Origin: an uncultured Pseudomonadota bacterium | GTDB taxonomy: Bacteria > Oederibacteriota > Muellerivitia > Muellerivitales > Muellerivitaceae | NCBI GenBank assembly: GCA_963770835.1 | Contig: CAVYRH010000004.1 | Location: forward strand, 1-64,000 | Reading direction: 5' to 3' | DNA length: 64,000 nucleotides | Part shown: in pieces, positions 1-64,000 of the stretch | Position numbering within the stretch: the first letter of the stretch is position 1 | Layout of the letters: every line of letters begins with the position of its first letter | Notes under the pieces: model-generated | The model's database searches: none | Told to the model about the DNA's origin: nothing | What the model saw: the letters and a program-made list of their open reading frames with translations, nothing else | Made by a program: the position numbers and the translations under genes

Positions 1-691
1 GCCGAGGGACCCGGCGGTGTCAAAGTAAGACGCACTCAAGGCGTAATTGCCCTGGGGACCGCCGCCTTGCGCTAAAGCCGCCTCACGGACCGTCCCGTAG
101 AGCGCCCTCGAATAGGGCTGACCCACCCGTGGGCCCTGCGCCTTCCTGGGTGACGATATCGACCACCCCGGCCATGGCGTTAGACCCGTAAAGCACCCTT
201 TCGGGGGCCCCTTACAACCTCGATCTGCTGCACGCCGCCCAGGGTCAGCTCATCCAGGTAGTCGTAGGACCGGGCGGTCGCGATGGGGTCGTCAAGGGGA
301 TGCCGTCCATGAGCACGAGGGTATCCGCGTCATTCCCTCCCCGCGTGTAAATGTAAGTGATTTCACCTGGCCCGCCCGACTGGACCACGTCCAATCCCGG
401 AACCCTTGGAGGGCCTCCATCACCGTGCCAGCTTGTTTTTGCTCGATATCTTTGGCCGTCAAAACGGTCATGGAATCGGTCACCTGGGAAGCCGGCGTGT
501 CCAGGCGGCTGGCGGTAACCACCATTTCCCGCATCGGCGGCAAGGACTGGGCGGGCAAGGTATTGGCGGAAGATTCAACCGTAAGGGTGTTCGCGGCGGG
601 TTACAACAAGAGGCGGATCCGCCCACAACAAGGCTGGAAAAAACAAGGAAACCAAAGGCAAAACACGGCAAGACATTAAAAAATATTTCAT
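1..691 (-). CDS. btuB: TonB-dependent receptor, BtuB-like (N-terminal part, runs off the window edge; several apparent frameshifts)
   Basis: Signal peptide MKYFLMSCRVLPLVSLFFPALLWA, then plug-domain motifs spread over different frames: EMVVTASRLDTP, VPGLDVVQSGGPG, TLVLMDGIPL, IEVVRGP, LYGSNAMAGVV. Lies directly downstream of a cobalamin riboswitch. Confidence 0.8.
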
Positions 692-797
692 GGCCCACTC
701 CCCGAGGCCGAAAGCTTCAATGGGGAGGGGGCAGAGGGACTTCCGTTGGAAGGACTCTCCGCTTCTTATTCCCGAAGAAGCATTCGAAGATTTCTCA

Positions 798-945
798 AGG
801 CCGGTCTCCTGACTCGGGGCACTCACCTTCCGGGCCTTCCCATCTTTTGGACAGTGGTTCCCGGAAAAAACGTCGCCCCTCACAGTGGCGGGTCCGTGCC
901 GGATTTACACCGGCTTCCCGAGCACCCTGAGTTGTGATGGTTAAA
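798..945 (-). ncRNA. Cobalamin (B12) riboswitch upstream of btuB
   Basis: Minus strand reads GGGAAGCCGGTGTAAATCCGGCACGGACCCGCCACTGT...CCACTG...GGGAAGG...AGTCAGGAGACCGGCC, which contains the conserved core and the B12 box. Confidence 0.93.
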
Positions 946-995
946 TACTCCTGTCGGCGGGACTTGTCAACGGCAAAGAATTCCGAAAAACCTTT

Positions 996-1903
996 TCAAT
1001 TTTTTTGCGCCCGGGCGTCGCGGAATATCCCTGAAAGAAATTCGCCCAGGCCCACCATGCTGGGACCGGGGATCAGATACTCATCCTTATTGAAACAATA
1101 GACCCGGTGGTTCTTCACCGCTTTTAGGGAGGGCAGGCCGTCCCACACGGCGGCTTCCCGGACCACCTCATCCGGTTTACATGGGCCGGGGGAAAGGCGT
1201 TCACGATGACGTCCGGGTCGCTTTTCAAGAGTTGCTCTTTCGAAACCAACGGATAGGATACGGGCGAATCGGAAAGGATGTTCACCCCGCCCGTCCAGCG
1301 GATGAGGGCATCCACGAAGTTATGGGGCCCCACGCCGTAAATCTGGTCCAGGGCGCCGGGAGTCCGGTCGATGACGAAAAGCACGGAGACGGGCCTTCCT
1401 TGGGTTGGCTCAGCGCGTATCTTGGCAAGCCTCGCCGCCAGCTTTTCCTTGGCCTTTTTCGCGGCGGCCTCCCGCCCCAGGGCTTTCCCCAATGTGTCAT
1501 AGGCAGCCAAAACATCCTCCACCGTCTGGCAATCCTGGACCAAAACGGGAACCTTCAACTTTTCAAGGTTGTCCACGGCCTTGCCGTGAAATTTGAGGGC
1601 TAGCACCAGGTCAGGTTTTAGCGAAAGGATTTTTTCGTAGTTGGGATTGATCCAGCCGCCGATTTTTTCTTTCTTCTGCGCCTCCGGCGGGAACTTGCAG
1701 AAATCGGTGACACCCACCAAAAGGTCCTGGGCGCCGATATCGTAGACGATCTCAGTCAGGTTCGGCGCCATGGAGATGACGCGTTTCGGTGGCGTTTGCG
1801 CGAAAAGGGAAGTGGCCACCCAAAGCAGTAGGATTAATAGAATTAAAAAGAACCTTGCCCGGTTCAATTTAAAGTTAGGTGCTCGAAATCCAGCGTTTAT
1901 CAC
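996..1903 (-). CDS. btuF: Cobalamin ABC transporter periplasmic binding protein (BtuF-like); frameshift near 1150
   Basis: Signal peptide, then RVISMAPNLTEIVY, VGVTDFCKFP and PNYEKILSLKPDLV. The C-terminus (KAVKNHRVY...IPGPSMV...) continues in another frame to TGA at 996. Confidence 0.8.
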
Positions 1904-1960
1904 TGACCTGTTCCCCGGCGTCTTGTTTTAAGGAGGCCGCCTTAGTGTACAATCCAAACT

Positions 1961-2155
1961 ATGTCCCAGCAAAACAAACCCGAAACCAAGACCTGCGGCC
2001 GCTGTGGAAAAACTTTCGATTGCTTCGCCCGCACCGGCGGGTGCTGGTGTGAAAAGCTGCCGCCCCTTTCCAAGGCGGTGGCGGGCCACGACTGCCTCTG
2101 CCCCCAATGCCTGGAAAAAGAAATCCAGGCTCAACAAGCCGCCCGAAAACCCTAG
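1961..2155 (+). CDS. Cysteine-rich CWC family protein
   Basis: CGRCGKTFDC...CWC...CLCPQCL pattern in a 64-aa ORF. Confidence 0.85.
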   Translation: MSQQNKPETKTCGRCGKTFDCFARTGGCWCEKLPPLSKAVAGHDCLCPQCLEKEIQAQQAARKP

Positions 2156-2164
2156 GAAACCAAC

Positions 2165-3088
2165 TTGTCTTCCGAACTTCGAATCGCTTCTTTCCTTCCC
2201 TCGGCCACTGAGATGGTCTGCGCCTTGGGCCTGGCCGACCAATTGGTGGGCGTCTCCCACGAGTGCGACTATCCACCCGAAGTAAAAGGCAAACCCGTCG
2301 TGGTGCGATGCGCTATGGACTTGGCATCCTTCAACCTGGACCAGATCGACAAGGCCGTCAGCGAAAGGGTGGGCCAAGGCGGGAGCGTTTACGCGGTGGA
2401 TGAAAAGGCCATCCGGGCCGCCTCCCCCAACCTCATCCTCACCCAGGACCTCTGCCAAGTCTGCGCCCCCTCGGGCAACGAAGCAACCCAGATGCTAAAT
2501 TCCTTATTCCCTAAACCTGAAATCCTTTGGCAGACACCCCATTCCTTCGAGGACGTCTTGGTATGCCTCCTGGCCTTGGGTGAGAAGACGGGAACCCGTG
2601 AAAAAGCCGAACAACTGGTGAAGGAAGCCCGTCTGCGGATCGAAAAGGTTAAAACCGCCACGAAGAGGCTTCCCAAAGTGAAGGCTTTTTTCATGGAATG
2701 GGTGGACCCTATTTACTGCGGCGGCCATTGGGTGCCCGCGATGATCGAATGGGCGGGCGGAGCGGACGAAATTTCCAAGCCCAACGTGGATTCGGTGAGG
2801 ATTCCCTGGGAAGAAGTTGTCTGCTTCAACCCGGAGATTCTTATCGTCGCCCCCTGCGGCTTTGGAGCCCAGGACGCCTTAAAACAAGCCGAACAGTTGA
2901 AATCGAGGCCCGGTTGGAAAAGCCTGACGGCTGTTCGACAGGGAAGGGTCTTCGCCGTGGACGCCAATTCCTATTTCGCCCGCCCGGGCTTGAGGCTTGT
3001 GGACGGCGTGGAAATCCTGGCCCACTTGATCCACCCGGAACTTTTTAAATGGAACAGCCCCGCTGAAGCTTTCTTCCAGGTATCGTAA
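2165..3088 (+). CDS. Cobalamin/Fe-chelate binding protein (helical-backbone family) without a signal peptide
   Basis: RIASFLPSATEMVCALG, VGVSHECDYP, LILTQDLCQVCA and VDANSYFARPGLRLVDGVE motifs; TTG start. Confidence 0.85.
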   Translation: MSSELRIASFLPSATEMVCALGLADQLVGVSHECDYPPEVKGKPVVVRCAMDLASFNLDQIDKAVSERVGQGGSVYAVDEKAIRAASPNLILTQDLCQVCAPSGNEATQMLNSLFPKPEILWQTPHSFEDVLVCLLALGEKTGTREKAEQLVKEARLRIEKVKTATKRLPKVKAFFMEWVDPIYCGGHWVPAMIEWAGGADEISKPNVDSVRIPWEEVVCFNPEILIVAPCGFGAQDALKQAEQLKSRPGWKSLTAVRQGRVFAVDANSYFARPGLRLVDGVEILAHLIHPELFKWNSPAEAFFQVS

Positions 3089-3097
3089 GATACCAAC

Positions 3098-3730
3098 ATG
3101 GATACCGCTCAGAAGCCACCCACTCTTTATACCGTCGGCCATTCCAACCATACCTTCGAGGAATTCCTCATGCTCCTACGGGTCCACGGCATCGGGCGCA
3201 TCGTGGACGTGCGCACGGTGCCCAAATCCCGCCGGGTTCCCTGGTTCAACAAGGAAGAGCTTGCGCCGGCCCTCAACAAGGCCAATATCCGCTACGCCCA
3301 TCTTCCCGAACTGGGTGGATTAAGGCACTCCAAGAAAGACTCTCTCAACCTCGGCTGGAAAAATGAAAGCTTTCGGGGTTTCGCCGATTACCTGGCCACC
3401 GGGGAATTTGAAAAGGGTTTGGAAAAACTAAATGAAATGCTGCCGACCTTGAAGACCGCCGTCATGTGCGCCGAGGCCGTGCCCTGGCGTTGCCACCGCG
3501 CCCTCATCTCCGACGCCGAAACCGCTCGGGGTATTCCCGTGGTGCACCTCATGTCACTCACATCCAAAAAGCCCCACGAAATGACGGCCTTTGCCGTGGT
3601 GGACAAAGGATTAAATCCACCCCGGATCACTTACCCCGCGCCGAAGGAAGAAAAAACCCAACCCGACCTGCCCACCATGGCCCCGGCTTCGCCCAAGAAA
3701 AAACACCCGAAGAAGCCGAAGACCCGGTAA
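3098..3730 (+). CDS. DUF488 family protein
   Basis: LYTVGHSN, IVDVRTVPKSR, ELGGLR and MCAEAVPWRCHR motifs. Confidence 0.88.
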   Translation: MDTAQKPPTLYTVGHSNHTFEEFLMLLRVHGIGRIVDVRTVPKSRRVPWFNKEELAPALNKANIRYAHLPELGGLRHSKKDSLNLGWKNESFRGFADYLATGEFEKGLEKLNEMLPTLKTAVMCAEAVPWRCHRALISDAETARGIPVVHLMSLTSKKPHEMTAFAVVDKGLNPPRITYPAPKEEKTQPDLPTMAPASPKKKHPKKPKTR

Positions 3731-3733
3731 ATC

Positions 3734-4405
3734 CTATTCGGTTTCTTCTTCCATCTCTCGGCAACCCCACCGGTCATGGTAGACCAAATCCGTAAAAGGA
3801 ACCTTCGGCAGCCATCCCGCAGTCTTCAGCTCCGGCTCGGGCGCAAAAGTATCCGTATAGCCCACGCAAAGATAGGCGATGGGCACCACACCTTCCGGCA
3901 ACTCCATCAGGGCCGCCAGTTCTTCCGGGCGGATAATGCTCACCCAGCCAACACCCACCCCCTCGCAGCGCGCGGCTAACCAGAGGTTTTGTACGGCGCA
4001 GACCGCGCTATAGAGGTCCATGTCCGGCTGGCTGGTGCGGCCCAGGACGACGGGCCCGAAACGGTTGCGGTCGCAGGTGACGCAGATGTTTAAAGCCGAC
4101 TCCAAGATGCCCTCTAACTTCAGGGAGGCGTATTTCTCGCCGCGTTCACCGGGAAACATTTTCTTGGCTTCCTCATTCGCCCGTTGGAAGGCCTCGTGTA
4201 CCTTGTGCCGGACGGCTTTATTTTTCACCAAGATAAAATTCCAGGGCTGGCTGTAACCCACGGAAGGGGCCTGCATGGCGGCGGTCAAAATCCGCCCTAG
4301 GACGGGTTCGGGTAAGGGATCGGATTTGAAACGCCGCACGTCCCGGCGTTCCCGGATGACGCGGTAAACCACATCCCGTTCTTTCTCGTTGAAACCGTCT
4401 TTCAC
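3734..4405 (-). CDS. bluB: 5,6-dimethylbenzimidazole synthase (BluB, nitroreductase fold)
   Basis: RRDVRRF, APSVGYSQPWNF, LKLEGILE, GPVVLGRT and DLYSAVCAVQNLWLAARCEGVGVGWVS motifs; sits in a B12 locus. Confidence 0.9.
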   Translation of the reverse strand: MKDGFNEKERDVVYRVIRERRDVRRFKSDPLPEPVLGRILTAAMQAPSVGYSQPWNFILVKNKAVRHKVHEAFQRANEEAKKMFPGERGEKYASLKLEGILESALNICVTCDRNRFGPVVLGRTSQPDMDLYSAVCAVQNLWLAARCEGVGVGWVSIIRPEELAALMELPEGVVPIAYLCVGYTDTFAPEPELKTAGWLPKVPFTDLVYHDRWGCREMEEETE

Positions 4406-4546
4406 GCCAACCCTCCTAATAAAGACATCCCGTAAAAATCATCTCACCCTCAAGGCATTAAGAAAAACGAAAAGTCTTAAAAAGAATTAAGTGTTTTGTC
4501 TAACCCTTTTTTGTGATCGGGGTTTCCTTTATGGTTCAAGTTTCTT

Positions 4547-5560
4547 TTAAGCCGCCAGGTAGGTCCTGCGATGAAACAACAGCCACAACAACACCGGTAC
4601 CCCCAAAAGGGCGGTTAAAACTCCCACAGGCACTTCCGTGGGGCCAAAGAAGGACCGGGCCACCGTGTCGCAAACCATGAGGAAAGCCCCCCCGCCCAAG
4701 GTGCTGCAGGGCAAAAGGAAGCGGTGGTCGTTTCCGATCCAAAGCCGGTAGATATGGGGAATGATGAGCCCCACAAAGGCGATGGGGCCGGTCAAGGCCA
4801 CCACCGCGCTGGTCATGAGTGACGCCACCACGATGCAAACCACGATCACCCGCGAAGTGGGAACACCCTTCACCTGGGCCAGTTCCTCCCCCGCCGAAAG
4901 CAGGTTGAGTTCCCGGGCGAAGGCCAGGAGCACCAGGAACCCGGTTGTAATCCCTACAGCCAGCCTCCCCACGGAGGCCCACTCCACCACGTCCAGGCTT
5001 CCGATCATCCAATGGATCATGGCGTAGGCTTGGGTGAAATCCGCAACGTAATAAGCCAAAAGCACCAGGGCATTGAAAAAATAGTTGATGGCGACCCCGG
5101 CCAAAAGGAGCGTCAGCGCGGAAAAGGACCGGAGCATAGAAGCTAATGAATAAACCAGGAAAAGGGAAAGCAGGGCGCCCAGGAAAGCGAAAAGGGTGAC
5201 CAGTGAAAACCCGTGGGTCAAGGACGTCAATCCCAAAAGGATGGCCACCACCGCGCCGAAGGAACTGCCGCCCGCCACTCCCAAGGTGAAGGGGCAGGCC
5301 AGTGGATTGCGGAGCACCGCCTGGAAGATGATCCCCGCGCAGGCCATAGCGGCCCCGGCCAGGGCGGCCAGGAGGTTTCGGGGAAGCCGCACGGAAAAAA
5401 AGATTTGGGCGTCCTGGTTTCCGGGGGAAGGGGGCCAGGATTGGAACACCTTGACCCAGGAAACCGTGGTCGGCCCAACCAAGGGACAGCCGAAAAGCAC
5501 CAAGCCGAACAAGACCAGGGTGCAAAAGAGAACGAAGGTTTTGGTGGAAGTGCGGTTCAT
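4547..5560 (-). CDS. btuC: FecCD/BtuC family ABC transporter permease
   Basis: VRLPR, FQAVLRNPLACPFTLGV, ELNLLSAGEELA and GPIAFVGLIIPH motifs; polytopic membrane protein. Confidence 0.88.
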   Translation of the reverse strand: MNRTSTKTFVLFCTLVLFGLVLFGCPLVGPTTVSWVKVFQSWPPSPGNQDAQIFFSVRLPRNLLAALAGAAMACAGIIFQAVLRNPLACPFTLGVAGGSSFGAVVAILLGLTSLTHGFSLVTLFAFLGALLSLFLVYSLASMLRSFSALTLLLAGVAINYFFNALVLLAYYVADFTQAYAMIHWMIGSLDVVEWASVGRLAVGITTGFLVLLAFARELNLLSAGEELAQVKGVPTSRVIVVCIVVASLMTSAVVALTGPIAFVGLIIPHIYRLWIGNDHRFLLPCSTLGGGAFLMVCDTVARSFFGPTEVPVGVLTALLGVPVLLWLLFHRRTYLAA

Positions 5561-5581
5561 TGAAAAAAACCTTTGTTAATT

Positions 5582-5726
5582 GTCATTGCGAGGAGTGGCC
5601 CACGAATAGCGGGCCGATGACGACGAAGCAACCTCAGTTTAAAAAATTCTTTAGAAACGGCATATTTCAACTGGGGTTGCTTCGTCATAACCGCCCGCCT
5701 AACCGGCGGGCATTCCTCGCAATGAC
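5582..5726. repeat. Palindromic repeat element (GTCATTGCGAGGA...TCCTCGCAATGAC type) overlapping the 3' end of btuD
   Basis: 13-bp terminal inverted repeats at 5582-5594 and 5714-5726, plus an inner inverted pair GACGAAGCAACC / GGTTGCTTCGTC. Confidence 0.75.
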
Positions 5727-6512
5727 CGCGTTTTTCCTTTTTGGTACAAAATACGGAAAATCACCTTTATGGATTAGTTGATCCACTTCCACATCCAAGA
5801 CCGCCTGGATGTTCCGGGGCGTTAACACTTTCTTGGGAGTGCCGTCGGCGAAGATCTTCCCGCCTTTCATGAGGACCAACCGTTCCAGGAACCGCCCCGC
5901 CAAGTTCAGTTCATGGGTGGCAACGATGACGGTCAACCCCTCTTCCCGGTGGAGCTTTTGGACGATCTCGAAGAGCAATATTTGATGGGAAAGGTCCAGG
6001 GACAGCGTGGGTTCGTCCAATAGAAGCACTTGGGGCGTCTGGGCCAGGGCGGAGGCCAAAAGCACCCGCTGGCGCTCGCCGCCGGAGAGCTCGTCGTAGG
6101 ACCGGTCCTTGAATTCCAAGGCGTCGCAAAGCGAAAGCGCCCTTTCGCAAACCTCCCGGTCCTTGGCTCCCAAGGGTTTCAAGCGCCCTACGTAGGGGTG
6201 ACGGCCCATCTCCACAATCTCCATGACGCTTAACGGGAAAGTAAAGTGAAGGCCCTGGGGAACATAGGCGATCTTGCGGGCCCTTTCCCGCACCGGCAGG
6301 TCCTTCAGGGGCCGCCCCTCGAAAATCACGCGGCCTTGCTGGGGCTTGACCAGCCCCACCATGAGCTTTAAGAGCGTGGACTTGCCCGCGCCATTGGGGC
6401 CCAATAAGCCGACTAAGTTTCCTTGGCCGATGGTGAGGTTCGTCGGTTGCAGTTCGAAATGAGAATAGGAGGGATAACGGAAGGATAAATTTTGAATTTC
6501 AAAAAGAAGCAT
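5685..6512 (-). CDS. btuD: Iron/cobalamin ABC transporter ATP-binding protein
   Basis: Walker A GPNGAGKST, signature LSGGERQRV and Walker B LLLDEP. Likely start is the ATG at 6512 after GAGGG. Confidence 0.88.
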   Translation of the reverse strand: MLLFEIQNLSFRYPSYSHFELQPTNLTIGQGNLVGLLGPNGAGKSTLLKLMVGLVKPQQGRVIFEGRPLKDLPVRERARKIAYVPQGLHFTFPLSVMEIVEMGRHPYVGRLKPLGAKDREVCERALSLCDALEFKDRSYDELSGGERQRVLLASALAQTPQVLLLDEPTLSLDLSHQILLFEIVQKLHREEGLTVIVATHELNLAGRFLERLVLMKGGKIFADGTPKKVLTPRNIQAVLDVEVDQLIHKGDFPYFVPKRKNAVIARNARRLGGRL

Positions 6513-6655
6513 ACCCTCATTTCCATTTCTAAAATCAGGCGAAGCCCGATGGGGTGATGAGGGTAATACAGTTTTCAATGCTGGGGCCTTCGGCCCCATT
6601 TCGATGGATAAACTGCATAAAGCCCTTGTCCCCGAGGCTTGCTTTTTTCAATCCG

Positions 6656-6805
6656 AGGCCGGTTTCCTGGCTTAGGGCTTGCAATCCCCGGCCTTCCCAT
6701 CTTTTGGACAGTGGCCTTTGGGGAAAAAACGTCGCCCATCACAGTGGCGGGTCCGCAGCGGTTTTGCACCGATTTCCCGAACACCTTGGATCGATGGGGC
6801 TATTT
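6656..6805 (-). ncRNA. Cobalamin (B12) riboswitch upstream of btuD-btuC-bluB
   Basis: Minus strand reads GGGAAATCGGTGCAAAACCGCTGCGGACCCGCCACTGT...GCCACTG...GGGAAGG...AGCCAGGAAACCGGCC. Confidence 0.92.
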
Positions 6806-6971
6806 AAGAGCCTCTCGCCAGAGGTGTCAACGGAGTTTGGGGAATTTGTGAGCTGTCTCATAAAAGTTAGGAAATGCCGTCCCTACAATACCGCTCATTA
6901 AAATAATCGGACCCTTGAAACATCCCGAAGCAAAGGTTTAGGCTGGCACGCCGCTTGAACAAGGAGATGGC

Positions 6972-8314
6972 ATGGACGCTTTAATGCTCGCCCGGGCGCA
7001 GTTCGGCTTCACCATCGCCTTCCATTACATCTTCCCTCCTTTGAGCATCGGCCTGGGCCTCATCCTGGTCCTCATGGAAGGCCTTTACCTTTTCACCCGC
7101 AAAACCCTTTACCTGGAAATGGCCCGCTTCTGGACCCGCATCTTCGGGCTTATCTTCGCCATGGGCGTGGCCACCGGCATCGTGATGGAATTCGAGTTCG
7201 GCACCAACTGGTCTACCTATTCCCGCTTTGTGGGCGACATCTTTGGGAGCGCCCTGGCCGCCGAGGGCATCTTCGCCTTCTTCCTGGAGTCGGGTTTCTT
7301 GGCCCTCCTTCTTTTCGGATGGGACCGCATTAGCGCCCGGACTGCATTTCTTTTCCACTCTCATGGTCTGCCTAGGGGCCCATTTCAGCGCGGTATGGAT
7401 CGTGGTGGCCAATTCCTGGCAGCAGACGCCCGCCGGCTACCATTTGGTCGGCACGCCTACCGGTGGGGTAAGGGCCGAGGTCACGAGTTTCTGGGAAGCG
7501 GTGCTGAACCCCTCGACCTTGACCCGCCTCTGGCACGTTTACATGGGCGCCTGGCAGGCCGGGGCCTTCGCGGTTTTAAGCGTCAGCGCCTACTACCTGC
7601 TTAAGAAAAAGAACCGGAATTTCGCCCTAGCTTCCCTCAAGATCGCGCTGGTGGTGGCAGCCACGGCTTCGCTCCTGCAGCTGTTTTCAGGCCACGAAAG
7701 CGCCGAGGTGGTCAGCGTCACCCAGCCCGCCAAGCTGGCGGCTTACGAAGGCCATTACCAAACGGCCCCTGCGGGCCTTTATATCCTCGGCTGGGTGGAT
7801 GAGAAAAACCAGCAAACCAGCGGCGTCGCCATACCCGGCCTCTTGAGCTGGCTGGTGACAGGCAAAACCGACGCGCCCGTCACGGGCCTGGACGCCTTCA
7901 CCCCCGATAAGCGGCCCCCGGTGAATTTCGTCTTCCAGACTTACCACGCCATGGTGGCCATCGGCATGGCCCTGATCGCCATCGCCTGGGGAGGGATCTT
8001 TCTTTGGTGGCGGGGAAGGCTTTTTGAAACCCGCTGGTTCCTGACGATTCTTGGTCTGGTCGGTGCTCCTGCCCCAAGCCGCCAACCAGCTGGGTTGGTT
8101 TTCCGCCGAGGTGGGGCGCCAGCCCTACATCGTCTATAACCTGATGAAAACTTCGGACGCCCTTTCCAAAACCGTGAACCCCGGTGAAATCCTGACCTCC
8201 CTCATCCTTTTCGCTTTCATCTACTTTTTACTTTTCATCCTTTTCATTTATCTCTTCAACGATAAAATCCAGCATGGGCTCCAGATGAAAGTGGAGGAGG
8301 GACACCGCGCATGA
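6972..8314 (+). CDS. cydA: Cytochrome bd ubiquinol oxidase subunit I (two apparent frameshifts)
   Basis: [43 protein letters not shown] and [12 protein letters not shown], split over ORFs 6972, 7228 and 8051. Confidence 0.92.
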
Positions 8315-9335
8315 ATACCGGATTGGCAGACCCTTTGGTTCATCCTGGTCGGAGTCCTTTTTTCCGGTTACGCCATCTTGGACGGCTTCGACCTGGGGGT
8401 GGGGGCCCTCCATCTTTTCGTAAAGACGGACAAGGAACGCCGGGTCTTCCTCAATTCCATCGGGCCCATTTGGGATGGGAACGAGGTTTGGCTGGTCACA
8501 GGCGGCGGCGCTCTCTTCGCGGCCTTCCCGGAAGTCTATGCCACCGTCTTTTCCGGATTCTACCTGGCCTTCATGCTGCTGCTGGTGGCGCTTATTTTCC
8601 GCGCGGTGGCCATCGAGTTTCGGAGCAAACAGCCGATGAAATGGTGGCGGAATTTTTGGGATGCGAGCTTCTCCGTCAGCAGCATCGTCTCCTCGTTTTT
8701 GATCGGCGTGGCCTTGGGCAATATCGCCTGGGGAATTCCCCTGGGCGCGGACCATGAATATGCCGGTAATTTCTTGGGACTGTTGAAACCTTATCCTCTT
8801 TTTTTAGGCGTAACGACCTTGGCTCTCTTCATGATGCACGGTTCCATTTACATCGTCTTAAAGACCGAGGGCCCCTTCCAGAAGAAACTGAAAGGATGGG
8901 TGAAGAACACCATGATCTTTTTCATTCTTTGTTACGTCTTCACCACCCTGGCCACCCTTCTTTATCGTGCCGCACATGCTCGAGACCATCAGGCAATATC
9001 CCCTCCTGTTCGTCGTGCCGGCCTTGAGTGTCCTTTCCATCGCCAACATCCCGCGCAATGTCAGCCAGGGCCACGGTTTCGGCGCTTTCCTTTCTTCCTG
9101 CGCGGCGCTCCTGACCCTCATGGCCCTCTTCGGCATCGGCATGTATCCGGCTTTGGTTTATTCCAATCCCTCGCCCGAGAACAGCCTGACCATCTATCAA
9201 CGCGGCGTCCTCCCTGAAGACCCTCAAGATCATGACCTTGATTGCCGCCATCGGCATGCCCCTGGTGCTTTCCTACACCGCCAGCATCTATTGGATCTTC
9301 CGCGGCAAAGTGAAATGGACGCGCACAGTTATTGA
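8311..9335 (+). CDS. cydB: Cytochrome bd ubiquinol oxidase subunit II (several apparent frameshifts)
   Basis: [33 protein letters not shown] and a C-terminal [12 protein letters not shown] overlap with cydA. Confidence 0.92.
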
Positions 9336-9359
9336 AATGGACTTTTCGAGAAGATTATT

Positions 9360-10095
9360 TAAAAAAGTTTTTCACGTCTAAAAATTTGATTGTCCGGGGA
9401 TCCACCGTTTCTTTTTGTCAAGGGTTTCCGAATGATATTAAAAAATTTTATCTTGTGAAACGTGAACAAAATATTTTTGTGAAGAAATGATTTCAAAAAA
9501 AATTTGATGACTGATAAAAAATCTGAAACAAAAAGATTTCGCAACGAAAATATTTTTCGCTTCCACGCCAAAATTTTCTTGACTTAAAGTAAAAAAGATT
9601 TAAAAGAGGTAGAGCAAGTTAACTTTTTGAAAACTTAAACTACTCCCTAAAATTTTTTCGTGATCGACGGGTTTTCCGATAAACGAAAAAATTTTTTTCG
9701 TCTCTAGGACAAATTTTAAAAGTGAGTTTTGTGGATTCATGTGGATATGTTGTGAACGGTGTGCTGCATGAAGCTCTAAAAGTACTGAAATTGAAAAGAC
9801 TTTTGCCCACGGGTAAGGCGTTCCCCGTTTTGAGATGGTAATAAAGGTGACGTAAGCGGGAAGGTTGATTTTCCCCTAGATTTTACGGTGCTTTTGAGGT
9901 TAAATGAGGCCTTAGCAAGTTATCCACAAAGCTATGCACAGGTGTGAATAACTGGTCGGTGTCATTCCTGAGAAGATGACTGTAAAAAGAATGCATAATT
10001 CCCTGGGGATAAACAGGGGATAATTTTAAACCGAGCTGCAATTTACCCTTATTTTTATGGGTTTTCACGCGTTTTTTATCATTGGAGGTTTGTGG
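9360..10095. other. oriC, part upstream of dnaA (AT-rich, DnaA boxes)
   Basis: Very AT-rich, non-coding. Perfect DnaA box TTATCCACA at 9920-9928, near-boxes CTATGCACA at 9932 and TGTGAATAA at 9943, further TGTGGAT and GGGGATAA variants. Confidence 0.75.
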
Positions 10096-11507
10096 ATGAC
10101 CGTTTCAGCCGATCTTTGGGATCGCTGCCTAGAAAACCTCAAAAAAGACCTAAATCGCCAAAGCTTTGAGACCTGGTTTAAGCCTACCAAAGCTTCCGTA
10201 GCCGAAAACAACACTCTCAAAGTCCAGGTTCCCAATGAATTCTTCCGGGATTGGATCCGGGACCATTACCAGCCCCAAATCCAAAAGGCCTTGAAAACTC
10301 TCCATCCGGAACAATTGGAAATCCAATTTGAAATAGATGCCTCGGTGCCCTCAAAGCCGAAACAACCCTTCGGCCATCATCAACCGATTCCACCGAGGCC
10401 AAGAGTTTCCGTGGAAGTTGTCGAAAAACCCCGATTGACCATGCCAACCCCCACCAAAGTTCTCCGGGCGATTCGGAATTCATCCTTAATACCAAATTTA
10501 ATTTCGAAAGTTTCGTCGTGGGAAATAGCAACCGTTTCGCCCATGCGGCCTGCCTAGCTGTAGCGGAATCTCCGGCCCGTTCCTACAACCCCTTGTTTAT
10601 TTATGGAGGGGTGGGGCTGGGAAAAACCCATTTGCTTCAGGCCATCGGCAATTTCGTGGTGGAACAGAATCCCAATATCAGGGTTCTTTACATTTCCTCT
10701 GAAAAATTCATGAACGATTTCATTCAAGCCATTCAATCGGGTCGCCAGCAAGATTTCCGCAACAAGTACCGCACCGTGGACGTGCTTTTGATCGACGATA
10801 TCCAATTTTGGGAAGGCAAGGAGGCCACCCAGGAAGAGTTCTTCCATACTTTTAATGTCCTTTACGAGGCCCAAAAACAGATCGTGGCCACCTCCGACAG
10901 CCATCCCAAGGAAATCAAGCTGGAGGAACGCTTGAAAAACCGCTTTGAAATGGGCCTCATCACCGATATCCAGGAACCGGATATGGAAACCCGAATCGCC
11001 ATCCTGCGCAAAAAAGCCGAAAGCGAGGGGATCCTGGTTCCCAATGAGGTGACGGCCTTCATCGCCAACCACGCCAAGGCCAATATCCGCGAATTGGAGG
11101 GTTCCATGTTGCGGGTGATCGCTTTTGCCTCCCTCACCCGCCAGGAAATCACCCTCGAAATGGTCAAGGAAGTCCTAAAGGATTCGCTTCCCAACGAGGA
11201 TCGGCGTATTTCCGTGGACGCCATCCAAAGGGTGGTGGCCGAGCGTTATAATTGCAAATTCTCCGACATGAAATCCAAAAAGCGCACCAAACAGATCGCC
11301 TTTCCCCGCCAAATCGCCATGTATCTTTCGCGGGAATTAACCGCCCATTCCCTGAGCGAGATCGGCGCGGCCTTCGGCGGAAAAGACCACACCACCATCA
11401 TTCACGCCTATGAGAAGATCGAGGAACTTCTAACCACCGACATCACTCTTTTGGCTGAAGTCAACAGCCTGAAGAAACAGCTCACCGAAGGCAATTACTC
11501 CGTCTAA
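10096..11507 (+). CDS. dnaA: Chromosomal replication initiator DnaA (frameshift near 10480-10520)
   Basis: Domain I ([18 protein letters not shown]), [25 protein letters not shown] and domain [10 protein letters not shown]...GGKDHTT; GGAGG RBS. Confidence 0.97.
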
Positions 11508-11915
11508 AATGCTTGTCGTCAAGTCAAAACCGTCCTTCTTCCTTTTCCAAAACCTTCTTTGAATACTTTATTTTGATCTTTATTCCATCCACTATCTCCA
11601 TCACAATGACTTTCCCACATATTCTGGATATGTGGATTAAACAATTCATTATAAACTTTTTTCCACAAAACTTTCCGGACAAAGGGTAAAGTAAGCGGGA
11701 ATAAGCCATGTGATAAGCCAAAAAAGTTGCGGGCTTGTGGATTTGCTCTATAATACCCCCAGTTTATTCCCAACTAAAAAAGCCGGTTTCATCTTGTTTT
11801 AAAAGCAAAAATGGAATTCTATCCACATATCCTCAATGCCTACTACTACTTCTCTCTTTTAAATTTAAAATCTTTAAAGTTACAGCTGTTAATCCGAATA
11901 AATGAGGAGTTTCAC
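11508..11915. other. oriC, part between dnaA and dnaN, with unwinding element (tandem DnaA boxes plus DnaA-trios)
   Basis: Several DnaA-box variants. CTATCCACA-TATCCTCA-ATGCC-TACTACTAC at 11819-11849 is followed by an AT-rich tract. Confidence 0.8.
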
Positions 11916-13034
11916 ATGAAAGTGGTATTGACCCGGGCAGATCTTTCAAAGGGAATATCAACCGTTCAAAGCGCGGTTGCTGCTAAAAACACAATGCCAA
12001 TTCTGGCAAATGTTCTATTGGAAGCCCGGGATAAAAAATTGGAATTTGTCGCTACGGATTTGGATATGGGGATTCGTTGTAGTGTTCCGGCGGAAGTGGT
12101 GGACAAGGGAAGCATCACTATCAACGCTAAAAAACTATCGGATATCGTCAGGGAATTGCCCGAAGCCTCGGTTGATTTGGAAATAGACGATAACCATAAA
12201 ATGATACTGGTTTGCCAAAAATCGAATTTTAAAATTCATGGTCTTCCAAAAGATGATTTTCCAATTTTGCCGGAAGTTAAAAAAGACAAGACTTTCAAGG
12301 TGAAGGGGTCTCTTATCCAGGAAATGATCCGTAAAACCATTTTTGCCGTCTCAACGGATGAAACCCGCTATGTCCTAAACGGTGTTTTTTTCCAAGCCGA
12401 GGGCGGAAAACTCAGGATGGTGGCCACCGATGGGCACCGCTTGGCCTTCATCCAGAAGAAAATGGAAGGGAAAGCCGACGAAAAATGCAGTGTCATCATT
12501 CCCACCAAAACCTTGAATGAGCTTTCCAAGGTTATTTCCGACGTGGGAAAGGGAAAAGAAGATGAGGTGATCGTGGAAATTACTGCCACGGAAAACCAAA
12601 TCAAATTCGTTGTAGACGGCGTCGAGATTGTTTCCCGGCTTATCGAGGGCCAATTTCCCAATTATGAGCAAGTCATTCCCAAGGAGTCGGACAAAAAACT
12701 GGAAGCTTCGACGGCGGATTTGGCCGCCGCCACGCGCCGGGTGGCCATCCTGACCTCGGAAAAATCCAACTCCATCCGCTATCAGGTCAAAAGCGGGAAA
12801 CTGACGATTTCCTCCAAAACACCGGATATGGGCGAGGCCAAGGAAGAAATGGACGTGAATTACAAGGGCGAGGAAATCAGCATCGCCTACAACGCTAAAT
12901 ACGTATTAGATGTCCTCAAAAACGTGGGGACGGAGGCCGTAAATATTGAATTAACCCAGCCCTTGAGCCCGGGCATTTTGCGGCCGAAAGGGGATACGGA
13001 TTATCTTTGTGTCATCATGCCGATGAGGGTGTAA
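11916..13034 (+). CDS. dnaN: DNA polymerase III beta sliding clamp
   Basis: MPILANVLL, VATDGHRLA, SRLIEGQFPNY and C-terminal VIMPMRV; GAGGAG RBS. Confidence 0.97.
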   Translation: MKVVLTRADLSKGISTVQSAVAAKNTMPILANVLLEARDKKLEFVATDLDMGIRCSVPAEVVDKGSITINAKKLSDIVRELPEASVDLEIDDNHKMILVCQKSNFKIHGLPKDDFPILPEVKKDKTFKVKGSLIQEMIRKTIFAVSTDETRYVLNGVFFQAEGGKLRMVATDGHRLAFIQKKMEGKADEKCSVIIPTKTLNELSKVISDVGKGKEDEVIVEITATENQIKFVVDGVEIVSRLIEGQFPNYEQVIPKESDKKLEASTADLAAATRRVAILTSEKSNSIRYQVKSGKLTISSKTPDMGEAKEEMDVNYKGEEISIAYNAKYVLDVLKNVGTEAVNIELTQPLSPGILRPKGDTDYLCVIMPMRV

Positions 13035-13044
13035 AATTAAAAAT

Positions 13045-13431
13045 ATGAAGAGAAAATGTTGGCCGTTTTTATTGATGCCGATTTTTTTGATGAGTTGCGC
13101 GGGGCCTCCGACCCTCCCGAAGAACACTACGACCGACACCTTGTCCATCTCCCTTCCCACTGGGGCGCCACCAGCCACGGGCACAGGAGCTTTTTACGAT
13201 TATTCCCAAACCACCACCAATTCGAACGGGGTCACAAGTATTTCCTCTTATATTTCGACGCCCATCAATTTCCCCGGCGGGCCCTGGACCTCTAACGATT
13301 ACACCCATGACTCCCTCGGTTTTGCCATCACCTTCACCAGTGGCCCCGTGACTTTTAATTACCAACTGGATAACAATACCGGCACCGCCATTGCCAACCC
13401 TGCCTACACGAGCGGCCGGTTCAGCTTTTAA
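13045..13431 (+). CDS. Hypothetical lipoprotein (Thr/Ser-rich)
   Basis: Lipobox-like N-terminus MKRKCWPFLLMPIFLMSC; followed by a terminator. Confidence 0.6.
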   Translation: MKRKCWPFLLMPIFLMSCAGPPTLPKNTTTDTLSISLPTGAPPATGTGAFYDYSQTTTNSNGVTSISSYISTPINFPGGPWTSNDYTHDSLGFAITFTSGPVTFNYQLDNNTGTAIANPAYTSGRFSF

Positions 13432-13451
13432 GTTTTAAGCGGTTTCTTAAA

Positions 13452-13492
13452 AAACAAAAAAGGCCCGGAAATTTTCCGGGCCTTTTTTGTTT
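13452..13492. terminator. Bidirectional intrinsic terminator
   Basis: AAAAAAGGCCCGGAAA-TTTTCCGGGCCTTTTTT between convergent genes. Confidence 0.85.
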
Positions 13493-13512
13493 CGGAATGA
13501 AACCGGTTAATA

Positions 13513-13698
13513 TTAGTCCTGATACCCTGTTGGAACTTTTTCCTGATCCAGGCTTTTGGCGGTGATGACCGCCAAATGGAAGATGCAATCCGGACAGTAG
13601 TAGAGATGCCGCTCGATCATGCCTTTTTCAGGGTGTTTCAACCGGTGTTCCCGGTAATCCGCTAGCTTTTGACGAACATCCTCGCATCTTATTTCCAT
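13513..13698 (-). CDS. Stand-alone zf-HC2 (anti-sigma zinc finger) small protein
   Basis: CEDVRQKLADY...IERHLYYCPDC (C...HxxxCxxC); GGAGG RBS. Confidence 0.75.
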   Translation of the reverse strand: MEIRCEDVRQKLADYREHRLKHPEKGMIERHLYYCPDCIFHLAVITAKSLDQEKVPTGYQD

Positions 13699-13747
13699 GA
13701 CCCACCTCCGTTTCTCCTATTGGAAAAACGCGACCCATCCATTAAAA

Positions 13748-13764
13748 GTGCAGAGTCCGTGCCA
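13748..13764 (-). promoter_or_regulatory. Putative sigma-54 (-24/-12) promoter
   Basis: TGGCACGGACTCTGCA (GG-N10-GC) about 50 nt upstream of the zf-HC2 gene. Confidence 0.6.
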
Positions 13765-13951
13765 ATTGACATTAAGGGCCGGTAATATTCAACCTAGGAA
13801 CATTAAAGCGATTTTTTCAACCATTTACCCTTTTTCAATGCTTTTGCGGGTTATTCGGTGCGTTTTGAAGAAAGCGGATAAAAAGAAAGAGGAATTTTCC
13901 GTAAGAGATTCCACTAAAAGCGTTGGAGTTCTGCCATTCCAAACGGTTTTT

Positions 13952-16609
13952 TTAATGAATGACCGAAATTTTTAAAATTTGCCGGCCGGAAAGGCCTCCG
14001 CTGGCGTTCAACTTCTCCACCACCGCCAGGTAGAGGCCGCTGGCCATACCCGAGGCGTTCCAAAAAGCCTGTCCTGTTTCCGAATCCCCTTGGAAGGAAG
14101 CGGCCAATTCCCCCGTAATCGTAAAGACCTTCACCCTCAAAGTCAGCCCCTGGCCGGAAGGGCCTATGAAGGAAACCCGCTTTTGCCCGATGGAAGTATT
14201 CAAAAGATTAGGTTCTGCGATGACAGTCGCTTCCTCTCTTGCTCCCCCACCCACCACCAGGACGGTTTTAGAAATGTCACTACTTGCGCCTTGTCCTCCG
14301 TCCCAATGCACGGAAAGCAGATAATGTCCGGAAGTCACGTAACCTCCCTGATCGTCAGTGCCGTCCCAGGACAAGGTAACGGCCGAGGCGGAAGATTGGA
14401 TAAGGATTTGGATTTGGTTGGGAGTTCCTGGGGTTCCCGCCGCGCCGGGTTCCAACACTCCCCCACTCAAGGTTACGTTGGTCATGCCGGCGCTGGAGGC
14501 GTCATCTACCCAGGCCGTCAAATGCCTCACCACCTCTCCCGCCTCGTTATAAACCGCCGCCGAAACCTGGGCCAAGTTTCGGCTGACCACCGCCTCCTGG
14601 GTCACGGTAGTCGCGACCCCCTCTGAGTCCACGCTTAAGACCTGGATGTGATAAACACCGTTGGAAACGGGTTCGCCCGAAGAATCGGTGCCGTCCCACA
14701 TCCCCAGCAAGGACCCCTGGCAGTAGAGCAGGATTTGGCTTCCCACGCCCGCCAAGCGGGTGATTTCGCGGCCCTGGAGGGAAAGGCTGTTTACGGCTTG
14801 GGAAAGTTGCAGTATTTGCAGGCTTTTGATGAGCTCCCCGGCTTCGTTATAAACCCCCACTTTGACGGTGTAAGACCCCGTGACCTGGACGGTCGTGCTG
14901 GAAGTAAGGGGATTGGCCAGGCTTGGAAAGGTTAATTCGGCGCCGTTGACCACCGGCGTGCCCGCCGGCGCCAGAAGGTTGACCTTGGTTTGATAGGCCA
15001 GGGAGTAGGCGCCGGGGGCCAGGCTCGCAGGAAGGGTCCAGGTCAATAGGGAATCGGTGGTGTTAAAGGCGGCAGTACCCGCGCCCACTGCTCCCAAACC
15101 AGCGAAGGCCACATTGGCGGGAAGGGTGTCGGTGACCGTCACGCCCGCGAAGTCCCCCGCCGCGACCGTGACGGCCAGGGTATAGGTCAGGGTCGTTCCG
15201 CCCTGGGCCGTGGCCGGAGAAACCTGTTTGGCCAAGACGATTCCCCAGGTCGGCGTGGGGGAAGGGGTGGAAGTCGCCGTCAAGGTTGGGGTCGAGGATG
15301 GCGTGAAGGTGGCCGTTGGCGTGGCGGTGGAAGTCGGCGTGAAGCTGGGGGTGACGGTTGGGGTCGGTGTAAAGGTTTGTGTAGGGGTGGGAGTTGAAGT
15401 GAGGGTGGACGTGGGGGTTCGGGTCGGGGTCAAAGTCGGCGTCGAAGTGGGGGTAGAGGTCGGCGTTAAGGTCGGGGTGGGCGTCACGGGGCAAAGCCCT
15501 CCGGCGATTTCCTGCACTAGGTTGTAGTCGTAATCCACCATATAAAGATTCCCGAAGCGGTCATAGACGAGGGATTCGGGGTGGGAAATATTGGTGGCCA
15601 GAACCCCGGTGCCGCTGGTGGAACAGCCTGAAGTTCCGGTTCCAATGACGGTGCTGACAATACCCGTGGTTCTATCCACCATGCGCACCCGGTTGTTAAT
15701 GTCGTCGGTGAAGATCATATTGCCGTTGCAGGTGAAGGTGACGCTGCCCAGGTCGTCGTTGACTTGCGCCAGTGTGGCGGGCCCGCCGTCTCCGGAGTAA
15801 CCGGGCGTGCCGGTTCCCCCCACAGTGGAGATGACATCGGTGCCTGCGGCCACCTTCCGGTAAACAGCGTTCAAGCAGTCGCCGATGAAAAGGTTGCCTT
15901 GGGCGTCGTAGGCGATAGCCTCAGGTTGGTTCATTTCAGCCAGTGTGGCGGGCCCGCCGTCGCCCGTGTAGCCGGCGGTGCCGTCCCCGGCCAGGGTGGT
16001 GATGAGGCCGGTGGCGATGTTGATTCGCCGCACCGTGGAGTTGCCCGCGTCGCTAAGGATGAGGTTTTGGCCCGTGGGGTCGAGGCGCACGATGTTGGGG
16101 TTGTCCAGCTCGGCCAATGTGGCGGGCCCGCCGTCGCCCGAATAGCCCGCGGTCCAGTTGCCGGCGAAAGTGCTGATAATACCCGTGGTCCCGTCTACCT
16201 TGCGGATAACGGCATCGTAGAAATCCGCGATGTACATATTGTTGCTGGAATCGAAGGCTAGGGCCGAAGGAAAGAAAAGAGTGGCCAGTGTGGCGGGGCC
16301 GCCATCCCCGGCGCCGGGATTGCCGTTGGGGTTATAAATGCCAGCGTAGGTGGTGATGATTCCGGTGTTGATGTTTACCGTCCGCACGGTGTTGCTGCAG
16401 GCGTCGCCGATGTAATAGTTCCCGTGTGAATCGAAGGCGATGTCGTCGGGACAGTCCAGGCCCGCCAGGCTAGCGGGCCCGCCGTCGCCGTAATAGCCGG
16501 GCGCCGAGCAGATGCCCACCAATGTCGTAATAGTCTGTCCCATGGCCGGCAAGGCGGCAAGACCGGTTAATAGGGTCAGAAAAATGAAAATTTTGGAAGA
16601 AAAGCGCAT
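13952..16609 (-). CDS. Secreted or surface protein: NHL-repeat propeller, Thr/Pro linker, DUF11-like Ig domain, FlgD-Ig-like C-terminal modules
   Basis: Signal peptide; repeated [12 protein letters not shown] units; an (xTPT)n linker; KQVSPATA...TLTYTL...[15 protein letters not shown]...WDGTD...GxY twice; terminal [11 protein letters not shown]. Confidence 0.8.
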
Positions 16610-16751
16610 GGAGTAACTCCGGTTGCCATAAACGGTTTCACCTTCTAGACGGCCAGGCAGGGTTTTAATCCAGAAAGCCTCCCGTTTAAAACGGCTTCAA
16701 TATTGGCTTTCCCCCATTTCCAGCCCTTGTGCTCAAGCCTATAATCTCCCC

Positions 16752-19700
16752 ATGGCTTTTAAGACTTCCGTACCCCCCACCCTTTCCCAGCTTCTCCAAA
16801 GTTTAAGGTCCCGCGAGGACCTGAAGGACCGCATCAAGCACGTGGAAAGGATCATGGCGAACCCCGCACGCTTCCACGCCTATCCCAAGACCCTCTCGAA
16901 GGACCTGGCCAAGGTGCTGGAAAAGTCCGGTTATGAGGCCCTCTGGACCCACCAGGCCCACGCCGTGGAGGCCCTGCACCATGGGGCAGCCATGTGGCGG
17001 TGACCACCCCCACCGCTTCCGGTAAGACCCTTTGCTTCAACCTGCCCGTCATGCAGTCGGTAATGGGAAACCCCAAAAGCCGGGCCCTTTATCTTTACCC
17101 CATGAAAGCCCTGGCCCAGGACCAGCTGAAGACCCTGCAGGAATGGATGGGGCGTTTGAAGGCCGCCAAGCTTCCGGTCTTCTCCGCCGAAATCTACGAC
17201 GGCGACACGGCCACGGGGGTGCGCGCCAAGATCAAGAAGAACCCGCCCAACATCCTCTTGACCAACCCGGACATGCTGCATCTGGGGATATTGGCTTACC
17301 ACGACGGCTGGGCGGAATTCTTCAAGAACCTGAAATACGTGGTGGTGGATGAGGCCCATAGCTACCGGGGCATTTTCGGCTCCCACGTGGCCCACGTGCT
17401 GCGGCGGCTTCGGCGCATCTGCCGCTATTACGGTTCCGACCCGCAGTTCATCACCTGCTCGGCCACGCTGGGAAACCCCGACGAATTCCTCACCCAATTG
17501 ACGGGGCTCAATTTCGAGATCATTTCCGAAACCGGCGCCCCGCAAAACGAAAAGACCTTCGTGCTGTGGAACCCGGACACTACTTCGCCCTATACCGAAG
17601 CCGTGACGCTTTTGATCGAATGCCTGAAGGCGGGCATGAAGACCATCGTCTTCACCAAGGCCCGGAAGATCACCGAACTCATCAGCCTCTGGGTCACCCA
17701 GGCCCGGCCCGAATGGGCCAGCCAGATCAAGAGCTACCGGGCCGGGTACCTGCCCGAGGAAAGGCGCGAGATCGAAGCCAAGCTTTTCAAGGACGAGCTC
17801 AAGGCCGTCATTTCCACCTCGGCTCTGGAGGTGGGCATCGACGTGGGGGGCCTGGACGCCTGCATCCTGGTGGGCTACCCGGGCACCATGATCTCCACCT
17901 GGCAGCGCTCGGGCCGGGTGGGCCGGGGCGAGGCGCCTTCGGTGGTCTTCCTCGTGGCCATGGCCGACGCCATGGACCAGTATTGGATGAAGCACCCGGC
18001 GAAGTTTTTCACCATGAAACCCGAGTCCCTCATGGTGGGTTTCGAGAACGAGAACATCGCCAAGGCGCACCTTCGCTGCGCGGCCTCCGAAATCCCCTTG
18101 ACCTCCGCCGACAAGGTCTTTTACGGGAAACTCCTGGAGGAACTCCTGCCTCCCATGGTGAAAGAAGGCGCGGTGCTGGAATCGGCCAGCGGGGAAAAGT
18201 GGCTGGTGACGGACAAAAACCCCCAGCGGGGCATTACCATCCGCGACATGGGCGAGGGCTACCAGATCATCACGCAGGAAACGGGGGAATTGATCGGCAC
18301 CATCGACGGCATGCGGGCCTTCCGGGACTGCCACCCAGGGGCGGTCTACCTGCACCAGGGCGTGCAATACGTGGTCAAGGAATTCCAATGGGAACAGCAC
18401 AAGATTTTGGTTTCGGACGAGCCGGTGGATTACTACACCCAGGTCAATTACGAGGAAGAGACGGAGATACTGGAGGAGATGAAAAGGCGTCCCTTGGGCG
18501 ATGGAAAATCCCAATGCACCATCAAATGGGGAAAGGTGAAAATCACCCAGCGCTTCATCAATTATGAGGTTCACCGCATCGTGGACCGGTCGCTGGTTTC
18601 CACCTATCCCCTCACCCTGCCCCCCTTGACCTTTGAGACCCGGTCCCTTTGGATGATTTTGCCCGACTGGCTCCAGCGCAACCTCTCCGACCGGAAGCTC
18701 CATTTCATGGGGGGCCTGCACGCGGCCGAGCACGGCACCATCGCCATGATGCCCCTGCATGTGGTTTGCGACCGGTGGGACCTGGGCGGTATCTCGACCC
18801 CCGCCCATCCCCAGGTGCCCCAGCCCGTCATCTTCATCTACGATGGCTATCCGGGCGGCGTGGGCTTGTCCGAGCGGGCTTACGAGACCATGGAGGACCT
18901 TTTGACCACCACCTTTGAGATGATCCGCGACTGCGAATGCGAGGAAGGCTGCCCCACTTGTGTGCAAAGCCCGAAATGCGGCAGCGGCAACCATCCCTTG
19001 GACAAGAGGGGAGCCCTCCTAATCCTGGGCCACATCCTCGGCCGGGAGGACTTTAAGGCCGTTACCTTTTCCGCGAAGAAGAAAATTTTTTCAGATGAGG
19101 AACCCCTTTTGCCGATGGGAGAAGAAAAATCCCTGCCTCCTTCCGCCCCGCCTTTGCCGTTAACTCAAATTTCAAAATTCATAATTCAAAATTTGGGTGC
19201 CCCTCCCGATAAGACCGGTCCGGTGGTCTTCGACATTGAGACCCAGTTCCTGGCGGGCGAAATTTCCGGCGGTTGGTCGAACCTGAAAGGGATGAAGCTC
19301 TCCTGCGCGGTGGTTTACGACGTGACCCAGGACAAGTACTACACCTACGTGGAGGAAAACGTGGGGGACTTGATCGCCCACCTGAAGGCTTCCACCCGGG
19401 TCATCGGCTTTAACACCCTGCGCTTCGATTACGGCGTGCTGCAGGGCTACACGTCCTTTAATTTGCAGGACTTGCCCTCACTGGACCTCATGGCTGATTT
19501 ACAGAAGAAACTCAACCACCGACTCTCCCTGGCCCACCTGGCGGAACATACCCTGGGCGGCGCGGAAAAAAGCGCGGACGGATTATTGGCGGTCCAATGG
19601 TGGCGCGAGGGGAAGTACCAGATGGTCATCGATTATTGCCGGCAAGACGTGAAACTGACCAACGACCTCTGGAAATTCGGGCAGGATAAGAAATATGTAC

Positions 19701-19753
19701 TTTTCAAGCACAAACAATCGGGAGAGATCGTGAAATGCCCGGTCAGTTGGTAA
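16752..19753 (+). CDS. DEAD/DEAH helicase with DUF1998 (MrfA/YprA/Hrq1-like) fused to a C-terminal RNase H-like exonuclease; frameshift near 16995
   Basis: TPTASGKT, DEAH, TSALEVGIDVG and QRSGRVGR helicase motifs; CECEEGCPTC...KCG zinc motif; C-terminal VFDIET...GFN...YCRQDV. Confidence 0.9.
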
Positions 19754-19809
19754 GGACCGCCGGGTTTGGTAATATGTAAGTTAATCAGAAGTTAAAAGGA
19801 CATGCTTAT

Positions 19810-20586
19810 ATGAATAACCCCGAAATCACCCAAATCATCAAGGAACTTTCCTCGCCCATGGCCGAAAGGCGGGAGCAAACCCTTACCACTCTCGTGACCC
19901 GCCGCGAGGAAGCCGTCCCGGAACTCCTCAAGATTTTGGAGCAGGTAAAAAACGTGCCCGTGGGAGCTCCGGTGGCGCTCACCGACTGGTCGTGGTTTTT
20001 GGCCGTCTATCTCTTGGCCCAGTTTCGCGAGAAGAAGGCCTTGCCCATTCTTTTGGAACAGTTCACCCTGCCGCCCGAGCACGTGGACCGGCTCTTCAAG
20101 GATATCCTGGTCGAGGACCTGCCACGAATCCTCGCCACCCTTTGCAGCGATGACCCCGCGCCCTTGAGGGCCCTGACGGAAAACGAAAAAGTCCACGACG
20201 CAGTACGCGCCTCGGCCCTGTGGGGCTATACCATCCTGGCCTCGGTGGGTGCCGTGTCCCTACCGGAAATCACGGCCTATTACGGGGAGCTTTTCGCCGG
20301 TAAGTTGTCCCGCCGCCCGTCCTACGCCTGGACCTCGCTGGTGGCTGGCTGCGCGGCCCTGCACGCGAAAAACCTGAAACGGGAAATCCTCCGGGCCTAC
20401 GAGGAGGCGCTTCTGGACGCCTCCGCCTATTCCATGAAGGAAGTGCTGAAAGAGTGGAGCCTGACACAGGAGGAAAGCCTCAAGCGCCTGGCGGAAGAAA
20501 GCGGGGGACTGATCAAAGACGTTTGGGAAGAATTGGAGTTTTGGCCTTGGGAGGAAGAGGCAGGCCGGGAAACTTCCGAAGAATAA
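19810..20586 (+). CDS. DUF1186-like helical protein
   Basis: AVYLLAQFREKKALP, LFKDILVEDLPRILAT and VRASAL motifs. Confidence 0.7.
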   Translation: MNNPEITQIIKELSSPMAERREQTLTTLVTRREEAVPELLKILEQVKNVPVGAPVALTDWSWFLAVYLLAQFREKKALPILLEQFTLPPEHVDRLFKDILVEDLPRILATLCSDDPAPLRALTENEKVHDAVRASALWGYTILASVGAVSLPEITAYYGELFAGKLSRRPSYAWTSLVAGCAALHAKNLKREILRAYEEALLDASAYSMKEVLKEWSLTQEESLKRLAEESGGLIKDVWEELEFWPWEEEAGRETSEE

Positions 20587-20595
20587 TTCCTAAAA

Positions 20596-21372
20596 TTATC
20601 TCAGCTGGTTTAATAGTTTCAAATCCACCGCGTCCAACTCGAAATCAAAAACTTCCAAATTCTCCCTCAGGTGTTTCTCGCCCGTGGCCTTGGGGATAGC
20701 CGCCACGCCTTCCTGCTGGACCAGCCACCGCAAGGCCACTTGCGCGGGGGTTTTCCCGTGCTTCTTCCCGGTTTCTTTCAGTTCGATGCGGCCCAAGAAA
20801 CCGCCGCGGCCCAGGGGCGTATAGGCGCAAAGCACGATTTTCTCCTTATGCGTCAAAGCCAGGAGCTTGTCCTGGTTTTCCGGCAGGCTGTAGGGCACCT
20901 GGTCACAGGCGAGGGGAACCTCCGCCAGCGACAGGGCTTGTTTCAGGAGCTCCGCTGAAAAGTTGCTCACGCCCACGGCTAGGGCCTTGCCGTCCTTAGC
21001 CAGCTGGCAAAGGGCACCCAAGGTTTCCTTGAGCGGCACGGCGTCGTTGGGCCAATGGATGAGGAGCAGGTCCACGTGGTCCGTCCCCAGGCGTTTCAGC
21101 GAAGCTTCGGCGGCGTTTTGGAAATCCTTGGCGCGGTAGTGGTTGGTCCAGACCTTGGTGGTGAGGAAAATCTCCCGGCGGGCTACGCCCGATTCTTTGA
21201 TGGCCTTTGCGATTTCTGCCTCGTTGCCGTACATCTCGGCCGTGTCGATGTGCCGGTAGCCCAGGTCCAAGGCCCGCTTGACCGCCGAAACGCAAGTGGA
21301 GCCCCGGAGGTCCCAGGTGCCCAGCCCCAGGGCGGGCATGGAACGGCCGTTGGATAAGGGGAGTTGGATCAT
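20596..21372 (-). CDS. Aldo/keto reductase
   Basis: LGLGTW, GYRHIDTAEMYGNE, DLLLIHWP, GVSNF and IPKAT motifs. Confidence 0.93.
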   Translation of the reverse strand: MIQLPLSNGRSMPALGLGTWDLRGSTCVSAVKRALDLGYRHIDTAEMYGNEAEIAKAIKESGVARREIFLTTKVWTNHYRAKDFQNAAEASLKRLGTDHVDLLLIHWPNDAVPLKETLGALCQLAKDGKALAVGVSNFSAELLKQALSLAEVPLACDQVPYSLPENQDKLLALTHKEKIVLCAYTPLGRGGFLGRIELKETGKKHGKTPAQVALRWLVQQEGVAAIPKATGEKHLRENLEVFDFELDAVDLKLLNQLR

Positions 21373-21400
21373 GGAGTTATTCTACAACAAAGATAAATTG

Positions 21401-21497
21401 AACCACCAAGGTCACCAAGTACACCAAGAACGGCAAGGCATATAGACATTCAAGATTGGACCTTTGTTTTGAGTCTTTCTTGGCGAGCTTGGTGGTG
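21401..21497. repeat. Imperfect palindrome of CACCAAG units
   Basis: ACCACCAAG-GTCACCAAG-TACACCAAG on the left is opposed by TTCTTGGCGAGCTTGGTGGT on the right. Confidence 0.55.
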
Positions 21498-21518
21498 AAA
21501 TAGATTTCGTTGAAAACT

Positions 21519-21554
21519 AAAAAAATCCCCTTCCAGTTGCCCGGAAGGGGATTT
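21519..21554 (-). terminator. Intrinsic terminator downstream of the YbhB/YbcL gene
   Basis: AAATCCCCTTCC...GGAAGGGGATTT stem with an A-run, which is a U-tail on the minus strand. Confidence 0.75.
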
Positions 21555-21592
21555 AAATTCCTAACTTCTAATTCCTCATTCCTAATTGTTTT

Positions 21593-22153
21593 TTACTTAC
21601 CGTACATCCCGACCAGCTTGGCTTCGGCCAGCTTGTTCTGGCTGCAGTAAAAACCCACCATGGCGGCGGAGGCGTCGGCGGTGAGCCCGAGCGTCTTCAC
21701 CTTGAGGGCGAAAACCTTGAAAATATAGTGGTGCGGTTTCCCGGGGGGCGGGCAGGGGCCGCCGTAGCCGGGCTTGCCGAAATCGGTCCGGGACTGGATA
21801 AGCCCGGCGATGGAGGCGTCGTCCGCCTTGAACCCCTTGGGCAGGCTCGTCACGTCGGCGGGGATGTCAAACACCACCCAATGCCACCAGCCGCTTCCCG
21901 TGGGAGCGTCCGGATCGTAGACGGAAAGGGCGTAGCTCATCGTTCCCTCGGGGCCCTTGGTCCAGTGCAACTCGGGTGAAAGGTTCCCGCCTGAGCATCC
22001 GAAACTGTCGAACACCTGGTCGTTGGACATCGTTGCTCCCGGCTTCACATCCGGGCTCGTCAATTCCATCGCGAAAGAGGCTTGGACGGCCAAAACCACC
22101 AGGGCAACCACTCCTACCAGCTTTCCCGCGACTTTCATCCAATTCCTTCTCAT
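21593..22153 (-). CDS. YbhB/YbcL family Raf kinase inhibitor-like (PEBP) periplasmic protein
   Basis: Signal peptide; CSGGNLSPEL, YDPDAPTGSGWWHWVV and YGGPCPPPGKPHHY motifs. Confidence 0.92.
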   Translation of the reverse strand: MRRNWMKVAGKLVGVVALVVLAVQASFAMELTSPDVKPGATMSNDQVFDSFGCSGGNLSPELHWTKGPEGTMSYALSVYDPDAPTGSGWWHWVVFDIPADVTSLPKGFKADDASIAGLIQSRTDFGKPGYGGPCPPPGKPHHYIFKVFALKVKTLGLTADASAAMVGFYCSQNKLAEAKLVGMYGK

Positions 22154-22398
22154 AGTTACCTCCCAAGTTTTTTAAACTGAACGCACGAATCATAAAACTG
22201 AAAATGAAAAAAAAGCCAGATGTCCCAAAAAATACAGCCCAAAAAAGACGCTGTTTTAAAACTAAAGCCCTATTCAATACCTTTTTAAAATTGCGAAAGT
22301 TTCCAACCCGGTAGATGTTCAAATTTATGGGAAAAGGCCCAATTTTCCCCCACCTGATCTGGATCATAGGGGCCCCCGGGGTACGGGGTGTATAAGAG

Positions 22399-22760
22399 AA
22401 TCGTCGGAAAGGTTCCAAGCCAAGGCACCCCAAGGGTGCAACGGGGACTGAGGTCCCAAAGCGATGAGGAACCCGGCAGTCGAGAGCTGGGGAGTTGGAG
22501 AGGCTTCCGGAAGAAGCACCTTTTAAAGGTGCGGTGGGGCCAAGGCCCGAAAAGGACCGGGATCCAAACCGGCACAACCAGTGGGCACTTGAGGAGGTTG
22601 CAGGTTCGTCAAATCGTCGGAAGGGTTCAAAGGTTGCGCTTCAAAAGCGCGGGGCCGAGGCCCAAAACCACCACCGAACCTTGCTGAAGGTATCTACGGA
22701 TCTTATGAAGGAGTTAAGAATTTGTTTTAGCCCCGGGGCGGGTGCCCCGGGGCTTTTTTT
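22399..22760 (+). ncRNA. Putative structured non-coding RNA with three repeated two-hairpin modules (family not recognised)
   Basis: AATCGTCGGAA(A/G)GGTTC occurs at 22399 and 22612; three GC-stem plus GGGNC-stem modules; -10-like TATAAG at 22391; terminator at the 3' end; no credible ORF. Confidence 0.55.
22729..22760 (+). terminator. Intrinsic terminator
   Basis: AGCCCCGGGGC-GGGT-GCCCCGGGGCT followed by a T-run. Confidence 0.85.
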
Positions 22761-22868
22761 ATTTGTCCACATAGCTTTCGAAAAGCTCCCCGACCCGTAA
22801 TTATAAAGCGATAACTTCTTCACCGGCCCCGGATTATACTTTCCCATCTTTAATTAAAGGGGTAGGCC

Positions 22869-23771
22869 ATGAAAATCTTCCTTACCGGCGGCAGCGGCTT
22901 CATTGGATCCTGGGTGGTGAAACAACTGTTGGAGGAAGGCCACCAACTGCGCCTGCTCATCCGCAACCCCTCCAAGATCCCCTCGCTGAAAACCATGAAG
23001 GGAGTCGAGGTGGTGGAAGGCACCCTCTATGACAAGCCGGTCCTGGTGAAGGGGCTCCAGGGCGTGGACGCCTGCGTGCACATCGCCCTGGGCTGGGGCG
23101 AGACCCCCACCACCATGCTGGAGAGGGACACGGCGGTTACGGTGTTCCTACTGGAAGAGGCCGAAAAAGCCGGCGTAAAAAAGTTCCTCTACACCTCCTC
23201 CACCGCCGCCATCGGCAAGTTCCGCCGCATCATGACCGAAGCCATCGACCCCCGACCCGTGGACCTTTACGGCGCCACCAAGGCGGCCTCAGAAGCCTTC
23301 CTGCTGGGTTTCGCGGCCAAGGCCGAAATGCACTGTAATGTCATTAGGCCCGGCTATACCTTTGGCAACCCGGCCTTCGGAAAGGAAGGCGTCACCCAGC
23401 CGGACAAGCGCTTCAATCAAATCGCCTCCGCGGCCAAGAAGGGCGAGCCCATCCACCTCACGAAATACGACGGAACGCAATTCATCTGGGCGGGCGACCT
23501 GGCGAAACTCTACAGCGCGGTGCTCGCCAGCGACCGGCGGCGGAAGATTTATTTCGGCCTCTCCACCGAATTCGTCACCTGGGAAAAGGTGGCGAGGAAG
23601 GCGGTCGAGATGGCGGGTTCCAAGAGCCAGATCGTGCTGGAGGACAAGGGCTGGGACGCCGAACCCAACCTGTTCGACCTGAGTTCGATCAAAAAGGATT
23701 TTGAACTGGAATTCGTGGCGAGCCCTGAAATTGAGAAGCATTTGGCCTATCTCACGGGATTATCCGATTAA
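22869..23771 (+). CDS. NAD-dependent epimerase/dehydratase (extended SDR)
   Basis: TGGSGFIG, YTSSTAA and YGATK motifs. Confidence 0.88.
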   Translation: MKIFLTGGSGFIGSWVVKQLLEEGHQLRLLIRNPSKIPSLKTMKGVEVVEGTLYDKPVLVKGLQGVDACVHIALGWGETPTTMLERDTAVTVFLLEEAEKAGVKKFLYTSSTAAIGKFRRIMTEAIDPRPVDLYGATKAASEAFLLGFAAKAEMHCNVIRPGYTFGNPAFGKEGVTQPDKRFNQIASAAKKGEPIHLTKYDGTQFIWAGDLAKLYSAVLASDRRRKIYFGLSTEFVTWEKVARKAVEMAGSKSQIVLEDKGWDAEPNLFDLSSIKKDFELEFVASPEIEKHLAYLTGLSD

Positions 23772-23862
23772 AATCTGTAAAGCGACGCCTTAATTCCTCT
23801 TGAGCACCACGACCTGGTAGTGATTGCCGTCGGCTACGTAGAGGTTTCCCAGGGCCTGTTCT

Positions 23863-25214
23863 TCAAGCGACCTGGTAGGGAACCTGGGCGATGAGCTGAA
23901 GGGCCCTTTCCCTGTGGTCCTCGGGCACCAGGAGGCGCACCTTAAAAAGGGGCTTGAGCCAGAGCACGAGGAGGCGGAAATGGTAACCCTGGAAATGGCA
24001 AGGTACCTTTTCGTTTTCAAGGAAGCCTTTTAAATAGGAAGCCAGGGCCATATTGTCCAAAACCATTAGCTCGATCCCCGGGCCGTTAACCTTCCAAAAC
24101 TGCCATTGGGCCAAAAAGTCCTGGGCCAAACCCATAAGCCAAATGATATATGTGAAGTTGATAATCCAATAGAGGGACTGGAAATTTTCCGGGCCCACGG
24201 GCACCCAAAACAGCGCGGCCCCGAATAGGAGCAGGGGAAGTGTACTGCCGAATTGACGATTGAGGAGGCTTTCCCGCTTCGTGAGGTAGCGGGGCAGGTC
24301 GGCAACTTGGATCCCGAAGAGGTCAATGCCCCAGAACCAGTTGTAACAGAGGATTCCCAGGAGGACCATCATCGCCAGTTCCAACCATAAGTGGGACCAG
24401 CCTTCATGCATCCAGGTGTTGGGAACGTTGGCTAGACTCATGTAGGCACCTGTGGTGGAAATGCAGGTCAGGACAAAGCCTTCAATAACCGCGCTGGAAG
24501 GAAAGGGTGGAACCTCGAACCAAGCCAGCTTTCCAATGACTGTCCGGAAGGGAAAGCGAGGGGGCCTCCGGATCAATCGCCAAAGATAATAGGAAAAGGC
24601 GGCCAGCACCAGGACCATAGCCAGCACCACGAAGTTTTGGTTACCGTCGTGTTTGGCGGCCAGGTATCCCTGGAAACACCCAATAGGCGTCATGACGAGG
24701 CTTGGGATATCCCTGGCCAGCAGAAGGATCAGATAGCCGTTGCCCACGCCGTATCGGGTGATGAGCTGGGCCAGAATGATGGACAAGGCGACCCCCCCAT
24801 GAGTGCAAGGATGGTCAGGAACTGGAATAGGAGGAAAGGGCCCTCGATGTAGTTTCCCATGAGCCTTTTGAGCAGGTAGGTGGTGCCCAAGGCGTTGATG
24901 AAACAAAATATAAAGGAAAGGCGCCAGGCCCAAAGATTTAACTTTTTGCGGCCTGCCGCTCCTTCCAGGCGCCAACGGTTGAGGGGCGGCAGGACCAATG
25001 AAAAGACCTCCAGGACGATGAAGGCGGATAGGACAGGTTTGAGCCCTAAGACGAGGAGATTGAGTTTTCCCATGTGCTTCCCGTACCAGTCGGGATTCAT
25101 GGCAAAGGCTTCGCCGGTGGTGGGAAGGGGCAGGTGGTAAAGTGCGGCGTAGAGGCCCGCCAAGAGGACGGTTAGGAGGAAGGCGTTACCATAAGACTTC
25201 TCATTTGGAGTCAT
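23863..25214 (-). CDS. SecY-like membrane protein with a C-terminal DUF2007-like domain (frameshift at the C-run near 24792)
   Basis: HLPLP, LNLLVLGLKPVLSAFIVLE, LEGAAGRKKLN and LITRYGVGNGYLILL parallel SecY TM1-TM5 motifs. The C-terminus ALASYLKGFLENEKVPC...VRLLVPEDHRERALQLI looks like DUF2007. Confidence 0.65.
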
Positions 25215-25501
25215 GGACCAATCATTCAATACAAAAGAGTCAGGCTTATCTTGAGGGCCTGTCAAAAGATTGGCCATTTTAGCACTTTAGGGTGGGATGG
25301 GAACGGGCCCTTTTATCATGATGATGGAAGTCCTCGCGGCGCGGTGCAGGTATCCCATTGTAAAAGCTTATTTAATTTCTCCGACTTTGCTCAGGGCGTG
25401 GCGGTAATAGAGATAGTAGGGTTGGCTGTATGGGGTTTCCGTGGCGGTGGCCTCCACCTTCCAGGGTGGCATTGCGGTATCCCGCCCTTTATACTCAGGC
25501 C

Positions 25502-25909
25502 ATGGATTCCAAGCCCAAGCGTTCCGTGACCATCGAGCTGCCCATCATGTCCTTTGAGACCGACTTCGTGGGCATCGTGAACAACACCGAATTCATCCGC
25601 TTCCTGGAGCGGGTGCGCTACGCCCTTTCCAGGAAGCTGGGTTTTTCCTTCAAACAGGTGCGGTCGACGAAACTTTTCAGCGTCATGGCCCACGTCGAGA
25701 TCAACTACATTTCGCCCGCGCACTTCGAGGACATCATGTTGGGAACAGGCTGGGTGGAAAAGGTGGGGAACAGCTCGGTGACCCTGGCTTACGAATTCCG
25801 CCTCAAAGGTTCCAACCGGCTCATCGCCGACGCCAAGCAGGTCATGGTCTTTGTGAACGAACGCCTGAAGCCTACGCCCATCCCTCCCTCCATCCGCAAA
25901 AAGCTTTAA
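25502..25909 (+). CDS. Acyl-CoA thioesterase (4HBT/YbgC family)
   Basis: ETDFVGIVNNTEFIRFLERVR, INYISPAHFED and PTPIP motifs. Confidence 0.85.
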   Translation: MDSKPKRSVTIELPIMSFETDFVGIVNNTEFIRFLERVRYALSRKLGFSFKQVRSTKLFSVMAHVEINYISPAHFEDIMLGTGWVEKVGNSSVTLAYEFRLKGSNRLIADAKQVMVFVNERLKPTPIPPSIRKKL

Positions 25910-26141
25910 TCTACAACGACATTTGGCCGCTCATGGGCGCAAATAGTTGTTAGTAAAAAGTAAAAATTCTAAAACACTTTTTACTTTGGTCTTCTTTCAA
26001 TTTTCCAAATTTTATTTGAGGAAATTCCCGTTCATTCCCGGCTTCGAGGCCTTTTGGGGGGCGAAAGGCGGGCCTTGTAAAGTCAGCGTTAAAGCGGTAT
26101 TTTAACGCCCTGACCCAAAGCATTATCCAAGAGGAAGTTGT

Positions 26142-27347
26142 ATGCCAGCCAAGATGAGCGCCAGTGGCCTTCAAGAACAAATGATGGCGCTGAACAAGAT
26201 CGGGATCGCCCTCACCAAAGAGCAGGACCTCAACCAGCTCCTCACCCTTATCCTCACCGAAAGCCGCCAGTTCACCAACGCCGAAGCCGGAAGCCTTTAC
26301 GTGCGCGAGGGCGAACAGCTGCGCTTTTCCGTCACCCAAAACGAGGTGCTGGAGGCCCGCAAGAAGGCCGAGCAGAAGGCCCAAAGGAAGCCGCTGGAAG
26401 TGGCACCCTCCACCTTCACCGGTTTTTACGTCTCGCTGGACAAGAGCTCGCTGGCCGGCTACGTGGGCGTGACCGCCAAGGTCCTCAACCTCCCCGACGC
26501 CTACAAGATCCCCTCGGGCAGGGAATACAAGTTCAACCGTTCCTTCGACGAGAAGAACAACTACCGCACCAAGAGCATGCTCATCGTGCCCATGAAGGAC
26601 GCCATGGGCAACGTGGTGGGGGTCATCCAGCTCATCAACGCCCACAAGGGCAAGGCCATCGTTCCGTTCCAGAAGCACTTCGAGAACCTGGTGCTGTCCT
26701 TGGCCTCCCAGGCGGCCATCGCCATCAAGAACACCATGCTCACCCAGGAACTGAAGGACGCCTACCTGGACACCATCTTCCGCCTGTCGGTGGCGGCCGA
26801 ATACAAGGACGACGACACGGCCGTGCACATCCATCGCATGAGCCGCTACTCGGCCATCCTGGCCGAGGGGCTGGGGCTCTCCAACGCCGAGGTGGAAAGC
26901 ATCCGTTACGCCTCGCCCATGCACGACATCGGCAAGCTGGGCGTCCCCGATTCGATCTTGATGAAACCCGGAAAGCTGACTCCCGCGGAGTTCAAGGAAA
27001 TGCAGAACCACACGGTGTTCGGCGCGAAAATCCTGGAAAACGCCAAGGCGGAACTCTTGAGGGTCTCCGAGACCATCGCCCTCACCCACCACGAGAAGTG
27101 GGACGGTTCGGGCTATCCCCGGGGCCTGAAGGGCGAGGCCATCCCCCTGTCGGGGCGTATCGTGGCCCTGGCCGACGTCTTCGACGCCCTGACCACCAAG
27201 CGCTGTTACAAGCCGGCCTTCTCGTTGGAAGAATCCATGAAGATCATCAAGGAAGGCACGGGCCGCCACTTTGACGCCAAGATCGTGCAGGCCTTCACCA
27301 ACAACCTCGAGAAGATCCTGGCCGTGAAAGCCCAGTTCAGCAATTAA
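26142..27347 (+). CDS. GAF plus HD-GYP cyclic di-GMP phosphodiesterase
   Basis: GAF domain (YRTKSMLIVPM, GVIQLIN); MHDIGK, HHEKWDGSGYP and ADVFDAL motifs. Confidence 0.92.
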   Translation: MPAKMSASGLQEQMMALNKIGIALTKEQDLNQLLTLILTESRQFTNAEAGSLYVREGEQLRFSVTQNEVLEARKKAEQKAQRKPLEVAPSTFTGFYVSLDKSSLAGYVGVTAKVLNLPDAYKIPSGREYKFNRSFDEKNNYRTKSMLIVPMKDAMGNVVGVIQLINAHKGKAIVPFQKHFENLVLSLASQAAIAIKNTMLTQELKDAYLDTIFRLSVAAEYKDDDTAVHIHRMSRYSAILAEGLGLSNAEVESIRYASPMHDIGKLGVPDSILMKPGKLTPAEFKEMQNHTVFGAKILENAKAELLRVSETIALTHHEKWDGSGYPRGLKGEAIPLSGRIVALADVFDALTTKRCYKPAFSLEESMKIIKEGTGRHFDAKIVQAFTNNLEKILAVKAQFSN

Positions 27348-27364
27348 TTTTGATTTTGGAATTT

Positions 27365-27404
27365 AAATAAAAAAAGGCGGGAATATCCCCGCCTTTTTTT
27401 ATTT
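27365..27404 (+). terminator. Intrinsic terminator
   Basis: AAAAAAAGGCGGG-AATATC-CCCGCCTTTTTTT. Confidence 0.85.
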
Positions 27405-27538
27405 GCGCAATTCCTTGTCGAAGCCCCCACCCCCGGGTTGGATATTCAACGGACCCGCGGCGGCCTATAATTTTCATTCCCTTTCAAAGTGGAACAACTC
27501 CCCGGCTCATAAAATTATTCTCGAAGCAGGAGTGGAAC

Positions 27539-28069
27539 TTGCCCACGAAGACGATTTGCTCGAATTGCGGCAGGGACCTGGCGCCCCGGGAGACCTTGGA
27601 CGACCCCGACCGCGCCTACGGCATCTGCCCGAAGTGCGAGGAACATTTCAACCGCCAATTGGACCAGGACCTGGTCCGGTTCCTGGAAACCCTTCCCCAT
27701 CCGACGCTCCTGGTCAACCAGGAACTCCGGGTCGTGGCCTACAACGAAAACTGCCTGCGGAATTTCTGCAATGGGACGCCCAAACCCAAGGGACTCAGGG
27801 GCGGAGAATTCATGGGATGCCAGAACGCCTTCCTGCCGCAACGCTGCGGCGAAACCGCCGCCTGCCTGGATTGCGCCATTCGCCGGGCCGCCGTCCAGAC
27901 CTTAAAAACCGGGAAGCCCCAGAGGAACACCCGCGCCCATCTGACCCGCAGGGAGGGGGACCGGAAGGTCCGGCTGGAACTTTTAGTTTCCACGGACAAA
28001 CTGGGGGACCTGGTCCAGATCACGGTGAACAGTTTTTTCACGATTTTGGAACCTCCCTCGGCCGCGTGA
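27539..28069 (+). CDS. Cys-rich zinc-ribbon plus PAS-like protein
   Basis: N-terminal CxxC...GICxxC; PAS-like FLETLPHPTLLVNQELRVVAYN; GEFMGC...CG...CxxC; TTG start after AGGAG. Confidence 0.65.
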   Translation: MPTKTICSNCGRDLAPRETLDDPDRAYGICPKCEEHFNRQLDQDLVRFLETLPHPTLLVNQELRVVAYNENCLRNFCNGTPKPKGLRGGEFMGCQNAFLPQRCGETAACLDCAIRRAAVQTLKTGKPQRNTRAHLTRREGDRKVRLELLVSTDKLGDLVQITVNSFFTILEPPSAA

Positions 28070-28134
28070 AAAGAAGGCCGGCCTCCTGTTATATTGTCCC
28101 TTCCCAGAATTAAAAAAATGAGAGGCGGTGGCCT

Positions 28135-28566
28135 ATGGCTCTATGGGGGACTTGGCAGCTCTACGCGCTTGGTTCGGCTTTTTTCGCGGCCCTGACGGCC
28201 TTGTTCGGCAAGATCGGCGTTTCGGAAATCAATTCCAACCTGGCCACCTTCATCCGCACCGTGGTCATCCTCGCCCTGATCGGCGGGGTGGTGAGCTTCA
28301 ACCACCAATGGCAGAAACTGGATTCGCTCTCCCGGCATGGGATGTTGTTCCTGGTCCTCTCGGCGGTGGCCACGGGCCTGTCCTGGCTTTGCTATTACCG
28401 CGCCCTTCAGATGGGCCCGGTCTCAAGGGTGGCCCCCATCGACAAGTTGAGCGTGGCCCTAGCCATGCTTTTGGGCGTGGTTTTCCTGGGGGAGACCCTC
28501 TCCCTGAAGGCCCTTTTGGGCGGCGCGCTGGTCTTGGGCGGGGCGATCTTGATGGTCTTCGCCTGA
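28135..28566 (+). CDS. EamA/DMT family small transporter
   Basis: FAALTALFGKIG, SWLCYYRALQMG and VAPIDKLSV motifs. Confidence 0.9.
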   Translation: MALWGTWQLYALGSAFFAALTALFGKIGVSEINSNLATFIRTVVILALIGGVVSFNHQWQKLDSLSRHGMLFLVLSAVATGLSWLCYYRALQMGPVSRVAPIDKLSVALAMLLGVVFLGETLSLKALLGGALVLGGAILMVFA

Positions 28567-28710
28567 GAAGAGGTTGAGACGGTCTAAACCTTCACGACAG
28601 CATCGAAAAAATTCCCCGCCCTCATTTTGCGTTTTTATTTTCCCCAGTCCTATCTTAATTGGGCGTTATTGGGCAAAGATGGGCCCGTTTGAGATTAAGG
28701 AAGTAACTTC

Positions 28711-30294
28711 ATGGCCGCTTCAGATTCCACTTACGACGTCATCGTGATCGGTTCGGGCATCGGGGGCCTGACGGCCGCCGCCCTTTTGTCGAAGCTCCAT
28801 CAAAAACGCGTCCTGGTCCTGGAACAGCACTTCGTGGCGGGCGGGCTGACCCATGAGTTCCACCGGCACGGGTACCATTTCGACGTGGGCCTGCATTACG
28901 TGGGCGGCATGGGGCCGGGCGAACTGGGCCGCAAGCTTTTCGACTTCCTCACCGACGGCGCCCTGGCCTGGAACAAGATGCCCCACCTGTTCGAGAAATT
29001 CGTCTATCCGGAATTTTCCTTCGACCTCCCCTCCGACCCCAAGGAATACCTGCGGGCGCTCCAGGAAAAATTCCCGGCGGAAAAAGACGCCCTGGCGAAA
29101 TATTTCAAGGACTGTTTCAAGGCCGCCCTTTGGTACGGGGTGGAAGCGATGGCGGAGGCTTTTCCCTGGGCCTTGAGGCCCCTGATGAGGCTGGCCACGG
29201 GGCTCTTGGGCGGGATCAGCCGCCAGACCACCAAGGCCTACCTCGACCAGAACTTCAAGGAGGACAGGCTCAAGTCCCTGCTGGCTTCCCAGTGGGGGGA
29301 CTACGGGCTTCCCCCCTCCCAAAGCGCCTTCGGCCTGCACGCCACTATCGTCCAACATTACCTCAAGGGGGGGTGGTACCCGGTCGGCGGCGCGGGCGAG
29401 ATGGCCCGGAAAATCATTCCCGTCATCGAGGCCAATGGTGGAAAGATAAGGGTGAGCCAGAGGGTCACGGAAATCCTGGTGGAAAAGGGCCGGACCGTGG
29501 GGGTCCGGGTAGTCCCGACCAACTCCCCCCAGGGGGACGGAATCGAATACCGGGCCGGGGCCGTCATCTCCGACGCCGGTTCCTATATCACCTATACCCG
29601 GCTCCTGAAGTCGGCGCCTTCTTCCTTCCGGGAGGAATTGGAAAACTTTCCCAAGGGTTTTAGCGCCATCAGCCTTTACCTGGGGCTGAAGGAATCCCCC
29701 GCTAAGCTGGGCTTTAAGGGTGAGAACTACTGGGTTTATGAAAGCGAGGACCATGAATCGGCGGTCCTTGACCTGGAAAAGAGCGGTAGTTATTACCTTT
29801 CCTTCCCTTCCTTGAAAGACCCCCAGGCAACGGGCCACACCGCCGAGGTGATCGCCTTTTGCGGGTATGAGCCTTTCCAAAAATGGAGCGGCCAACTTTG
29901 GAAAAAACGGGATAAGGACTATTACGAAATGAAAGTCCGCCTCGCAGAACATTACTTGGACCTTCTCGAGTGGCGTTTTCCGGGCTTCCGGAAACTGGTA
30001 GGGTTCCAAGAATTGGCCACCCCCTTAACGGTGGAATATTTCCAGGAAACCTCCCGCGGGAATTTTTACGGCATCCCGGGCACCCCCGGCCGCATTGGGA
30101 AACCCTGGGCCCGGGTGACGACGCCGGTCAAGGGGCTTTACCTGACGGGCGCGGATGTCCTTTCCCTGGGGATCATGGGAGCGGCCATGGGCGGGGTGAA
30201 GACGGCGGGCATGATGTCGGGCCCTTTCGGTTTTTTCAGGGTGATGGGGAAAATCATGCGACGAAAACCGTTCTCGGCGGAGATAAAACCGTGA
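28711..30294 (+). CDS. FAD-dependent oxidoreductase, phytoene desaturase / retinol saturase family
   Basis: VIGSGIGGLTAA, FDVGLHYVG, QWGDYGLPP, ATPLT and GLYLTGAD motifs. Confidence 0.88.
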   Translation: MAASDSTYDVIVIGSGIGGLTAAALLSKLHQKRVLVLEQHFVAGGLTHEFHRHGYHFDVGLHYVGGMGPGELGRKLFDFLTDGALAWNKMPHLFEKFVYPEFSFDLPSDPKEYLRALQEKFPAEKDALAKYFKDCFKAALWYGVEAMAEAFPWALRPLMRLATGLLGGISRQTTKAYLDQNFKEDRLKSLLASQWGDYGLPPSQSAFGLHATIVQHYLKGGWYPVGGAGEMARKIIPVIEANGGKIRVSQRVTEILVEKGRTVGVRVVPTNSPQGDGIEYRAGAVISDAGSYITYTRLLKSAPSSFREELENFPKGFSAISLYLGLKESPAKLGFKGENYWVYESEDHESAVLDLEKSGSYYLSFPSLKDPQATGHTAEVIAFCGYEPFQKWSGQLWKKRDKDYYEMKVRLAEHYLDLLEWRFPGFRKLVGFQELATPLTVEYFQETSRGNFYGIPGTPGRIGKPWARVTTPVKGLYLTGADVLSLGIMGAAMGGVKTAGMMSGPFGFFRVMGKIMRRKPFSAEIKP

Positions 30295-30387
30295 CGGAGT
30301 GGGAATTTTTTTTGAGTGGTGCACTGGTTTTGACCTGAACGGTTTTGATAGTCTTTGCCTGAGAGGTTTCGAGGAAGGGGAAAGACT

Positions 30388-31266
30388 ATGCGAATTTTCG
30401 TCACAGGTGCCACGGGGTTTATCGGCTCGGCCACGGTTCAGGAACTCATCCGCGCAGGCCATCAGGTGACCGGCCTGGCCCGCTCGGAGGCGGCCGCCAA
30501 GTCGCTGGCCGCCGCGGGGGCCCAGGCGCACCGGGGTTCCCTGGAGGATTTGGAAAGTTTGAAGAGCGGGGCCGCCGCCTCGGACGGGGTGATCCACCTG
30601 GGTTTCATCCATGACTTCTCGAAATTCAAGGAGAACTGCGAGATCGACAAGCGCGCGATCGAGGCCATGGGCTCGGTCCTGACCGGTACCAAGAAACCCT
30701 TCGTCATCACCTCGGGCACGGCGCTCGTTTCGCCGGGCCGCCTGGCGACCGAGGACACCGATCCACCGGCCAATTCCAACTTCCCCCGGGTTTCGGAAAT
30801 TGTGGCTGCCGAATTGGCGGCGAAGGGAATCAACGCCCGGGTGGTGCGCCTTTCCCCCTCGGTCCATGGCGACGGCGACCACGGATTCGTTCCAATTCTC
30901 ATCAACATGGCGCGGGAGAAGGGTGTTTCGGCCTATATCGGCGGGGGGCAAAACCGCTGGACCGCCGTGCACCGGCTGGACGCGGGCGTTTTGTTTCGGC
31001 TGGCCATCGAGAAGGGCGCCACAAGAGCCCGTTATCACGGGGTGGCGGAAGAGGGAATCGCGTTCAAGGATATCGCAACGGCCATCGGCAAAGGCCTGAA
31101 CCTTCCGGTGGAATCCAAACCGGCGGATCATTTTGGATGGTTCGCGCACTTCGCCGGAATCGACTGCCCGGCCTCCAGCAAGCTCACCCAGGAACAACTC
31201 GGTTGGCGACCGACGCACACAACCCTCCTGGCGGACCTCGAAAAAGGGAGCTATTTCAAAACCTGA
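30388..31266 (+). CDS. Atypical SDR / NAD-dependent epimerase family oxidoreductase
   Basis: MRIFVTGATGFIG, VIHLGFIHDF and AVHRLDA motifs. Confidence 0.88.
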   Translation: MRIFVTGATGFIGSATVQELIRAGHQVTGLARSEAAAKSLAAAGAQAHRGSLEDLESLKSGAAASDGVIHLGFIHDFSKFKENCEIDKRAIEAMGSVLTGTKKPFVITSGTALVSPGRLATEDTDPPANSNFPRVSEIVAAELAAKGINARVVRLSPSVHGDGDHGFVPILINMAREKGVSAYIGGGQNRWTAVHRLDAGVLFRLAIEKGATRARYHGVAEEGIAFKDIATAIGKGLNLPVESKPADHFGWFAHFAGIDCPASSKLTQEQLGWRPTHTTLLADLEKGSYFKT

Positions 31267-31282
31267 AAGGAAACCCTATCCC

Positions 31283-32659
31283 TCAAGGTCTCCTGGCCGA
31301 GGCCATGTTGCCCGCGGGAGCGGTGTTGATGGTCTTCGCCTGATCGGAAACGGCCTGGCGCTGCTGAAGCAGGATGGAAGCCGCCGAGAGGTTTCCTTTG
31401 AGCAGGGGCACTGGCCAAAGCCCGCCGATAAGAAGAAAGGCCACCAGCCCCATCATGGCCAGCCGCTCCCGGGGCCGTAACTGTTCCTGCCAGGGGCTGG
31501 TGAAAGTCCCGCAGAAAAGGGCGCCATAGGCCCTCAGGATGGTGATGCCGTTCAAGGCCGCCGCCACGCCCACGAGAAATCCAAAGCCCGGGAAAGCCTC
31601 CACCGAGCCGTCCACCAAGAGTTCCTGGGCCACGAAGCCCAGGGTTCCCGGAATCCCCACGCAAGCCAAACCTAAAACCAGGAATCCCACGGCTAAAAGC
31701 GGCATGCGCTCATAACCCCCGTGGAACACATCCAAGGAAAGCAGGCCCCTGCGCGCCTCCAAGGCCCGCAAGGCCAGACCGAAGCCCGTAAGGGAAAGGA
31801 TGCTGGAGATCCAAAGGGTCAGTCCCCCCGCCAAGCCCCCCAGGTTGTTACAAGTGATTCCCGCCAGGACCACCGCCGACTGGCTCATGAAGAAATAGCC
31901 GAACATCCGCCGCACGTCCTTTTGCACCAACCCCAGGGCGGCCGCGTAAACCGAGGTCAAGAGCGCCAGGATGCCCATGATTTGAAGGGTTGCCGGCGGC
32001 ACCGAGGGCAGGATGAGCCGCGCCGCGCAATAGGTGCCCACCTGGGGAATGACGAAAAGCAGGGCGGTGCCGAACCGGGCGGTCTGGAAGAAGGAGGGCA
32101 TCCAGGTATGCAGCGGCAGGATGCCCTTTCGGATGAGAACGGCGGCCACCAAGGGCAAGCAGGCCCATTGGGAGGGCCCGGCGGCCACCCCCAGCGTGAA
32201 AAGCAATACCGAAGCCGCCATGTAAAAAGCGAAGAGGCGGGACCTTGCCTCGAACCAGGGCAAAACCGGGCCCGCCGCGAAAAGAAAAGCCAGGAACCAC
32301 GGGTTCACGGTCGAGAAGGTCAAGAAGAGGATGGCTTCGGAGGCGAGGAACTTAGCCGACAGTTCGGGCGTACGGTGGGACTTGGGCATGGTGAAAAGCA
32401 CCGCCGCCGTCGTGACCGCGCAGCAAAAGACCAGCGGTGCGCCCAACTCGTCAAGGGTGAGGAGGGGGAACCAGGGGTCCACGACGGCCTTGTGGGATCC
32501 CAGCTCGATCCAGGAGGCCGCCGCCATCATCAGCCCCAGGAGGGTGGCGCCGATGCCGATTTCGTGGGAAGCCTCCCGCCAAAGGAAAACCGCGCCGATG
32601 CCAAGCACCGGGGAAAGAAAGAGCAAGGTGAGCCAGGGAAAATGGAGCGTGGAAATCAT
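31283..32659 (-). CDS. Proton-conducting transporter membrane subunit (NuoM/Mrp-like), third gene of the DAB operon
   Basis: IRKGILPLHTWMP, YAAALGLVQKDVRR and GIPGTLGFVAQELL motifs; very hydrophobic. Confidence 0.75.
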   Translation of the reverse strand: MISTLHFPWLTLLFLSPVLGIGAVFLWREASHEIGIGATLLGLMMAAASWIELGSHKAVVDPWFPLLTLDELGAPLVFCCAVTTAAVLFTMPKSHRTPELSAKFLASEAILFLTFSTVNPWFLAFLFAAGPVLPWFEARSRLFAFYMAASVLLFTLGVAAGPSQWACLPLVAAVLIRKGILPLHTWMPSFFQTARFGTALLFVIPQVGTYCAARLILPSVPPATLQIMGILALLTSVYAAALGLVQKDVRRMFGYFFMSQSAVVLAGITCNNLGGLAGGLTLWISSILSLTGFGLALRALEARRGLLSLDVFHGGYERMPLLAVGFLVLGLACVGIPGTLGFVAQELLVDGSVEAFPGFGFLVGVAAALNGITILRAYGALFCGTFTSPWQEQLRPRERLAMMGLVAFLLIGGLWPVPLLKGNLSAASILLQQRQAVSDQAKTINTAPAGNMASARRP

Positions 32660-32688
32660 CGCGAAGCCTCTTTACTGCTATCGCTGTG

Positions 32689-32785
32689 CCCCCCCTTTGA
32701 AAAAGGGGGGAAGGAGGGTATTAGATTTTTAAAAATGACAAGCGAAAGGCTAACTCCCCCTCTATCCCCCTCTTTCAGAGGGGGA
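32689..32785. repeat. Paired CCCCCTTT...AGGGGG palindromic repeat
   Basis: Two opposed hairpins, CCCCCCTTTGAAAAAGGGGGG and CCCCCTCTTTCAGAGGGGG, in an intra-operon gap. Confidence 0.65.
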
Positions 32786-32813
32786 AAAACCATCCGGTCA
32801 AAATTGCTTCTAG

Positions 32814-34088
32814 TCATTTCTCCCGCCCTTCGAAACGGCCCACCCACCAGAGCTCCAACCGGTCAAGGAAAGTTGCGGCAGCCAAAAAGGGCCGCGCCAC
32901 CCAGTCACGAAGCACGGCCTCCAGGTAGCCCCGCTCTAGGGCCGCCCTGTAAAGCCGGAACCTAAGGCGCAAGGGAAGAATTTTTTCGTAGTGAAGGCCC
33001 GTGCGGGGCAGGTGGCTGCCCACCGCGTTTTCGATGTGGTGCATGTCGTGCAGCAGCGAGGGCGCCCGGAGGAACTGGAGGGTCCTTAAACAAGCATGGC
33101 CCAAGAGGTGGATGAGCGGTATGAGCCGAAGCCCCAGGCCGATCTCCGCCACGATGACGCCCACCTGGGTCAAGGAGGCGAAGGCCAGGGCGCATTTGAT
33201 GTCCGTCTGGGCCCGGCCCACGAAGGTGCCGTGGAGGGCGGTGGCGACGCCCAAGGCGACGACGAGCCAGGCCACGGCCGGGTTGGCGTCCAGGAGCGGG
33301 GCCGCCCGCAAGAGAAGGAAGGCCCCCAAGTGCACCGAAAGGGCCCCGTAAAAAATGGCGCTGGAAGGCGTAGGGCCCTCCATGGCGCGCGGCAGCCAGT
33401 TGGAAAAGGGAACCAAGGCCGATTTTCCCATGGCGGCCAAAAGGATCAGCAGGGCCAGGCTCCAATGTCCCGAGTTAAAGACGATATCGAAAGCGCCGGT
33501 CCCGGTCCAATGGTGGGCCAGGCAGGCCGCGAAAATCAGCCCCAGGTCCCCGATGCGGTAGATGGTCCAGACCCGCAGGGCGTTGCGTACCGGCTCCGGC
33601 CTTTCGTGGAAGAAGGCGATCAAGAGCGCCGAGGAAAGGCCCAACAGTTCCCAAGCCGCCAGGAGCGTTTCCATGGAGCCCGCCAGGGCCGCGAATTCCA
33701 TGCCCACGGTGAAGAGTGAGAAAAGCACGAAGAAGCGGTTATAGCCGGCCTCCTTGTGCAGGTAGCGGTGGGCGAAGATGCCGGTGACCCCGCATAAAAG
33801 CAGGATCAGCACCAGGAAGGGCAGGGAGAGCCAATCCAAGATCAGCCGGAACTCGAAGGTTTGGCCCGCGATCACGCCGAAGGGGGAAAAGGCCAGTTCG
33901 GTGTGGGAAGGACAAAACAAGATAAGCCCCAAGGACGCGGCGAAGGCGGGGACGAGGGTGAAGGGAACCAGGTAGCCGGTGGCCCGCTCGGAAAGGGGCC
34001 GGTCCACCAGGGAAAAAAGCGAAAGCAAAAAGAAGAGCAGGGTAGGAAGCCCCAGGGTGATCAGAAGAAGGAGGTTCATGACATTCAT
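32814..34088 (-). CDS. dabB: DabB/MpsA-like NuoL-family membrane subunit of an inorganic carbon transporter
   Basis: RYLHKEAGYNRFF, YRIGDLG, KSALVPFSNWLPRAMEGPTPSSA and TDIKCALAFASLTQVG motifs; adjacent to the DUF2309 gene. Confidence 0.8.
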   Translation of the reverse strand: MNVMNLLLLITLGLPTLLFFLLSLFSLVDRPLSERATGYLVPFTLVPAFAASLGLILFCPSHTELAFSPFGVIAGQTFEFRLILDWLSLPFLVLILLLCGVTGIFAHRYLHKEAGYNRFFVLFSLFTVGMEFAALAGSMETLLAAWELLGLSSALLIAFFHERPEPVRNALRVWTIYRIGDLGLIFAACLAHHWTGTGAFDIVFNSGHWSLALLILLAAMGKSALVPFSNWLPRAMEGPTPSSAIFYGALSVHLGAFLLLRAAPLLDANPAVAWLVVALGVATALHGTFVGRAQTDIKCALAFASLTQVGVIVAEIGLGLRLIPLIHLLGHACLRTLQFLRAPSLLHDMHHIENAVGSHLPRTGLHYEKILPLRLRFRLYRAALERGYLEAVLRDWVARPFLAAATFLDRLELWWVGRFEGREK

Positions 34089-34140
34089 CGGCTTGACCTG
34101 AGGTAAGAAGAATTAAAAAGGGTTTCAGAAAATTCAACTT

Positions 34141-34240
34141 CACCCTCACCCCATCCCTCTCCCCTCAAGGGAGAGGGAGTAAAATCCGCATAAAACCTAT
34201 TTCCCCTCGCCCCTTGGGGGAGAGGGTTAGGGTGAGGGGT
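34141..34240. repeat. CCCTCACCC/CCCTCTCCC...GGGAGAGGG palindromic repeat
   Basis: Inverted pair CCCTCACCCCATCCCTCTCCC...GGGAGAGGG and CCCCTCGCCCC...GGGAGAGGGTTAGGGTGAGGG. Confidence 0.75.
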
Positions 34241-34266
34241 GTTGTCGAAGATAATTTTTGAGAAGT

Positions 34267-37266
34267 TCATGGCATGATCCTCGCGTAATCCAGGTGACCG
34301 CTTTTGCCCTGGTACCACTCCAAGGAAGAAGAGACCTGGGGCAGGCTGGGGTTTTCCGGCTGGTAGGGTTCGAAACGGCCTTCGTGAAAAACGAGGATTT
34401 CATTTTTTGCGGGGTCCCACACGGCCAATTGGATCCAACGGTTCTTGACAAGGCGCTCCACTGCCGGCAGGCGGGAAAGGGCGCCCTTAAGCCGCTCCAA
34501 GGGGGATTCCACCACCAAAAGCAGCCTCACCGGTTCGTGGATCTCCACCATCTGCCAGGGAAGACCGGTCCTCAGGTCGCTGGCATGGCCATCCATGACC
34601 CCCAGCATGCCGGTGATGTTGTGGGGAAGTTTGGTGCCGCAGCCGTAGCCGCCGCGGTCGGTGAAGGAAAAGTAATATTCCAGGTTGATCCCGCCGCAGA
34701 CCGGCCCCACGGCCTGGAGCACCCGGGTGAGCAGGTCGCCGTCCGGGTCGGATGGGGGGGCGTAGGAGGCGAGGAAGGCCCGCCGGTCCATGAAAAGGCC
34801 CCGGGTGCAGGCCCGCCTTCCCACCACCGCCACCGCGTTGGTGGCGTGGCCGTATTCGGGCCTCACCTGCGCCAGGTCCTCGGTGCGGTCCGCCATGGCC
34901 CTCAAAGCCCCCAGGGGGGTGATGTCGGGCGGAACGTTGTCGAAACGGCGGCTGCGCTCCTGGGCGCCCAGGGCGGCTGCGCGGCCCAAGGCCACCTGGG
35001 CCCGGCGAAGATCCGCCGCGTGGGAGGGGGGGAGGCGGTCCAGGTCGTAATAGTCCATGAGGTCGTTGCAGGTGTTGTGATAAGCGGCCACGAAGACGGT
35101 GGCCTCGGGGATTCCCAGATGCCGCCTCACCTCCGGGTCATTGGCCATCAGCGCGAAGACCCGGGCGTTGGGGCCGCCCCGGCCCCCGCCGCAGGCGCCG
35201 CAATCATGCGCCGATTCATGCGGGTTGTTCAGGCTGGAGGAGCCGTGCCCGACGATGACCACCAACCGGGAAAGATTTTTCAATAATCCCGTCTCTTCCA
35301 GGATTTTTCCGACCACCTGTGCGGCCTCCCCGGTGGTGTAGTTCCATTCCAACCGGGTTTTGGCGGAGGCGGTTTCAAAACTGGAACGGAGTTTCGCCGC
35401 GTGCCGCGGGAAGGCGACGCGCAATATCAGGGGGAGGGCGGCCAGGGTGCCGAAGAGGCCGCTCAAGAGGGTCCCCCGCACTCCCGTGCGGCTTCCCACG
35501 TGGAAAGCGTAGGCCGTATGGCCCCAGGCCTTGCGCAGCGAGCGGGACTCCTCCTCCAACGGCTTTTCTTTCACCCAATGGGTGGGTTTGACCAGGATGG
35601 GGCAAAGGGGGACCGAGTGGGCGTCCTCCGCGCCCTGGTAATACATGGCCAGGCCGAAATATCCCGCCGTCCCGAAGGTTTCGCAGGAAGGCTCGGTTTC
35701 CTCCAGGTGCCGCCGGAAGGATTCCTCGCGCTCGTCCAAACAACACAAGGCTTGAAATCGAGGGGAACCGGCTTGGGGACCCATTTCACCCTCTCCCTCG
35801 AGCTTTGGTTTTGAGGGTACACAGGGGGCTTTCCCTGTGAGCGCTTCTGGGGAGATGGGTCGGGGTGAGGGTGATTTTTCCTGAGTCGCCACCCTCACCC
35901 TTTCCCTCTCCCCAAAGGCGTTCATAGGGGAAATGCCCCCTATGCTACCCCTCAAAACCACATCCAAGGGGCGAGGGGAATTGTTAAATTTGAGTTGGTT
36001 ATTGAAATCTGTGGATTGCGTGGATCTTTCCCCGGTTTGAGCTAAAAGGGCGTCCAGGGTCTTGATGCGGTAGCGCCGTTCGTAGGCCAGGTGAAAAAGA
36101 CGGCGCCGTTCCAAGGAAGGGAATGACTCGATTTCTTTTAATAGTTTGTCCGGGGAATTGTTCCGGACCCTTTCCCCCGGCCAGCCCAAAACCTGGGCCG
36201 CCTGGTAGAGGCTATAAGCGCGCATGGCGACGGTCCTGGGGGATTCGGGGGGGGACATCTTTCTTAAATCCGGAAGCGGGAGATGGGCGCGGCCCGTGAC
36301 ATAAGCAACGGCTTGTTCTTCCAGCAGGAGCCGGACGGCGGCGAATTCCAACAGCGACCCCGGCGGGGAGGGGATGAAGGCGCGGTCCGGACGCTCCTCG
36401 ATCTGGCGCAGGAGGCCCGGCCAGCCCCGCAAAGCCAGCATCATTTCCTCGATATAGGCCTCCCATTCCCCGGGGGGGATTTGGAGGTTCCGGAGCGATT
36501 GAACGATGGAAGCGGCGGCGTTTCTTCGCCCCTTGAACCTGGCGCCGAAGCCCTTGAGCCAGGCGTCCGGCAAGGGGGCGTAGCGGTAGGTTTGCGTGAA
36601 GGAGCCCAGGAAGCCCAGGCTGCGGCTGGGCAGGCGCCAATAGGCGATGCCCTGGTCGCAAAAGGCCGCGCAAAAGCGGATGAGAAGCGGATGAAGCAGG
36701 GCGTCCACGTCCTCGCCCGTGAGCTCGAGGAGTTGGTCCCGGTACCGGGCCTTCCGGGGGAGGGGCAAGTGAACCGGCCCCAGGGGCTCGACGGCCGCCC
36801 GGCAGGCCTCCCACAGGTTCCGGTCCATGGGCTTATCGGATTCGTTCAGGTGCCAATCCAATTCCTTGTCGTCGGGCTCGTGAAGGCCCACCGCCATCAA
36901 GGCCAGCCTCAGTTCCAAGCGGGTGGTCGCGTCTGCGATGGCTTCATTGCTATGAACGCCCAGGTCCTCGGAAAGGACGGCGCGCAGGTCGCCGGTGAGG
37001 ATGCGGCCTTGAAGCCATTCCTTCCGGTAGTCCTCCTCGTCCAGGTAGGGCCTGCAGCCGAAGAGATACCCTGCCTTCACCACGGCCTCCTCGAAGGGGA
37101 GGTGCTCGAAAGCGTGGAGGGTGTTGTGATGGACGAAAACGCGGATAGGGCCCTGGGCCGGCAGGAGGTGGGCGGCATGTTCCACCATCCTCCGGACGTC
37201 CTCTTCGGGGCTTGGGAGCTGGCTTTCAGTCTTTTCCGGGTTCAAGGAAGATGAGGGGAGGGTCAT
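34267..37266 (-). CDS. dabA: DabA (DUF2309/UPF0753) carbonic-anhydrase-like subunit of an inorganic carbon transporter
   Basis: PAQGPIRVFVHHNTL, CLDEREESFRRHLE, GHGSSSLNNP, CGACGG, GINLEYYFS and HEPVRLL motifs; the Zn ligands C, D, H, C appear present. Confidence 0.9.
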   Translation of the reverse strand: MTLPSSSLNPEKTESQLPSPEEDVRRMVEHAAHLLPAQGPIRVFVHHNTLHAFEHLPFEEAVVKAGYLFGCRPYLDEEDYRKEWLQGRILTGDLRAVLSEDLGVHSNEAIADATTRLELRLALMAVGLHEPDDKELDWHLNESDKPMDRNLWEACRAAVEPLGPVHLPLPRKARYRDQLLELTGEDVDALLHPLLIRFCAAFCDQGIAYWRLPSRSLGFLGSFTQTYRYAPLPDAWLKGFGARFKGRRNAAASIVQSLRNLQIPPGEWEAYIEEMMLALRGWPGLLRQIEERPDRAFIPSPPGSLLEFAAVRLLLEEQAVAYVTGRAHLPLPDLRKMSPPESPRTVAMRAYSLYQAAQVLGWPGERVRNNSPDKLLKEIESFPSLERRRLFHLAYERRYRIKTLDALLAQTGERSTQSTDFNNQLKFNNSPRPLDVVLRGSIGGISPMNAFGERERVRVATQEKSPSPRPISPEALTGKAPCVPSKPKLEGEGEMGPQAGSPRFQALCCLDEREESFRRHLEETEPSCETFGTAGYFGLAMYYQGAEDAHSVPLCPILVKPTHWVKEKPLEEESRSLRKAWGHTAYAFHVGSRTGVRGTLLSGLFGTLAALPLILRVAFPRHAAKLRSSFETASAKTRLEWNYTTGEAAQVVGKILEETGLLKNLSRLVVIVGHGSSSLNNPHESAHDCGACGGGRGGPNARVFALMANDPEVRRHLGIPEATVFVAAYHNTCNDLMDYYDLDRLPPSHAADLRRAQVALGRAAALGAQERSRRFDNVPPDITPLGALRAMADRTEDLAQVRPEYGHATNAVAVVGRRACTRGLFMDRRAFLASYAPPSDPDGDLLTRVLQAVGPVCGGINLEYYFSFTDRGGYGCGTKLPHNITGMLGVMDGHASDLRTGLPWQMVEIHEPVRLLLVVESPLERLKGALSRLPAVERLVKNRWIQLAVWDPAKNEILVFHEGRFEPYQPENPSLPQVSSSLEWYQGKSGHLDYARIMP
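35789..35978. repeat. About 190-bp imperfect inverted repeat inserted in frame in dabA
   Basis: The left arm CCCTCTCCC...GGTTTTGAGGGT...GGGGAGATGGG...GGGTGAGGGTG matches the reverse complement of the right arm CACCCTCACCC...CTCTCCCC...CCCTCAAAACC...GGGCGAGGGG. Confidence 0.8.
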
Positions 37267-37279
37267 GGGCGGGCCGGCG

Positions 37280-37612
37280 TCATTCTTTTCCCAGGTGATC
37301 CAATACTTCCTGGCTTTCCTTCAGCTTTTTTTTTAGGAAAAGGGAGACGTGTTTCAAAACGTCGTAAATGCCCTTGTCCCGCACCGAATAAAACACAGTC
37401 ACCTTCTGCTGGCGGGAGTTCAGGATGCCCGCCTGCTTCAAGATGGACAGGTGTTTGGAAAGGCCGGACTGCTCCATTTCCAGGGCCTTGACCATCTCGT
37501 TGACGGATTTTTCTCCGTGCTTCAAGTGCTCGATGATCTTGAGCCGCCCCGGATGGGAAAGGGCCTTCAAGAAATCCGACTTGATTTTGAAAACGAACAA
37601 AGGGTCGATCAT
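37280..37612 (-). CDS. ArsR/SmtB family transcriptional regulator
   Basis: FLKALSHPGRLKII, SVNEM and QSGLSKHLSILKQAGIL motifs; alternative start at 37642. Confidence 0.88.
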   Translation of the reverse strand: MIDPLFVFKIKSDFLKALSHPGRLKIIEHLKHGEKSVNEMVKALEMEQSGLSKHLSILKQAGILNSRQQKVTVFYSVRDKGIYDVLKHVSLFLKKKLKESQEVLDHLGKE

Positions 37613-37618
37613 AGTTAA

Positions 37619-37642
37619 ATGAATATATTCCAATCTATTCAT
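37619..37642. promoter_or_regulatory. Putative ArsR operator
   Basis: ATGAATA-N10-TATTCAT inverted repeat directly upstream of arsR. Confidence 0.55.
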
Positions 37643-37770
37643 ATATACAATCGGGCAAATCTAAAAGATTAAGCGAAAAATTGAACCACATGCCACCCTT
37701 CCATCAAGAAGTTAAAGAGGGTGGTATAGTCCCACAGTTCCTTAACAACATTTTCAATAGGACATGTGGG

Positions 37771-38010
37771 ACAGAGTTCACGGAGTACACAGAGTAAGGC
37801 TTAAAGACTCACAAATAATGTTGTCCGAGACACTAATGAATTAAGGACACCCCTAAAAATCCCAAAAACGACCGTTGTGCGACTGTAGGGGCAGGCCTCC
37901 GCGCCTGCCCGGACTTTGTTTTCAGCGGTTTCCGTCAAGGGCGGCCACGGTGGGCCGCCCCTACAAGAATTTTTAGAGGCGCCCTTAACTCTGTGTCCTC
38001 TGTGGTTAAA
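37771..38010. repeat. Nested repeats: a GTAG-type REP pair (37884-37965) inside a CACAGAG/CTCTGTG inverted pair
   Basis: TGTAGGGGCAGGC...GCCTGCCC and GGGCGGCC...GGCCGCCCCTACA, flanked by CACGGAGTACACAGAG and CTCTGTGTCCTCTGTG. Confidence 0.7.
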
Positions 38011-38075
38011 AGAGGTTTTGTTGGAAGTTCTTATCCTTCGGTTAAGCCCCGCGGGATTTGACCCGCCCTCGGAGC

Positions 38076-38864
38076 CTATCCTTCCGTTAAGTCGTGGGAG
38101 GAGAGGTCGTAGGGCTTGGCCTGGATGTGGTGAAGGGTTCCCGCCCGCAGGGCCCTGCGTTTGACGAGCCAGTTGACCCCCCAGGTGTAAATCCGGCCGG
38201 GAATGGCCGGCTGGCGCATGAGCCGCACGGCTTTCTTGGGGACCGGAAGGCCACGGGAAAGGGCGGTGGCGGTTTTTTCCAGCGCCTTGACCGCGTGACG
38301 GGCGGCGAAGGAAGAGGAAGTCAGGGGCCTGCCCGCGGGCAGGGTCCCGCTGCCCCCCAGGGCCAATCCCCCCATCCATTGAAGTCCTTCCAATTCCGCG
38401 AAGCGCTTCAAAATGTCCAGCGCCGAATCGTTCTGGTGCGCCTCCGGAAACCGGGAATGGGCGATGGCTACCACGGCCTGCGGCGGGGGGGAGGGGCCGG
38501 GGCCAATTTGAGACTTCGTCTCTTGCCCCGGCACACCCACGACTTGCCCCTTGGCTTGTGGGCCTCGGGGCAGGGGCAGGCTTTTGCGGTGCCAGGCGTA
38601 ATCCTCCAGCACCTTCACCAGGCAGGCGGGGGGCTGGTCCAGGGTGAGGGGAAAAAGGAAAACCAGGATATCGGAGGCGTCCATCAGGCCGTGCAGGTTG
38701 GCGATGGAGGGCGCTGATTGCTTGGGGAAGGAAACATAAGCCAGGGGGGCCGCCACCGACCGCTTGGAAAGCTCCTGGGAAAGGCAGATTCCCAGCGAAT
38801 GGCTGACGCTCTTGTGGGCCTGGGGGCTGGCCACGAGGATGAGGGCCTGGCGCGGGGGAGTCAC
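38076..38864 (-). CDS. Flavodoxin-like / NADPH-dependent FMN reductase-like protein
   Basis: ALILVASP, SDILVFLFPL and WMGGLALGG motifs; the GTG start overlaps the upstream stop (GTGA). Confidence 0.6.
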   Translation of the reverse strand: MTPPRQALILVASPQAHKSVSHSLGICLSQELSKRSVAAPLAYVSFPKQSAPSIANLHGLMDASDILVFLFPLTLDQPPACLVKVLEDYAWHRKSLPLPRGPQAKGQVVGVPGQETKSQIGPGPSPPPQAVVAIAHSRFPEAHQNDSALDILKRFAELEGLQWMGGLALGGSGTLPAGRPLTSSSFAARHAVKALEKTATALSRGLPVPKKAVRLMRQPAIPGRIYTWGVNWLVKRRALRAGTLHHIQAKPYDLSSHDLTEG

Positions 38865-39439
38865 GCGGGGACCGCCATTTTTTCGACCAGGTTCTTCACC
38901 CGTTGGTCGACCTGTTTCACCGTCATGTAATCGTAAACGAAGTCCGTGGCGAAATGGGAGCCGGAGAGGTGGAGCGTGTTGCGCCGCACCACGGTTTGGA
39001 AGATATCCTCGGTGGGAGGGTCCTCCTTGGGAAGGCCGCCTAAGGCCAGGATCTGGAACCGTTTCTCGTAGCGCGGCGGGTTGCGGACCTCGCCCCAGCG
39101 GGGGGTGAGGAAGGGGAGCAGGTGGGGGCGGGTGACCCGGTCCAGGGCGGTTTTCAAAAGGGAGCCATAGCCCCCGAAGCTCACGGGAGTCAGGAGGGCC
39201 ACCAGGTCGTGCTCCGCCAAGTGGCGGCTCAGGATGCGGGCGTCGTCGCGCACCCGGCAGAGCCCCGGCGTGTGGAGCCAGCAATGGGAGCATTCCTTGC
39301 ATCCGCTCAGGCGCAGGTTCCGCAAGGGAATGGAGAGAACTTCCCATCCGCGGTGTCCCAATTCCCTGGCCAGGAGCCCGTCGGCTTGTTCCAGGACATT
39401 GTGCCCCGTGTTGGCGCCGTTAAAGATCACCGCTTTCAT
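38861..39439 (-). CDS. Flavodoxin family (iron-sulfur flavoprotein-like) protein
   Basis: CKECSHCWLHTPGLC, DD and TPVSFGGYGSLLKTALDR motifs. Confidence 0.75.
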   Translation of the reverse strand: MKAVIFNGANTGHNVLEQADGLLARELGHRGWEVLSIPLRNLRLSGCKECSHCWLHTPGLCRVRDDARILSRHLAEHDLVALLTPVSFGGYGSLLKTALDRVTRPHLLPFLTPRWGEVRNPPRYEKRFQILALGGLPKEDPPTEDIFQTVVRRNTLHLSGSHFATDFVYDYMTVKQVDQRVKNLVEKMAVPA

Positions 39440-39660
39440 CAGCCACTTCCCCCTTTAACATTTAACCGGTTTCTATTCGAATTATGGGGGAGGAGGGAGG
39501 TGGAGATTATGACGACCGTCATAAGAAAAAGCCATGCGGCGAAATAAGAAAGTTAAAACTGATACCCGAAATTTGGATCTTGTTAAACAGACAGTTAAAT
39601 TTTTTTCGGAACTATGCACATGACATACAATTTAAAAACCGAGTGTTTCACAGTTGCCGT

Positions 39661-39754
39661 CCCCTTCTCCCTTGAGGGGAGAAGGATGGGATGAGGGTGG
39701 TTTTGAGGGTAAAAGGCACCCCTCACCCAGCCCTCTCCCCCAAGGGGAGAGGGG
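39661..39754. repeat. CCCTCTCCC...GGGAGAGGG palindromic repeat
   Basis: Same family as the copies at 34141 and 35789; two opposed hairpins. Confidence 0.75.
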
Positions 39755-39905
39755 TTATGTTTTGCCTGTATGTCAGGTAGATAGTTCCGATTTTTTTTGC
39801 AAGAAAAGAAAGCTTTTCATTCTCCCCGCGGGCCCTTAGGGTTTAAGTCCAAGAATCATGAGATGACTCATTCCCCCTAGGGATTTTGCCGCCTAAAATA
39901 AATTC

Positions 39906-40900
39906 ATGAATGCCATGATTTTACCGGCCCAAGGGCGGCCCTTGCGGCTTTCCGAACTGGAAAAACCAAAACCCGCCAAGGGCCAGGTGCTGGTTTAGGT
40001 GCGCGCCTGCGGAATCTGCCGCACCGACCTGCATGTGGTGGACGGGGATTTAAAAAATCCCAAGCTGCCCCTGGTGCCGGGCCACCAGATTGTAGGCATC
40101 GTGGAAGCCCTGGGAACCGGCGTTAAAAACGCGAAGGCCGGCGACCGGGTCGGCATCCCCTGGCTGGGGGGATCCTGCGGAAGCTGCGATTACTGCCGGT
40201 CGGGCCGGGAGAACCTCTGCGATAAGGCCCTCTATACCGGTTACCAGGTCAACGGCGGCTTCGCCGAATACGCGGTGGCGGACGCACGCTTCGTCTTTTC
40301 CATTCCCAAGGATTTCCTGGACCTTGAGGCCGCGCCGCTTCTTTGCGCGGGGTTGATCGGCTGGCGGGCTTATAAGATGGCGGGGCCGGGTAAGAGGCTG
40401 GGATTTTACGGCTTCGGCGCGGCCGCCCATTTACTCACCAGGTGGCCCGGCACCAGGGCCGGGAAGTTTACGCCTTCACCCGGGCGGGCGACGGGGAATC
40501 CCAGGCCTTCGCTAGGAAGCTGGGCGCCGTATGGGCAGGAGCCTCGGGGGCTATGCCCCCCGTTTCCCTCGACGCGGCCATCCTCTTCGCGCCCGCGGGC
40601 GACCTGGTGCCTGCGGCCCTGCAAGCCGTGGCCAAGGGCGGGACGGTGGTCTGCGTGGGAATCCACATGAGCGACATCCCCTCCTTCCCCTATGAAATCC
40701 TCTGGGGAGAGCGGATTGTCCGGTCCGTGGCCAACCTGACCCGCAAGGATGGGGAGGAGTTCCTAAAGCTGGCCCCCAAGATCCCCATCCACAGCGAAGT
40801 GACGGTTTATCCGCTGGAAAAGGCCAATGAGGCCCTGTCGGACCTGCGCGAAGGCAAATTGCAAGGGGCGGCGGTGCTGCAGGTTTCTTCAGGGGATTAA
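39906..40900 (+). pseudogene. Zinc-dependent alcohol dehydrogenase with an in-frame TAG (39996) and a frameshift (near 40440); pseudogene or sequence error
   Basis: [24 protein letters not shown]...[14 protein letters not shown] and ERIVRSVANLTR motifs. Confidence 0.75.
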
Positions 40901-40913
40901 AATGAAAAAATAA

Positions 40914-42176
40914 TTACTTAGTACTACCCGGCACCGAGCCCTCCGGATTGCCAGCGGGATCGGGAGTCGGTGTGGCAGCCGTGGGCACCATGGTAGGAAA
41001 TGGGGAGGATCCGGGGATAATAACCGGAACCATCGAGTCTTCCTGGGCGGAGGCCGGCGCCTTCCAATCGATTTCGGGAATTTTTCCTTGCACCAGTTTC
41101 AAGTTCGCTTTTTTCTTAGAGAGTTTCTTTAAATAAAGGTAAAACCTCGTTGCCGCTTCCTTGGTCATGGGCCGGGGGTCGAAGGTCACCTGGGCGTTAT
41201 AGACGTTCAGGGGCACGATTTTCCCGCCCAGCCACTTGCCCCTTTCCCCGAAACCGAGGAACAGGATGCCGCTCTGGCTGATGGCGGTCAGTGTGCCGAA
41301 GGCAAAGTTGCCGATGGCATAGGCGATGGGCTTGCCATGGTACACCTCCAGCTGCTGCCAGATATGGGGGTGGTGGCAGACAACAGCGTCGGCTCCCGCG
41401 TCGATAGCCAGGTGCGCCAGTTCGGGCTGGTAGCCGCGCAGCCGCGTGTGCTTTTCCTGACCCCAGTGGCAGCAGACGACCACCACATCCGCGCCCTGGA
41501 GCCGGGCCTTTTGGATGTCCTCCCGCATGTCAGGTCCGGAAGCCGCCGCACAGCCGGCGCGGTCCTCCCTGGCCCAATACTCGGTGGGGTAGGTGAGGGA
41601 ATAGGCCAGCACTGCCACCTTGTGACCCTTTACTTCGAACCAGGCGGGCTTTCGGGCCAAGGCGTCGTTCATGTCCGCCCCGCAATGCTTTAAGCCCTGG
41701 GTGTCCAGGGCCGAGAGGGTGGACTGGAGGGCCTCCACCCCGAAGTCCATGGTGTGGTTGTTGGCCAGTGTCAGCAGCTTGAAACCCGCGTGGGCCAGCC
41801 CCACGGCCGAGGAGGGGTCCACCAGGAAGTTGTACTTTTTATGGGGAAACTTTTCGCCGGCCGTGCCCAAAGGTCCTTCCAAGTTGCCCATGGCGATGTC
41901 GGCTTGTTTCAACAAGGGGGAGGTACGGGTGAAAAAAGAGTCGGGCCCCTCGGTTTTAAGTTTGTAGGCCGCCGAGCCGCCCATCATAATGTCACCGGTG
42001 AAGGCCAAGGTGATGGGAGTGTTGGAGACGGCCATGGGTGCCGGCGTGGGTGAAACGGTCGGGGCCGGTGCGGGTGGGACCTCCCCAGGTTTTTGGACAA
42101 GCTTTTGCACCGGTGCGCAACCACCCAGCACGAGCATCAGGGCGAAACCCAGCGTTAATGAGTGTCTCAAGGGCAT
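40914..42176 (-). CDS. CapA family (PGA_cap) metallophosphoesterase lipoprotein
   Basis: Lipobox LGGC; GDIM, GNLEGP, LANNHTMDFG, HWGQE and HHPH motifs. Confidence 0.88.
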   Translation of the reverse strand: MPLRHSLTLGFALMLVLGGCAPVQKLVQKPGEVPPAPAPTVSPTPAPMAVSNTPITLAFTGDIMMGGSAAYKLKTEGPDSFFTRTSPLLKQADIAMGNLEGPLGTAGEKFPHKKYNFLVDPSSAVGLAHAGFKLLTLANNHTMDFGVEALQSTLSALDTQGLKHCGADMNDALARKPAWFEVKGHKVAVLAYSLTYPTEYWAREDRAGCAAASGPDMREDIQKARLQGADVVVVCCHWGQEKHTRLRGYQPELAHLAIDAGADAVVCHHPHIWQQLEVYHGKPIAYAIGNFAFGTLTAISQSGILFLGFGERGKWLGGKIVPLNVYNAQVTFDPRPMTKEAATRFYLYLKKLSKKKANLKLVQGKIPEIDWKAPASAQEDSMVPVIIPGSSPFPTMVPTAATPTPDPAGNPEGSVPGSTK

Positions 42177-42308
42177 GGGCAGTATTCTAACTTCAATTTT
42201 GAGTTATGAATTTTGAATTTTGAATTTTTGTCAATTTCCTTTCGGGAAAGCGAAAGGAAATTTCCACCATAATTGAGAATTAAACATTAAGAATTCGCGG
42301 AGTGAATA

Positions 42309-43373
42309 GTGAAACAACCGAACCGCCGGGTCATGATCATTCTTTCCCTTTTTCTGGTGGGAATCATGGTGCTGGCCATGGGTATGGCCTTTTTCAGCGA
42401 CGGCCACAAGCTTTTGGACGCCATCCACCACATCCACGCCGAACAGATGCTCTTTGCCCTGCTTTGCACGGGCATCGCCTACCTGGCCTTCACCCTTTCC
42501 TTCAACGGCCTCTTCGAAATGACGCCCTACCGGGTGCCCTTCAACCGGTTTTTCTCCATCATGTTCATTTCTTATACGATCAACTTCATCGTTTCGACCG
42601 GTGGCTGGGCGGGCATCGCCTTGAGAAGCTATCTTCTGCGGTTCGAAAAAGTTCCCTATTCGGTGACCATTCCCATTTCCGCGGCCCAGAACATGGTTTT
42701 TAACATCGTCCTGGCCTGCGTTTCCTTCGGCGGCCTTATCTACCTGCGGGAACACCCTGAATTCGTGACCGGGCCTTGGCAGGACGTGGTCCTGGCCGTC
42801 ATGCTGGGCTTGGTGGCCTTGGTGGCCCTCATGCTGCTCTTGTTCTTCAATCAGCGGATCCGCAAGTGGTTCCTGAGGATCGTCATCCGCTTTGGGGATT
42901 GGCTGGGGCGGACTTTCTTCAGGAAAAATACCAGCCACCAGCGCCTGGTGGAAATCCGCAACAACCTGGAAGAAACTATCCAATTCCTGCACCGGGGCTG
43001 GGTCCAGCTTTTGGTGGTGACCTTTTGGGTGGCCATGGACTGGGGCTTCCAGGCCCTGGCCCTCTTCTTCTGCTTCCGCGCCGTAGGGCTTGACCTGCCC
43101 TTAGGGCTCCTCCTGGTCGGTTTTATGGTGATGAACCTGACCTCCAACTTCAACCCGGTGCCCGCCGGCTTGGGGATCAGCGAGGCTCTCTTGGCCGGGA
43201 CTTTCAAACTGCTGGGGGTAGAGTTTGAAAAGGCAGTAGTGGCCGCCCTGTTATTCCGCTTTGTTTTCTTCCTCTTACCCATGGCGGTTTCCACGGCCCT
43301 TTACCTGGATACCATGCGGACCTTCCTGAAAAAGGAAGATGCTATCGAGGATGCGGTCAAAAGCCGGTCATAA
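42309..43373 (+). CDS. Lysylphosphatidylglycerol synthase TM-domain (flippase-like) membrane protein
   Basis: Polytopic; PAGLGISEA and ALLFRFV motifs. Confidence 0.8.
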   Translation: MKQPNRRVMIILSLFLVGIMVLAMGMAFFSDGHKLLDAIHHIHAEQMLFALLCTGIAYLAFTLSFNGLFEMTPYRVPFNRFFSIMFISYTINFIVSTGGWAGIALRSYLLRFEKVPYSVTIPISAAQNMVFNIVLACVSFGGLIYLREHPEFVTGPWQDVVLAVMLGLVALVALMLLLFFNQRIRKWFLRIVIRFGDWLGRTFFRKNTSHQRLVEIRNNLEETIQFLHRGWVQLLVVTFWVAMDWGFQALALFFCFRAVGLDLPLGLLLVGFMVMNLTSNFNPVPAGLGISEALLAGTFKLLGVEFEKAVVAALLFRFVFFLLPMAVSTALYLDTMRTFLKKEDAIEDAVKSRS

Positions 43374-43462
43374 AACCCTTATGGGTTTAAATTCTTAAAA
43401 TCCACTAAATCCGAATAAAAAGCCTCCAAAATAGGGTTCCACCCCGAGGGTGTAACTTTTTA

Positions 43463-43513
43463 TTGACTTGATCCATATCGACTAATATAATCTGTTTTAT
43501 AAAAGACAGATTA
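43463..43513 (+). promoter_or_regulatory. Sigma-70 promoter with overlapping candidate operators
   Basis: TTGACT-N17-TATAAT (43463-43491); HAIR-like CTTGATC-N7-ACTAATA; inverted repeat TAATCTGT-N10-ACAGATTA (43488-43513). Confidence 0.65.
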
Positions 43514-43563
43514 AGTATAACCTAATGAATAGGTTTTATAAGTAGTTTGAAAAGGAGAGAGCC

Positions 43564-44415
43564 ATGGAAAAGTTACCATTCTTCAGCGAAGAGAAATCAG
43601 TGGGGACCTACCTCAAGGAAATCGCCCGAGTGCCTCTTTTAACCCCCGAAGAGGAAAAGAAGGTCAGCCGCGCGGCCAAAAAAGGGGATCAACAGGCCCT
43701 AACCCGGATGGTGGAATCCAACCTGCGTTTCGTGGTTTCCATCGCCAAGGGCTACCGCAACCGGGGGCTTTCGTTCCTCGACCTCATTAATGAGGGCAAT
43801 TTGGGATTGATGAAGGCCGCCCGAACTTTCGACCCCGAAAGGGGCGTGCGGTTCGTTTCCTACGCCGTGTGGTGGATACGCCAATCCATTTTGGCGGCCA
43901 TCCTGGACAAGGCGGATATGGTGCGCATCCCCCAAAGCCAGACCAAGAAGATCCGCAAGATCAACAAGCAGATGGAAGCCATGCGGCAGAAAGCCGGCGG
44001 GCCGGTGAGCGATAGCGAGGTCATGAAAAAGGCCGACATCAGCCGGGAGACGCTGGACGAGGTCCAGCAGTTCTCCCACGGTTACATGAGCCTGGACACC
44101 ACCCGGGTGGGGGACAGCGAAAAGCCCATCATCGAATTCCTGCGCGATCCCAAGGACCAGGACAGCTTCGAAAAGGCCTTGATGGACAAGGACCTAACGG
44201 AGAAACTGCAGAAGGCCTTGGGTATCCTGGAGCATCGGGACGAGAAGATTCTCACCTGGCGCTACGGCTTGGACGGCAAGGGAGGCCAGACCCTGGATGA
44301 GATCGGGAAGCGCCTGAACATCTCCAAGGAAAGGGTGCGCCAGATCGAGGAGCGGGCCATGAAGAAAATCCGCGCCTCCAAGGCAGCGGACAACCTGAAG
44401 GATTACGTGGCGTAA
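43564..44415 (+). CDS. Sigma-70 family sigma factor lacking region 1.1 (alternative, RpoD/RpoS-like)
   Basis: YLKEI...LLTPEEE, NLRFVVSIAK, DLINEGNLGL, YAVWWIRQ and TLDEIG...SKERVRQIE motifs. Confidence 0.92.
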   Translation: MEKLPFFSEEKSVGTYLKEIARVPLLTPEEEKKVSRAAKKGDQQALTRMVESNLRFVVSIAKGYRNRGLSFLDLINEGNLGLMKAARTFDPERGVRFVSYAVWWIRQSILAAILDKADMVRIPQSQTKKIRKINKQMEAMRQKAGGPVSDSEVMKKADISRETLDEVQQFSHGYMSLDTTRVGDSEKPIIEFLRDPKDQDSFEKALMDKDLTEKLQKALGILEHRDEKILTWRYGLDGKGGQTLDEIGKRLNISKERVRQIEERAMKKIRASKAADNLKDYVA

Positions 44416-44487
44416 AATATCCGAAGATTGTCCGTTCGCGCCTGGATTCCGGCAGGTAAGGGGCGCTGAGCGGCCAAGGGGAAAAAA

Positions 44488-44805
44488 ATGGAAGTCGGTC
44501 CGGAACATCCGGTTTATACCATCAGTGTGGTGGCCCAACTGCTGGGGCTGCATGAGCAGACCATCCGCCAATACGAGCGGTTGGGGCTCATCAACCCCTG
44601 CCGGACCATCCGCAAGACGCGGCTTTATTCGCAAAACGACATCGAACGGCTCGAATGCATCAATTACCTCGTCAGAACCTGCGGGGTCAATCTTTCGGGC
44701 GTGAAAATCGTGATCACCTTGTCGTGCCAGCACCCGGAGATCGAACAACTCCTGAAATCCAGGAGGATTCATCCCCAGAACCTGGAAGGACCTTCCGAGA
44801 TTTGA
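44488..44805 (+). CDS. hspR: MerR family regulator, HspR-like
   Basis: PVYTISVVAQLLGLHEQTIRQYERLGLI, RLYSQNDIE and GVNLSGV motifs. Confidence 0.75.
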   Translation: MEVGPEHPVYTISVVAQLLGLHEQTIRQYERLGLINPCRTIRKTRLYSQNDIERLECINYLVRTCGVNLSGVKIVITLSCQHPEIEQLLKSRRIHPQNLEGPSEI

Positions 44806-44839
44806 GTTCGGTTTATCATTGAAAGTGGGAGGCAGTGCC

Positions 44840-46390
44840 ATGTCCAATTTTAAAATTTCCAGTTACGGCCGTTCGGCCTGGCTGAAGGGCGTGCGGTTTT
44901 TCGCCGCGGCCGCCTTGGCCTTTTCCGGCCTTATCCCCGTTTTGGCCTCGGCCGCCGAGTTGAAGCTGCCCACTGAGGAAGCGGCGCCGGTCAGCGCCGC
45001 CAACAGCGCCGCCCTGGCCCTGCAAAACGCCTTCATCGACGTGGCCGCCAAGGTGAGCCCGGCGGTGGTCAATATTAGCTCCGAGTGGACCGAAGATGTG
45101 CGGGGGATGAATGATTTCGGCAATATGAACGACTTTTTTAATTATTGGTTTTACGGGCCCCACGGCCAGCCGAACCAACGCATGATGAAACAAAAACAGC
45201 GCAGCCTGGGGTCGGGGTTCCTCATCACTGACGACGGCTACATCGTGACCAACGCCCATGTGGTAGGCAAGGCCGAGAAAGTGACCGTCACCTTCGAGGA
45301 CGGCACCACTTACCCCGCCAAGATCGTGGGCAAGGATGAGAAGGTGGACATCGCCGTGGTGAAGATCTCCGACGGCAAGAAGACATTCCCGTACGCCATC
45401 CTGGGCGACTCGGATGCCCTCAAGGTCGGGCAATGGGCCATCGCTATCGGCAATCCCTTCGCCCTGGACCACACGGTGACCACGGGTGTCATTTCCGCCA
45501 AGGGCCGCAGCGTGGAGGTCAGCCAGGACCAGGGCATCCAGAACTACATCCAAACCGACGCTTCCATCAACCCGGGCAATTCGGGCGGGCCCCTTTGTGA
45601 CATCGAAGGCCGCGTCATCGGCATCAACAGCGCCATTTACAGCCAATCGGGAGGATCGGTAGGCATCGGCTTTGCCATCCCTTCCAACATCGCCCGCAAG
45701 GCCGCCGAAGACCTGGTCAATAACGGAAAGATCATTCGCGCCGGGCTGGGCTGCATCGTGCAGGGATTAAGTCCCCAAATGGCCAAGAGCTTCGGGCTTA
45801 GCACCACGGAAGGCGCCCTATTGTCGGAGATCAATCCCGACAGCGCGGCGCAAAAGGCGGGCTTGAAGGCGGGGGACATCGTCCTGGCCGTCAATGGGGA
45901 AAAAATCATCAGCTCAGGAGATTTGGTGGCCAAACTTTACACCCACAGCCCGGGGGAAACAGTGGAACTCACCATCCTCAGGAACGGCGCCCAAAGCACC
46001 GTGCCCGTCACCCTGCAGGAACTCAAAGAAACCGCCGCCAAGCCTGGGGAACCTTCCGATGAGGACAACCGTGGAACGGCCCAGCCCGGTCAAGGCCAAA
46101 ACGACAACCTGGGCTTCAGCTTCCAGGACCAAACCCCGGACATCGTCAGCCAGCTTCCGGCTGGGGCCCCCAAAGGCCCGGTGGTGACCAATGTCATCCA
46201 ACAAGGCCCGGCGGCCCAGGCGGGCCTGCAGGCCGGCGACGTGGTGATAAAAGTCGGCAACACGGCCATCGTCTCGGCCCGGCAGCTCGCGGTCGTGCTG
46301 AAGAAGAGCGACCTGAAGAGCGGCGTAAGGCTTTATCTATGGCGCGACGGCACCAACTTGTTCGCTTTCCTGCAGTCAGGGGACGAGTAA
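44840..46390 (+). CDS. degP: DegP/HtrA (Do family) serine protease with two PDZ domains
   Basis: GSGF, TNAHVV, DIAVVK and TDASINPGNSGGPL motifs; two PDZ domains; signal peptide. Confidence 0.92.
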   Translation: MSNFKISSYGRSAWLKGVRFFAAAALAFSGLIPVLASAAELKLPTEEAAPVSAANSAALALQNAFIDVAAKVSPAVVNISSEWTEDVRGMNDFGNMNDFFNYWFYGPHGQPNQRMMKQKQRSLGSGFLITDDGYIVTNAHVVGKAEKVTVTFEDGTTYPAKIVGKDEKVDIAVVKISDGKKTFPYAILGDSDALKVGQWAIAIGNPFALDHTVTTGVISAKGRSVEVSQDQGIQNYIQTDASINPGNSGGPLCDIEGRVIGINSAIYSQSGGSVGIGFAIPSNIARKAAEDLVNNGKIIRAGLGCIVQGLSPQMAKSFGLSTTEGALLSEINPDSAAQKAGLKAGDIVLAVNGEKIISSGDLVAKLYTHSPGETVELTILRNGAQSTVPVTLQELKETAAKPGEPSDEDNRGTAQPGQGQNDNLGFSFQDQTPDIVSQLPAGAPKGPVVTNVIQQGPAAQAGLQAGDVVIKVGNTAIVSARQLAVVLKKSDLKSGVRLYLWRDGTNLFAFLQSGDE

Positions 46391-46427
46391 TAACACCCAG
46401 TTCTATTTAGTCGTTTCAAGCATGATC

Positions 46428-46463
46428 AAAGCCCCGGTGAAGAAACCGGGGCTTTTTCTTTTT
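46428..46463 (+). terminator. Intrinsic terminator
   Basis: AAAGCCCCGGT-GAAGAA-ACCGGGGCTTTTT. Confidence 0.85.
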
Positions 46464-46586
46464 CCTCGGAGGAACCCGACCCGGTTGCGATACGACTAAA
46501 TTTGGTCCAATCTTGTCTTGAAACCTCGATGGCCCCCTGGTTACAATTTTTCCTCCCCCGCTTGAAGGCGGAAGGAAAGAGGGCCC

Positions 46587-47567
46587 ATGTACCTGAACTA
46601 CCGCTTAACCGTCCCCGACGACCTGGAAGCCTGCTACCCCTTCATCCGCGACCGCTTTCATTACGATGAGCGGTTGAAAAAAGACGTTCTCTCCCTTTGG
46701 AAAACCCTCATTGGGGATGGTTGCTGTATTTCCCAGGTCATCGAAGACCGGGACCAGCCCGTGGACAAGCGCCACGTGGGTTTCGGCATCAGCATGTTCG
46801 CCACCGACCGCTTCATGGAGGAGGCCAAGACAACCCTTCCCCCCTTTACCCACCTAAGGGTGCTGGAAAAATGGAAGCGCGGCATCCGGCCATTCCTTAA
46901 GAAAGCCGACGTGACTCCCGCCCAAACGGGCCGGGGCCTGAACGTGGTGGCCCTTCACTACGGCTGGGATTTCCAACGATACGACCTGGAAAACTACATC
47001 AAGATCCGGCAGTTTTGCACCCAAGCCTTCCTGACCCTGGTCTCCGGTTACCGGGTGAAGGAATTCGCCGAGGAAGTCTACGAGGTCGAGGAAAGGGAAC
47101 TTATCACCAACCTGGGCTGCGACACCTACCGCGATTACAAGGAGTTCCTGGGTACCAAATACCTGCCTCCCGCCATGGACAAGGGCCATCCTTTTCTCAT
47201 GGGTATCACCGCCGAAGCCGCCCGGAAAAAACCCGGCACCGCCGCCGCGGCCATTGCCTTGCTGGGGTCCCCCCGGTTCAACTTCCAGCCTGCGGAGCAG
47301 GAAATCCTCAAGCGCGCCCTCCTGGGCGAAACCGACGAGGAGATCGCCGCGGCCCTGGGTATCTCGCTCATCACGGTGAAAAAACGCTGGCAAGGAATCT
47401 ACGACAAGGTGGCGGCGGTGGATTCGGAACTGCTGGCCGAGGCCTCCGAAGAAAGCAATGAAAGCGGGAAGATCAAACAGCGCCGCCGTTACCTGCTGAA
47501 GAATCTGCGCGACCATCCCGAGGAACTCTGGCCCGCCGTGGCTTCCGGCGCCGCCGAGGGCTCCTAG
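46587..47567 (+). CDS. Putative transcriptional regulator: GNAT-like N-terminus, LuxR-like C-terminal HTH
   Basis: C-terminal FQPAEQEIL...GETDEEIAAALGISLITVKKRWQGIYDKV. The GNAT assignment of the N-terminal pattern is weak. Confidence 0.65.
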   Translation: MYLNYRLTVPDDLEACYPFIRDRFHYDERLKKDVLSLWKTLIGDGCCISQVIEDRDQPVDKRHVGFGISMFATDRFMEEAKTTLPPFTHLRVLEKWKRGIRPFLKKADVTPAQTGRGLNVVALHYGWDFQRYDLENYIKIRQFCTQAFLTLVSGYRVKEFAEEVYEVEERELITNLGCDTYRDYKEFLGTKYLPPAMDKGHPFLMGITAEAARKKPGTAAAAIALLGSPRFNFQPAEQEILKRALLGETDEEIAAALGISLITVKKRWQGIYDKVAAVDSELLAEASEESNESGKIKQRRRYLLKNLRDHPEELWPAVASGAAEGS

Positions 47568-47610
47568 CCTCTTTCCTTCAGGCCCCATAGGGTCGTTTTT
47601 CCGCCCCAAA

Positions 47611-47641
47611 ATAAATTCCGGAATTTATACCAAAGGTATAA
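47611..47641. promoter_or_regulatory. Two overlapping palindromes, candidate operator
   Basis: Perfect ATAAATTCCGGAATTTAT (47611-47628) and TTATACC-AAA-GGTATAA (47625-47641). Confidence 0.5.
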
Positions 47642-47731
47642 GACCTTTTTGACCTTTCCCGACAGAATGCGCCTCCATCAGGGGCTTGCGGCGAATTTGC
47701 TGATCCCCTGAAAATCAAAAAGGAGGCCGTT

Positions 47732-48124
47732 ATGAAACCAGTTTCAGTCCAAATCGCCTATGACAACCAATACCCCGACTTCATCACCCTAAGGATCGAA
47801 GGGGAGATCCGGATCGGGACCTTGGAGCCCATCGAGAAGAACCTGGAGAACATCTATCCCGTCTGCAAGGGAAAGAAAGTCCTCTTCGATTTGACGGGAG
47901 TGACTTTCGTTAGCAGCACCGGATGGAGCATGTTCCTGACCGCCTGCAAGCGCATTGTGGAAGAGGGGGGAAGATTTCTCCTGACCGGAATGAACACCGA
48001 GGTCCACGATGCCTTCGAACTTTTGGAGTTCCAGGAATTTATGGAAAACTATCCCACTCCAGCCGCGGCTTTGCAGGAAGCCCTGGAGGAAGACCTTCTT
48101 CTGCGGGAAAAGTTCCAGCGGTAG
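47732..48124 (+). CDS. STAS-domain anti-sigma factor antagonist
   Basis: LFDLTGVTFVSSTG, GGRFLLTGM and FELLEF motifs; AGGAGG RBS. Confidence 0.85.
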   Translation: MKPVSVQIAYDNQYPDFITLRIEGEIRIGTLEPIEKNLENIYPVCKGKKVLFDLTGVTFVSSTGWSMFLTACKRIVEEGGRFLLTGMNTEVHDAFELLEFQEFMENYPTPAAALQEALEEDLLLREKFQR

Positions 48125-48154
48125 AGAACGGGGTATTTTGATCCCCGGGAATTT

Positions 48155-48568
48155 TTATTTGAGGACGAACTGGAAGAAAAGAAGCAGCCAAATTACCGAA
48201 TTGCAAAGGTGCCCGGTCCAGCAGACACGACACTCCAGTTTGTCCCGGATAAGAATCCAGGCCAGAATGATGGTCATTAGGAACGCGAAGCTCGCGGCGG
48301 CAAAAAGAAGCCAGAAAGTCCAGTGGAGGACCAGCCCCGTACCCAGCAGGGGATAGTAAAAGACCCCTAAGAGGGAATTGGGAACGCCTAAAAGGGCGGC
48401 ATTCTTGGTGCGGAACAACACCTGGCAGCCGCCCGCCTCGAGGCGACAGATGTTGGGACCGGTCAGGAAAGCCGGCAAAGTTTTGTAGCGCCCATAAAGG
48501 GCGATAGCGGCGGCCAGCCAACCGGCTCCCAAAGCTAACCCTAAAAGAATATCCATTAGCCTCATCAT
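48155..48568 (-). CDS. Vitamin K epoxide reductase (VKOR) family protein
   Basis: Loop cysteines CRLEAGGC, LGVPNSLLG and CxxC (CRVC) within a TM context. Confidence 0.8.
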   Translation of the reverse strand: MMRLMDILLGLALGAGWLAAAIALYGRYKTLPAFLTGPNICRLEAGGCQVLFRTKNAALLGVPNSLLGVFYYPLLGTGLVLHWTFWLLFAAASFAFLMTIILAWILIRDKLECRVCWTGHLCNSVIWLLLFFQFVLK

Positions 48569-48578
48569 AAGCCTGCTC

Positions 48579-49112
48579 CTAAGCTTTTTTCACCACGGCC
48601 TTCCGCTGCCGGGGCCCCCAGTTGAAAATCCATTGGATCCAGGGAAGCAGGGGATGGCCCGCCACCTTATTCATAAAGAAAAGCTCGTGGTCCCGTTCGG
48701 CTGCGGTCATGGCGTGGAGTTCCCGGGCCATTTCCTTGAAGCCCAGGGCCCGGGCGTGGAAGGCGGCGTCCTCATATTGGTCCACGTTGCCGAACTCCAG
48801 GCGCCCCGCGAAATACATGGGGAAAAACCAGCCCGTGTAAGGGCAAAGGGCCCCCAGGGTGGCCCCGATGGTTCCGATCGCCAGCTCCAGGGGAAGGAAG
48901 GGCTTCGCGCGAAGCTCCGTCAGCATTCGCCGGACAGCCGCGCGGTGCACCCATTCTTCCTTTTCAATGCGACTGATGCCCTCCACTTCGTCCGGGGCGG
49001 TGACGGCCTGCCAATGACCGTGATAGGCCCGGGCCGCTCCCAGCTCCCCGGCGTGGGCGTATTGGAGGATTTTCACCAGCTTCTTTAAGTGAAGTTCCCT
49101 TTCCATTTTCAT
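48579..49112 (-). CDS. Ferritin-like di-iron protein (COQ7 / demethoxyubiquinone hydroxylase-like)
   Basis: HAGELGAARAY, EEWVH and AERDHE (ExxH twice). Confidence 0.75.
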   Translation of the reverse strand: MKMERELHLKKLVKILQYAHAGELGAARAYHGHWQAVTAPDEVEGISRIEKEEWVHRAAVRRMLTELRAKPFLPLELAIGTIGATLGALCPYTGWFFPMYFAGRLEFGNVDQYEDAAFHARALGFKEMARELHAMTAAERDHELFFMNKVAGHPLLPWIQWIFNWGPRQRKAVVKKA

Positions 49113-49131
49113 GGCCGCCTTTCACACTATT

Positions 49132-49197
49132 TTTGAACACGTTCAAATTATCACTTGACGCGGGAAGAGTGTCAAGCTAAAATTTGAACGTGTTCAA
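49132..49197. promoter_or_regulatory. Divergent promoters with two palindromic operators (likely TetR sites)
   Basis: TTGAACACGTTCAA at 49133 and TTGAACGTGTTCAA at 49184; TTGACG-N17-TAAAAT on the + strand and TTGACA-N17-GATAAT on the - strand. Confidence 0.75.
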
Positions 49198-49214
49198 TTA
49201 CTGAAGGAGAGGCC

Positions 49215-49814
49215 ATGAGGATCATCTTCGGAAAATTCAATTTGGAAGACCCCAAGGTTCGGCAGGATTGGGGAGGACGGGCCTCCTCCGCCGACCTTAG
49301 GTTCCGGGGGAAGGGAAAACACGACCGTTACGACCTGGACCTGCCCCGGCCCACTACATGGTCCCCGGCGGAACTATTCCAGTGGGCGACCGGAGAAGTG
49401 GCTGGATACCGCGCCTTCCCACCCGGCCGGATGAAGGCCCTGGTGGACGCCCCGGGGGGCCGGGTGGCGAAGGGGGCAACCATCCTCCAGGGTGTCTTTG
49501 TCGGCCCTTTCCGTTTGCGGATGGCGGACCGGGTTTTGGATGTTTTTGAGGGGGAGAATGAAAAGGAAAAATGGTCGGGGTTCACCTACGGCACGCTCCA
49601 AGGCCACGCCGAAAGGGGGATCGAAACCTTCCGGGTGGCCTGGGACAAGGCTTCGGGAAAGGTTCACTTTTCCATGGAAGCCTGGTCCAATCCCGGCCAT
49701 TGGCTGGTGTGGATCTTCTATCCCTGGGCGCGTTGGGTGCAGAAGAAGGCGGGGAGGGAAGCAATAGGATACATGAAAGAGCGTTTGGAAAATTTGAAAG
49801 GCGGTGGCGCATGA
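49215..49814 (+). CDS. DUF1990 family protein
   Basis: GFTYGTLQGHAERGIETF motif. Confidence 0.8.
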   Translation: MRIIFGKFNLEDPKVRQDWGGRASSADLRFRGKGKHDRYDLDLPRPTTWSPAELFQWATGEVAGYRAFPPGRMKALVDAPGGRVAKGATILQGVFVGPFRLRMADRVLDVFEGENEKEKWSGFTYGTLQGHAERGIETFRVAWDKASGKVHFSMEAWSNPGHWLVWIFYPWARWVQKKAGREAIGYMKERLENLKGGGA

Positions 49815-51208
49815 AGAAAAATTTCTTTCCTATATTTTCCTTTTTGTTCCGGTGGGATGGGACGGTGGACCGAGGGGCCTATGTGTTGACGGGCTTCTCC
49901 GGGTTTCTCCTCAAGCACAACATCGATCGGCTGGTGGCCACCTTGGTTTATGGGAAGACCTGGGGCCTCTTTAATTATTTCATCCCGCCGAAGGACGCCT
50001 TAACCGCCTTGGCGCCCAACGACCTCCAGATGCTTTTGACCCTTTTGGCCCTCTCCCTCCCCTTCGTCTGGGTGGGGGTGGTGCTGACCCTGAGGCGGCT
50101 CAGGTCCGCGGGGCTGCCCCTACCCTGGGTGTTCTTCTTTTTTGTGCCGGTGCTCAATCTTCTTTTTTTCCTGATCCTGGCCTTGATGCCGCCCGTTTCA
50201 GGCGCGGCGGAGGTGACTGGGAAGCCTCAGGGCTGGGTTAAAAGAGTTCTGGACCGAGTCATCCCCACCAATCCCTGGGGTAACGCGGCCCTGGCCGCCT
50301 TTGCGACGGCAGTGGTCGGCGGCGCGGCCACAGCGGTCAGCGTGCTGGTCTTCAACACCTACGGCTGGACCCTCTTCGTGGCCACGCCCTTCGGCATGGG
50401 GCTCCTGGCGGCCCTGCTGCACGGCTACCACCATCCGAAAGGAATACGGGAGTGCGTCAGCGTAGCTGGGCTTTCCTGCTTCATCCTGGGGCTTGGCTTC
50501 CTAGCTTTTGCCTTCGAAGGAATCATCTGCCTGATCATGGCCATGCCCCTGGCGTTGGCCCTGTCGGCGCTGGGGGGAGTGGTGGGCTACGTGATCCAAA
50601 AAAAACAGGCCCGCCGATCCCTGGCGGCCCTGGCTTCCCTACTCCTCTTTCTTCCCTTAACGATGGGGATGGAAGCGGCCCAACCGCCGACTCCCACGGT
50701 TTTCGAGGTGAAGAGCTCGGTGGATATCCAGGCGCCACCGGAGAAGGTCTGGAAGAACGTGGTGGCCTTCACCGAAATCCCGCCGCCCCACGAAGTGCTC
50801 TTCAAAGTAGGAGTGGCCTATCCCATCCGCGCGGAAATCACGGGCAAGGGCCCGGGCGCGGTGCGGCACTGCGTCTTTTCCACCGGCCCCTTCGTGGAGC
50901 CCATCCAGGTCTGGGACGAGCCGAGGCTGCTCAAGTTCTCCGTCACCGACAACCCGGCGCCCATGCAGGAATGGACGCCCTACCACGAAATCCACCCGCC
51001 CCACCTGCACAACTTCCTGGTTTCCAACGGGGGCCAGTTCCGCCTGATCCCGCTTTCCAACGGCGGAACCCGGCTGGAAGGCACCACCTGGTACCTGCAC
51101 CACATGTGGCCCTCTCTATACTGGCAGGTTTGGTCGGATGAGATCATCCATGAAATCCACATGAGGGTTTTGAACCATATCAAAATGAAGTCGGAGGAAA
51201 AATCATGA
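49811..51208 (+). CDS. Membrane protein with a DUF805-like N-terminus and an SRPBCC/START C-terminal domain
   Basis: GTVDRGAY...LTLRRLRSAG...VPVLNL; EGIICLIMA; VKSSVDIQAPPEKVW; IHMRVLNHIK. Confidence 0.75.
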   Translation: MKKNFFPIFSFLFRWDGTVDRGAYVLTGFSGFLLKHNIDRLVATLVYGKTWGLFNYFIPPKDALTALAPNDLQMLLTLLALSLPFVWVGVVLTLRRLRSAGLPLPWVFFFFVPVLNLLFFLILALMPPVSGAAEVTGKPQGWVKRVLDRVIPTNPWGNAALAAFATAVVGGAATAVSVLVFNTYGWTLFVATPFGMGLLAALLHGYHHPKGIRECVSVAGLSCFILGLGFLAFAFEGIICLIMAMPLALALSALGGVVGYVIQKKQARRSLAALASLLLFLPLTMGMEAAQPPTPTVFEVKSSVDIQAPPEKVWKNVVAFTEIPPPHEVLFKVGVAYPIRAEITGKGPGAVRHCVFSTGPFVEPIQVWDEPRLLKFSVTDNPAPMQEWTPYHEIHPPHLHNFLVSNGGQFRLIPLSNGGTRLEGTTWYLHHMWPSLYWQVWSDEIIHEIHMRVLNHIKMKSEEKS

Positions 51209-51891
51209 CGGATAAGAAAACACAAGTCGAAAAAATCCAGAAAGCAGACAAGACAAAGCAAAAAATACTCGAAGCCTCCCTGGATCTTTTCCTGAAGAAG
51301 GGCTATGAGAATACCACCATGCGGGAAATCGCCAGGGCCGTGGGCCTGGCGCCCGGGGCCGCCTACTACCACTTCGACGCCAAGGAACATATCATCCAGG
51401 CTTTTTACGAGATGTCCTTCGAGGAGCACCTGCCCGAGGTGGAGCGGGTGCTGGCCAAGGAGAGGGACCTCCAGAAGCTGATCGCGGGCGTCACGCGCGC
51501 CCACATGATGATCGCGGAGAAATACCACGCCATCTCCAAGGCGCTCTTCACCACTGCAGGGGATCCGGACCACGTGTTGTCGCCCTTCAGCGCCCAGTCC
51601 AAGCCCTTAAGGGAGCGCAACATCGAAATCTATAAGAAGGTGATGGACGTTACCACCAGCCCTGTTCCCGCGAAACTAAAGCCCAAGCTGCCGGAGCTCC
51701 TTTGGATGTACAAGATGGGGATCATCCTCTATTGGATCTACGACCGCTCGCCGCGACAGCGGAAGACCTTCCAGCTGATCAGCCAAAGCTCCATCCTGAT
51801 CGCCCGGCTCATTAAGCTTTCCAACCTGCCGGTCTTGAAAGGATTTTCCGAGCAAATCGTGAAGATGTTCTATAAGTACAAGTTTTATTAA
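51205..51891 (+). CDS. TetR family transcriptional regulator
   Basis: TKQKILEASLDLF...GYENTTMREIARAVGLAPGAAYYHFDAKE. Confidence 0.92.
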   Translation: MTDKKTQVEKIQKADKTKQKILEASLDLFLKKGYENTTMREIARAVGLAPGAAYYHFDAKEHIIQAFYEMSFEEHLPEVERVLAKERDLQKLIAGVTRAHMMIAEKYHAISKALFTTAGDPDHVLSPFSAQSKPLRERNIEIYKKVMDVTTSPVPAKLKPKLPELLWMYKMGIILYWIYDRSPRQRKTFQLISQSSILIARLIKLSNLPVLKGFSEQIVKMFYKYKFY

Positions 51892-51986
51892 CGGCAGTTG
51901 ACAGCTGGCAGTTCACAGTCGACAGGGAAAGATAAAAGGCAACGGCCAGCCAAAAATCGGGAACAATTGAGTAATCGGAGGTTTTT

Positions 51987-52895
51987 ATGGGAAAAGTGAT
52001 TCTAGCCGGTGGAAGCGGGTTTATCGGACAGGGCTTGGCGAAAAGGTTCGCCGCCCAAGGGGATGAAGTGGTGGTTTTAAGCCGGTCTTCAAAAACGCAA
52101 GCCGGAAAGGTAACTACCCTCCAATGGGATGGGAAGACCCTGGGGGATTGGGCCCAAGCCATTGAGGGTGCCGACCTGGTCATCAACCTTGCCGGCAAAA
52201 GCGTGAATTGCCGCTACAACGAGAAGAACAAAAAGGCCATTCTGGATTCCCGCGTGGATTCCACCCGCGTGCTGGGCAAGGCCATTCAACAGGCCAAAAA
52301 CCCGCCCCGGCTTTGGATCAATTCCAGTACCGCCACCATCTACCGCCACGCGGAAGACCGGCCCATGGATGAGGAAACCGGAGAAATCGGCAGCGGGTTT
52401 TCGGTGAACGTTGCCAAGGCTTGGGAAAAGACTTTTTTCGAAATCGAAACCCCTAAGACCCGCAAGGTCGCCCTTAGATCCGCCATTGTTTTGGGGAAAG
52501 AAGGCGGCGTTTTCATCCCATTCAAAAATCTGGTGAAGTTCGGCTTGGGCGGCACCCAGGGGAGCGGAAGGCAGATGTTCAGCTGGATCCACGAAGAGGA
52601 CTTATTCGAAATCATCTGGTTCATCCAGACCCGTGAGGATATGACCGGGGTGGTCAATGTCTCGGCCCCCAATCCCCTCCCCAACCGGGAGATTATGAAG
52701 GCATTCCGTATGGCACTCAACCGCCCCCTGGGCCTTCCAGCCCCCGCCTGGCTTTTGGAGGTCGGAGCCTTCCTGATCCGCACCGAAACCGAACTGCTTT
52801 TGAAAAGCCGGTGGGTGGTGCCTACCCGTCTACTCAACGCCGGCTATCAGTTCAAATATCCCACGGTTCCAAAGGCCTTGGCCTGCTTCGTTTGA
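51987..52895 (+). CDS. TIGR01777 family oxidoreductase (YfcH-like, DUF1731)
   Basis: AGGSGFIG, INLAG, GSGRQMFSWIH and C-terminal VVPTRLLNAGYQFKYP motifs. Confidence 0.9.
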   Translation: MGKVILAGGSGFIGQGLAKRFAAQGDEVVVLSRSSKTQAGKVTTLQWDGKTLGDWAQAIEGADLVINLAGKSVNCRYNEKNKKAILDSRVDSTRVLGKAIQQAKNPPRLWINSSTATIYRHAEDRPMDEETGEIGSGFSVNVAKAWEKTFFEIETPKTRKVALRSAIVLGKEGGVFIPFKNLVKFGLGGTQGSGRQMFSWIHEEDLFEIIWFIQTREDMTGVVNVSAPNPLPNREIMKAFRMALNRPLGLPAPAWLLEVGAFLIRTETELLLKSRWVVPTRLLNAGYQFKYPTVPKALACFV

Positions 52896-52913
52896 CTGCG
52901 TTATGATATTCCC

Positions 52914-53342
52914 ATGCTCAGGAAAATTAGCCTCAGCGCCATGGTGTTCACTTATTTCTTCGCGGGGTTGGCCCATTTTCTCAAAGCCGATTACTACCTT
53001 AGCTTCATCCCTGCGGTCGTCCCTCAGGCCCGATTTCTGGTCCAATTGTCCGGCGCGGCTCAAATCATTCTCGCCGTTCTTTTGGCCATCCCCAAAACCC
53101 GTCGGGGGGCCTGCTACGCCATTCTTTTGCTTTGGAGCATTTCCCTACCCCTCAACATTTACACTGTGGCGACAGGAGGTGTGGGAACCCCCTTCACCTC
53201 ATGGCAATTGAAGGCACTCATACCTTTCCACCTCCTGTTGATGCTATGGGCTTTTTTGCTCAGCCAGGAACCGACGGGCCATCGGCAATCTCGAGTCTCG
53301 AAGAAAAAATTCAAAATCATGAAATCAACGGTTGAACAATGA
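52914..53342 (+). CDS. DoxX-like membrane protein
   Basis: FAGLAHF, LVQLSGAAQI and LPLNIY motifs. Confidence 0.7.
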   Translation: MLRKISLSAMVFTYFFAGLAHFLKADYYLSFIPAVVPQARFLVQLSGAAQIILAVLLAIPKTRRGACYAILLLWSISLPLNIYTVATGGVGTPFTSWQLKALIPFHLLLMLWAFLLSQEPTGHRQSRVSKKKFKIMKSTVEQ

Positions 53343-54091
53343 AAAAACCAATGACCCCGGATTCTTCCCCAGCCTTCAATGAATATGGCGTCGATACGCC
53401 GCAGGTGACGGGCTTCCTTTTAGGATGGGGGCTTTTTTTAGCGCTCTTGGCTTGGGTCTTGGGCCGCCGTCCTCTCCAGGAATTTGCCGACGGGTTCCTG
53501 GGGTGCCTTTTCCTGGCCTCCGGCTTTCTTTTGTTCGTTGTGGCTTTGTGGATGATATGGACCGGATGGAAGGGAAAATCGGTGGCCTGTCGGCGGTTGT
53601 TGGACAGCCTGCAATTGAAGGGCAACGAAAAGCTTTTGGACTTGGGTTGTGGCAGGGGACTGGTTTTAATGGAGGCGGCTAAACGCCTGCCGCGGGGCCG
53701 TGCCGTGGGGTTGGACAACTGGTCCCAGGCTTATCTCTTTCAAAACAACCGGGAAAGAACTCTTTTCAACGCCAAGGCCGCCGGCGCTGAAAAAAAAGTG
53801 GAGGTGGTTACCGGGGACATGCGCCGGATTCCTTTTCCCCGGGGCCGTTTCGGCGCAGTGACTGCCTATTTGGCGATCCACCGCATCCGGGAAAAGGAAG
53901 GACGCCTCAAGGCCCTCCAGGAAGCCGGGCGGGTCCTTAAAAAAGGGGGACGGTTAGCCCTGCAGGATTTCCAATACAACCGCCAAATCGCCGAGGACTT
54001 GAGGAAAATAGGTTTTCAAAAAGTCCGGGTTTCAAAACTATCGCTTCTGACCTTCCCGCCGTTGAGGCGGATTACCGCCGTCAAGAAATAA
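53339..54091 (+). CDS. Class I SAM-dependent methyltransferase with N-terminal TM segments
   Basis: LLDLGCGRG, GDMRRIPFP and RVLKKGG motifs. Confidence 0.85.
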   Translation: MKKPMTPDSSPAFNEYGVDTPQVTGFLLGWGLFLALLAWVLGRRPLQEFADGFLGCLFLASGFLLFVVALWMIWTGWKGKSVACRRLLDSLQLKGNEKLLDLGCGRGLVLMEAAKRLPRGRAVGLDNWSQAYLFQNNRERTLFNAKAAGAEKKVEVVTGDMRRIPFPRGRFGAVTAYLAIHRIREKEGRLKALQEAGRVLKKGGRLALQDFQYNRQIAEDLRKIGFQKVRVSKLSLLTFPPLRRITAVKK

Positions 54092-54507
54092 CCCTCTTTC
54101 CCTTAGGAACCGCAAGGGCTCAGGTCTTTAAACGGGGCTGATCTTAATTTCCCGCCCCGAATGGATAAATTTAGAACTTCGAGAGAAAAGCCGGGGAATC
54201 ACTTCCGCAGCAAGGGAAGTGCCCCAAATGGAGGGAGGTTTTTCCACGTGAAAACGGTCTCCCGGAAAGGGACCATTGTAGAATCGAAAAAACCGAGGAA
54301 TAATTTTGTAGCAATAACCCCGGAAACCCACCCAAGGCGGTCTCGGCGAAAATGGATGGGAGAAATATCGTGCAACCGGAGCTGCCGTTTCCCGATAGAT
54401 TTTCAACCCCAAGCCCGCCTCGACCCGTCAAGATCTGGAATTTATTAAGAAACGGCCTGATACCTATTCCGAACCGGGCTTGACAGCGGAAGGGCCTCGT
54501 TTAAAAT

Positions 54508-55266
54508 TTGTTGGTGTTATATTCACAAATGTTCATCCTTGCCGAGGAAACCGAGCTTTCTCTTGAAAAACTCGGGAAGTTGCTGGGGGTATCGGGCATG
54601 ACCTTGCGGCGTTGGCGCCGGCAAAAGCCGGATTCGGTCCTTCCTTCCACCTACGAGCGGTCCTTTTCCTGTGGCATTGAGCAAATGGTGGTTGATGGAA
54701 CTCTTTCGCCCGAATCCAAACTGGCCCGTTCGGTGATGTCCAAAAGCCGCCGGCGGTCATTTCAAGCAGCGCTGAAATCCCTGGGTTTTTCACCGGCCCT
54801 GTTGGAAGGAAACCGGGACCCCAACGACCGGTTGATGCTGGGATTGTCCCAAATCGCGAACGACCTCTCGAGGGTCAAGAAGGTCGACCGCAGTTGGAGG
54901 CTGATTTCCCGCCTTTCCCGGATGGGGGAAGAATGGAAACGGCGCATTGAAGGGCTCAAACAAGTCATTTTTTCGCCCCGTCTGGGAACCTTGGACAAGC
55001 TGGTGGCTTATGGAGCCCTTTTTTATTTGGTTACCCCTTTTGACCTGATCCCCGACGACATACCGGTCTTTGGTTATTTAGACGATTTCGCCATTTTAGG
55101 GCTGGCCTTGGCTTTTTACATGAAGCGGTTCCCCCAACTGTTGGAAAGGGGTGGGGTGGGGAAGCCCGCCAGAAGTCCCCTTCTCGCCTCCGCAGTGGAA
55201 TCCACCTCTCCACCTCCCAAGGTCCGGCGGCCCAAACGCACTCTCCTCCGGGAAAAATCAGGATGA
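54508..55266 (+). CDS. HTH plus DUF1232 (YkvA) domain protein; start uncertain (54508 or 54529)
   Basis: N-terminal LSLEKLGKLLGVSGMTLRRW; C-terminal ALFYLVTPFDLIPDDIPVFGYLDD. Confidence 0.7.
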   Translation: MLVLYSQMFILAEETELSLEKLGKLLGVSGMTLRRWRRQKPDSVLPSTYERSFSCGIEQMVVDGTLSPESKLARSVMSKSRRRSFQAALKSLGFSPALLEGNRDPNDRLMLGLSQIANDLSRVKKVDRSWRLISRLSRMGEEWKRRIEGLKQVIFSPRLGTLDKLVAYGALFYLVTPFDLIPDDIPVFGYLDDFAILGLALAFYMKRFPQLLERGGVGKPARSPLLASAVESTSPPPKVRRPKRTLLREKSG

Positions 55267-55772
55267 ACCTATTACATGTTCTCAGCAGCGACTTTGTATC
55301 GGGTTCCGAAACCTCTACGGCCGCGCTGGCTGCGGAGCAGATGAAGAATGGCCACCATGTGTTCATTGCCGCCGGAAGCTTCAGCCAACCCACCCAAGCC
55401 AAGTTCATAAGGGTGCCGATCTTCGACCGGGGCCCTCTCCGGCGCCTGATGAATGTCGGCGCGATCCGGCGCGTCATCCTCGACGAAGGCATCGATATCG
55501 TTCATGCCCACTCGCGGGCCGCCAGCTGGATTTGTTATTGGGCTTGCCGCCTCACGGGGACCGCCTACCTTTCCACACTCCATGGCCGCCAACACCTGCA
55601 TTTTTCCAACCGCTACTTTAATATTTACGGTCCCCGGTGCATCGCGGTCTGCGAAAACATCCGCGAACAAATGCTCCAGGAAACCGCGGCCTTCCAGGCG
55701 GACCAATTAGCCGTCATCCGCAACGGCATACCCCTGGCCGCCCAAAAGGGCTCAACCCACAGGTTCAAATGA
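55263..55772 (+). CDS. Glycosyltransferase family 4, N-terminal domain
   Basis: LHVLS...SGSE, DIVHAHSR, STLHG, IAVCE and VIRNGI motifs. Confidence 0.8.
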   Translation: MNLLHVLSSDFVSGSETSTAALAAEQMKNGHHVFIAAGSFSQPTQAKFIRVPIFDRGPLRRLMNVGAIRRVILDEGIDIVHAHSRAASWICYWACRLTGTAYLSTLHGRQHLHFSNRYFNIYGPRCIAVCENIREQMLQETAAFQADQLAVIRNGIPLAAQKGSTHRFK

Positions 55773-55778
55773 GGTTTT

Positions 55779-57083
55779 ATGCCTAATCCGGTTGTTTTGA
55801 TTGTAGGCCGGCTTTCGGGCCCCAAAAATTTGGTCGTGCTGGTCATTCTGCGCACGGCCGCGCCTGCGGTGCTGAAAAAGTTTCCCGGCACAAGGTTCGA
55901 CGTGATCGGCGGGCCGGTCACGGAAGAACACCGGAAATTGGAAAAACAGTTTTCCTATATCCGCTTTCACGGGCATCAAAAGAACCCCGATCCTTTTTAC
56001 CGGAAGGCGACGGTGGTCATCGGAGCGGGCCGCGTGGCGCTGGAAGCCATGGCCCTCCAAAAACCCGTGGTGGCCATCGGCGAGCGCAAGTACATCGGCC
56101 CCCTGCGCCCGGATAACCTTGAAGCGGCCAAAGCCACCAATTTCGGCGATTGCCTGGAAGAGGAAGATTTCAACTGGAGCCGGCTGACGCGGGACCTTTT
56201 GGACCTCCTGGGGGACAAGAAAAAACGGGATCTGGCCGCCAAGACCGGTTTTCAGTTGTTGAAAGACGAATACGACCTCGGCAAGGTGGCCGCCCAAACG
56301 GAGGCCCTGTACCAAAAAGCACTTTTGGAAAAAAACATTTCTCGTTTCCACGAAATTCCGGTGCTGATGTACCACAGGGTCGTGGAGAAGGCCCCGGATT
56401 CCTCCAAATACAATGTTTACGTCACCCGCGAGACCCTGGAAGAGCAACTACGTTTCCTGAGAAACCACGGATTTGCGACGATCACCTTTGAGGACTTTTC
56501 AACCCGCCGAGTTCCCTCGAAGCCCGTCATCCTCACCTTCGATGATGGTTATGAGGATAACTATCTCCACCTATTCCCGTTACTCAAGAAGTACCATATG
56601 AAAGCGGTGGTTTATATCCTGGGCAACCGCAGGCACAAGAACAACTTTTGGGATATCCCCCAAGGCGAACCGGAAGCATCCCTTTTAAAAGAAAAGCAAA
56701 TCCGGGAAATGTCCAACAGCGGCCTGGTGGAATTCGGCGCGCATTCGATGAACCACGCAAGACTGACGGAATTGAAGCCTTTGGAAATTCGAAAGGAAGT
56801 GGAAGGGTCCTATAAAACGATCAGTGAACTTTTAGGAAAACCGGTCCTTTCCTTCGCCTATCCTTACGGTCAGCTCAACGCGGAGATCAAAAAAATAACC
56901 GCGCAAGCAGGCTATCCTTTCGGAATAGCCGTGAAGGGACGGTTCAGCCGATTCGGGGACGACCTTATGGAAATCCGCCGGGTGCATATGTTCCCCAATA
57001 CCTCGCTTTTTGACTTCTGGAAGAAAACCAGCGGGTTCTATCATCGCTACCGGAAGTGGACGGGAAAATTCGATGCCGCCTAA
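55779..57083 (+). CDS. GT4 C-terminal domain fused to a polysaccharide deacetylase (CE4)
   Basis: VGRLSGPK and GAGRVALEAMA; PVLMYHRV, LTFDDGY, FGAHSMNH and FAYPYG. Confidence 0.85.
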   Translation: MPNPVVLIVGRLSGPKNLVVLVILRTAAPAVLKKFPGTRFDVIGGPVTEEHRKLEKQFSYIRFHGHQKNPDPFYRKATVVIGAGRVALEAMALQKPVVAIGERKYIGPLRPDNLEAAKATNFGDCLEEEDFNWSRLTRDLLDLLGDKKKRDLAAKTGFQLLKDEYDLGKVAAQTEALYQKALLEKNISRFHEIPVLMYHRVVEKAPDSSKYNVYVTRETLEEQLRFLRNHGFATITFEDFSTRRVPSKPVILTFDDGYEDNYLHLFPLLKKYHMKAVVYILGNRRHKNNFWDIPQGEPEASLLKEKQIREMSNSGLVEFGAHSMNHARLTELKPLEIRKEVEGSYKTISELLGKPVLSFAYPYGQLNAEIKKITAQAGYPFGIAVKGRFSRFGDDLMEIRRVHMFPNTSLFDFWKKTSGFYHRYRKWTGKFDAA

Positions 57084-57828
57084 ACTTTCGGTGGTTGTCA
57101 TCACCCTCAACGAGGAGAAAAATATCGTCCGGTGCCTCAAGAGCCTCCGATTCTCCAAGAAACCGGAAGTCCTGGTGGTAGACGCCCAAAGCAAAGACAA
57201 AACCGTAAGTGTGGCCCGGAAACTGGGAGCCAAGGTTTTCGTCCGTCCCTGGAAGGGCTATTCGGACCAGAAGAACTGGGCTTTCACCAAGTGCCAGGGG
57301 GATTGGATCCTGTCCCTGGACGCGGATGAGGAATTGACGCCGGCCCTGGCCCAAGAAATTGAGGCCATCGTTTCCAAACCAGCCCAGGACGTGGACGCCT
57401 TTTTCATCAAGCGCCGGGCCTTTTTCCTGGGTAAATGGATCAAGCATTGCGGCTGGTGGCCGGACGCGCAATTGAGGCTACTCCGCCGGGGCAAGGGAAA
57501 ATTCTCCAACCGTCCCGTGCACGAGGGGCTGGAAGTAAAGGGGAGGGCCCTGACCTTAGTGGAGCCCATGAACCATTACACCTACCATTCCATCGATCAG
57601 TACTTGGAGAAGATGGAGCGTTACTCGGACCTTTTCTGCCAAAGCGCGCCGTCCAAGAAGAAAAATTTCTGGTGGGCCTACCTCGTCTTTATGCCCGGCT
57701 GGACCTTCCTCAAAATGTTTTTCCTCAAGCTGGGCTTCCTGGACGGCTGGCGGGGGATGCAAGTCTGCGGGCTCTCCGCCTATCATGAATACGTGAAATA
57801 TAAAAAGCTTGGCCGGAAGAAAGGTTAG
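57073..57828 (+). CDS. Glycosyltransferase family 2 (LPS-core beta-1,4-glucosyltransferase-like)
   Basis: LSVVVITLNEE, QKNWA, WILSLDADE, VHE and LGFLDG motifs. Confidence 0.88.
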   Translation: MPPKLSVVVITLNEEKNIVRCLKSLRFSKKPEVLVVDAQSKDKTVSVARKLGAKVFVRPWKGYSDQKNWAFTKCQGDWILSLDADEELTPALAQEIEAIVSKPAQDVDAFFIKRRAFFLGKWIKHCGWWPDAQLRLLRRGKGKFSNRPVHEGLEVKGRALTLVEPMNHYTYHSIDQYLEKMERYSDLFCQSAPSKKKNFWWAYLVFMPGWTFLKMFFLKLGFLDGWRGMQVCGLSAYHEYVKYKKLGRKKG

Positions 57829-57832
57829 GAAG

Positions 57833-58279
57833 GTGATCCCCAAGGCCCTTTCCTACCGGACCCTCCAAAGCTGCCTTTTCCTCGGCATTCTCGCGGTGAA
57901 TGGTTTGGTGGACGGCTTGTTCTTGAAGCTGGTCCGGTTCCGCGCCTTGAGCGGCTGGGAGGATGAGCTCGATTTTGATTCCCTCATATTCAATTGGAGC
58001 CGAATCCATGGGATAGTCCTTGCCGTGACGGGCTTGGGGCTAGCTGCAGTCCTTTTAAGTTTTTTCGCGGAGGGTTTTTACCGGCGGTTCGGTTGGATCC
58101 TGGCGCTGGTTTTCCTGGCCAGCATGGTTTATCCCTGGGGACTGGCTTTTCATTACGTAAGGTCGTTTCATATCATCCTTCTTTTCGGTATCTTGATCAA
58201 CGCCTATGGATTCCTGGTTTTGGCCTTTTTCAAGGGGCCGGCGGGGCTTTTAGGCACAGCGGAGAAGCGAGGCAAAAAG
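57833..58279 (+). CDS. Hypothetical membrane protein (reads in frame into glpE with no stop)
   Basis: About four hydrophobic segments; GTG start after AGGAAG. Confidence 0.45.
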
Positions 58280-58594
58280 ATGACTGCATTCAAGGAAATA
58301 CCGGTGGAAGAAGCCCAAAAGCTGCTGGAGTCGGGCAAGGCCGTCTTCGTGGACGTGCGGGACAACGCCTCCTACGAGGCCGCCCGCGTGCCGGGGGCGA
58401 TCCACTTGAACGACGCCAATGTGCAGGATTTCGTCACCAAGACCGACAAGTCAAAACCAGTGGTTTGTTACTGTTACCACGGCAACACCAGCCAGGGCGC
58501 GGCGGCCTACCTGACGGACCAGGGTTTCCAGGAAGTGTACAGCGTCATCGGCGGGTTTGAAGAGTGGCGGCAGACGGAGAAGATTGAAAATTGA
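58280..58594 (+). CDS. glpE: Thiosulfate sulfurtransferase GlpE (single-domain rhodanese)
   Basis: VDVRD, PGAIHL, CYHGNTSQGAA active-site loop and GGFEEW motifs. Confidence 0.85.
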   Translation: MTAFKEIPVEEAQKLLESGKAVFVDVRDNASYEAARVPGAIHLNDANVQDFVTKTDKSKPVVCYCYHGNTSQGAAAYLTDQGFQEVYSVIGGFEEWRQTEKIEN

Positions 58595-58624
58595 CCGGGA
58601 AGTTACGGTTATCAGGCGGACAAA

Positions 58625-59107
58625 ATGGGCGTATGGGATAAAGAATACCGATATTGGCTGATGAAGGCCGAGCCGGATGTTTATCCGGTCGAGCAATGGA
58701 AGAAGGACAAGGTCACCTTTTGGGACGGCGTGCGCAACTATACGGCCCGCAACTTCATGCGCGATAAGATGAAAAAGGGCGACGGCATGTTCTTCTACTA
58801 CTCGGGCGGCAAGCCCAGCGGCATCGCGGGGGTGGGAGAAATCGTGAAGGAAGGCTACCCCGACCACACCGCCTTCGATCCCAAGGACATCCATTTCGAC
58901 CCCAAGAGCGACCCGAAAAAGCCTTCCTGGTACATGGTGGACGTGAAATACGTGAAGGCCTGCAAACAGATCCTGTCGCTGGATTTCCTCAAAAAAGTCC
59001 CCGGCCTCAAGAATATGGCCCTTTTCAAGTATTCGCGGCTTTCAGTCCAGCCGGTCACCGAAGCCGAATGGAAGATCATCAACCGCTTGATCGATTCCCA
59101 GGAGTAA
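58625..59107 (+). CDS. EVE domain protein
   Basis: YWLMKAEP, WDGVRNYTARNFMR and SRLSVQPV motifs. Confidence 0.92.
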   Translation: MGVWDKEYRYWLMKAEPDVYPVEQWKKDKVTFWDGVRNYTARNFMRDKMKKGDGMFFYYSGGKPSGIAGVGEIVKEGYPDHTAFDPKDIHFDPKSDPKKPSWYMVDVKYVKACKQILSLDFLKKVPGLKNMALFKYSRLSVQPVTEAEWKIINRLIDSQE

Positions 59108-59118
59108 ACTAAGCCCCT

Positions 59119-60114
59119 ATGCATCGAACTTCCCGATGGCAATGGGCGCTTTTAACGGTTTTCTTGAGCGCCTCAGCCGCCCTAGCCGACCCGCCTTCAT
59201 TTTTACAACTCCAACAAGATATTCCCCTGCCGGGGGACACTTCCCGCTTCGATTACCAAAGTTTCGACCCGCAGACGAGGCTTCTTTATATTTCCCACAT
59301 GGGCGCCGGACAAATCATTCTTTTCAACACCCAGACCGGCAGCGTGCAGGCCGTCCTCCCGGGCTTTCCGGGGGTGACGGGCCTCTTGGCGGTGCCCGAA
59401 CTTCACCGGCTTTTTGCCAGCGTGACCGGCCGCCACGAAGTGGACGTGATCGATACGCAGACCCTCAAAACCCTGGCCCACATCCCGGCCGGGAATTTCC
59501 CGGATGGCATGGCTTACGATCCTGATTTGCGCCAGGTTTACGTTTCGGACGAGAGAGGCGGCGAGGAGATCGTCATTGACGCCGTCAAAAACAAACGAAT
59601 GACCTATATCAAGACGGAAGGCGAAGTGGGGAACACCTGTTACGACTCCGGAAGCCGCCGCATCTTCGCCAACATCCAGACCCGCAATGAATTGGCCGTC
59701 ATCAACCCCGAAACCCGGAAGGTCCTGCTGCGCTACTCCCTCCAGGGCGGCAGGCACCCCCACGGCCTTTGTCTGGATCCCACTTCCCGCCTGGCTTTTA
59801 TCGGCTGTGACGGCGACGCCAAACTCGTGGTGGTGGACATGGACAAGTTCGACGAAATCGGCGTGTCGGACGTGGGGAAGGGGCCGGATGTCCTGACTTT
59901 CGACCCCCAACTGGGGTACCTCTATGTGGCCTCGGAATCCGGGATCGTTTCCGTCTTCCGGGTGAGGGACCGTAAAATCGAAAAAATCGGCGACTTCCCG
60001 GTAGGGTCCAACGCCCACTCGGTGGCGGTGGATCCCAAAACCCATTTCGTTTATTTCCCCCTGCGCAAGGAAGGCCCGGGGCCGGTGTTGCGCGTCATGA
60101 AGCCGGCGAATTAG
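59119..60114 (+). CDS. YncE/YVTN beta-propeller secreted protein
   Basis: Signal peptide; repeated blades (FDY...LYIS, PDGMAYDP, PHGL, AHSVAVDP). Confidence 0.8.
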   Translation: MHRTSRWQWALLTVFLSASAALADPPSFLQLQQDIPLPGDTSRFDYQSFDPQTRLLYISHMGAGQIILFNTQTGSVQAVLPGFPGVTGLLAVPELHRLFASVTGRHEVDVIDTQTLKTLAHIPAGNFPDGMAYDPDLRQVYVSDERGGEEIVIDAVKNKRMTYIKTEGEVGNTCYDSGSRRIFANIQTRNELAVINPETRKVLLRYSLQGGRHPHGLCLDPTSRLAFIGCDGDAKLVVVDMDKFDEIGVSDVGKGPDVLTFDPQLGYLYVASESGIVSVFRVRDRKIEKIGDFPVGSNAHSVAVDPKTHFVYFPLRKEGPGPVLRVMKPAN

Positions 60115-60138
60115 TTTTTTATCCGGGAACCGCTTCCC

Positions 60139-60489
60139 TCAAAACTCCAGATGGACCTTCTGTCCGGTGGAATACCACCAAACCAGGTAAGCATCGTAAA
60201 GCAGGAAAACCAGGAGGTAGCCGACCAGAAATCCGCATCTTTCGGGCCAGATTTTCCACATTGAGAAAGCGGCGAAAGCCGTCAATACAGGAAGAAGGAT
60301 AAGCCCCGCGTCCGGTAGGAGGACATAGGCCAGGATCATGGGAGCGCCGAATAAAAAGCCCATGACTCCATTATCCATCAATCCCCCCAAGTGCAGCGTA
60401 TCAGCGACCCAGGACAACGAGGCCCCCAGGAGAACATAGAAAAAAGGAAAAACCAGGATCGAATTGGCGGCCATTATCCATTTTTTCAT
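60139..60489 (-). CDS. Hypothetical membrane protein
   Basis: AGGAG RBS and about four TM segments; lies downstream of the aas-like gene. Confidence 0.55.
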   Translation of the reverse strand: MKKWIMAANSILVFPFFYVLLGASLSWVADTLHLGGLMDNGVMGFLFGAPMILAYVLLPDAGLILLPVLTAFAAFSMWKIWPERCGFLVGYLLVFLLYDAYLVWWYSTGQKVHLEF

Positions 60490-60561
60490 TTCAACGCTCC
60501 TTTTTGAATCAGTCCAGCCAACATTTGAAAAAAAACTTCCAATAAAAATCATGGTGAAAGC

Positions 60562-63500
60562 CTAGGCATGGACAAGGTCCAAGGCGGTGTTCCTCAAGGC
60601 TTTCAAATCCAACTTGCCCGATCCCAGGTAGGGAATGGATTCAACAAAGTAAAAACCATCCTTCTTGGGCACCCAGAGCTTGGGCAGATTGGTTTGAGAG
60701 AGCTGGCCCCAAAGCTCCTCGGGTTTGAGGACCGGATGGGTGTAAAGAACCACCAGCTTCTCGCCCTTTTGTTCGTCGGGCACCGAAGTGACCGCGCAGG
60801 CATATTCCCCCAGCAGGCCCATCAGGGCCTCCTCGATCCTGCCGTGGGGCACCATCTCGCCGCCGATCTTAGAAAAGCGGGAAAGCCGGTCGGTGATCTT
60901 GATGAAACCGTCCTCGTCCACCAGGGCGATATCGCCCGTCTTGTACCAACCGTTATCCACCACCTCGGCGGTTTTCCCGGGTTGGTTGAGGTAGCCCACC
61001 ATCCTGTTGGAGCCCTTGACGAGCAGAAGCCCCTCTTTGTTCACGCCCAAAACCTCACCAGAGTCCGGATCCACCACCTTCACAGCCACGCCCGGTAGGG
61101 GATGGCCCACGGTGCCGGGTTTTAACCTCGCGGTTTTCCGGTTGGGGCTGGAGGGGAAATCCGGCATATTGACCGAGACCACCGGCGACATCTCCGTGGT
61201 GCCGTAGCCCTCCATCAAATCCAACCCGTATTTTTCCTTGAAGTCCCTGGCGATCGAATCCCGCAGCTTTTCCGCACCCACCACCGCGAAACGCACGGTG
61301 GCGAAACTCTCCTTGGGGCATTTGCGCGTATAGGCGGAATAAAATGTGGGAGTGCTGATGATAATCGTGACTTTGTACTTGGCCACGAGCTCCCCGATGA
61401 CCTTGGCGTCCAGGGGATTGGGGTGGTAGGCCACACCGAAACCACCGATCAAGGGCAGCCAGAGGGTGCCCATGTAGCCGAAGGAATGGAAGAAGGGAAG
61501 CACGCCCAGGATGCGGTCCTTGTTCGTAACCCAGAAGATTTGCTCGACCGATTCCAGGTTGGACAGCACGTTGTAATGGGAGAGCATGACGCCCTTGGGG
61601 GTTCCGGTGGACCCGGAGGAAAAGATGACCGTAGCCAGGTCATCGGGCTTGACCCGGTGAAGGCCCAGGGTCCGTTTCAGGATGAAAGTGGGCAGGAGGA
61701 AGGCCTTGAGAAAGGCGGAGGTTTTTTCCCAACCCGAGAATCCTTTCATCACCTCTTCCAAGTAAACCATGCCCGGCAATTCCTCCAGGCCCGCCTTCTG
61801 GAGGAACAACTTGGAGGTGAGGATGGTTTGAAGACCGCATTCCTTTGCGGCCACTTCCATGGCCTCGCGGCCCGCGGTGAAATTCAGGTTCACCGCCGTC
61901 TTGCCCGCCAGGGAAACTCCCAGGTTGGCCAGGGCCCCACCGATCGAGGAAGGAAGCAAAAGACCCACCTTGTCCCCGGGACAATGTTTTTTCACCCATT
62001 GCGCCATCAACATTCCGCCCGTCAGGGTTTGACCGAAACTCAGTTCCTTCCCCGTAGAATCGGCCATGGCGAAGGAAAACCAGCTTCTCTTGGCGTTTTT
62101 AATGAAACGGTTGGGCAAAATGCTGTCCGGTGTTTTGCGGTGTTCGGTAGCGTCCGCGCCCAATTCCTGAACGGCCTGGCGGACCTCCCCCGCGTTGCTG
62201 GTTCCGGGGATGGGCTTGCCGAATGAAACGGTGACAGGATATGGGATTTGCCTCGGCCATTTGAAAAAGAAGCGCCCATCCTTGAAGCTGAAGACGCTTC
62301 CCCAAAGCCGGTCCAGGTGGACGGGGATAATCGGGGCGTCGATGTCTTTCATGATGCGTTCCAAACCCTTCTTAAAGGGCATGAGATTGCCCGTGGGGGT
62401 AATGCCCCCTTCGGCGAAGATACAAACCAGTTCGCCTTCCTTCAGGCGGTTTCGGGCTTCCTCGATGCTCTGGAGGACTTCTTCCTTGGTGCGGTTGGTG
62501 GTCGGGATGGCCTTTACCTTCTTGAAAACCCAGTGGAACCACTTGTTCTCGTAAATGGGCTTATAGACCATGAAACGCACGAAGCGGTTGGAGGTGGTGC
62601 CCACCAAAAGGCCATCCACCCAGGAGATATGGTTGCAAACCAAGAGGGCGGGGCCTTCCTTGGGCAGGTTCTCCAAACCCACCGGTTTGACCCGGTAGAG
62701 GGTATTGGTGAGGGCCCAAAGGACGAAGCGGATGAAAAAGTCCGGGAGAATGGTCAGGATATAGGCCGTCCCCAGGAGGCTTAAGATTCCCATGGCCAGG
62801 ATGCTCTGGTCGGGGGAAAGGCGAAGAGGACCTCCCAAGAACCAGGTCAGTCCGGCGGCGATCAAGACCCCGATGGTATTAACGAAGTTGTTGGTGGCGA
62901 GTACCCGGCCCTTCTCCTCCTTTTCCGCCCTTTGCTGGAGCAGGGCGTTCAGGGGTACGGCATAAAGGCCGCCGGAAAGACCGAGGAGCGCCAGCGTGGC
63001 GAAGGTCCCGTAAAAGGAATGTCGGCAAAAGGCGAAAAGGAGCATGGAGAAGATCCCCATGCCGATGGAACCCACAGGGATGAGGCCCAGTTCCACCCGG
63101 TCGCCGGAAAGCCGTCCGGCCCAGAGGCTGCCGAAACCGATGCCAAGGGCCAGGAAGGTGCCCAAGACGGCGGTGGTGGAATCACCCAAGCCCATCACCT
63201 CCTTGCCCAAGAGGGGAATGGCCCCCTGCATGAAGGCACCCAGAAGCCAGAAGTAGGAAATACCCACGACCGTCAACCACATAGCGCGATCTTTTTTCAA
63301 ATCCTTGGCGCCCTCCCAAACCTCGTGGAAGGGATTCAACTTGAAGGCCTTCCGGGAGCCCGAGGGTTTCACCTTCGTGATGCCCAAACTTAAGAGGGCG
63401 CCCACGACCGCCACGGCGACCAGGACCAGGTTCAGCTTGCCGGGGTCCCCTTTCCAATGGGCGAAAAGAAGTCCGCCCAGGAAGGTGCCCAGGATAATGG

Positions 63501-63963
63501 CCATGAAAGTGGTCATCTCCAAGAGGCCGTTGGCGCGGGACAGGTCCTCTTCGGGAACGGCTTCCGGGAGAAAGCCGTACTTGGCCGGGGAAAAGAAAGT
63601 AGAGTGGAGACCCAACAGAAAGACCACTCCCAACATGAGGATCAGGTTTCCGGAGACCATGGCGAAATAACCCAGGATCATGGAAAGAATCTCGAAGAGC
63701 TTGACCGCGATCATGACCGCGCGCTTGGAATAAACGTCCGCCAGCCATCCCGAATAGCCGGAAAAGAAGAGGAAGGGAAGAATGAAAGCCCCCTGGGCCA
63801 GGGCCACGTAAAGGCTGCCTTGTCCAGGAGCCTTGTCCAAGGCGGTCATGATGATGATGAACTTGAAGACGTTGTCGTTGAAGGCTTCCAGGAACTGGGT
63901 CCAGAGGAAGGCCTGGAAGCCCCAGGACTTCAGAAGGTCGGAATATTTGCCGTGGGACATCAT
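60562..63963 (-). CDS. aas: Aas-like trifunctional protein: LplT-like MFS, PlsC acyltransferase, acyl-ACP synthetase
   Basis: TQFLEAFNDN MFS motif; NHISWVD and FAEG acyltransferase motifs; FSSGSTGTPKG, EGYGTTE and TGD AMP-binding motifs. Confidence 0.92.
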   Translation of the reverse strand: MMSHGKYSDLLKSWGFQAFLWTQFLEAFNDNVFKFIIIMTALDKAPGQGSLYVALAQGAFILPFLFFSGYSGWLADVYSKRAVMIAVKLFEILSMILGYFAMVSGNLILMLGVVFLLGLHSTFFSPAKYGFLPEAVPEEDLSRANGLLEMTTFMAIILGTFLGGLLFAHWKGDPGKLNLVLVAVAVVGALLSLGITKVKPSGSRKAFKLNPFHEVWEGAKDLKKDRAMWLTVVGISYFWLLGAFMQGAIPLLGKEVMGLGDSTTAVLGTFLALGIGFGSLWAGRLSGDRVELGLIPVGSIGMGIFSMLLFAFCRHSFYGTFATLALLGLSGGLYAVPLNALLQQRAEKEEKGRVLATNNFVNTIGVLIAAGLTWFLGGPLRLSPDQSILAMGILSLLGTAYILTILPDFFIRFVLWALTNTLYRVKPVGLENLPKEGPALLVCNHISWVDGLLVGTTSNRFVRFMVYKPIYENKWFHWVFKKVKAIPTTNRTKEEVLQSIEEARNRLKEGELVCIFAEGGITPTGNLMPFKKGLERIMKDIDAPIIPVHLDRLWGSVFSFKDGRFFFKWPRQIPYPVTVSFGKPIPGTSNAGEVRQAVQELGADATEHRKTPDSILPNRFIKNAKRSWFSFAMADSTGKELSFGQTLTGGMLMAQWVKKHCPGDKVGLLLPSSIGGALANLGVSLAGKTAVNLNFTAGREAMEVAAKECGLQTILTSKLFLQKAGLEELPGMVYLEEVMKGFSGWEKTSAFLKAFLLPTFILKRTLGLHRVKPDDLATVIFSSGSTGTPKGVMLSHYNVLSNLESVEQIFWVTNKDRILGVLPFFHSFGYMGTLWLPLIGGFGVAYHPNPLDAKVIGELVAKYKVTIIISTPTFYSAYTRKCPKESFATVRFAVVGAEKLRDSIARDFKEKYGLDLMEGYGTTEMSPVVSVNMPDFPSSPNRKTARLKPGTVGHPLPGVAVKVVDPDSGEVLGVNKEGLLLVKGSNRMVGYLNQPGKTAEVVDNGWYKTGDIALVDEDGFIKITDRLSRFSKIGGEMVPHGRIEEALMGLLGEYACAVTSVPDEQKGEKLVVLYTHPVLKPEELWGQLSQTNLPKLWVPKKDGFYFVESIPYLGSGKLDLKALRNTALDLVHA

Positions 63964-64000
63964 CGCCTCCTTAAGCCGCGATCATTTTGAAGCAGGTGTC

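Follow-up and report, generated by a model that had tools for sequence, protein, structure and literature searches.

An intergenic tract with the features of a stand-alone RNA gene

We analyzed a 64-kb stretch of DNA (the window, from source genome G000; below, L-numbers denote loci and G-numbers denote genomes). In its annotation, a predicted ncRNA with its own promoter-like element and intrinsic terminator occupies the tract that separates a divergent gene of the YbhB/PBP family from an epimerase gene (Table 1). Among the homologous loci described below, a YbhB/PBP-like gene also lies beside L100 and L097 only, and it is not a fixed component of the RNA system; the epimerase gene is not next downstream at any other homolog examined, and it is not a component either. 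The motifs on which the original prediction of a novel ncRNA was based are all present where it placed them, as is the strong plus-strand terminator at the end of the tract. A terminator was found in all 14 homologs with a long enough locus (the L136 sequence is cut inside its terminator). The 5′ boundary needs a small revision: TATAAG does stand at 22391, but the start given as 22399 is more likely near 22403, because homologs keep a TA-rich hexamer 6–7 nt ahead of a conserved GU(A/C)G start (14 homologs compared) and an RNA contig identical to homolog L042 stops 2 nt inside the predicted start there. We saw no −35 consensus at the window promoter, as would be expected of an activator-dependent promoter.

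Table 1. Features of the RNA gene and its neighbors, in window coordinates
Feature	Position	Strand	Details
Divergent upstream gene, YbhB/PBP family	21593..22153	−	PF01161
Crp/Fnr-type operator, predicted	22353..22368	+	TGA-N6-TCA core 22355–22366; center 42.5 nt before predicted start
−10-like element TATAAG	22391..22396	+	TA-rich hexamer 6–7 nt 5′ of start
Predicted ncRNA	22403..22760	+	About 358 nt; homologs 260–410 nt
Module 1	22411..22473	+	P1 22411–16/22468–73, P2 22419–20/22461–62, P3 22425–39, P4 22444–57
Hairpin P5	22474..22489	+	Short; conserved 8-nt loop ending in GNRA-like run
Module 2, degenerate in the window	22502..22565	+	P1 22502–08/22559–65, P3 22516–32, P4 22537–48
Hairpin P6	22569..22585	+	Followed by invariant GUG
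G+U-rich spacer, variable	22586..22602	+	Shine-Dalgarno-like run 22591–22598, no start codon at usable distance
Module 3 on long irregular basal stem	22603..22702	+	P0 22603–09/22696–702, 22617–20/22684–87
Module 3, inner helices	22603..22702	+	P1 22622–28/22676–82, P2 22632–35/22666–69, P3 22636–50, P4 22652–63
Intrinsic terminator	22729..22760	+	Stem 22729–22754, 11 pairs, U tract
Downstream NAD-dependent epimerase/dehydratase	22869..23771	+	PF01370; 108 nt past terminator

In all 15 homologs, the plus strand gives the more stable fold of the two strands, and G-U cells exceed A-C cells in the helices (46 vs. 31). The folding z-score of the window tract was −2.73 with the terminator and −2.09 without it; without the terminator, z was above −2 in six of the 15 homologs (20 shuffles each). 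Open frames of 96–236 codons overlap the tract, but none is conserved: the frames preceded by a Shine-Dalgarno sequence differ among homologs, and seven of the 15 have none. The earlier judgment that the tract holds no credible ORF is upheld to that extent.

We considered that the conserved feature might act as DNA, as an operator array, a mobile repeat or a small-protein gene. The patchy distribution and variable context of the homologs would fit such an explanation, as would the palindrome of hairpin P4, which resembles the actinobacterial DosR box. However, this palindrome is not enriched in G000 (six found, 5.7 expected), the G-U excess and the lack of a conserved frame speak for RNA, and the cover by RNA contigs is discrete (see below). 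The gene is also single copy in G000 (BLAST, nhmmer and both covariance models return one locus), which counts against the dispersed DNA repeat of which the original prediction had warned. Searches of viral contigs (0 and 3 matches, none real), phages (none) and plasmids gave no true match; the single plasmid match is 27 nt long and terminator-like. We consider an explanation at the DNA level largely refuted.

No Rfam 15 family reached its gathering threshold on the tract or on seven homolog loci, in agreement with the failure of the first reading to place the RNA in a known family. A permissive search gave only sub-threshold matches, mostly on the terminator. The matches above threshold in the whole window are two cobalamin riboswitches (782–944 and 6640–6803, both on the minus strand), both far from the ncRNA. 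Identity with tmRNA, RNase P RNA, SRP RNA or 6S RNA was rejected, all four being found at other places in G000. The literature searched, which extends neither to supplements nor to most subscription papers, holds no description of the ncRNA; a motif named only in a survey supplement (e.g., PMC5737381) would escape such a search. We conclude that the tract very probably is a stand-alone gene for a real structured ncRNA, of a family that is apparently undescribed and without a conserved protein-coding frame.

Homologs and their genomic context

Searching related genomes with covariance models, as had been suggested at the outset, was productive. In all, we found 15 distinct RNAs, in 10 of the 31 genomes of the window's family and on five metagenome contigs, and, with stricter filters, none in the phylum's other genomes (68 searched). 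BLAST against 61 relatives yielded eight true homologs, all within the family. A hairpin pattern yielded seven true matches among 20 in GTDB contigs, all of them sequences already found, and six among 93 in metagenomes, five of which were new (L068 is a repeat); the other 13 and 87 matches are chance hits of a short hairpin. The module covariance model added a divergent homolog in G015, and a second model, R2, built from module 3 only, returned the same 10 genomes. An extra match in G011 (L189) was dropped because it lies inside a coding stretch, and a match in G006 (L255, E 0.38) stands outside the homolog count. A module-3 pattern with one mismatch allowed was found in 28 of 99 genomes, but the extra loci inspected are unrelated stretches that fail R2.

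No other homolog shares more than 72% identity with the window RNA. Among near-complete genomes of the family, the RNA is present in eight of 17 and was not found in nine, two of them of the window's genus; it was found in none of the three other genomes of that genus. Most of the near-complete genomes that lack the RNA keep the regulator and operator boxes described below, and thus the RNA is dispensable. In the RNA tree, the one strongly supported branch joins two genomes that belong to the same genus, and a second genus likewise has its two genomes paired, which fits descent with loss, if weakly.

Two loci carry reduced forms. L097 (657–921) is a natural two-module form with modules 1 and 2, the spacer, a terminator and an intact upstream box. 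In G015, module 3 also occurs by itself in degenerate form, followed by a separate terminator (L244:1460-1620; G015:C24:491046-491145, minus strand; 80% over 59 nt), 3.3 kb from the full RNA gene.

Neighboring genes vary and none is common to all loci. This variation bears on the proposal, made in the original prediction, that tandem aptamers control the terminator upstream of the epimerase gene. Tandem aptamers are a known layout, and tandem riboswitches such as that for glycine place duplicated junction domains before a terminator, much as the repeated junction domains are placed here; the epimerase gene, moreover, is on the same strand, 108 nt past the terminator. However, unlike the glycine riboswitch, the RNA has neither a fixed co-oriented downstream gene nor an Rfam match. 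No two of the 10 genomes have the same downstream gene, this gene is convergent in six of them (L002, L006, L007, L008, L010 and L169), the next gene in G004 and G020 has its own upstream box, and no RNA contig extends past the terminator in seven RNA runs mapped on L042. We therefore regard a tandem riboswitch or attenuator of the epimerase gene as largely refuted. In G004, G020 and G021, the RNA gene stands among boxed genes. A type III antitoxin array, which would have its toxin gene directly after the terminator, was rejected as well, as no downstream gene is shared.

Three homologous modules maintained by compensatory changes

Each homolog consists of three homologous modules, save the one with two. 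A module has a P1 stem of 6–7 bp, an A-rich internal loop, a P2 stem of 2–4 bp and a three-way junction with an AA linker and two hairpins, P3, which varies, and P4, which is conserved and of the UGAG type. In the window, the relation is apparent from a direct repeat of 21 nt (22399–22419 and 22612–22632, 90% identical). Module 1 has the UGAG loop itself. The hairpins of modules 2 and 3 had been drawn with 2-nt loops, but these are really 4-bp stems with the tetraloops CAAG (22541–22544) and CGAG (22656–22659), which correspond to the UGAG of module 1. The extent first given to module 2 (22516–22548) was too small, since it left out a closing stem in which six of seven pairs form; module 3 is present as described, but 22612–22680 falls short of the long basal stem that begins at 22603. 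Of the three modules in the window, module 2 has degenerated most (37 bits by model R1, compared to 62 and 78). The top score is that of module 1, which was used in building R1; R2 also recovers module 1 (E 0.012) and detects module 1 or 2 in five genomes. Thus, the triplication is not an artifact of model building.

We measured pairing across homologs in two alignments. In the model-fitted alignment, 83% of 802 cells were paired and 15 of 20 pairs had a two-sided change, including all seven pairs of P1, compared to 26–58% paired in slid controls; in an unfitted MAFFT alignment of 41 modules, 78% of cells were paired and 14 of 20 pairs had a two-sided change. P2 is weak (about 60% paired), chiefly in module 2. 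For module 3 with its basal stem, 92% of 440 cells were paired and 11 of 32 pairs had a two-sided change, a level reached by none of 500 shuffles, in a test that ignores kinship and is inflated by related sequences. P3 loops vary, and the P4 loops of the 41 modules are most often UGAG (19) or AAAG (5), with others besides; in module 1 of G015, P4 is changed on both arms with UGAG retained. The pairing thus appears to be kept by compensatory changes, and these comparisons support selection on RNA structure, as the original prediction had proposed from the window by itself.

The two small hairpins between modules are less secure. P5 is weakly supported as a modeled hairpin (34 of 42 cells paired, with zero two-sided changes). 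For P6, the local register (52 of 55 cells paired) is a candidate, as is a rival pairing that would enclose module 2 (46 of 56). Several longer-range pairings were tried and rejected: the pairings drawn by eye, which joined the 5′ leader to strands after module 2 or 3 and the P5 loop to the linker of module 1, failed across homologs. Among the pairings listed by an all-column scan that was crude, over-permissive and low in power, none stood out as a pseudoknot or kissing pair.

Thermodynamic ensembles back P3 and P4 in 10–13 of 14 homologs, but in full-length folds the P1 stem of module 1 reached p ≥ 0.5 in only six of the 14, that of module 2 in four and that of module 3 in nine. In the window, the comparative fold lies 14.5 kcal/mol above the minimum, and module 2, which alone folds as modeled, pairs wrongly with module 3 when the whole RNA is folded as an ensemble. 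We ascribe both the low support for P1 and the energy gap to cross-pairing of similar strands.

This cross-pairing raises the possibility that near-identical P1 strands swap between modules or molecules, such that the RNA forms a protein-free oligomer like ROOL or GOLLD, which form RNA-only cages (PMC12286853); alternatively, the modules, as three-way junctions of aptamer size with conserved junction bases, might bind a small molecule or metal (heme, a nucleotide signal or a cation). The lack of a partner gene would also fit. On the other hand, the compensation of P1 changes inside each module, in all seven pairs, fixes the local fold, there is no expression platform for a ligand, and the scan for pseudoknots and kissing pairs, crude and low in power as it was, listed no tertiary contact of that kind. 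We consider a ligand-binding or self-assembling RNA unlikely.

We also considered whether the RNA binds RNA polymerase, as 6S and Ms1 RNAs do, and is a second such regulator used under low oxygen. The size and apparent abundance of the RNA would suit such a role, as might the placement of module 3 on a long irregular stem. However, a canonical 6S RNA is encoded elsewhere in G000, the predicted structure lacks a large central bubble and consists of repeated modules, unlike 6S RNA, and there is no Rfam match. We find a polymerase binder very unlikely.

Transcription of homolog L042

We found RNA cover for one homolog, L042, whose predicted RNA runs from 758 to 360. Eighteen RNA runs hold part of L042, of which we mapped seven, from seven studies; the other 11, with small shares, were left uncounted, and all runs were chosen for containing the RNA. 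In all seven, cover of the gene was restricted to L042 380–756, so that the transcription check proposed with the original prediction was positive for a homolog. A 347-nt contig of run X9 lies wholly on 394–740 and a 359-nt contig of run X5 on 387–743. Each of these contigs spans all modules, and therefore full-length molecules exist. RNA contigs of five runs end at 380–395, in the 5′ arm of the terminator. Run X19, of unrecorded type, spans the whole locus. The remaining cover consists of short, divergent pieces from a pirin gene, with loose ends, and the uncovered flanks are a weak hint of a discrete unit. Taken together, the contigs, which carry no information on strand, ends or level, support transcription of L042 as a discrete unit, detected in RNA from soil, peat and wetland.

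A predicted Crp/Fnr-type operator upstream of the RNA gene

Upstream of the −10-like element lies a box of the Crp/Fnr type, which the original prediction had passed over together with its regulon. The TGA-N6-TCA core is exact (6/6) at −42.5/−41.5 in nine of 14 homologs and matches 5/6 in one more, relative to a chance background of 3.1e-4 per position. The box is missing in four of 14 homologs, which cluster in the RNA tree, and is ambiguous in L169; thus, regulation is not uniform. In G000, the extended form TATGA-N6-TCATA occurs 23 times, compared to 0–2 times for any other gap length in the range 0–11, and the strict form of the box is found in 27 of the 31 family genomes, compared to one for a reversed control. 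Many boxes in G000 stand 21–23 nt ahead of a −10-like (TAnnnT-like) hexamer, the same spacing as in the window. A box at about −41.5 with a weak −35 element is the geometry of a class II activator site. From position, spacing and enrichment, we predict that the box is a Crp/Fnr class II site and infer binding.

The box marks genes of hydrogenase, Fe-S repair and fermentation beside Crp/Fnr regulators. The boxed genes of G000 encode RIC/ScdA-like and hemerythrin proteins, a 2Fe-2S hydrogenase-type subunit, HypC, a 2-oxoacid:ferredoxin oxidoreductase, an acyl-CoA ligase/GNAT fusion, a nitronate monooxygenase, a radical SAM protein and an M50-CBS protease. Two Crp/Fnr genes lie within a box-rich stretch of contig C4. 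Their sequences include a motif rich in cysteine and a recognition helix, V-E-T-x-I-R, that looks FNR-like, and neither protein reaches the cut-off of any named NCBIfam family. Judging by gene content and the geometry of the promoter, this is likely a low-oxygen or nitric-oxide regulon, and a Crp/Fnr regulator likely switches on the RNA gene.

The sRNAs activated by Fnr, FnrS among them, are short, depend on Hfq and act by pairing within the anaerobic regulon. Like FnrS, the window RNA would belong to an anaerobic regulon, its gene being preceded by a box of the Crp/Fnr type in class II placement; unlike FnrS, it is three times longer and modular, and Hfq (PF17209) was not found in any of the five genomes searched, of the 31.

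The stretch of contig C4 merits a separate observation. This island (G000:C4:625000-694000; L190–L193) is rich in TATGA-N6-TCATA and contains the two Crp/Fnr regulators (C4:630631 and C4:692508), whose sensing domain has a motif of three cysteines and which are closely related to proteins of 27 of the 31 family genomes; they possibly are an undescribed type of oxygen or NO sensor. In the window, a small inverted repeat (22330–22349) lies directly 5′ of the box, between the divergent promoters, and may be a second operator.

The spacer and the candidate roles of the RNA

Among homologs, conservation resides in helices and junctions, repeated in each module, and in no one single-stranded seed, a pattern that fits one partner bound repeatedly. 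As three copies of one surface without such a seed are most simply explained by a single partner, our preferred interpretation, to which we assign a probability of roughly 45%, is that this is a trans-acting, multivalent RNA, switched by a Crp/Fnr regulator, that binds one protein per module. On this model, which we draw from sequence comparisons, a Crp/Fnr-family activator would bind the box and switch the RNA on along with the genes for low-oxygen or nitric-oxide stress. Each of the three modules would hold one copy of the same protein, presumably at P4 with its UGAG loop, the AA junction and the GA-rich internal loop, and the RNA would titrate or store this protein as the cell shifts to fermentative or resting metabolism.

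RNAs of this general kind include the CsrB/RsmZ sponges, which have their own promoter and terminator, repeated units and many GGA words. The window RNA is like them in having its own promoter and terminator within about 360 nt, repeated units and many GGA words; unlike in CsrB/RsmZ, the GGA words lie outside hairpin loops. In addition, CsrA (PF02599) was found in none of the 31 family genomes, against matches in 3 of 14 for the control, and so a sponge of the CsrB type is not upheld; our preferred interpretation is instead close to the multivalent sponge, for some other protein, among the ideas of the original prediction. With neither CsrA nor Hfq found in the genomes searched for each, both the classic sponge route and the classic pairing route are unlikely.

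The spacer between P6 and module 3 is the part of the RNA that no reading so far accounts for in length or in G+U bias. It varies from 17 to 84 nt among homologs, with 70% G+U over 752 nt, and no conserved seed sequence was found in it across homologs. We considered that this spacer might pair with C/A-rich mRNA leaders, such that the RNA is a base-pairing regulator that acts whole or cut to module-sized pieces. The G+U content would allow this, Fnr-controlled pairing sRNAs such as FnrS exist, and modules are found apart from one another, in L097 (modules 1 and 2 only) and L244 (module 3 only). There is also a precedent for the layout, three similar modules on one regulon-controlled transcript: NrsZ of Pseudomonas aeruginosa is a 226-nt transcript under NtrBC/RpoN that is cut into modules of about 42 nt, single hairpins with a conserved loop acting on rhlA (PMC4253122). 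NrsZ is nearest to the window RNA in layout, as a stand-alone sRNA with three similar modules under a global regulator, but the modules of the window RNA are three-way junctions of 65–100 nt and not single hairpins with a conserved loop, its control is likely by Crp/Fnr, and we found no sequence relation between the two RNAs. The variable spacer length without a seed, the failure to find Hfq in five of five genomes and the single contigs that bridge all three modules, such that a precursor at least persists, also count against pairing, and we judge it improbable.

The spacer has a second property, a Shine-Dalgarno-like run. GGAG lies within 22 nt of module 3, just 5′ of it, in 11 of 14 homologs, compared to 2.3 expected from shuffles. 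The window spacer pairs with the 3′ end of 16S rRNA at −11.9 kcal/mol, and spacers pair with the anti-Shine-Dalgarno sequence at −10.6 kcal/mol or better in seven of 14 homologs. With the stress-regulon context, these results suggest that the RNA might park small ribosomal subunits, through modules and a Shine-Dalgarno run that lacks a start codon, during arrest at low oxygen. However, GGAG is missing in three of 14 homologs and is no better than shuffles in four more, the homologs are related and so the count overstates the case, the two-module form L097 has no module 3, and apart from the anti-Shine-Dalgarno pairing, no conserved word shared with or complementary to the rRNA operon was found. 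Thus, the parking of small subunits is rather doubtful. Nor do we give much more credence to the broader form of this idea, a stress RNA whose junction domains and Shine-Dalgarno run park ribosomal subunits or another core machine, although if true, such an RNA would be a counterpart of protein hibernation factors. We continue to favor a protein bound once per module.

Relation to other large RNAs and additional observations

Few classes of large structured RNA are found in bacteria, and on closer study several have turned out to be ribozymes, scaffolds or cages. Nearest in kind to the window RNA are the raiA motif/ModT, ROOL, GOLLD and OLE, which likewise are large, abundant, covarying RNAs of unsettled function that act in trans from their own genes (PMC10861870, PMC12286853). 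They are described as single intricate folds, some phage-borne or with fixed neighbors, whereas the window RNA is an internal triplication, chromosomal, restricted to one family and without an Rfam match.

The layout is unusual, a triplicated three-way-junction unit of 65–100 nt, copies of which also occur as two or one. The range is narrow, one family of uncultured bacteria and patchy within it, but the small size of a single module would allow probing, pull-down and structural work without a cultured host, and the predicted Crp/Fnr promoter, common to genes of hydrogenase, Fe-S repair and fermentation, gives a handle on the biology.

We note three other features of the window and its genome. 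A predicted secreted protein of 885 aa (13952–16609, minus strand) has beta-propeller-like repeats, as read by eye, a long Pro/Thr linker and a C-terminal tail. A 919-aa helicase of the DEAD/DEAH type (16994–19753, plus strand) has an apparent exonuclease-like C-terminal fusion, also read by eye. Finally, the same set of Tyr/Gly/Thr/Trp tRNAs occurs on two contigs (G000:C19:2103-7653 and G000:C24:91-5525), which suggests a duplicated or contaminating stretch.

Follow-up and report, generated by a model that had tools for sequence, protein, structure and literature searches.

In the housekeeping translocon SecY, the barrier across the membrane is maintained by a plug together with a pore ring (PMC8082313), the pore ring is loosened by plug loss (PMC2585858), and three cytosolic-loop arginines, R255, R256 and R357 of E. 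coli SecY, are binding sites for the ribosome, FtsY and SecA (PMC3575545). A second diverged protein, SecY2, works with SecA2 in streptococci and staphylococci (bioRxiv 10.1101/202358), and SecA domains in giant proteins are the subject of a further preprint (bioRxiv 10.1101/2023.11.21.568195). No SecY-DUF2007 family is described in the literature searched (titles and the beginnings of abstracts), and the same literature gives DUF2007 no function. To our knowledge, the SecY plug and the ribosome- and SecA-binding arginines have been treated as universal. By sequence comparison, the SecY paralogs with a DUF2007 domain described here are a family distinct from both housekeeping SecY and SecY2; its divergent members, well over 100 of them, keep the channel under selection without plug or arginines, so the fold must have some use for which neither is required. 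The family is thus a natural test of sealing without a plug and of opening without SecA or a ribosome, to which the copy studied here contributes little beyond one more, very diverged clade, with a frameshift.

This copy lies on the minus strand of the window, the whole 64,000-nucleotide stretch of DNA that was analysed. An initial annotation had placed a SecY-like gene with a frameshift near 24792 between 25214 and 23863; strand and coordinates were borne out, with one gene read in two frames, and the break was located in a G7 run that is one base short relative to related genes. The features are as follows.

23863..25214, minus strand: SecY-DUF2007 paralog gene, about 450 codons with one frameshift, ATG at 25214 and stop at 23863
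24799..25214, minus strand: 5′ frame with TM1, shortened plug region, TM2, C2 loop GxxGR, TM3 and the start of TM4; Pfam SecY E 1.4e-10
25059..25121, minus strand: plug region, 27 residues versus 40 in housekeeping SecY and so about 13 shorter in the alignment
24792..24798, minus strand: G7 homopolymer (C7 on the plus strand), one base short of the register in intact relatives and the sole lesion in the gene
24736..24750, minus strand: TM5 hinge GVGNG, its G160 and G164 unchanged in all 139 family members
24499..24567, minus strand: shortened C4 (6/7) beta-hairpin without the tip that bears E. coli R255/R256, 28 versus 38 residues
24256..24333, minus strand: C5 (8/9) loop, with the GIRPG/R357 motif gone
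24118..24120, minus strand: TM10 Asp at the E. coli D415 position, Asp in 135 of 141 paralogs and Glu in the other 6
23884..24072, minus strand: DUF2007 domain at the C-terminus, running on from TM10 and predicted to be cytosolic
23950..23976, minus strand: Arg and hydrophobic loop of DUF2007, consensus R-x-L-x-x-F-F-x-P, a candidate cytosolic plug

The four N-terminal SecY motifs claimed in the annotation are present in order, and the 3′ frame matches Pfam SecY weakly (E 1.4e-3) and DUF2007 (PF09413) at E 7.1e-7, with 29.7 bits against a cut-off of 25.7, so that the C-terminal domain assignment also stands. Because the closest intact relatives are single open reading frames, P0004 (454 aa, 59% identical) and P0005 (451 aa, 54%), the two frames are one gene, and the reading as two independent genes was discarded. 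Intact relatives are 451-531 aa long.

Homology to SecY extends across all ten helices. A profile of the family aligns E. coli SecY from residue 17 to 430 (E 1.2e-76); the segments deleted are approximately L52-F67, G254-S262 and P354-G359, residue numbers being counted from this alignment, and hhalign of the family against the genome's own SecY gives a probability of 99.92 over 361 columns. The full-length protein that was folded was the closest intact relative, P0004, in place of the window's copy; its AlphaFold2 model (pLDDT 90.8 and pTM 0.90 for the whole chain, 96 and 87 in the loop blocks) shows ten long helices in two halves, a C4 hairpin with strands at 224-228 and 234-238, and a TM10 that runs straight into the DUF2007 domain. 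All of the top 50 Foldseek matches to the model are SecY or Sec61, and it superposes on SecY (VIA) with Z 24.4 and an rmsd of 3.8 over 366 residues; as ten TM helices in two halves that align end to end, the protein has the SecY/Sec61-alpha fold. The divergent second half proposed initially is real, as paralogs keep a mean of 35% of the near-invariant positions of 26 housekeeping SecYs in the N-terminal half and 17% in the C-terminal half, yet this half is still SecY by profile, hhalign and the P0004 model, and a second half of non-SecY origin was rejected on profile match and fold. The claim that it lacks the SecY C-terminal motifs holds for the C4 tip and the GIRPG loop, but TM6-TM10, with the TM10 Asp, and the C4 hairpin base can still be aligned. 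Both the GVGNG hinge and the TM10 Asp are present in the window's copy and conserved throughout the family.

What the family has lost is concentrated in the plug and the docking loops. The plug region has a median of 26 residues in the paralogs and 40 in housekeeping SecY, and in the P0004 model the plug helix TM2a is reduced to a helix of four residues with pLDDT 62. The C4 tip with R255/R256 (28 versus 38 residues) and the C5 GIRPG motif with R357 (36 versus 46 residues) are deleted family-wide; G.RPG occurs in 1 of 141 paralogs and in all 26 housekeeping SecYs. The C4 loop stays net positive, at +4 in the window's copy, so the paralog may still bind ribosomes weakly. Glu occupies the Q93 position of TM2 in the window's copy and in 138 of the 141 paralogs, versus none of the 26 housekeeping SecYs, Arg occupies the K106 position in 136 of 141, and R113 and D415 are retained; by SecY topology these positions are on the cytosolic side. 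At the aligned pore-ring positions the window's copy reads L, L, Y, L, G and W (the TM7 alignment is uncertain), and its clade carries bulky Tyr/Phe and Trp there; the plug limits and the ring positions other than I408 are those generally assigned in SecY. Gains are also seen: an N-terminal Cys-rich module in 25 of 139 members and, on the single member P0155, a SecDF P1 head (E 7e-13). Basal members retain a Pfam SecY match of E 1e-56. The family-wide absence of docking loops and most of the plug fits the repurposing that the annotation envisaged.

The remaining Sec components of the genome were located by genome-wide search. A housekeeping secY, the canonical copy expected elsewhere, lies in the ribosomal operon of another contig (G000:C11:70413), between rplO and adk-map, genes that were named from their translations. 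One SecA exceeds its cut-off (C25), and secE is found on C24 with a noisy duplicate on C19 and none near the paralog gene. As the annotation stated, the paralog is outside the spc operon, next to genes for an epimerase, NAD-dependent by Pfam, and a thioesterase; GAF-HD, PEBP and aldo-keto reductase proteins are further window neighbours identified with Pfam. In the same window, 16994-19753 matches an MrfA/Hrq1-type DEAD helicase with a Zn-binding domain in Pfam, and an extra C-terminal exonuclease-like region was seen by eye. Genes for SecA2, the Asp proteins or a glycosylated adhesin are absent from the window neighbours and from the scanned neighbours of related loci, in line with the claim that the gene does not belong to the SecY2 accessory system. 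Family scores place the paralog in neither class: TIGR00967 gives 62.7 bits for P0004 and 62.7-73.6 for intact clade members against a cut-off of 253.6 (409.7 for the genome's own SecY), TIGR02920 (SecY2) gives 30.1 for the closest intact relative and at most 38.7 for clade members against 249.6, and PRK12417 (SecY2) gives clade members at most 38.5 against 353.

The family set was assembled from a profile search of 50%-identity representatives, of which the best 150 matches were taken; of 158 proteins, the 139 that reached both ends were kept, and fragments and housekeeping SecY were dropped. In a FastTree phylogeny, 141 paralogs form one clade with respect to 26 same-phylum housekeeping SecYs (support 0.998), and the window's copy shares a long branch with P0004 and P0005; its nesting in this clade, with those SecYs as outgroup, led us to reject a recent duplication of the genome's own secY. 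The family is patchy and is intact in many uncultured bacteria. Matches occur in 3 of 40 related genomes and in none of the three genomes of the same genus, and full-length members are encoded by seven genes in 6 of 99 genomes of the phylum, including the window's own, with the other five carriers each also having a housekeeping-type SecY match. A scan of one sub-clade gave 11 named loci in Desulfobacterota/Deltaproteobacteria and Nitrospirota, with Desulfogranum marinum DSM 2058 as a cultured carrier, and Atlas clusters, with taxa for few members, point to Myxococcota and Acidobacteriota.

Neighbourhoods are not conserved: across 17 related loci (6 same-phylum, 11 named), no shared partner was found beyond close kin, and no Sec component was found by Pfam among about 33 selected neighbours, where open reading frames were called only at 80-90 aa or longer, a limit at which a neighbouring secE could escape notice. 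Several local arrangements were noted. In three of the 11 named loci (L053:4588-5976, L056:477-1869, L060:2167-3573), the paralog is immediately preceded by a gene for a membrane protein of about 465 aa that matches TPR weakly. In G021, G024 and G018, hypothetical proteins that are homologs of one another and have no match in Pfam are encoded at most about 4 kb upstream (L043:7503-9779, L044:1742-2425, L045:8513-9751), with no homolog found in the window. In G073, the paralog lies between two group II intron reverse-transcriptase-like open reading frames that share their start (L048:3758-5344 and L048:8327-9913). A defence gene was considered and rejected (none of four proteins tested matches PADLOC), as was plasmid or phage carriage, since 17 plasmid and 13 phage records matched and none covered more than 80% of the query.

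Two further kinds of related protein were seen. In 7 of the 99 genomes of the phylum, complete SecY-like segments are embedded in giant open frames of 1,773-13,678 aa: at loci L049-L052 (G061:C19:26695-27813, G056:C6:246560-247684, G064:C1:66204-67247 and G030:C8:82453-83580) and on contigs G063:C13, G059:C62 and G065:C297. SecA domains lie downstream of the SecY segment in the same frame in L049, and the DUF2007 tail is absent from the four loci inspected (L049-L052). In the window's genome, L010:1198-3165 (C10) and L100:956-1678 (C4) encode membrane proteins in which DUF2007 is joined to a zinc ribbon and a B-box-like zinc finger, and one of the two also contains TPRs and a CAAX-type protease. 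Two SecY paralogs, P0008 and P0009, begin with this B-box-like module.

The frameshift in the window's copy is probably a local homopolymer error in a gene that is intact in the cell. The competing reading, that the G7 slip is real in this strain and the copy is a recent pseudogene of a family functional elsewhere, is the less credible of the two and yet a serious contender: Logan contigs from runs X2 and X4 span the G7 run without a gap, an X1 contig, which begins two bases before the run, is likewise gap-free, the truncated product recurs in a second assembly (P0006), and the gene is missing from all three same-genus genomes searched. The platform of the Logan runs is unrecorded, however, so a systematic long-read error would give the same picture. 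Against decay, the slip is the only lesion and GC3 is 0.71 in both halves, and both halves of the paralog are under purifying selection, with dN of 0.54-0.68 and dS from 1.85 to saturated. Errors of the same type recur in the genome: three other genes, including amtB and a HAMP-adenylate cyclase gene, are broken in the same way at G7 runs, and missing-base shifts affect 4 of 176 G7 runs, with no extra-base shifts, versus 23 of 3,618 random sites (p 0.034); the count of coding G7 runs with a missing base was five before C4:647184 was left out because it lies at a gene boundary. Copies of tuf, nusG and rplK are also frameshifted at a contig end of this genome. An intact allele from the same species was not found; scans of JGI metagenomes gave nothing and then two weak partial matches. 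No RNA data set was listed as carrying the sequence.

Other broken genes were recorded alongside. At G000:C20:56344, C10:41832, C10:173802 and C19:132387, a G7/G8 run that is one base short splits a gene; the products are an ammonium transporter, a HAMP-adenylate cyclase, a ParB-N protein and a hypothetical protein. At the start of contig C19 (G000:C19:435-3539, L008), a second tuf-rpmG-secE-nusG-rplK copy with many frameshifts is probably a noisy assembly end. Another member of the SecY-DUF2007 family, at L060:3747-5356, seems split into frames of 409 and 114 aa.

The C-terminus of SecY is cytosolic, and the DUF2007 domain continuous with TM10 would thus also be cytosolic. The Arg of its R-x-L-x-x-F-F-x-P loop is present in 137 of 139 fused domains versus 1 of 29 non-fused DUF2007s, many of which are truncated in the alignment. 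The best structural matches of the domain are the small alpha/beta first domains of EscJ, PrgK and MxiJ (Z 7.6-8.3, rmsd 2.1-2.2, about 60 residues), followed by PDB 2HFV (RPA1041; Z 6.9, rmsd 2.7 over 68 residues); matches of such middling Z lend no support to the signalling function given to the domain initially, which derives from the Pfam label. An Atlas search with the tail alone gave no usable match. The high pTM of the P0004 model suggests that the tail is placed rigidly. In mean-field direct coupling analysis at a depth of only 139 sequences, a beta2-beta3 control pair ranks first, and the pair 245-423, joining the start of TM7 to the loop Phe, ranks seventh overall and sixth of 83,903 in the 91-sequence main clade; this low-depth coevolution hints, weakly, at gating by the tail. 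Separating the clades lowered other inter-domain pairs (166-417, 244-429 and 165-391) to ranks of about 770-4,000, and these were set aside as clade artefacts. The P0004 model is nearer to open, substrate-engaged SecY than to resting SecY (Z 24.4 versus 17.3), and so is a core-only model of a G021 protein with DUF2007 removed (Z 29.2 versus 22.3); because the core alone resembles engaged SecY, the tail is not credited with setting this conformation, and the idea that DUF2007 wedges the gate open was abandoned. The engaged-like state may be a prediction bias for a SecY folded without SecE.

Our preferred reading, held tentatively and at a little under even confidence, is that the paralog is a dedicated channel uncoupled from SecA and the ribosome, in which the tethered DUF2007 loop would act as cytosolic seal and gate. 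The ten-helix channel is kept, and most of the plug and the loops for docking SecA and the ribosome are gone. Since plug loss loosens the pore ring (PMC2585858), the paralog needs another seal, and since this SecY is without docking loops, it needs another trigger; the tethered Arg and aromatic loop could supply both. It would dock in the cytosolic funnel against the conserved charges E73, R86, R93 and D370 (P0004 numbering) and there stand in for the lost plug. A client or partner would push the loop aside, whereupon a narrow set of polypeptides or membrane helices may pass through or exit by the lateral gate. More broadly, and with a shade more reserve, the family may be a natural third bacterial class of SecY, plugless, with a tethered signal-sequence-like loop that replaces the SecA/ribosome interface and seals the pore from the cytosol, serving dedicated clients as a translocon or insertase that gates itself and needs no motor, and widespread in uncultured lineages.

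Three other functions were weighed against this one. It is unlikely that the paralog is an accessory translocon that exports with the housekeeping SecE and SecDF, with DUF2007 serving as a new docking site for a motor, chaperone or ribosome instead of as a plug. The retained GxGNG hinge, lateral-gate helices and C4 hairpin base, the SecDF P1 head of P0155 and the strong Pfam SecY match of basal members all suit such a protein; there is, however, no dedicated SecA in the genome and no motor among the scanned neighbours, and aromatic residues make up most of the conserved loop, which is coupled to the mouth of the channel. Scrambling by insertases is known, and a protein of membrane quality control or lipid handling that works solely through its lateral gate (a dislocase, holdase or scramblase), with nothing crossing the membrane, would accord with an N-terminal half conserved twice as much as the C-terminal half, with the bulky pore-ring residues of the clade, with the DUF2007 and B-box/Zn-ribbon modules on other membrane proteins of the genome, including the CAAX-type protease, and with the Cys module of this kind in 25 of the 139 members. 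Selection on all ten helices and both halves and the lack of a recurring protease or ATPase neighbour make this function, too, unlikely. That DUF2007 brings channels together as oligomers, in a larger pore or a scaffold, as the ring-building motifs in the first domains of EscJ, PrgK and MxiJ could suggest, is very improbable, given that a Z near 8 falls in the tool's range for common arrangements and that the domain is predicted cytosolic here.

Set beside known systems, the channel with a tethered loop that we prefer combines familiar and new parts. With housekeeping SecY (PF00344, TIGR00967; PDB 5AWW, 8Y9Y, 5ABB) the paralog shares the ten-helix clamshell fold, the GxGNG hinge, the C2 GxxGR, the TM10 Asp and the C4 hairpin base, but its plug is about 14 residues shorter, the C4 tip (R255/R256) and GIRPG (R357) are deleted, Q93 is replaced by Glu, the pore ring, as aligned, no longer reads all Ile and a C-terminal DUF2007 is added; it is also patchy, located outside the ribosomal operon and additional to the normal secY. 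Like the SecY2 of the SecA2/SecY2/Asp system, it is a second diverged SecY beside the housekeeping one, yet it falls far below the SecY2 cut-offs and lacks secA2, asp or a serine-rich adhesin nearby. Its tail passes the PF09413 cut-off and its model matches 2HFV, but the domain is fused to SecY and carries a near-invariant Arg and aromatic loop that the sampled non-fused domains do not have. Plug-deleted and prl mutants of SecY/Sec61 resemble it in plug loss and in a pore ring that, as aligned in the paralog, is altered, changes that destabilise the closed state (PMC2585858; PMC3164448); unlike these mutants, the paralog is natural and its changes are family-wide, with the docking loops lost too and a domain gained.
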